From the NCBI GenBank assembly GCA_040289515.1, contig PSLI01000039.1, forward strand, positions 1 through 17,223: a stretch of DNA of 17,223 nt, in the 5' to 3' direction. A program made the translations under genes and the position numbers. The DNA comes from Candidatus Sysuimicrobiota bacterium (GTDB lineage: Bacteria > Sysuimicrobiota > Sysuimicrobiia > Sysuimicrobiales > Sysuimicrobiaceae). Shown one piece after another: positions 1 to 17,223 of the stretch (positions are counted from its first letter, which is position 1; every line of letters starts with the position of its first letter). The notes under the pieces are model-generated. The model had not been told where the DNA came from. It searched no databases and was given only the letters and a program-made list of their open reading frames with translations.

Positions 1-23
1 CTAAAAGCGGCCCGGAGGGCGCG

Positions 24-680
24 ATGGCGGAAGTCCGCGTGCACGGGTTCCTGTTCTACCAGGTGCCGCCGGGGTACCGCACGTCGGCTCAAGCGGCGCG
101 GGTGCGCCAAGCCGTGGGGCGCGCGGGGGCGGTGCCCGGCGTGGCCGCGGTGTACACCTACGATTTGGTGGGCCTGCGCTCGGACACGGACCTGGGGGTA
201 TGGGTGGCATCTTCCGACCTCCCCGCGTATCAGGACGCGGCGCAGGCCCTGCTGGCCACCGACCTGCGCTGCGTGGGCGCCCTGTGGGGCTACGTGCGGC
301 CCTCCCAGTACACCGGGCGCAGCGGAACCAGCGTCCAGGTACCGGGGCCCCGGAAGCGCTACCTGGTAGTGTACCCCTTCACCAAGACCCACGCGTGGTA
401 CCAGCTGCCCGGGGAGGACCGGCGGCGCATGATGCTAGAGCACGCCCGGGTGGGCCACGGGTTCGAGGGGATCGAGCAGCTGTTGCTGTACAGCACGGGG
501 CTCAGCGACTGGGAGTTCGTGGTGGGCTACGAGACGGACGACCCGGAGCGCTTCCTGGAGCTGGTAACGGCTCTGCGGAGCACCGCGGCGCGGCCGTACA
601 CCCTCCGCGACCTGCCCACCTTCACCGCCCGGTACGGGACTCCCGAGGAGGTTCTCAGCCACGTCTTCCCGAGTCCCTGA
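24..680 (+). CDS. chdC: Coproheme decarboxylase (chlorite dismutase superfamily, HemQ/ChdC)
   Basis: YPFTKTHAWYQL..R..MMLEH (Tyr and proximal His) and STGLSDWEFVV motifs. Gln (IEQLLLYSTG) sits where chlorite dismutases have the distal Arg. GGAGG RBS upstream; operonic with hemE and ferrochelatase. Confidence 0.85.
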   Translation: MAEVRVHGFLFYQVPPGYRTSAQAARVRQAVGRAGAVPGVAAVYTYDLVGLRSDTDLGVWVASSDLPAYQDAAQALLATDLRCVGALWGYVRPSQYTGRSGTSVQVPGPRKRYLVVYPFTKTHAWYQLPGEDRRRMMLEHARVGHGFEGIEQLLLYSTGLSDWEFVVGYETDDPERFLELVTALRSTAARPYTLRDLPTFTARYGTPEEVLSHVFPSP

Positions 681-699
681 AACACCCGGGCAGGCGCGG

Positions 700-1167
700 G
701 TGGCGGAGGTGTTCCGGCGGTTGCTGGAGGAGAACCGCGTTATGACCCTGGCCACCTGTTCTCCCGAGGGTCCCTGGGCCGCCCCCGTGCTGTACGCGCT
801 GCGCCCGGGCCCGCAGCTGGTGTTCATGTCCCGGACTGGTACCCGACACGTACGGGACTTGCTGGCTTCCCCGCGGGTAGCGGTGGCCATCTACCCCCAC
901 CAGACGCGGCCTCTGAGGGGGGTGCAGCTGGAGGGCGTGGCGCGGCCCCTGGCGGGGCGCGAGACCCTGGCCGCCATTCGCGCGTACCTGCAGCGCTTCC
1001 CCGCCGCACGGGGGAGGTTCCCCCTGTGGGACGCGGTACGGGGCCGCGGGGAGGTGCGGTTCTTCGCCCTGCGCCCGGAGCGCGCGTACGTGCTGTCCGA
1101 GGTGGATTTCGGGTGGGGCGCCCGCCGGGAGGTGCCCCTACACGAACTGCTGCGGAGCTTCCGGTGA
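700..1167 (+). CDS. Pyridoxamine 5'-phosphate oxidase-like (split-barrel) protein
   Basis: VMTLAT...PWAAPVLYA, FMS...TRH..L...PRVAVAI and RGVQLEG motifs; 155 aa; GTG start. Confidence 0.8.
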   Translation: MAEVFRRLLEENRVMTLATCSPEGPWAAPVLYALRPGPQLVFMSRTGTRHVRDLLASPRVAVAIYPHQTRPLRGVQLEGVARPLAGRETLAAIRAYLQRFPAARGRFPLWDAVRGRGEVRFFALRPERAYVLSEVDFGWGARREVPLHELLRSFR

Positions 1168-1583
1168 CCGGTTACCGGCTGCTGGTGTTCGTCCACGTGC
1201 TGGCCGCCGCGGTGTGGGTGGGTGGGTACGTGCTGTTCGCGTGGGCTGCCCCGGCTTTGCGCCGTGCCCCGCAAGGTACGCAGGCCTTCCGGGTGCTGGG
1301 ACTGCGCTTCCGCGGCCTGTCGTGGGTGGCGGTGGGAGTGCTGCTGGCCACCGGAGTTGGGTTCCTCTTGTCCGGCTGGGATCCCGCGCAGCCCGTCCTT
1401 CGGGACAAGCTGGGTCTGGTGGGGATCGCGGTGCTGTTGAAGGCCGCCCACGACTTCTGGGCTGCCCCCGCGGCGGCCCGGGGCCAGCTGCCTGCAGTCT
1501 GGGCCACGGGCCTGGCGCGGGCCAACCTGGTGGTGCTGGTGGGGGTGCTGTTCTTGGCTACCCTTCTGCGAGGTCCGCGGTGA
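1164..1583 (+). CDS. Four-helix membrane protein, CopD/DUF4149/HemJ-like
   Basis: GTG at 1164 overlaps the upstream TGA (GTGA). N-terminus YRLLVFVHVLAAAVWVGG; four hydrophobic segments; second His in KAAHDFW. Confidence 0.75.
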   Translation: MTGYRLLVFVHVLAAAVWVGGYVLFAWAAPALRRAPQGTQAFRVLGLRFRGLSWVAVGVLLATGVGFLLSGWDPAQPVLRDKLGLVGIAVLLKAAHDFWAAPAAARGQLPAVWATGLARANLVVLVGVLFLATLLRGPR

Positions 1584-2587
1584 GGGATCGGCTTCTGCGT
1601 GCTGCCCTGGGACAGCCCGTGGACACCACCCCCGTGTGGTTTTTGCGGCAGGCGGGCCGCTACCTGCCGGAGTACCGACAGCTGCGGGAACGCTACTCCC
1701 TGGCGGAACTTTGCCGCCGCCCCGAGCTTGCAGCCCAGGTGACCCTTCTTCCCTTGCGGCGGATGGACGTGGACGCGGCCATCCTGTTCAGCGACCTGCT
1801 GGTCCCCCTGTGGGGCATGGGACTGAATTTCCAGCTGGTAGAAGGCCGCGGGCCGGTACTGGCACCTCTTTCAGCGGACCGGCTGGCGCATCTGCCCGAA
1901 CTGGATCTGGCTGGTGTGGAATTCGTCACCCAGACTGTGCGCGTGCTAAGAGCCGCCCTGGACCGGCCCCTGGTGGGGTTCTGCGGAGCGCCGTTCACCG
2001 TGGCCGCCTACCTGGTGGAGGGAGGCCCGTCCCGCGACTGGCCCCGCACACGCGCCCTGCTGCACGCCCGGCCGGACGTGTGGCACGCCCTGGCGGGTCG
2101 CCTGAGCACCAACTTGGCTCAGTATCTCAAGGCGCAGGTGGAGGCCGGCGCCCAGCTCGTCCAGCTGTTCGACTCCTGGGTGGGGGTGCTGTCCGTAGAG
2201 GACTTCCGGTGGGCCGTCCGGCCCTACCTAGTTCAGGTTCTGAAGGCCGTGGAGGGTGTTCCCCGCGTGTACTTCGCCACCTCCTGCACCCACCTGCTCC
2301 AGGAGTTCCGGCAGCTGCCCGTGGAGGTGGTGGGCGTGGATTGGAGGGTGGACCTGCAACAGGCCGCCGCAGCCCTGGGCGACAAGGTGGTACAGGGAAA
2401 CCTGGACCCCGCCCGGCTTTTGGGAGATCCGCAGGCCCTTCGGGCCGAGGCCTCCCGCATCGTGGAGGGGGGACGGACCCTCCGCGGCCACATCTTCAAC
2501 CTGGGGCACGGTGTTCTCCCCGAAACCAACCCCGACCGGCTGGCGGAGCTGGTGGACTGGGTGCACGAGAGGGGGAAGCGCGCATGA
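1580..2587 (+). CDS. hemE: Uroporphyrinogen decarboxylase
   Basis: PVWFLRQAGRYLPEY, DAAILFSDLL, GFCGAPFT, QLFDSW, QGNLDP and HIFNLGHG motifs. GTG at 1580 coupled to the upstream stop (GTGA). Confidence 0.97.
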   Translation: MRDRLLRAALGQPVDTTPVWFLRQAGRYLPEYRQLRERYSLAELCRRPELAAQVTLLPLRRMDVDAAILFSDLLVPLWGMGLNFQLVEGRGPVLAPLSADRLAHLPELDLAGVEFVTQTVRVLRAALDRPLVGFCGAPFTVAAYLVEGGPSRDWPRTRALLHARPDVWHALAGRLSTNLAQYLKAQVEAGAQLVQLFDSWVGVLSVEDFRWAVRPYLVQVLKAVEGVPRVYFATSCTHLLQEFRQLPVEVVGVDWRVDLQQAAAALGDKVVQGNLDPARLLGDPQALRAEASRIVEGGRTLRGHIFNLGHGVLPETNPDRLAELVDWVHERGKRA

Positions 2588-3504
2588 CGGTGGGGGTGCT
2601 GCTCATGGCGTACGGGACGCCCCGCAACCTCGAGGAGGTGGAGGCGTACTTCACCCACATCCGGCGAGGGCGCAGACCGTCCCCCGAGGAGGTGGAGGCG
2701 CTGCGGGACCGCTACCGGCGCATCGGGGGTACCTCGCCCCTGCGGCAGATCACGGAGGCGCAGGCCCAGGGCCTGCAGGCAGCCCTGGATCGGCGGGCAC
2801 CCGGTGTGTTCTCCGTGTACCTGGCGATGAAGCACAGCCCGCCCTTCGTGGCGGACGTGGCAGCTGCCATGGTGCGGGACGGGTTCCGCCGCGTCGTAGC
2901 CCTGGTGCTGGCTCCCCACGAGTCCCGCATGATCGCGGACGAGTACATGGAGTACGCGCAGCCCGTCTTCCAGGCAGTACCCGACCTTCAGGTGCACGTG
3001 GTGCGCGGCTGGTACCTCAACCCAGGCTACCTGAGGGCAGTGGAGCGGCGCGTGCGGGCGGCCCTCGAACGTTTCCCGGAGCCGGCACCCTCGGCCACCG
3101 AGGTGCTGTTCACCGCCCACAGCCTGCCCGAGCGGATCCTGCAGTGGGACGACCCCTACCCGCGGACGGTCCGGCAGACGGCGGAGGTGCTGGCACAGCG
3201 GGTGGGGCTGTCCCGGTGGCGGGTGTGTTACCAGAGCGCCGGCCACACCCCCTTCCGCTGGCTGGGCCCGGACCTGCTGGAGGTGCTAAAGGACTTGGCT
3301 GCCTGCGGAGGCCGGCAGGTGCTCGCCGTCCCCGTGGGGTTCGTGGCGGACCACCTGGAGGTGCTGTACGACCTGGACGTGGAGGCCGCAGAACGCGCCG
3401 CGGAGCTCGGCCTGGTGTTTGCCCGCACGGAGTCGCTGAACGCCGACCCGGAGTTCTTGGATGGGCTGGGCGATGAGGTGGTGCGCGCCGCCCAGGGGCT
3501 GTAG
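2584..3504 (+). CDS. hemH: Ferrochelatase, probably coproporphyrin ferrochelatase (CpfC type)
   Basis: GVLLMAYGTP, FTAHSLP, YQSAG..P..WLGP and PVGFVADHLEVLYDLD motifs. ATGA overlap with the hemE stop. Confidence 0.95.
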   Translation: MTVGVLLMAYGTPRNLEEVEAYFTHIRRGRRPSPEEVEALRDRYRRIGGTSPLRQITEAQAQGLQAALDRRAPGVFSVYLAMKHSPPFVADVAAAMVRDGFRRVVALVLAPHESRMIADEYMEYAQPVFQAVPDLQVHVVRGWYLNPGYLRAVERRVRAALERFPEPAPSATEVLFTAHSLPERILQWDDPYPRTVRQTAEVLAQRVGLSRWRVCYQSAGHTPFRWLGPDLLEVLKDLAACGGRQVLAVPVGFVADHLEVLYDLDVEAAERAAELGLVFARTESLNADPEFLDGLGDEVVRAAQGL

Positions 3505-3627
3505 CGGAGTGTAGCCCGCCCCCCTCGTACGCACGACGCGAACTTGGGCAACGGCGACCACGCGGCGTCCCGGCGTACAATCGGACCGAAGTGGCCGATG
3601 GTTGCAGACCCTCCCGTGGAGGTAGCT

Positions 3628-4533
3628 ATGCAGGATGGCTGGGAGCGCTCCATCCTGGCCGTACCGGCCTCCGAGCCCCGCAAGGTGGAGAAGGCGGTGG
3701 CCTCGCAGGCCGACGCGGTGTTCCTGGACCTGGAGGACGCCGTACCCCCGGACCAGAAGGAGGTGGCCCGGACGCAGGCCGTCCGCGCCCTCCGGGAACT
3801 GGACTGGCGCGACAAAACCCGCATGGTGCGCATCAACGGGCTAGAGACCCCGTGGGCGTATCGGGACCTGGTGGAGGTGTGCGAGGCAGCTGGCGACCGG
3901 CTGGACTGCGTGATCGTCCCCAAGGTGACCCGCCCGGAGGAGCTGGTGTTTGTGGACCTGTTGCTCACCCAGATCGAGGCCCGCATGGGCTTTTCGCGAA
4001 GGGTGGGGATCCACGCCCTGGTGGAAACCGCCTCGGGGCTGGCACGGGTGGAGCAGCTGGCCGTGGCCACGTACCGCCTCCAGGCCCTCAGCTTCGGCCC
4101 CGGGGACTTCGCGGCCTCGGTGGGGATGCCCGCTTCCGCCATCGGCACGGAGGACCCGTGGGATGCCGCCTACCCCGGGCACCGGTGGCATTACGCCATG
4201 GCCCGCGTGGTGGTGGCCGCCCGTGCAGGGGGCCTGCGCGCCTTTGACGGCCCTTCCGCGGAGTTCCGGGACCTAGAGGCCTTCCGCCGCCTGTGCCGCG
4301 TGGCGCGGAGCCTAGGCTTCGACGGCAAGTGGTGCATCCACCCCGCGCAGGTCCCGGTGGTGCACGAGGTGTTCGCGCCCACCGAGCAGGAGCTCGAGTG
4401 GGCCCGCAGGGTGGTGACCGCGTACGAGGAAGCGCAGGCCAGCGGGCGGGGCGCCACCACCGTGGACGGCAGGATGGTGGACGCGGCGTCGGTACGCATG
4501 GCCCAGGCCACCTTGGCGCGCGTCCGGGCGTAA
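3628..4533 (+). CDS. CitE/HpcH-family CoA ester lyase, most like malyl-CoA/beta-methylmalyl-CoA lyase
   Basis: RSILAVP, DLEDAVPP, VRING, PKV, VET, GPGD and GKWCIHP motifs. GGAGGT RBS at 3618-3623 before ATG 3628. Confidence 0.85.
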   Translation: MQDGWERSILAVPASEPRKVEKAVASQADAVFLDLEDAVPPDQKEVARTQAVRALRELDWRDKTRMVRINGLETPWAYRDLVEVCEAAGDRLDCVIVPKVTRPEELVFVDLLLTQIEARMGFSRRVGIHALVETASGLARVEQLAVATYRLQALSFGPGDFAASVGMPASAIGTEDPWDAAYPGHRWHYAMARVVVAARAGGLRAFDGPSAEFRDLEAFRRLCRVARSLGFDGKWCIHPAQVPVVHEVFAPTEQELEWARRVVTAYEEAQASGRGATTVDGRMVDAASVRMAQATLARVRA

Positions 4534-4538
4534 GCAAG

Positions 4539-5816
4539 TCAGGCAAGACGCGGCACGCCCTGCTGGCGGTACGCCAGGTCCAGTATCTGAACCGTGTGCA
4601 GCACCGGCACCGGGCGCCCGGCGGCCCGCAGGTGCGCAGCGATCTGGACCATGCAGCCTACGTTTCCGGTCACCACCACGTCGGGGTACGTGGCCATTAG
4701 CGCCCGGGCCTTGCGCTGCCCCAGCTCCTGGGCCACCTCCGGCTGCTCAAGGTTGTAGGTGCCGGCAGACCCGCAGCACACCTCCGCGTCCGCGGGTTCC
4801 ACGAGCTCCAGGTTGCCCACCGACCCCAGCAGCCGCCGCGGCTCCTCCCGCAGCCCCTGCGCGTGCAGCAGGTGGCACGCGTCGTGGTAGGCGGCGCGCA
4901 CGCGTGCTGCAAGCGACGGGGGCGGCTGCAGCCCGAGCTGGTGCAGGAACTCGCTCACGTCTCGAACCCGACCTGCCAGGCGTCGCGCCTGCTGTTCTTC
5001 CGGCCTGCCCGCGAACAGCAGCCCGTACTCCTTCATGGCCGACCCGCAGCCTGCAGCATCGGTAACCACCGCGTCCACGTCTTCCGGAAAGGCCACAAGG
5101 TTCCGCCGCGCCAGCGCCCGCGCCCGAGCTCCCTCGCCCGCGTGCATGGCCAGGGCGCCGCAGCACCCTTGACCATCGGGCACCACCACCTCCACCCCGT
5201 TCCGCGCCAGCACGCGCACCGTGGCCTCGTGGATCTCCGGGTGCAGGACGCTCTGCACGCAGCCCACCAGCACCGCCACCCGCGCCCGGCGCGGTCCCTG
5301 GGGACCGACCACGCGCACGCGCGGGCTCGAGCGAGGCAGGTTCCGCGGCAGCAGGTCCAGCATACCCCGCAGCCGGCCGGGCAACAGGTGGGCCACGAAA
5401 GCCCCAGCGCGCGCCAGCCGCCACGCGGCCCGCAGCCGCGCCGGGTAGGGCAACGTCTCCAGCACTAGCCACCGCAGAAGGCGATCCGGCCACGGCCTGC
5501 GTATCTTCGCAGCAGCCAGCTCCCGGTACGGTACCAGCAGCTGCCCGTACCCCACCCCCGCCGGACACGCGGTAACGCAGCCCAGGCACCCCAGACACCG
5601 GTCCACGAAGGGCGCTACGTCCGAGGGTGCCAGACGCCCTTCCAGCACCTCCTTCATGAGGAAGATGCGGCCCCTGGGGGAGTCCATCTCCTCCCCCAGG
5701 ACCCGGTACGTGGGGCAGGCGGGCAAGCAAAACCCGCAGTGCACACACGCCTCCACCGCGCGGGCCATCCAGGGACCCCCAGCCCCGTAGCGCTCCACCG
5801 GGATCTCGTGCAGCAC
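4539..5816 (-). CDS. glcF: Glycolate oxidase iron-sulfur subunit
   Basis: Two CxxCxxCxxxCP motifs ([24 protein letters not shown]), CCG domains ([17 protein letters not shown]). GTG at 5816 preceded by GGAGG. Confidence 0.92.
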
Positions 5817-5838
5817 GCGTGCCTCCCGACAACCGGGC

Positions 5839-6912
5839 TTACAGGCCTGGTCCGAACCGCCCCGCGGGGTCCAGGGCCCGCTTGACGCGGCCGCCAAACC
5901 CATCCGGCCCCCGTGGTCCCAAAAACGGCGGGCCCGGCGGCCCCAGGACCCGAAGCCCCCGCAGCCCCAACCGTTCCAGCACCCCTGACAGGACCGCCTC
6001 GTCCGGACACGCCACCCACGCCACGTTGCCCCCCACAGAGTACCGACGCAGGGTCTGCGCGGAAGCAAGCTCCCGTTCCACCTGGGGCAGCAACCGTAGC
6101 GTCAGCCCCACCTTCACCAGCGTCCACCCCTCGGGCACCCACCGGAACTCCCTTGCCCGCTCCCATACCCCGGCTTCGCCCTCCACGGCCTGGCCTCCCT
6201 GCACGAACTCCTGCAGGCGCCGCAGCCGCGCCGGCACGGACTCCGGCCTGCCGGCTACGCGGATCCACACGGTGCTGGGAGGCTCCAGATCCACGGCTTC
6301 CAGGTCAAACGCGCTCCCGTAAAGCGCCCGCAGCACGCCCCACGCCTGCTCAAACGTGGAGCAGTCCACCCGCAACGTGGCCCGTGCCCTGGGTGCCGGG
6401 AACACCTTAAACGACAGGTCCACCAGCACCCCCAACCGGCCCACGCTGCCCACCATCAGCTTGGCCAGGTCGAACCCCGCGGCGTTCTTCACCACCTTCC
6501 CGCCCGCGCGCACCAGCTGGCCCTGCCCGTCCACGAACCGCACGCCCAGCACGAAGTCACGGACCCCGCCGTACCGGTAGCGGCCCGGGCCGCTCAGCCC
6601 AGCGGCCACGGTCCCACCCAGGGTCGCTCCTGCCGAGACCAGGGGCGGCTCGAAGGGCAGGTACTGTTCATGCCGGCTCAGCAGCTCCTCCACCTGCCGC
6701 ACCGGAGTCCCCGCCAGCACGGTACAGGTGAGCTCCGCGGGGTCGTAGTCCACCACGCCCCGCAGCTGGGACAGCTCCAGCACCGCCGCGCCCTCGGGGG
6801 GCGCCAGGGCTGTCTTGGTCCCGGCGCCCCGAGGCCACACGCAGGACAGGTTCCGCACCGTCTCCTGGACGGATCGCACGTCAGGCGGGCGAACCACGGT
6901 GTGGGAGGACAC
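5839..6912 (-). CDS. glcE: Glycolate oxidase FAD-binding subunit
   Basis: YDPAELT, ATLGG, SGP.R..YG..RD.VLG and [20 protein letters not shown] motifs; lies between glcD and glcF. Confidence 0.9.
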
Positions 6913-6915
6913 GGC

Positions 6916-8328
6916 CTAACCAGCGACCGCGGGCTGCGCCGTCCGCACCGGCTCGGGGAACATCTTGCCGCGGTTGGCGATTTCCCGGGGATCCATGGCC
7001 TGCCGAATGCGCCGCATGACCTGCAGGTCCGCCTCACAGAACATCTCCGCCAGGTACTGCCGCTTCTCCATGCCCACCCCGTGCTCGCCGGTGATAGATC
7101 CGCCAAGCCGAATGCACAACCGGAGGATCTCTCCCGCCAGCGCCTCGGCCCGCTCCAGCTCCCCGGGCTTGCGCCCGTCGTACAGGATGAGCGGGTGCAG
7201 ATTCCCATCCCCCGCGTGGAACACGTTGGCCACCCGCAGCCCGTACTGCTGGCGCAGCCGCTCGATCTCCGCCAGGGCAGTCCCCAACCGGGTCCGCGGG
7301 ACAACCCCGTCCTGCACCAGGTAGTCCGGGCTCAGGCGCCCCACCGCCGAGAAGGCGCTCTTGCGCCCCTTCCAGATCCGCTGGCGGTCCGGCTCGTCCC
7401 GGGCCAGGCGGATCTCGTACGCACCCGAGGCCCGTACCACCTCCAGCAGCTGCACGAGCTCCGCTTCTACCTCCGGCTCCTCCCCTTCCAGCTCCACGAT
7501 CAGAAGCGCCGCCGCGTCCTGGGGGTAACCCGCGTGCACCGCCGCCTCCGCGGCCTCGATGCTGAGCCGATCCATGATCTCCACGGCACCCGGCAGCAGG
7601 CCCGAAGCCACCACTCTGGCCACCGCCTCGCCCGCAGCCTCCAGGCTCCGGTAGGCGGCCAGCACCGTGCCGTAGGCCTCGGGTTTGGGGACCAACCGCA
7701 GGGTGATCTCCAGGGCGATGCCGAACAGCCCCTCGGACCCCACGAACAGCCCCACCAGATCCGGCCCCACCTGCTCTAGACTCTCGCCTCCGAAGCGCAC
7801 CACCTCCCCGTCCGCCAGCACCGCCTCGATGGCCAGCACGTGGTTGCTGGTCATGCCGTACTTCAGGCAGTGGGCGCCTCCGGAGTTGAACGCCACGTTG
7901 CCCCCCACGGTGCACACCGGCTGGCTGCTGGGGTCGGGGGCGTAGTACAGCCCGAAGGGCGCCGCGGCCTGTGACACCGCCAGGTTCACCACGCCGGGCT
8001 CCACCACCGCCAGCCGCTCCTCGGGGTCCAGGCGCAGGATGCGGTTCAGCCGGTTGAGGGCGATCACCACGCCCCCGGGGACCGGCAGGGACCCGCCCGA
8101 CAGGCTGGTCCCGCTGCCCCGAGCCACGAAGGGCACCCCGTGGTGGTAGCACCAGCGGACCGTGGCCACCACCTCCTCCCGGCTCTCCGGCAGGACCACC
8201 GCCGCCGGGCGTGCCCGAAACGCGGTGAGGGCGTCGGACTCGTACGGTAATAGCTCCGCGGGGCGCGCCAGCAAGCGCCCTTCCGGATAGATGGTCCGCA
8301 AACCCTCCACCACCCGCCTGGGGTCCAT
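6916..8328 (-). CDS. glcD: Glycolate oxidase FAD-linked subunit
   Basis: [42 protein letters not shown] and GEHGVG.EK motifs. Confidence 0.93.
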
Positions 8329-8332
8329 ACTC

Positions 8333-9913
8333 TCACTCCAGCCGGTCGTAGGCCACCAGGGTCAGGAAGTCCACGAACTCCTCCTGCAGCACGAGCCGGT
8401 CCAGGATCTCCGCAGCCTCCTGCAGGCGCGAGCCGGGCCCAGCCCCCAGGCGCTCCAGCTCCCGGTCCCGCACCTGCCGGTACAGCTGCGCGTCCACGGG
8501 CCTCCCGTCCTCCATCTTCGCACCGTGGTGGATCCACTGCCACAGCTGGGCCCGGCAGATCTCCGCGGTGGCCGTGTCCTCCATGAGGTTGTAGATGGCC
8601 GCCGCCCCCGTGCCCTGCAGCCACGCGTCCAGGTACTGCAGCGCCACGCTCACGTTGTTCACCACCCCCGCCTCCGTGATGGTCCCGCCGGGGACCCGCA
8701 CGTCCAGCAGGTGGCTGGCCAGCACCTGCACATCCTCCCGCAGCCGGTGCTTCTGGTGGGGCCGGCCTGCCAGCAGCCGCGTGAAGGGCTCCATGGCTAC
8801 GGGCACCAGGTCGGGGTGCGCCACCCAGGTGCCGTCGAAGCCGTCCGCGGACTCCCGCTCCTTGTCCTCCCGCACCTTGGCCAGGGCGCGCTCGTTCACC
8901 TCCGGGTCTTTGCGGCTGGGGATGAAGGCCGCCATGCCCCCGATGGCGTGAGCCCCGCGGCGGTGGCAGGTCTTCACCAGCAGCTCCGTGTACGCCCGCA
9001 TGAAGGGCACGGTCATGGTCACCTGCGCACGATCCGGCAGCACGAAGTCCGGTCGGTGCCGGAACTTCTTGATCACGCTGAAGATGTAGTCCCACCGCCC
9101 CGCGTTCAACCCGGAGGCGTGGTCCCGCAACTCGTACAGGATCTCGTCCATCTCGAAGGCGGCCAGGATGGTCTCGATGAGTACCGTGGCGCGGATGGTG
9201 CCCCGCGGGATCCCCAGGGCGTCTTGGGCGTACTGGAACACGTGGTTCCACAGCCGGGCTTCCAGGTGGCTTTCCACCTTGGGCAGGTAGAAGTAGGGCC
9301 CGGTGCCCCGCTCCAGCAGCTGTCGGGCGTTGTGGAAGAAGTACAGCCCGAAGTCAAAGAGAGCACCGGAGATCGGCTGGCCGTCCACCCGCACGTGGCG
9401 CTCCACCAGGTGCCAGCCCCGCGGGCGGACCAGCAGGGTGGCCACCGCCTCGTTGAGCCGGTAGTGCTTGCCCTCCGGGCTGACGTACTGGAGGGTACGC
9501 CGGACGGCGTCCATCAGGTTCTTCTGCCCCACCACCACGTTGCTCCACGTGGGCGACAGGGCGTCCTCGAAGTCCGCCATGAACACCTGCGCGCCTGAGT
9601 TGAGGGCGTTGATCATCATCTTGCGGTCCACCGGCCCCGTGATCTCCACACGGCGGTCCTGCAGGTCGGGGGGTGCGGGCGCCACCTTCCACTCCGCCTC
9701 CCGCACCCACCGGGTCTCCGGAAGGAAGTCCGGGAGGGCACCCGCCAGCAGCTCGCCCTGACGCTGCGCCCGCCGGTCCAGAAGGCTCCGCCGCGTGCTC
9801 TCGAACTCCCGGTGCAGCCCCGCTACGAACTCCAAAGCCTCCGGGGTTAGCACCTCCGCCTGCACCGACCCCGCGTCCGCCAGCACCTCAACCCCACGTG
9901 AAACGACCTCCAT
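8333..9913 (-). CDS. aceB: Malate synthase A
   Basis: [41 protein letters not shown] and LMED.ATAEI motifs; ~526 aa. ATG at 9913 preceded by GGAGGTGAGG. Confidence 0.96.
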
Positions 9914-9993
9914 CGGCCTCACCTCCACTGCGCGGCGCCCGGATCGCCGCGGGGCCGAAGCCGCCGCGGACGCTAGCCACCGTTCTCGCTGCC

Positions 9994-10022
9994 AACGTAG
10001 CCCCCCGCCGCGGGGGTGTCAA
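9994..10022 (-). promoter_or_regulatory. sigma70-type promoter of aceB-glcDEF
   Basis: Minus strand reads TTGACA (10022-10017), 17 nt, TACGTT (9999-9994). Confidence 0.7.
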
Positions 10023-10031
10023 CGCGTGGAA

Positions 10032-10056
10032 GGATTTTCTACAATGTGGAAAAGCC
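10032..10056. promoter_or_regulatory. Putative IclR operator overlapping the iclR -10 box
   Basis: AT-rich imperfect palindrome GGA-TTTTCTACAATGTGGAAAA-GCC between divergent aceB and iclR; contains TACAAT (10040-10045). Confidence 0.65.
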
Positions 10057-10866
10057 ATGTCCCGCGGCCGCAAGCCCTATCACCGTCGCGCTCACGCCGA
10101 CCGCGCGGTCCGGGCTCTGGTGCGTGGCCTGGCCCTCCTGGAACTCCTGGCGGAGGATTGCCCGCTGACCCTCTCTACCCTCAGCCGCAGGGCGCGGCTG
10201 CCTGTGAGCACCACCCACCGCCTCCTGGAGACCCTCCGTCGTCGCGGCTTCGTTCAGGCGGTAGAAAACGCCCGGTACCGGGTAGGCGTGCGGGCCTTCG
10301 AGGTGGGCATGGCCTTCCTGCGCTCCCACCACCTGCCGGAGGTGGCCCGGCCGGTCATGGCGGCTTTGGTGGACCGCGTCAGGGAGACCGCCAACCTGGC
10401 GGTGCGCGACGGCTCGGAGGCCGTGTACGTGCTGCAGGTGGAAAGCGAGCGGATGCTGCGCCTGTTTGCGCAACCCGGCGCCCGGCACCCCCTGTACTGC
10501 ACGGGTGTGGGGAAGGTGCTGGTGGCGTGGGAACCCGAAGAGCACGTGCGGGCCCTGCTGGGCCCCGGACCGCTTTCGCGCTTCACCCCTCGCACCCTCA
10601 CGGACCCGGAGGCGGTGCTTCGGGAGCTGCGGGCGGTCCGCGCTCGCGGGTACGCGGTGGACCGGGAGGAACGCGAATCCGGCGTCCGCTGCGTGGCCGC
10701 CCCCGTGCGGGACGCCACAGGCCGCGTGGTGGCGGCCCTATCCGTGTCCGCGCCCGCCAGCCGCCTGCCGCACCGCCGCATCCCACAGGTGGCGGCCCTG
10801 GTGGTGTCCGCCGCCCAGCGCATCAGCCGCCACCTGGGGTTTTCCCCTGCGCGGCCGGGCAGGTAA
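10057..10866 (+). CDS. IclR-family transcriptional regulator
   Basis: HTH (RGLALLELL...LPVSTTHRLLETL), ETANLA, PLYCTGVGK, TP.T.TD and GYAVDREE...GVRCVAAPV motifs; ATG at 10057. Confidence 0.95.
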   Translation: MSRGRKPYHRRAHADRAVRALVRGLALLELLAEDCPLTLSTLSRRARLPVSTTHRLLETLRRRGFVQAVENARYRVGVRAFEVGMAFLRSHHLPEVARPVMAALVDRVRETANLAVRDGSEAVYVLQVESERMLRLFAQPGARHPLYCTGVGKVLVAWEPEEHVRALLGPGPLSRFTPRTLTDPEAVLRELRAVRARGYAVDREERESGVRCVAAPVRDATGRVVAALSVSAPASRLPHRRIPQVAALVVSAAQRISRHLGFSPARPGR

Positions 10867-10908
10867 CAACTTCCCGCCGCGCCCGGACCTTGCCAAGGCG
10901 GCGGTCGC

Positions 10909-10931
10909 GGATTTCCACGTCTCGGAAAACC
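10909..10931. promoter_or_regulatory. Second putative IclR operator, upstream of the TRAP remnant
   Basis: GGATTTCCACGTCTCGGAAAACC has the same TTTCY-N7-GGAAA geometry as the 10032-10056 site. Confidence 0.45.
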
Positions 10932-11069
10932 GCACCGCAGAAGAGAACGGCGGCCTTGTCCCCGAACCCCCTAACCGCGGGGCATCGGATTCGGCCGACG
11001 GGAAGGGGGGATGTAGGCTCAGTCGGCACCGGTCCTGCACCATACCCGAACGAAAGAGAGGGGGGTGGC

Positions 11070-11303
11070 ATGGGCAGCCCAGCCAAGAAGGCCTACAACC
11101 GCCAGAAGTCTCGGCGGATCTCACGGCGCACCTTCCTCAAGTCGGCCGTGGCAGCCGGTGCCGCCGCCGCCACGGCCACGCTGCTCCGGGTGCACATCGC
11201 CCACGCCCAGCCGCCCACTGTGTGGAAGATTCAGTCCACCTGGCCCACGCGGGACATCTTCCACGAGGTGGTGGTGAGCCTGGCGCAGCGGGTCCATGAG
11301 ATG
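11070..11303 (+). pseudogene. 5' fragment of a Tat-exported TRAP substrate-binding protein (DctP/TakP-like)
   Basis: Tat signal SRRTFLK...AHA|Q, then WKIQSTWP...LAQRVHEM. Recognisable similarity stops at about 11303. Confidence 0.75.
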
Positions 11304-11724
11304 CGCGGTGTTCGCACGCCTGGGCGGGTCCCGGGTCATCGAGCAGCTCATCGCGGGCCTCGGCCTGACGAGCCACCAGTTCCTCTGGCTGATGCTGATC
11401 ATCGTGTTCCTGCTGGGCTGGCCCCTGGAGTGGACGGAGATCATCATCATCTTCATGCCCCTGTTCTGGCCCCTGGCCCCGGCGTACGGCATCGACCCGG
11501 TCTGGCTTGGGGTGCTGGTGGCCGTCAACCTCCAGACGGCCTTCCTGAGCCCGCCGGTGGCCATGGCCGCCTTCTACATCAAGGGCGTGGCACCTCCGGG
11601 CGTGCTGCTGTCCGACATCTGGTGGGGCATGATGCCCTTCCTGGGCCTCCAAATACTGGCGCTGCTGGTGGTGTACTTCTTCCCGCAGCCGGCCCTGTGG
11701 TCGCCGAGCGTGTTGATCCAGTAG
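11304..11724 (+). pseudogene. 3' fragment of a TRAP large permease (DctM)
   Basis: AVFARLGG...FLLGWPLEWTEIIIIFMP...GIDPVW...VNLQTAFLSPP...IWWGMMPF...FPQPALW. Only ~140 aa, in a different frame from the dctP fragment. Confidence 0.8.
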
Positions 11725-11742
11725 GCCCCGGCCGGCGGGGTG

Positions 11743-12816
11743 CTACTGGGCGCCCACCTCGCCGTGCACCTCCACCGGCTCCCGCGGGGGCGCGGGGGTC
11801 TCTGCGGGGGGCCGTGCGGGAGCCTCCCGCAGGAATGCCGCTGCCTGCTCCGGGGAGATCACGTTGATGTAGAAGCCGGTCCCCCACTCGAACCCCGCCA
11901 CCGAGGTCAGCCGGGGCATGATCTCGATGTGCCAGTGGTACAGGTGCTCCGGCAGCGGCACGTACGGGGCGCTGTGCACGATGAAGTTGTACGGTGGGTT
12001 GTCCAAAGCCGCGTGCAGCTTGTACAGGGTGGCCCGCAGGGCGTCCGCCAGCTCCTGCAGCTCCTCGTCCTCGAGGCGGCCGAAGGAGGCCTGGTGGAAC
12101 TTGGGGAGGATCCACGTTTCGAAGGGGAACCGGGAGGCGTACGGCTCGTAGGCTAAGAAGACGTCGTTCTCGTACACCACCCGCTCGCCCCGCTGCAGCT
12201 CCGCGGACACCACGTCGCAGTACAGGCACCGGGCGTGTTCTACGAAGTAGCGGCGCGCCACCTCCAGCTCCTCCTCCGCCCGGCGGGGGATCACGGGCAG
12301 CGCGATCAGCTGGGAGTGCGGGTGGGCCAGGCTTGCCCCCGCGGTGCGGCCGTGGTTGCGGAACAGAGTTGCGTACTGAAAGCGGGGATCCTGGTCCAGG
12401 TCCACGTACCGCTCCCGGTACGCGCGGAGGACCTCCACCACCTGGTCGCCGGGCAGCAAGCCCAGGTGGGTGTCGTGCTCGGGGGTCTCCACGATCACCT
12501 CGTGGGCGCCCACGGCGTCCATGCGCTCGAACAGGGGTCCACCCTCCGCCTGCAGCTCCCCCTCGATCCGCAGGGCAGGGTACCGGTTGGGCACCACCCG
12601 CACCCGCCACCCCGGGCCGTCGCGGGGACCAGCGGTACGCACCGCGTAGATCTCGGGCGGCGTCTGGTCCTCCCGGCCCGGGCAGAACGGGCACCGGTCT
12701 CGGTCCGCGGCCACCAGGGGCTCCCGTCCACGGGCGAAGTCCGTAGGGCGGGACGCCCGCTCCGTGGCAATGATCACCCACCGACCCGAGACCACGTCCC
12801 GCCGCAGCTCAGGCAT
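11743..12816 (-). CDS. galT: GalT-family (HIT superfamily) hexose-1-phosphate nucleotidyltransferase
   Basis: MPELRRD...WVIIATER..RP, CPFCPG.E, VVPNRYPAL, G.HEVIVETP.H, AGASLAHPHSQ and AGFEWGTG motifs. GAGGAGG RBS; alternative GTG start at 12819. Confidence 0.9.
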   Translation of the reverse strand: MPELRRDVVSGRWVIIATERASRPTDFARGREPLVAADRDRCPFCPGREDQTPPEIYAVRTAGPRDGPGWRVRVVPNRYPALRIEGELQAEGGPLFERMDAVGAHEVIVETPEHDTHLGLLPGDQVVEVLRAYRERYVDLDQDPRFQYATLFRNHGRTAGASLAHPHSQLIALPVIPRRAEEELEVARRYFVEHARCLYCDVVSAELQRGERVVYENDVFLAYEPYASRFPFETWILPKFHQASFGRLEDEELQELADALRATLYKLHAALDNPPYNFIVHSAPYVPLPEHLYHWHIEIMPRLTSVAGFEWGTGFYINVISPEQAAAFLREAPARPPAETPAPPREPVEVHGEVGAQ

Positions 12817-12846
12817 CACGTCCCTCCTCGACGGCCTGTGGCACGT

Positions 12847-14316
12847 TCAGGAGGGTACCGCACCGCGTTTGCTCCGCGCCAGCCTGTACAGGTCCAGGTA
12901 GCGGGTGGCCGCGCACTCCCACGAGAAGTCCGCGGCCATGCCCGCCCGAACCAGCCGCCCCCACACGGCCGGGTCCCGGTACGCGGCCAGGGCCCTGCTT
13001 ACGGCACCCCAAAAGGCTTCCACGGAGTACTCCTCGAACACGAACCCGTTGGCCGTGCCCCTCTCCAGGGCCTCTGGGGTGGCGTCCACCACGCTGTCGG
13101 CCAGCCCGCCGGTCCTGCGCACCACGGGGACGGTCCCGTACCGCAGGCTGTACAGCTGGTTGAGGCCGGAGGGTTCGTACCGGGAGGGCATCAAAAACGC
13201 GTCGCAGCCGGCCTCGATCCAGTGCGCGAGGCGCTCGTCGAAGCCGATACGCACCGCCACCCACCCGGGGTGCCGCCGTTCGGCCTCCCGCAGCTGTGCC
13301 TCGTAGCGGGGTTCGCCGGTCCCCAACAGCACCAGCTGGGCACCGGAGTCCGGGAACCTGTCCGCGCACGCCACCACTAGGTCCACGCCCTTCTGTTCCA
13401 CCAGCCGCGACACCATCCCGAACAGAACCACGCGGGGCTCCTCGCGCAACCCCACCTCGGGCTGCAGTGCCGCCTTGCACACCGTCTTCCCGGACAGGTC
13501 CTCCGGGCCGTATCGGGCGGGCAGGTATGGGTCGTTCCGAGGGTCCCACACCGAGTAGTCTACGCCGTTCAGGATGCCGTACAGGTCGGCGGCGCGCTGG
13601 CGCAGGAGCCCGTCTAGCCCGCAACCCAGCTCCGGGGTTTGGATCTCTTTCGAATACGTCTCGCTCACCGTGTTGAGGATGTCGGCGAACACCAACCCAC
13701 CCTTGAGCAAGTTCACCTGTCCCCAGAACTCAAGGTACTCGAGGTCGAACAAGTGATCGGGTAACCCCAATACGGAGAAGCGGTCTGCGGGGAAAAGGCC
13801 CTGGTAGGCAAGGTTGTGCACCGTCAAGACGGTGGCGATGCCGTCCCAGTCCGCACGGCCGCACGTGCGGAGGTACACGGGCACGAGCGCCGTCTGCCAG
13901 TCGTTGCAGTGCACCACGTGAGGCTTCCAGTCCGTGCGGTCCAGCCACGCCAGCACCGCGCGGCAAAAGAAGGCGAACCGTTCGAGGTTGTCCGGATAGT
14001 CCTGGCCGCCTTCCCCGTACAGCCCCGGGCGGTCGAAGTACGGGGCGTGTTCCACGAACCACACCCGGGGTGCGCCGGAGGGGTCTTCTGCCTCCCACAG
14101 GCGCGCCTCACCCCGCAGCATGCCCACGACAACCTCCACCCTGCCTGCCTCCCTCAGCGCCCACCCGCCGGCTTTGACCGCTCGGTTCAAAGGCGTGACC
14201 ACCCGCACGTCCACGCCGGCTCTGGCCAGCGCCTTGGGGAGCGCGCTGCTCACGTCCGCAAGGCCTCCGGTTTTCGAAAACGGCGCCACTTCCGAGGACG
14301 CAAACAGCACGCGCAA
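12847..14316 (-). CDS. glgA: Glycogen synthase (GT5)
   Basis: SEVAPFSKTGGLADV, HCNDWQT, TVHNLAYQG, GILNGVD, SRLVEQKG and MPSRYEPSGL.QL motifs. Probable TTG start at 14316 after GGTGAGG. Confidence 0.95.
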   Translation of the reverse strand: MRVLFASSEVAPFSKTGGLADVSSALPKALARAGVDVRVVTPLNRAVKAGGWALREAGRVEVVVGMLRGEARLWEAEDPSGAPRVWFVEHAPYFDRPGLYGEGGQDYPDNLERFAFFCRAVLAWLDRTDWKPHVVHCNDWQTALVPVYLRTCGRADWDGIATVLTVHNLAYQGLFPADRFSVLGLPDHLFDLEYLEFWGQVNLLKGGLVFADILNTVSETYSKEIQTPELGCGLDGLLRQRAADLYGILNGVDYSVWDPRNDPYLPARYGPEDLSGKTVCKAALQPEVGLREEPRVVLFGMVSRLVEQKGVDLVVACADRFPDSGAQLVLLGTGEPRYEAQLREAERRHPGWVAVRIGFDERLAHWIEAGCDAFLMPSRYEPSGLNQLYSLRYGTVPVVRRTGGLADSVVDATPEALERGTANGFVFEEYSVEAFWGAVSRALAAYRDPAVWGRLVRAGMAADFSWECAATRYLDLYRLARSKRGAVPS

Positions 14317-14357
14317 TGCCTCACCCCACCGTACACCGCCGAAAACACGAAAATAAC

Positions 14358-14386
14358 TTGACCCCGCCGCCCTCACCTGCCAGTAT
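14358..14386 (+). promoter_or_regulatory. Possible sigma70-type promoter reading toward the peptide gene
   Basis: A-rich tract (14341-14357), TTGACC, 17 nt ending in TGC, then CAGTAT (weak -10). Confidence 0.35.
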
Positions 14387-14542
14387 CGCGCCCGAAGGCG
14401 TACGCTGGCGGTGCAAGCGGTACCAGGCCTGACGAGGATCCTCGTCGGCAGCTGAGTTGTCGTGCATGGCGGCGTACAGCCGCCGCTACCAAGTATGTGC
14501 GCCGGGACTCTGTCCCGTAGACCTCTTTCCGTGGTCGCCACG

Positions 14543-14571
14543 ATCGTAGAGCAAGTTTTGTGCCGAGTCAA
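14543..14571 (-). promoter_or_regulatory. sigma70-type promoter for glgA-galT with a sigma54-like motif in its spacer
   Basis: Minus strand TTGACT-N17-TACGAT. The spacer contains CGGCAC-AAAAC-TTGCT (GG-N10-GC). Confidence 0.6.
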
Positions 14572-14650
14572 GCAACGGGAGGATTCCCGTGAACGAACGG
14601 CGCTAACTCTCGATCGGTACGAAATCTGGAAAGGAAAGGAGGGATTACAG

Positions 14651-14737
14651 ATGGGCAAGTGGGGAAAGCTCGTTCTGCTGCTCTCGACGCTGGCTTCGCT
14701 GCTGCTCTCGGCCGCGGCCAACGGCAAGTGGGGCTAG
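14651..14737 (+). CDS. 28-aa small peptide MGKWGKLVLLLSTLASLLLSAAANGKWG (putative signalling-peptide precursor)
   Basis: AAAGGAGG (14635-14642) lies 8 nt before the ATG. Basic N-terminus, hydrophobic core, AAA, short polar tail ending KWG; directly upstream of a membrane HD-GYP gene. Confidence 0.8.
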   Translation: MGKWGKLVLLLSTLASLLLSAAANGKWG

Positions 14738-14798
14738 GGCTCTGAGTCCGGGTCCAGGCTTCCGAACCCTAAACAGAGCTCGGGTTAAGCGCAGCGCC

Positions 14799-14814
14799 TG
14801 GCACGCCGATTGCT
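14799..14814 (+). promoter_or_regulatory. sigma54 (-24/-12) promoter of the HD-GYP gene
   Basis: TGGCAC-GCCGA-TTGCT matches the TGGCAC-N5-TTGCW consensus and ends 22 nt before ATG 14837. Confidence 0.7.
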
Positions 14815-14836
14815 CCCTGCTCCGGGGAGGGAGCCC

Positions 14837-16222
14837 ATGCGTGGGGTGTTGCGCTTAATCATTTCGCTTGCCGGCCTTTGCTTCGTCGGTACGCTTTTCC
14901 ACGCCCTCGCCATCTTGCGAGCGTCGCCGGTCCAGATTTCTCCCCTTGGCGCTGCTGCTTTCATGACGGCTACGTTCCTCGCCATCGTTGCGGAACTCAA
15001 GCCTACCCGCCTACCCTTTGGGACAGAAGTGTTCGAAGTGACCCTCAGTACGGCGGTGGCCCTTCCCGTTCTTATCCTCGTAGGTTGGCCTTTCGCATTT
15101 CTGCTGATGGCCTTCGCCGTGGCGGTCTCCGACATCCAGTTGGCAAAGCCTTGGTACAAAACCCTCTACAATGCAGCCAACAGTGCTCTGTCCGTGTGGA
15201 TCGCGGGCAACGTCTATGGGCTCCTGACGGGGTCTATGGGCCTCGAGTCCTTTAAGACGTCAACCCTTGCTGCCGCTGCAGCCAGCGGCCTCACCTTCAG
15301 CCTCACCAACACGCTGCTTCTGGTGCTGCCCATCGCCACTGTTCAAGGCCTACCCTACCGCACCGTTTTCCCCCCTTATTTCAAGGCGGTTGCCCCCTTT
15401 TATGGGGGCGTCACCTCCCTCTCCGTGGCCGTTGCAGTCTTGTGGCAGCTAAATCCGTTCAGCGTCGTCCTCCTCTTGCCCGCCCTGTTGACGACGCGCC
15501 TCGCGTACCACCACTACGTTCGCCTCCGCCTGGAAACCGACAACTTCGTCGAATCCCTGGCCGACGCCGTTGACCTCCGAGACCCCTACACAGCCGGCCA
15601 TTCGGTCCGCGTAGCCGAACTGGCCCACGCCCTGGGCAAACGGCTAGGGCGCGCCGGAGATGAGTTGTGGGCGCTGCGCTCCATCGCGCGGGTCCACGAT
15701 GTGGGAAAGCTCACCGTGCCCGACGCTGTCCTGCTCAAGGCCGGCGTTCTGACGCCCGAGGAGTTCTCACAGATGAAAGGACACGTGGAGGCCGGGGTGC
15801 GCATCCTGCAGCACATCAGCCTGCACCGGAGCGCCCTGGACATCCTGGCCCAGCACCACGAACGCTTGGACGGCTCCGGCTACCCCCACGGCCTGCGGGG
15901 CGATGAGATCATCTTCCCCGCCCGCATTTTAGCCGTGGCGGATGCTTACGACGCCATGACCACCGACCGCCCCTACCGGCCCGCCAAGACCCCGGAGGAG
16001 GCCGTGCGGGAACTCTACCGGGTCGCGGGAAAGCAGTACGATCTGAGTGTGGTTCGCGCCCTGGAGGACGAGCTGCTGGCCAGGGGCGTGTTGAAGACGC
16101 CCGTGGTTCCCGCGGCCCTGCAGGCCGCCGCCCGCGCCGAGCCGGAACAGGAACCGGATGCTGCTGGTACCGCTCGCGTTGTCCATTTTCCTCGGGTGGG
16201 CTCGGGGCGGAAGCCTCCGTAA
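14837..16222 (+). CDS. Membrane-anchored HD-GYP c-di-GMP phosphodiesterase with a multi-TM N-terminal sensor (possibly MASE9-like)
   Basis: ~225-aa hydrophobic N-terminus (about 7 TM; KTLYNAA motif), then RDPYTAGHS.RV, HDVGK, HHERLDGSGYP and AVADAYDAMTTDRPYR. GGAGG RBS before ATG 14837. Confidence 0.92.
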   Translation: MRGVLRLIISLAGLCFVGTLFHALAILRASPVQISPLGAAAFMTATFLAIVAELKPTRLPFGTEVFEVTLSTAVALPVLILVGWPFAFLLMAFAVAVSDIQLAKPWYKTLYNAANSALSVWIAGNVYGLLTGSMGLESFKTSTLAAAAASGLTFSLTNTLLLVLPIATVQGLPYRTVFPPYFKAVAPFYGGVTSLSVAVAVLWQLNPFSVVLLLPALLTTRLAYHHYVRLRLETDNFVESLADAVDLRDPYTAGHSVRVAELAHALGKRLGRAGDELWALRSIARVHDVGKLTVPDAVLLKAGVLTPEEFSQMKGHVEAGVRILQHISLHRSALDILAQHHERLDGSGYPHGLRGDEIIFPARILAVADAYDAMTTDRPYRPAKTPEEAVRELYRVAGKQYDLSVVRALEDELLARGVLKTPVVPAALQAAARAEPEQEPDAAGTARVVHFPRVGSGRKPP

Positions 16223-16943
16223 CCTCCTGGCCGCGGACGTGCGCCACCCGTGGATCCCCCTGGCGGCCCTGGGCCTGCAGCTGGCCGTCTTCGAGCCGAC
16301 CGGGCCCCTGCCCCTGCTGAGGGGCCAGCAACTGGCCGTGCACGTGGCCTCCTACGTTCTGCTGGGCTGGTTTTTGTGGTTCAACCGCCACCTGCCCGGG
16401 ATGTGGCTGGTGGCCCTGGGCTTCGCCTCCAACGCTGCCGCCATCGTGGCCAACGGAGGCCTCATGCCCGCCTCGGAAGAGGCTCTGCGCAAGGCCGGCC
16501 GGTGGGCGCTGCTGCAGGCGGCCGGGACCTACAACAACTCCACGGTGATCGGCCCCCACACCAGGCTGTGGTTCCTGGGGGACGTCTTTGCGCTTCCCGA
16601 GGGCGTCCCGCTGGCCAACGTGTTCAGCCTGGGGGATGTGTTCCTGGCCCTGGGCGCTCTGATCCTGGTGCCGGCTGCCATGGGTGCGCGCCCTGTGGGC
16701 CGCAGGGCCGTCGTCGCGGGTGCGGTCGCCGCCGCCCTGCTCGTGGGCTTCCTTCTTGCCAACCTCCAGGTCCCCGAGGCCCTCCGCCGAACCGGATTCC
16801 GTCCGCACGGGGCTGGGTCCATCCCGAAAGTTCAACGGGCCAGCACCAGCACCAGGTCGTTGACGTTGGTCCCCGTGGGCCCCGTGCGCACCAGGCCGCC
16901 TGCGGCCTGGAAGAAGGCGTACGAGTCGTTCGCGGCCAGGTAA
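16158..16943 (+). CDS. DUF5317-like membrane protein
   Basis: RGG.L.NL, WFN..LPG, G..SN...I.ANGG.MP, T.L.FLGDV and VFSLGDVFL motifs recognised as DUF5317. Overlaps the HD-GYP 3' end by 65 nt. Confidence 0.8.
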   Translation: MLLVPLALSIFLGWARGGSLRNLLAADVRHPWIPLAALGLQLAVFEPTGPLPLLRGQQLAVHVASYVLLGWFLWFNRHLPGMWLVALGFASNAAAIVANGGLMPASEEALRKAGRWALLQAAGTYNNSTVIGPHTRLWFLGDVFALPEGVPLANVFSLGDVFLALGALILVPAAMGARPVGRRAVVAGAVAAALLVGFLLANLQVPEALRRTGFRPHGAGSIPKVQRASTSTRSLTLVPVGPVRTRPPAAWKKAYESFAAR

Positions 16944-17223
16944 CGCTCGGCTTCCATTCCCAGGCTGCGCCCGAGCTGCACCGTGCCCCCGTGGGCGAAC
17001 GCGCCCGCGGCGTCCGTAGGGCCGTCCGCACCGTCCGTGGCAAAGCCGGCCACGAGGACCCCACTCAGGTTTTCCAGGCCGACAGCCGCGGCCAGCGCCA
17101 GCTCCTGGTTTCTTCCGCCCCGCCCGGGTCCCCGGATGGTGACCGTAGTCTCCCCCCCGAAGATCAGGCACGCTGGCTTGCGCACCGGGCGGTCCTGCAG
17201 CACCTCCTCGCGCGCCAGCGCCA
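16832..17223 (-). CDS. Glycerate kinase type 2 (MOFRL family), C-terminal part; 5' end outside the window
   Basis: GGETTV...G.GGRNQELAL, TDG.DGPTDAAG, NDSY.FF and TGPTGTNVNDL motifs. Confidence 0.93.
   Translation of the reverse strand, partial: ALAREEVLQDRPVRKPACLIFGGETTVTIRGPGRGGRNQELALAAAVGLENLSGVLVAGFATDGADGPTDAAGAFAHGGTVQLGRSLGMEAERYLAANDSYAFFQAAGGLVRTGPTGTNVNDLVLVLAR

Follow-up and report, generated by a model that had tools for sequence, protein, structure and literature searches.

A conserved 28-residue membrane micro-protein of a DUF5317/HD-GYP gene module in Candidatus Sysuimicrobiota and other phyla

In the RRNPP and SHP-Rgg pheromone systems, the mature peptide is made up of the C-terminal few residues of a hydrophobic precursor of 20 to 50 amino acids, and the Phr, PapR and AimP-type pheromones follow a signal-peptide-like plan. 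MgrB, AcrZ, KdpF and CydX are small one-helix membrane proteins that bind and tune larger partners, as in the MgrB-PhoQ and AcrZ-AcrB pairs, and to our knowledge none of them has been connected with DUF5317 or with HD-GYP enzymes. HD-GYP enzymes with membrane sensor domains are common, and we know of no input signal for those of the MASE9 type. MASE9 has been proposed to bind a ligand within the membrane, no ligand being named and no small protein being mentioned in the passages searched of that report (Galperin and Chou, bioRxiv 10.1101/2021.11.05.467447). In C. difficile, the small membrane-associated proteins of the CD1980.2 family are encoded directly behind c-di-GMP class I riboswitches and reportedly have no homologs outside this species (Badilla Lobo et al. 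2026, PMC13724677).

Here we describe a 28-codon gene in a 17,223-nucleotide stretch of DNA (the window, by which the whole analysed stretch is meant) from a Candidatus Sysuimicrobiota genome that is 96.7% complete (G000). Like AgrD, its product is a short precursor-sized chain with a basic N-terminal end, a hydrophobic helix, two small residues side by side and a variable tail mostly containing an aromatic residue. Unlike AgrD, it lacks a ring-forming Cys or Ser as well as an acidic C-terminal tail, AgrB is missing from the genome, there is no AgrC/AgrA pair, and the output would be a c-di-GMP enzyme. It resembles MgrB, AcrZ, KdpF and CydX in size, in its single helix and in being encoded in or beside the operon of its putative partner, but has no sequence relation to them. 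With the RRNPP and SHP-Rgg precursors it shares a basic hydrophobic N-terminal part and a short C-terminal tail, and in Anaerolineae loci the peptide gene has a TPR regulator as its neighbor; in contrast to those systems, the window has no TPR receptor and the candidate receptor is a membrane domain. The neighboring enzyme has the same plan as the MASE9-HD-GYP proteins TM1467 of T. maritima and HdgA of S. venezuelae, a multi-pass membrane domain joined to HD-GYP, although its N-terminal domain does not reach Pfam MASE9 directly. The micro-proteins of riboswitch-bearing loci are likewise small, membrane-associated and encoded behind c-di-GMP riboswitches, but the CD1980.2 proteins, as reported, differ in having 58 aa and a modelled four-helix structure, in standing alone and in acting on sporulation (PMC13724677). 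The literature searched offered no function and no paper for DUF5317, and nothing in print on the peptide module.

The micro-protein gene and its conservation

The product of the ORF (Table 1) has a basic, Trp-containing N-terminal end, a 17-residue hydrophobic helix at residues 7-23 (mean Kyte-Doolittle hydropathy 2.28) and the tail NGKWG. Lys and Trp flank the helix on both sides, and the KW ends are typical membrane-interface anchors. The small-residue pair is A22-A23, replaced by G-A in most relatives, and only 4-5 residues follow it. Since the 28-aa translation contains no Cys, it has no lipobox with the invariant Cys at +1 that marks a lipoprotein precursor; on this point, and in describing the peptide as nearly all hydrophobic helix with a short tail, an earlier note made from the sequence of the window was right. 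Relatives likewise carry a GGAGG-type site 5' of the peptide start.

Table 1. Positions in the window of the micro-protein gene and of the features around it
Feature	Position	Strand	Remarks
Hairpin-rich region	14340-14549		
Sigma-54-type promoter motif CGGCACAAAACTTGCT	14550..14565	-	Motif scan; points from the peptide gene towards glgA
Degenerate 5-codon mini-ORF GTG AAC GAA CGG CGC TAA	14589..14606	+	Own GGGAGG at 14577-14582
Shine-Dalgarno site GGAGGG	14638..14643	+	8 nt 5' of the ATG
Micro-protein gene	14651..14737	+	Sequence and translation; ATG 14651-14653, 28 codons, stop TAG 14735-14737; product MGKWGKLVLLLSTLASLLLSAAANGKWG
GKWG DNA repeat GGCAAGTGGGG	14654-14664 and 14723-14733		Exact
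LLLS DNA repeat CTGCTGCTCTCG	14675-14686 and 14699-14710		Exact
Sigma-54-type promoter motif TGGCACGCCGATTGCT	14799..14814	+	Motif match only; between the peptide and HD-GYP genes
Membrane HD-GYP c-di-GMP phosphodiesterase gene	14837..16222	+	Pfam HD_5 at 1.2e-37
DUF5317 membrane protein gene	16158..16943	+	Pfam PF17248 at 2.1e-34; AF2 pLDDT 91.6

The earlier note had suspected a real small gene that callers would miss or extend to 91 aa. The 91-aa extension does exist as an ORF from GTG 14462, but the version called for G000 in the protein collection is a 59-aa extension, which bears out the suspicion of mis-sizing while correcting its length; relatives are called at 28 aa. Routine annotation misses or mis-sizes a gene family that is present in several phyla.

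A profile search recovered an intact copy in 16 of the 94 genomes of the phylum, one per genome. The reading frame, whose disruption in close relatives had been named beforehand as the outcome that would speak against a gene, is intact in 6/6 genus genomes holding the locus. Within the genus, 22 of the 28 positions are invariant and the helix is very strongly conserved. Variable columns among the six genus sequences are distributed 7/5/18 over the codon positions (18 of 30 at third positions), and dN/dS, which the earlier note had put forward as a check, lies between 0.12 and 0.23 in all 15 pairs. These data show that purifying selection acts on the whole amino-acid sequence of the peptide.

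Relatives were also found well beyond the genus. A protein-homolog search with a 40-aa in-frame stretch as query gave eight unnamed clusters of 28 aa from metagenomes, and a library of 1.84 billion proteins contains 16 clusters of relatives, every one of them a stand-alone peptide. Pfam and NCBIfam gave no match to the peptides of the phylum at E <= 10 except for a chance-level DUF3042 (E 0.26). In an alignment of 29 sequences, the Ala of the small pair is invariant and its Gly is present in at least 90%; the window and G006 have Ala-Ala, with Ala replacing Gly. Across phyla, the plan of helix, G-A and tail is kept at low DNA identity. We conclude that the ORF is almost certainly a real gene, which encodes a membrane peptide of 28 residues with one helix and belongs to a DUF5317/HD-GYP module.

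Association with DUF5317 and a membrane HD-GYP enzyme

The peptide gene is the first of a cassette of peptide, MASE9-like HD-GYP and DUF5317 genes, in which the last 65 nt of the HD-GYP gene also belong to the DUF5317 gene; according to Pfam, the cassette genes include no exporter and no known peptidase. In family f1 the genes run peptide, HD-GYP, DUF5317, whereas in families f2, f5 and f7 the last two are exchanged. Leaving family f4 aside, DUF5317 and the peptide occur in precisely the same 16 genomes, and in 16/16 of these, as in the window, a one-helix ORF lies on the DUF5317 strand in the ~2 kb upstream. Family f4 has DUF5317 in 22 of 23 genomes, with neither such a peptide nor an adjacent HD-GYP gene, indicating that DUF5317 can work without the peptide.

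Similar loci were found in other genomes, where an alignment of a five-sequence DUF5317 subset was used to locate DUF5317 genes. Such a peptide is encoded on the same strand at 60 of 77 of these loci, the remaining 17 giving no match, and the peptide profile picked up 68 small ORFs on the DUF5317 strand against a single one on the opposite strand. An HD-GYP gene lies no more than 3.5 kb away in 39 of the 60 peptide-bearing loci. The core common to the phyla consists of a basic N-terminal end, a helix, G-A and a short, lineage-variable tail mostly with an aromatic residue; in five loci the peptide gene is present in tandem copies. The peptide and DUF5317 genes of Anaerolineae follow the gene of a TPR+BTAD regulator (among the large upstream ORFs tested, BTAD in 8/8 and TPR in 7/8). 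The functional link to the neighboring HD-GYP gene that the earlier note had proposed is borne out by the cassette in 16 genomes of the phylum and by its recurrence elsewhere. The tie to DUF5317 had gone unnoticed there.

One lineage separates the two partners. G009 (100% complete) keeps the glgA-HD-GYP synteny and an HD-GYP ortholog with 53% identity, DUF5317 is absent, and the place of the peptide is taken only by helix-less 13-codon ORFs. Because the HD-GYP ortholog is retained and DUF5317 and the helix are lost, the peptide appears to be tied first to DUF5317, on the evidence of this single lineage, and the idea that an uncleaved helix directly regulates the HD-GYP sensor is weakened. G002 and G003 (83% and 72% complete) gave only HD-GYP-domain matches and no ortholog of the cassette enzyme; they point neither way.

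The HD-GYP enzyme has a multi-pass N-terminal domain of ~240 aa, followed by HD_5/HD-GYP. The N-terminal 240 aa of the window enzyme gave no match to Pfam MASE9 (PF20972) at E <= 10. This domain is 28% identical to that of G039 (E 3e-20), and the orthologs from G039 (27.2 bits) and G052 (24.5 bits) pass the MASE9 cut-off of 24.3 bits, so that by transitive homology it may be regarded as MASE9-like. The co-inherited micro-protein gives both this enzyme and DUF5317 a concrete, testable partner.

DUF5317 looks enzyme-like: N93, N100, G102, M104, P105, D144, S159, G161 and D162 do not vary among 30 sequences drawn from several phyla. Some DUF5317 proteins are fused C-terminally to SPOR behind a sixth helix, and on the strength of these fusions we would place the invariant cluster outside the membrane. 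No recognizable protease fold or motif was found in DUF5317. A search with its sequence profile against PDB chains gave nothing below E 2.7, the best Foldseek hit against the PDB had E 3.1, VIA-align against 48,161 chains reached at best Z 6.0 with generic helices, and the ESM Atlas gave no usable match, a set of results that does not in itself show a new fold. A GxGD-type aspartyl protease was considered and found to be unsupported, as the fold searches gave no relative.

Complex prediction for DUF5317 with the 32-aa peptide of G010 gave a score of 0.54, compared to 0.02 for the best of three controls; the mark of this method is reached by 116 of 157 solved complexes and by 2 of 215 mismatched pairs, and at scores up to 0.60 by only 18 of the 157 solved complexes and by both of the passing mismatches. 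The runs agreed in at least 82% of contacts, with a partner pLDDT of at least 70; the decoys were not chosen as membrane helices, and a generic helix-packing artefact is possible. The prediction lends weak support to docking of the peptide helix on DUF5317.

Such docking would suit a peptide that is never cut and serves DUF5317, and perhaps the MASE9-like domain too, as a lasting one-helix partner in the manner of MgrB, AcrZ, KdpF or CydX, tuning or stabilizing the complex that controls the HD-GYP enzyme. We rank this reading nearly as likely as the processed precursor to which we turn below. The hydropathy of the 17-residue helix and its Lys/Trp flanks are the classic pattern of anchoring at the interface, the helix hardly varies within the genus, and so short a tail lies beyond the small pair. 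The cassette brings no exporter or known peptidase, the Pro that follows G-A in many relatives can cap a helix, helix and DUF5317 are lost together in G009, and the 16 library relatives are all stand-alone peptides. What an uncleaved subunit leaves unexplained is the presence, in the same slot in Clostridium, of a true agrBD with its processed and released peptide (see below), as well as the TPR regulators of Anaerolineae, the tandem copies, and the contrast between a lineage-variable tail and a G-A pair that alone is near-universal.

Likeness to AgrD and possible release of the tail

In six Clostridium/Clostridiales loci, the match in the peptide slot is a true AgrD, 6/6 matching TIGR04223 (best E 7.6e-14). 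The three of these loci whose genes were scanned with Pfam read DUF5317, a 155-aa protein, AgrB, AgrD and a membrane GGDEF/HD-GYP protein. This order of two unnamed genes, agrB and agrD fits the published C. perfringens operon CPE1563-CPE1562-agrB-agrD (Vidal et al. 2009, PMC2706048), in which CPE1563 would presumably be the DUF5317 gene.

When the 29 micro-proteins were aligned with the six AgrD sequences by hhalign, the probability was 91.6% and the score 30.2 over 33 columns, in a comparison that was not blind because the AgrD peptides had first been picked up by the iterated micro-protein profile. The alignment sets G-A over the S-A just before the AgrD Cys. No shuffle reached its score, the maximum being 12.2 over 200 column shuffles and 22.0 over 100 leader-only shuffles, and the reversed alignment scored 7.9; that hydrophobic helices align easily counts against this likeness. 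TIGR04223 matched 0/29 micro-proteins, including that of the window, at E <= 1, and no match to AgrB (PF04647) was found in G000 or among the cassette genes. The last Ser of the peptide, S20, lies inside the helix, and the chain ends 5 residues past A23. Judged by these alignments, the micro-protein family would share with AgrD, among its defining features, only the likeness of the N-terminal membrane-targeting leader helix.

The reading we prefer, with a probability of roughly 0.4, is that the micro-protein is an AgrD-like pro-peptide that does without AgrB and is handled by DUF5317 at the outer face of the membrane. Its topology, DUF5317 binding, cleavage, released peptide and sensing are all steps that we infer. 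The peptide would insert with its basic N-terminal end (K3, K6) inside and its C-terminal end outside, and its helix would dock on DUF5317, whose invariant Asn/Asp/Ser cluster would lie at the same outer face. DUF5317 would then cut at or next to the small pair and free a short linear tail, here NGKWG or GKWG. The MASE9-like membrane domain in the neighboring HD-GYP enzyme would sense this tail, with a change in c-di-GMP breakdown as the result. Release of a short C-terminal peptide is possible, with indirect support from the apparent likeness to AgrD, and the micro-protein may be the missing peptide input of the HD-GYP enzyme. Several points weigh against such a precursor. The conservation of the helix (22/28 invariant) and its Lys/Trp flanks are no less suited to a lasting transmembrane anchor than to a leader that is discarded, DUF5317 carries nothing recognizable as a protease fold or motif, and the defining features of AgrD other than the leader likeness are missing.

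Another route to the same tail builds on the cleavage near A-A-A suggested by the earlier note: an ordinary Sec signal peptide would be cut by signal peptidase I after A-A-A and release (A)NGKWG, with no part in processing for DUF5317. The window copy would allow it: A21-A22-A23 is followed by N24, the n-, h- and c-regions fit a signal peptide with Lys in the n-region and a hydrophobic core, and small residues stand at -3 and -1 (A21, A23). Pro at +1 blocks signal peptidase I, however. A Pro follows the small pair in the close metagenome variant P0005 and, as 'GAP', in the majority of Chloroflexota relatives, which makes it doubtful that this general enzyme cuts at A-A-A. Several relatives moreover have Ile at -3 (AIGA, AIAA), and the strict coupling to DUF5317 would go unexplained. 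We therefore regard this route as improbable.

In its fullest form, the pro-peptide reading would make the micro-protein a Cys-less, AgrB-independent relative of AgrD, DUF5317 a new membrane peptidase or handler, NGKWG a linear pentapeptide pheromone sensed by the MASE9-like domain, and the clostridial DUF5317 an agr operon gene acting on AgrD; taken as a whole, this combination is rather unlikely. If it were true, cell density would feed directly into c-di-GMP breakdown in a candidate phylum and many Chloroflexota, and the 'hypothetical' gene that has long gone unassigned in the agr operon of Clostridium would turn out to be DUF5317. Should the likeness to AgrD be real, it would link peptide quorum sensing to c-di-GMP signalling and hint at what the two unnamed genes in the clostridial agr operon do.

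Regulatory elements and repeats around the peptide gene

Within the genus, the enzyme gene has a sigma-54-type promoter motif of its own, which a motif scan found 47-70 nt past the peptide stop in 6/6 genomes; rpoN is present in G000. The motif on the minus strand occurs in 6/6 genomes of genus g1 and 3/3 of g2, and also in G009. In relatives, the whole operon lies behind a c-di-GMP riboswitch: of the 15 loci from the phylum, 4 have a c-di-GMP-I riboswitch 74-118 nt upstream of the peptide gene, and in other phyla a riboswitch precedes the peptide gene in 13 of 20 loci (12 c-di-GMP-II and 1 c-di-GMP-I-GGC). A search of the window with Rfam gave no family at gathering score and no c-di-GMP riboswitch (RF01051, RF03167, RF01786), and over 14250-14900 at E <= 5 all that it returned was a pair of viral motifs at chance level.

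Upstream of the peptide gene, the place held by the degenerate mini-ORF in the window is occupied in G001, G004, G005, G007 and G009 by (G/A)TG AAC AAG TGG GGN stop, encoding MNKWG. With their ribosome sites, these MNKWG mini-ORFs are kept or multiplied in the five genomes, and in many lineages the peptide ORF itself has a riboswitch or promoter on one side and the enzyme gene on the other. Both observations would be expected if translation of the ORF and of the mini-ORF controlled the enzyme gene or the riboswitch and the peptide had no job of its own. We give this regulatory leader little credence. It does not account for the purifying selection on the entire amino-acid sequence or for a helix, G-A and tail plan that outlasts DNA identity across phyla, and the co-occurrence is with DUF5317, not merely with the downstream gene. 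In the genus, moreover, the ORF and the enzyme gene are uncoupled, because the sigma-54-type motif lies between them.

The size and hydrophobicity of the peptide are also typical of type I toxins, small hydrophobic membrane-damaging peptides held in check by an antisense RNA. Against such a toxin stand the single copy per genome and the fixed operon slot across the phylum and beyond, the location on the sense strand and, in relatives, behind riboswitches, and the direction of the only promoter-like site on the opposite strand, which points away, with none facing into the ORF. A toxin is accordingly the least credible of these explanations and very improbable.

The earlier note had also drawn attention to an internal symmetry of the peptide, and both of the DNA repeats that it listed proved to be exact (Table 1). 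When the peptide was back-translated 5000 times by the codon usage of the window, 26% of the resulting sequences had GKWG sites identical over 11 nt and 1.9% had LLLS sites identical over 12 nt. The GKWG repeat, reproduced so often, needs nothing beyond the amino acids. The LLLS repeat is not kept, one of 15 other genomes (G006) having an 11-nt repeat, CGCTGCTGCTG, and the rest none. At the protein level the symmetry is real and conserved, as [NG]KWG...GKW[GA] in nine genomes of family f1 and as MRW[KR]...GKWx in the other seven; the DNA repeats, in contrast, follow from amino acids and codon bias and have no role of their own. The possibility that the repeats serve as enhancer-binding sites for the sigma-54-type promoters was dropped, because the third positions of the Gly codons inside them vary freely in relatives and the repeat follows from the coding of K-W-G.

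Farther upstream lies a region rich in hairpins (Table 1), for which the consensus fold has -36.3 kcal/mol and 8 covarying pairs on the minus strand, against -27.2 kcal/mol and 9 such pairs on the plus strand.

Coding constraint and predicted topology of the 28-residue peptide

The small ORF proposed in the earlier note was borne out: it codes for MGKWGKLVLLLSTLASLLLSAAANGKWG, and a GGAGG-type site stands before every copy of the gene, whose stop codon alternates between TAG and TAA within the genus. The dN/dS ratios that the same note had called for were 0.12–0.23 in all 15 pairs within the genus, and variable columns fell at codon positions 1/2/3 in numbers of 7/5/18. A DNA search of 41 relatives gave matches in four genus members, centred on the ORF, and a peptide profile detected an intact gene, one copy each, in 16 of the 94 phylum genomes and four of the seven families. 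The peptide family has no match in Pfam or NCBIfam. In metagenomes, a query consisting of the 40-aa in-frame stretch retrieved eight unnamed clusters of 28 aa. A profile search of 1.84 billion representative proteins yielded 17 hits, 16 of them stand-alone peptides ending in GA-x-x-KW-x, and none is a fusion of the micro-protein to a larger protein; the seventeenth, a repetitive 1825-aa protein, was rejected as a false hit.

The earlier note had also read an internal symmetry into the peptide from two direct repeats, and exactly these two were recovered by a repeat search. When the peptide was back-translated 5000 times with the window's own codon usage, the 11-nt identity at the GKWG sites arose in 26% of cases and the 12-nt identity at the LLLS sites in 1.9%; relatives do not share the LLLS DNA repeat. 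The DNA repeats are thus by-products of the amino-acid sequence, and the symmetry holds at the protein level, where conserved Lys and Trp residues flank the helix at both ends.

Residues 7–23 have a mean hydropathy of 2.28. K3 and K6 precede the helix and K26 alone follows it, an arrangement for which the positive-inside rule predicts an N-end inside and a tail outside. Among near-identical copies, residue 24 is hypervariable (N, F, S, G, T, Q, P or H) and the GKW that follows is invariant.

Features of the window around the peptide gene
Feature	Position	Strand	Remarks
Hairpin-rich region	14340-14549		
Sigma-54-type motif, GGCAC-N5-TTGCT	14550-14565	-	points to glgA; motif match
Five-codon mini-ORF	14589-14606		MNERR-stop
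Shine-Dalgarno-type site, GGAGGG	14638-14643	+	precedes ATG 14651
Peptide gene	14651-14737	+	ATG to TAG
Direct repeat, GGCAAGTGGGG	starts 14654 and 14723		GKWG sites; repeat search of 14300-14900
Direct repeat, CTGCTGCTCTCG	starts 14675 and 14699		LLLS sites; repeat search of 14300-14900
Sigma-54-type motif, TGGCAC-N5-TTGCT	14799-14814	+	points to HD-GYP gene; motif match
Membrane HD-GYP gene	14837-16222	+	Pfam HD_5, 1.2e-37; downstream of peptide gene
DUF5317 gene	16158-16943	+	Pfam, 2.1e-34; after HD-GYP gene

Association with DUF5317 and the c-di-GMP enzyme

The peptide shares a cassette with a membrane HD-GYP enzyme and a membrane protein of the DUF5317 family (PF17248), for which we found no literature using either name. 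A PF17248 search detected DUF5317 in 38 of the 94 phylum genomes; leaving family f4 aside, 16 genomes are positive, and these are the very 16 that carry the peptide. In f4, DUF5317 occurs in 22 of 23 genomes, and the 15 loci inspected there have no such peptide beside it and no cassette-type HD-GYP gene within 1.5 kb; a zinc-ribbon-like ORF of about 85 aa precedes it in all 12 loci whose upstream frames were read. This f4 ORF (L080-L095) is conserved and has two CxxC pairs (MRCPxCG...YYCxACG), and DUF5317 apparently begins at a non-canonical codon at these loci.

A second genus of the phylum, g2, has the gene order of the window, with a SPOR domain fused to its DUF5317, and the order in families f2, f5 and f7 is peptide, DUF5317, HD-GYP. 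In the window, the DUF5317 start precedes the HD-GYP stop by 65 nt in a different frame, an overlap that suggests translational coupling. Pfam assigns the N-terminal domain of the enzyme to MASE9 in two relatives; that of the window enzyme is MASE9-like solely through 28% identity to one of these two. The excerpted text of the MASE9-defining paper (Galperin and Chou, bioRxiv 10.1101/2021.11.05.467447) gives no ligand and does not mention a small protein.

One 100% complete genome of the window's family but of a different genus (G009) retains glgA, the intergenic region, both of its sigma-54-type motifs included, and a full-length HD-GYP ortholog (53% identity); a PF17248 search found no DUF5317 in this genome. 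At the site of the peptide gene lie an MNKWG-stop mini-ORF and a 96-nt unit repeated 2.6 times in tandem (L174, 3045-3290; 98% match), each copy of which combines a ribosome site with a 13-codon ORF, MNKWGRTKCERWA, that contains no helix. In this single lineage, helix and DUF5317 have thus gone together while the enzyme was retained.

To follow the module beyond the phylum, 77 DUF5317 loci were retrieved from named genome records with a five-sequence alignment. Five belong to the window's phylum and most others carry titles that name Chloroflexota, Anaerolineae, Chloroflexia or Limnocylindria; minor sources are Bacillota/Clostridium, Dormiibacterota and single MAGs labelled Deinococcus, Desulfovibrio and Acidobacteriaceae. 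Searched against 12,472 ORF tails on both strands, the phylum-peptide profile placed all 44 of its hits (E <= 1) on the DUF5317 strand, and three iterations (E <= 0.01) gave 68 hits on that strand versus one opposite, covering 60 of the 77 loci. The copies share a basic N-end followed by a helix, G-A and a tail of 3–13 residues, which differs by lineage and usually has Trp, Phe or Tyr in it. Across 29 aligned sequences, Ala is the sole invariant residue and Gly is nearly so; most Chloroflexota copies have Pro right after G-A. Five loci carry tandem copies, and an HD-GYP gene lies within 3.5 kb in 39 of the 60 peptide-bearing loci. In four Chloroflexia MAG records (L133, L147, L154, L165) the micro-protein is split across two frames, which may reflect indels in the assemblies or genuine decay. 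Every line of results makes the peptide a dedicated partner for DUF5317 inside a c-di-GMP-linked module.

A confident AlphaFold2 model of DUF5317 from 22 sequences (pLDDT 91.6) has five long helices and a structured loop, 99-157. Ten residues never vary among 30 sequences drawn from several phyla: N93, N100, G102, M104, P105, L142, D144, S159, G161 and D162 (G010 numbering). SPOR domains work outside the cell, and the SPOR fusions come after a sixth hydrophobic segment; this would put the loop and most of the invariant residues at the outer face, where the peptide's G-A and tail are also expected. Complex prediction of DUF5317 with the 32-aa G010 peptide scored 0.54 (runs 0.54, 0.52 and 0.75; contact agreement at least 82%, partner pLDDT at least 70) against 0.02 for the best of three controls, where the decoys were not membrane helices. 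Of the solved complexes, 116 of 157 reach the mark for such predictions, as do 2 of 215 mismatched pairs; passing scores up to 0.60, however, comprise just 18 of those 157 solved complexes and both passing mismatches. The model lends weak support to docking of the peptide on DUF5317.

Likeness to AgrD and the possible fate of the tail

At six Clostridium/Clostridiales loci (L145, L151, L152, L158, L159, L171) the iterated profile matched a 41–45-aa peptide ending in SAC-x-W..YQPEEP..LR(D/E)E, and all six match the NCBIfam AgrD model. By Pfam, the three loci scanned encode DUF5317, then a 155-aa protein that matches no family, then AgrB and AgrD, and last a membrane GGDEF/HD-GYP protein, whose N-terminal domain has a weak PilS-like 6TM match (E 0.0032, below cut-off). 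These gene orders suggest a connection between the orphan agrBD loci of clostridia and a c-di-GMP enzyme. They also suggest that a DUF5317 protein is among the products of the two unnamed genes in the C. perfringens operon CPE1563-CPE1562-agrB-agrD (Vidal et al. 2009, PMC2706048), with CPE1563 as the candidate. None of the titles and abstract openings retrieved on agrBD together with c-di-GMP or GGDEF in Clostridium describes such an operon link.

Aligned by hhalign, 29 Cys-less micro-proteins and the six AgrD peptides gave a probability of 91.6% and a score of 30.2 over 33 columns, in a comparison that was not blind because a related profile had first picked up these AgrD peptides. The micro-protein G-A falls over the S-A just ahead of the AgrD Cys. 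Column shuffles of the AgrD alignment (n = 200) scored 7.2 on average and 12.2 at most, the reversed alignment 7.9, and shuffles of the leader interior only (n = 100) up to 22.0. Unlike AgrD, the micro-proteins have neither Cys nor acidic tail; the AgrD model matches none of the 29, and AgrB was not found in the window's genome.

Anaerolineae loci without HD-GYP have a regulator of 520–1080 aa directly upstream, with BTAD in 8 of 8 and TPR in 7 of 8 ORFs tested. At L102-L126 and L141 (Anaerolineae and other Chloroflexota), no HD-GYP gene is close by, and 100–250 nt separate the end of the TPR and BTAD regulator from a single micro-protein gene or a tandem pair, together with DUF5317. This layout resembles that of RRNPP systems, in which the genes for receptor and peptide are paired.

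We favor, at roughly 40%, the reading of the peptide as an AgrD-like pro-peptide. In its favor are the similarity to AgrD, the genomic settings with agrBD or TPR regulators, the tandem copies, the G-A conserved ahead of a variable tail and the enzyme-like look of the invariant cluster in DUF5317. Since sequence and structure searches returned no solved structure or named family similar to DUF5317, 'peptidase' is used for it as a hypothesis only. Nearly as probable is an uncleaved membrane subunit, to which the strongly conserved helix, its Lys/Trp anchors on both sides, the brevity of the tail and the lack of any known peptidase or exporter point. The earlier note's cleavage near A-A-A, taken as a cut by general signal peptidase, is very unlikely, as relatives have Pro at +1. 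That the product is a type I toxin is hardly credible.

Candidate regulatory elements around the peptide gene

The two sigma-54-type motifs diverge and flank the peptide gene. In all six genus genomes the enzyme-side motif lies 47–70 nt past the peptide stop and the glgA-side motif 86–109 nt upstream on the opposite strand; g2 has the glgA-side motif only (3/3 genomes). rpoN is present in the window's genome, and a promoter-motif search found no promoter of the peptide gene's own upstream in the window.

No riboswitch was detected in the window. Among 15 phylum loci scanned, four (G017, G029, G050, G052) have c-di-GMP-I aptamers 74–118 nt upstream on the peptide strand, and in other phyla an aptamer precedes the peptide gene in 13 of 20 loci (c-di-GMP-II in 12, c-di-GMP-I-GGC in one). 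As both classes stand there in relatives, two unrelated riboswitch classes have been recruited before one small gene. That the ORF is purely a regulatory leader is very unlikely in our estimate. Badilla Lobo et al. (2026, PMC13724677) describe C. difficile small membrane proteins under riboswitch control, but these are 58 aa long and of a different family.

Genus members share the hairpin-rich region, about 200 nt between the minus-strand motif and glgA (start ~14316), and some of the changes among them are compensatory. Folding of its consensus yields -36.3 kcal/mol for the minus strand and -27.2 for the plus strand. Rfam has no matching family; candidate roles are a structured leader of glgA and a sigma-54-dependent sRNA that ends at a T-run before a conserved TGTCAAG. 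Upstream of the peptide gene, G001, G004, G005, G007 and G009 (L036, L037, L038, L040, L174) have a mini-ORF, MNKWG-stop, that duplicates codons 1-5 of the peptide gene and is preceded by a ribosome site of its own; the degenerate window version retains start, length and stop.

Follow-up and report, generated by a model that had tools for sequence, protein, structure and literature searches.

The window, by which we mean the whole analyzed stretch of 17,223 nucleotides, carries three genes co-oriented on the plus strand, encoding a micro-protein, a multi-TM HD-GYP protein, and a DUF5317 protein. The first is a 28-aa open reading frame (ORF) at 14651-14737 with the product MGKWGKLVLLLSTLASLLLSAAANGKWG; its strong ribosome-binding site, GGAGG at 14638-14642, lies 8 nt 5' of the ATG. 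The full HD-GYP ORF occupies 14810-16222, with an alternative TTG start at 14810, and the likelier gene is 14837-16222, which begins at an ATG preceded by GGGAGGGAG. The DUF5317 gene (16158-16943) shares 65 nt with the HD-GYP gene; its family match corresponds to 16236-16670, and the last ~40 codons of the ORF, which overlap a convergent MOFRL gene, are not conserved as protein. All three elements had been claimed, in this co-orientation and with this overlap, by an initial annotation of the DNA, and all three were confirmed. Its further statement that no such system had been described is in line with our literature search, which found no paper on a peptide/DUF5317/HD-GYP module and returned no published papers on, or mentions of, DUF5317 (PF17248, IPR035168). 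The three genes probably do not form one simple operon, because a sigma-54-type motif at 14799-14814 separates the peptide and HD-GYP genes.

Judged by its conservation, the small ORF is a real, unannotated membrane-peptide gene. The product has an M-x-K-W N terminus, a hydrophobic core that forms its single hydrophobic stretch, and a G-A-x-x-K-W tail. The initial annotation had staked its proposal on a conserved small ORF at homologous loci, and the ORF was present in all 11 DUF5317+HD-GYP loci examined within the order, even though the gene order among related loci varies (peptide, HD-GYP, DUF5317 or peptide, DUF5317, HD-GYP). Its identity among relatives was 79 to 94%, versus 33 to 62% for the flanks, and the changes are of the coding type: third positions dominate (variable columns by codon position, 4/4/14 and 2/2/10), with a pN/pS of 0.1 to 0.24. 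The family profile matched the small ORF alone in the 1.99-Mb genome, and a profile built from other phyla only still placed the window peptide as the top match in its own genome (E value of 0.0015). Because the ORF is kept in every one of these loci, shows coding-type conservation, and is the sole profile match of its genome, the triad goes beyond chance. The family is represented in the protein database by 69 unnamed clusters and has no Pfam or NCBIfam model; it was missed by routine annotation because its members are only about 30 codons long. A search for fused forms of the peptide gave one longer protein, P0220; it resembles a DUF2269 gene that reads through into a peptide gene more than a true fusion and carries little weight either way.

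At 28 aa and with one predicted membrane helix, the micro-protein has the size and layout of the small membrane-protein regulators of sensor enzymes (<50 aa, one membrane helix). The basic residues are distributed unevenly (mean K+R of 3.0 in the N-terminal flank versus 1.17 in the C-terminal flank), which points to an N-in/C-out topology. The tail motif, as G-A-x-x-[KR]-W, is kept across phyla and is not strain-variable. A complex prediction for DUF5317 and the peptide, run without controls, gave scores of 0.14 and 0.12, where the mark is 0.32, and has no bearing on binding in either direction.

Putative promoter elements lie around the small ORF. Reading of the sequence suggests a sigma-70-type promoter of the small gene on the plus strand at 14358..14386 (TTGACC, 17 nt, CAGTAT); TTGAC is invariant in an alignment of six family-level loci, and a consensus promoter scan did not list this candidate. 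Two divergent sigma-54-type motifs flank the peptide gene with a 233-bp space between them. One, CGGCACAAAACTTGCT, lies on the minus strand at 14550..14565, points towards glgA, coincides with the invariant box of the family-level alignment, and is found with no more than one mismatch in all 5 family-level relatives; a placement of a sigma-54 motif on the plus strand of this conserved leader box was rejected. The other, TGGCACGCCGATTGCT, lies on the plus strand at 14799..14814, 22 nt 5' of the HD-GYP start, and is found at the same stringency in 4 of the 5 relatives, the fifth (L033) having a weaker form in the same place. The pattern TGGCAC-N5-TTGCW matched twice in the window against 0.06 expected; GG at -24 and GC at -12 are present, and the genome encodes rpoN (Sigma54_DBD match at C33), so that both motifs qualify, by motif, as candidate sigma-54 promoters. 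Between the minus-strand motif and the small ORF there is a five-codon mini-ORF on the plus strand (GTG-N-E-R-R-stop, 14589..14606) behind GGGAGGA. In 4 of the 5 family-level relatives, an M-N-K-W-G-stop mini-ORF with its own Shine-Dalgarno sequence occupies the corresponding position, and the window's mini-ORF is its diverged counterpart, perhaps left over from a tandem copy of the peptide gene. The word AAGTGGGG is repeated in the relatives' mini-ORF, at the start of the small ORF, and at its end. No riboswitch was found in window positions 14000-15000 (Rfam, E value up to 1), the only match being a chance-level viral frameshift element (E value of 0.14); a terminator scan of 14250-14900 found none, and the RNA fold of the spacer at 14735-14840 is unremarkable (z-score of -0.74). 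Querying sequencing runs with positions 14300-16950 listed none.

This arrangement raises the alternative that the small ORF does not encode a functional protein and is instead a leader or attenuator peptide, or that the AAGTGGGG DNA serves solely as an activator-binding region for both sigma-54 promoters. The ORF does lie within the 233 bp between the divergent motifs, where activator sites are expected, and the word recurs at the three places named; however, it is the protein that is conserved, most changes being synonymous, gene callers list the 69 clusters, and the family occurs in phyla that lack these promoters, on either side of DUF5317 and behind riboswitches. We regard this alternative as extremely improbable.

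The HD-GYP protein has about 240 hydrophobic N-terminal residues followed by an intact catalytic domain. Pfam HD_5 (PF13487) matched residues 249 to 414 (E value of 1.2e-37; 129.8 bits versus a cutoff of 27.2), and alignment to the solved HD-GYP structure 4mcw_A (E value of 7.8e-32) showed the HDxGK and HHERxDGxGYP motifs to be intact; HisKA and HATPase domains were absent in Pfam. The second-best PDB match is 5z7c, a cGAMP-specific HD-GYP, and c-di-GMP is the presumed substrate of the window protein. Residues 1 to 245 did not match MASE9 (PF20972) even at E values up to 10. Two orthologues, L036 with 28.7 bits and L039 with 29.0 bits, exceed the MASE9 cutoff of 24.3, and six further HD-GYP neighbors match MASE9 at E values of 1e-5 or below.

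The third protein matched DUF5317 alone in a Pfam scan (PF17248; residues 27 to 171, E value of 2.1e-34, 119.2 bits versus a cutoff of 25; 120 bits in the genome search). Its AlphaFold2 model is confident (pLDDT of 94.2) and resembles no solved protein: Foldseek against the PDB returned nothing at an E value of 0.001 or below (best E value of 1.9), a wide VIA-align search reached a best Z score of 6.0 with helical hairpins only, and the ESM Atlas gave no usable match once PF17248 clusters were excluded. K+R counts would place residues 99 to 157 outside. Eight residues are invariant in 116 sequences (N76, G88, N92, P104, D142, S157, G159, and D160). GxGD-type aspartyl intramembrane proteases, such as prepilin peptidase and presenilin, share a fold and place two catalytic Asp residues within membrane helices, with a GxGD motif around the second; the invariant Asp residues of DUF5317, in L-G-D (D142) and S-x-G-D (D160), lie only 18 residues apart, and no GxGD-type protease was among the fold matches of its model (Foldseek, VIA). 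The polar invariants (two Asp, one Ser, and three Asn) are also retained in the ten loci of family f4, which lack the peptide gene; an enzyme or transporter core would explain this as well as a sensor would.

The DUF5317 family is large, with 6323 clusters at 50% identity, and has varied associations; its profile also matches in Thermotoga maritima and Thermus thermophilus. It is fused to or paired with GGDEF, EAL, HD-GYP, histidine kinase, and PP2C outputs, including the natural fusions DUF5317-PAS-GAF-GGDEF and DUF5317-MFS-PAS-GGDEF; among its neighbors are histidine kinases that lack a sensor and a SpoIIE phosphatase. Such variety of outputs is as would be expected from the behavior of a sensor module. 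Across 80 loci from many phyla, a peptide-family member was found within 3.5 kb of DUF5317 in 60, a figure that leans on its own matches because the peptide profile was iterated on the same loci that it counts. The peptide may lie upstream or downstream of DUF5317, 71 of the 73 peptide matches share its strand, and two peptide copies are present in 13 of the 60 peptide-bearing loci. In 50 of the 80 loci, an HD-GYP, GGDEF, or EAL domain is encoded no more than 3.5 kb from DUF5317, and loci with such c-di-GMP domains number only about a dozen in the 2 Mb of the window's own genome. These counts, with the conservation within the order, support the part of the initial interpretation in which the triad is real and tied to c-di-GMP, and show it to be conserved. 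In 20 of the 80 loci, a c-di-GMP riboswitch aptamer directly precedes the peptide gene; the distance from its end to the estimated start of the peptide is 17 to 42 nt in 19 cases and 179 nt in the remaining one. This linkage suggests intracellular feedback; because the window has no riboswitch, this feedback logic is carried over to it from relatives.

In 17 of the 60 peptide-bearing loci, no c-di-GMP domain is found within 3.5 kb, which leaves room for a separate function of the peptide-DUF5317 pair. It could be a membrane machine in its own right (a transporter, a channel, or a lipid or envelope enzyme with a small subunit) that the adjoining c-di-GMP enzymes regulate or supply with a local pool, and thus an output rather than an input. 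A DUF5317-MFS fusion in 7 of the 14 long forms scanned, the glycosyltransferase genes 3' of DUF5317 in L072, L078, and L080, and the persistence of the polar invariants even without an adjacent peptide or c-di-GMP gene would all suit such a machine, for which riboswitch control of the peptide would be ordinary effector control. Nevertheless, the pair joins HD-GYP, GGDEF, EAL, histidine kinase, and PP2C proteins alike, and DUF5317 stands N-terminal in the PAS-GAF-GGDEF fusion, an arrangement typical of input modules; moreover, neither DUF5317 nor the peptide shows a c-di-GMP receptor domain. We consider an output role possible but rather unlikely.

The initial annotation had read the locus as an Agr-like triad in which DUF5317 matures the peptide and the secreted product controls the phosphodiesterase. 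Agr quorum sensing combines the precursor AgrD, the peptidase AgrB, and the receptor kinase AgrC, and the resemblance lies in a small peptide gene adjoining two polytopic membrane proteins, one of which bears a signaling enzyme domain. Beyond this, the analogy is not supported. Cys occurs in none of the 30 aligned peptides, so that a residue for a thiolactone is lacking; neither the DUF5317 protein nor the peptides had an AgrB-type maturation peptidase or AgrD family match in Pfam or NCBIfam, DUF5317 matching only PF17248; the output is an HD-GYP domain and not a kinase; and the tail is conserved across phyla.

The secreted-signal idea of the initial annotation can be spelled out as follows: the hydrophobic part would direct export, cleavage after the invariant G-A would fall to DUF5317 or a signal peptidase, and the released short x-G-K-W-x tail would be sensed from outside by MASE9, giving quorum-type control of c-di-GMP breakdown. 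The micro-protein is indeed laid out like a signal peptide (basic N terminus, hydrophobic core, small residues), with an Ala that is invariant immediately before the tail, and the A-A-A followed by N-G-K-W-G in the window peptide fits the signal peptidase I pattern (small residues at -3 and -1, no Pro at +1) by eye. Family variants, however, show G-A-P; Pro straight after G-A in several of them (e.g., GAPETTGW and GAPVNWGS) makes for a poor fit to a general signal-peptidase site. The residues flanking G-K-W vary among close relatives (NGKWG, SGKWG, and FGKWG) and the peptide genes occur in tandem at 13 of the 60 loci, both in favor of a signal, but the tail core is constant across phyla rather than diversifying. 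It would also fit that the tail and the DUF5317 domain, both conserved, are predicted to lie outside and that DUF5317 retains invariant Asp, Ser, and Asn residues, including two L/x-G-D motifs; against this, the DUF5317 model has no protease-like fold match, DUF5317 is the membrane module of GGDEF fusion proteins and serves many outputs, the window showed neither an exporter nor a peptidase gene, and intracellular c-di-GMP riboswitch control suits an internal loop. We judge a secreted signal improbable, and still less credible is the specific form in which DUF5317 is an unrecognised membrane peptidase whose outward Asp/Ser/Asn cluster frees the x-G-K-W-x tail as a diffusible signal read by MASE9; if true, it would mean a peptide quorum signal wired directly to c-di-GMP breakdown in many uncultured phyla.

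The module looks like an internal signaling device rather than a cell-to-cell signal. In our preferred reading, to which we give roughly even credence, the window holds one copy of a widespread, unnamed membrane signaling module in which the micro-protein and DUF5317 are the input or regulator part, inside the membrane, of a MASE9-type HD-GYP phosphodiesterase. The 28-aa product would stay in the membrane as a single-pass protein with its N terminus inside and its G-A-x-x-K-W tail outside, and its partner DUF5317 would be a 5- to 6-helix membrane protein with a conserved, slightly acidic loop domain facing outside. Through presumed contacts, the two would feed into the neighboring MASE9-type enzyme and set the rate of c-di-GMP degradation, the adjustable element being the amount of micro-protein. 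In other phyla, c-di-GMP riboswitches would switch the micro-protein gene directly; in the window, the peptide gene would be expressed from its own promoter region, and HD-GYP and DUF5317 would be read from the sigma-54-type promoter. Points that count against this reading are the missing MASE9 score of the window's N-terminal domain, the peptide-bearing loci that have no nearby c-di-GMP domain, the polar invariants of DUF5317 retained in the f4 loci, the self-iterated profile behind the figure of 60 loci, and the lack of a riboswitch in the window.

Very many membrane-anchored HD-GYP and GGDEF/EAL enzymes carry membrane domains that are uncharacterised, and the module offers a lead to what they sense. 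The large DUF5317 family and an unannotated micro-protein family travel together and adjoin these enzymes across many phyla, and one locus in four has a c-di-GMP riboswitch directly in front of the micro-protein gene; taken together, these features point to a testable hypothesis about the input of the enzymes and about a feedback loop. At about 30 codons, a conserved component of a c-di-GMP circuit would thus have slipped past routine annotation.

Among known systems, the small single-pass membrane regulators of sensor enzymes (MgrB and SafA on PhoQ, MzrA on EnvZ) are likewise very small, have one membrane helix, and are encoded beside or controlled by the pathway that they affect; the feedback logic is similar, given the riboswitch in front of the micro-protein gene in 20 of the 80 loci. 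They differ in that the sequence families are unrelated, the putative partner here is a c-di-GMP enzyme instead of a histidine kinase, and the micro-protein is always accompanied by a third conserved membrane protein, DUF5317. The MASE9-HD-GYP phosphodiesterases, which include Thermotoga maritima TM1467 and Streptomyces venezuelae HdgA (MASE9 is defined in bioRxiv 10.1101/2021.11.05.467447, and HdgA is described in PMC6205966), resemble the window protein in having an integral-membrane domain at the N terminus, ahead of an intact HD-GYP domain, and orthologues of the window protein pass the MASE9 cutoff, whereas its own N-terminal domain is too diverged to score. The authors who defined MASE9 proposed ligand binding within the membrane (bioRxiv 10.1101/2021.11.05.467447); neither the main text of that preprint nor the HD-GYP/hdgA passages of PMC6205966 mention DUF5317 or an adjacent small ORF. 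Finally, the CD1980.2 family of Clostridioides difficile can be compared by description only: its proteins have 58 aa, homologues are reported by the authors in C. difficile only, and the consulted part of the preprint describes no DUF5317 or HD-GYP partner (bioRxiv 10.64898/2026.06.10.731418), but like the present micro-proteins they are small, membrane associated, often multicopy, and encoded directly 3' of c-di-GMP riboswitches, which in C. difficile are of class I.

The three co-oriented genes described in the initial annotation, a small ORF, a membrane HD-GYP gene with an intact domain, and an overlapping DUF5317 gene, were all found on the + strand of the window. The small ORF, MGKWGKLVLLLSTLASLLLSAAANGKWG (14651 to 14737), has 28 codons and a GGAGG 8 nt before its ATG. 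The HD-GYP ORF opens at 14810 and spans 470 codons, with a likelier start at ATG 14837 behind GGGAGGGAG; the C-terminal half of the protein matches Pfam HD_5 (E = 1.2e-37), and the HDxGK and HHERxDGxGYP motifs of this domain are intact upon alignment to the solved enzyme 4mcw (E = 7.8e-32). The DUF5317 ORF (261 codons from 16158; PF17248, E = 2.1e-34) overlaps the HD-GYP gene by 65 nt, and its unconserved tail overlaps a convergent MOFRL-family gene by 112 nt (16832 to 16943). Because relatives match this tail solely in other reading frames, where the DUF5317 protein really ends is uncertain. The opposite flank is occupied by glgA (− strand, start at about 14316), and the remaining window genes belong to haem synthesis, glycolate oxidase, malate synthase, and sugar enzymes. 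An additional 690-codon ORF (9795 to 11867, +) has no Pfam match and could represent either a spurious frame arising from high GC or a gene of unknown kind.

A search of 61 related genomes, among them that of the window, detected DUF5317 in 30, and 20 of the 30 listed places were refetched with longer flanks (omitting G001, G005, and G007, which are cut by contig ends, and six weaker places). Ten of these 20 loci also carry a membrane HD-GYP homologue, and in each of the 10 a comparable small ORF lies ahead of the HD-GYP/DUF5317 pair; the conserved small ORF on which the initial annotation staked its module is thus kept in 11 of 11 loci, counting the window. The window's family has the gene order peptide, HD-GYP, DUF5317, and three further families of the order have peptide, DUF5317, HD-GYP. 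Within two genera, the small ORF has pN/pS values of 0.1 to 0.24 and variable columns distributed over the codon positions as 4/4/14 and 2/2/10, with identities of 79 to 94% versus 33 to 62% for the 60- to 70-nt flanks. Run against the 1.99-Mb genome translated in six frames, a profile of 26 peptides hit a single site, the window ORF (E = 1.1e-7; next, E = 1.7), which was also ranked first by a profile built solely from 15 peptides of other phyla (E = 0.0015 versus 0.053). Judged by these sequence comparisons, the small ORF is a gene.

A one-genome-per-species scan yielded 488 relatives among 530 pattern matches, from which 80 loci were kept (Chloroflexota, Actinomycetota, Bipolaricaulota, Thermotogae, and others). 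Relatives bearing the names Ca. Tepidifontimicrobium and Ca. Sysuimicrobium assign the window to the CSP1-3 / Sysuimicrobiota group. Of 19 HD-GYP/DUF5317 pairs checked by eye, 13 are preceded by a small ORF with the same layout: an M-[KR]-W start, a hydrophobic helix, and [AS]-G-A-x-x-[KR]-[WF] followed by one to three more residues. Across 30 aligned peptides, the Ala never varies, the basic position holds K or R without exception, and at least 90% have the W. The survey of DUF5317 neighborhoods proposed earlier returned a family member within 3.5 kb in 60 of 80 loci, with a profile iterated on the very loci counted, and at least five of the 20 loci lacking a match are cut by contig ends at the gene's expected place. 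Across the 80 loci, 71 of 73 peptide matches share the strand of DUF5317, and 13 of the 60 peptide-bearing loci have two copies. No Pfam or NCBIfam model was found for the family; in a collection of 5.8 billion proteins, 69 clusters match it at E ≤ 0.01, all unnamed or "hypothetical." Neither a micro-protein gene nor an HD-GYP homologue was found in the ten loci of another family of the order (L042 to L051), where DUF5317 is preceded, with stop/start overlap, by an ORF of about 100 aa resembling a zinc ribbon (M-R-C-P-x-C-G ... Y-Y-C-x-x-C-G). Two loci, L075 (766 to 939, 1846 to 2601) and L096 (3315 to 3437, 4360 to 5097), carry a peptide variant with the Cys-rich tail end G-A-P-I-C-x-x-C, adjoining DUF5317 and a histidine kinase of about 250 aa without its own sensor domain.

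The AlphaFold2 model of DUF5317, based on an alignment of 116 sequences (pLDDT 94.2, pTM 0.87), consists of helices 3 to 15, 32 to 44, 58 to 75, 82 to 98, and 158 to 174, plus 182 to 201 in the window's family, and a mixed loop domain at 99 to 157. N76, G88, N92, P104, D142, S157, G159, and D160 are invariant in the 116 sequences, and fold searches found no solved structure resembling the model. K+R counts place loops 16 to 31, 76 to 81, and 175 to 183 inside and the 99-to-157 domain outside, and the peptides average 3.0 K+R before the helix versus 1.17 after it, indicating an N-in, C-out orientation. This predicted topology would bring the conserved peptide tail together with the conserved domain of DUF5317 at the outer face.

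Rfam searches of all 80 loci identified a c-di-GMP aptamer of class I or II in 20, in every case on the peptide's strand and ending 17 to 42 nt (19 loci) or 179 nt (1 locus) before the estimated peptide start. In a quarter of the loci, therefore, a c-di-GMP sensor RNA directly targets the micro-protein gene. No riboswitch was found by Rfam in positions 14000 to 15000 of the window or in its five family-level relatives. The window has two sigma-54-type motifs (0.06 expected), divergent and flanking the peptide gene: TGGCACGCCGATTGCT (14799 to 14814, +), 22 nt before the HD-GYP ATG, and CGGCACAAAACTTGCT (14550 to 14565, −), pointing to glgA, which is the divergent neighbor in all six family loci. 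The pair recurs at ≤1 mismatch in four of five relatives, the fifth keeping one motif, and rpoN is present in the genome; from this placement and conservation, HD-GYP and DUF5317 probably form one sigma-54 unit, and the peptide gene would require its own promoter, with the conserved TTGAC at 14358 as a candidate. A comparable separation of the peptide gene from HD-GYP and DUF5317 is seen in the riboswitch loci, and the conserved motif pair suggests that sigma-54 governs glycogen synthase and the c-di-GMP module together. A five-codon mini-ORF with its own Shine-Dalgarno sequence lies 60 to 100 nt before the peptide gene (window, 14589 to 14606; relatives L036, 2523 to 2540; L034, 3834 to 3851; L035, 2544 to 2561; L032, 3748 to 3765), reading M-N-K-W-G-stop in relatives and N-E-R-R in the window. 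The word AAGTGGGG recurs at the mini-ORF and at the ORF start and end; mini-ORF and repeat may be what is left of a tandem copy, or may serve as a regulatory uORF or as a repeat that a protein binds.

Of the 80 loci, 50 have an HD-GYP, GGDEF, or EAL domain no farther than 3.5 kb from DUF5317 (29 HD-GYP; 21 GGDEF with or without EAL); about a dozen c-di-GMP-domain loci in the window's 2-Mb genome would, by rough estimate, place one in a random 7.5-kb stretch about 5% of the time. Pfam neighbors include MASE9-HD-GYP, membrane GGDEF-HD-GYP, GAF-GGDEF, and GAF-GGDEF-EAL proteins, two sensor-less histidine kinases, and one SpoIIE phosphatase. In some loci from Actinomycetota and Chloroflexota, the genes immediately after DUF5317 encode glycosyltransferases (PMT-like, GT2; L072 and L078, 3988 to 5731; L080, 4211 to 5200). 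Among 14 long forms from the best 150 of 6,323 DUF5317 clusters were one DUF5317-PAS-GAF-GGDEF, one DUF5317-MFS-PAS-GGDEF, and six DUF5317-MFS proteins, one with a partial MFS match only (natural fusions with PAS-GAF-GGDEF, MFS-PAS-GGDEF, or MFS alone: P0031, P0123, P0062, P0108, P0128, P0143, and P0149). That micro-protein and DUF5317 form a transporter-like output rather than an input appears unlikely. We give about even chances to the reading in which micro-protein and DUF5317 together serve the MASE9-type HD-GYP protein (a designation leaning on orthologues) as a membrane input or regulator module of two parts. It agrees with DUF5317 pairing and fusing promiscuously with output domains, with the riboswitch wiring of the micro-protein gene, with the deeply conserved peptide tail, and with the proposal by the MASE9 authors that ligands bind within the membrane (bioRxiv 10.1101/2021.11.05.467447). 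In such an input module, the micro-protein level would be the adjustable element. The Agr analogy of the initial annotation, with DUF5317 maturing a peptide whose secreted product controls the phosphodiesterase, did not hold up well: Agr-defining features are absent from the module, making this reading improbable, and a scan of 14 window ORFs revealed neither an exporter nor a peptidase.

A literature search found no paper mentioning DUF5317, PF17248, or IPR035168, and neither DUF5317 nor a small protein is mentioned in the main text of the MASE9 preprint (bioRxiv 10.1101/2021.11.05.467447) or in the HD-GYP and hdgA passages of the Streptomyces HdgA paper (PMC6205966). Passages of a 2026 preprint on C. 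difficile describe riboswitch-controlled small membrane proteins of 58 aa, for which its authors report no homologues elsewhere (bioRxiv 10.64898/2026.06.10.731418); we treat them as an analogue of the micro-protein family, alike in riboswitch control but differing in length, 58 aa versus 28 aa in the window.
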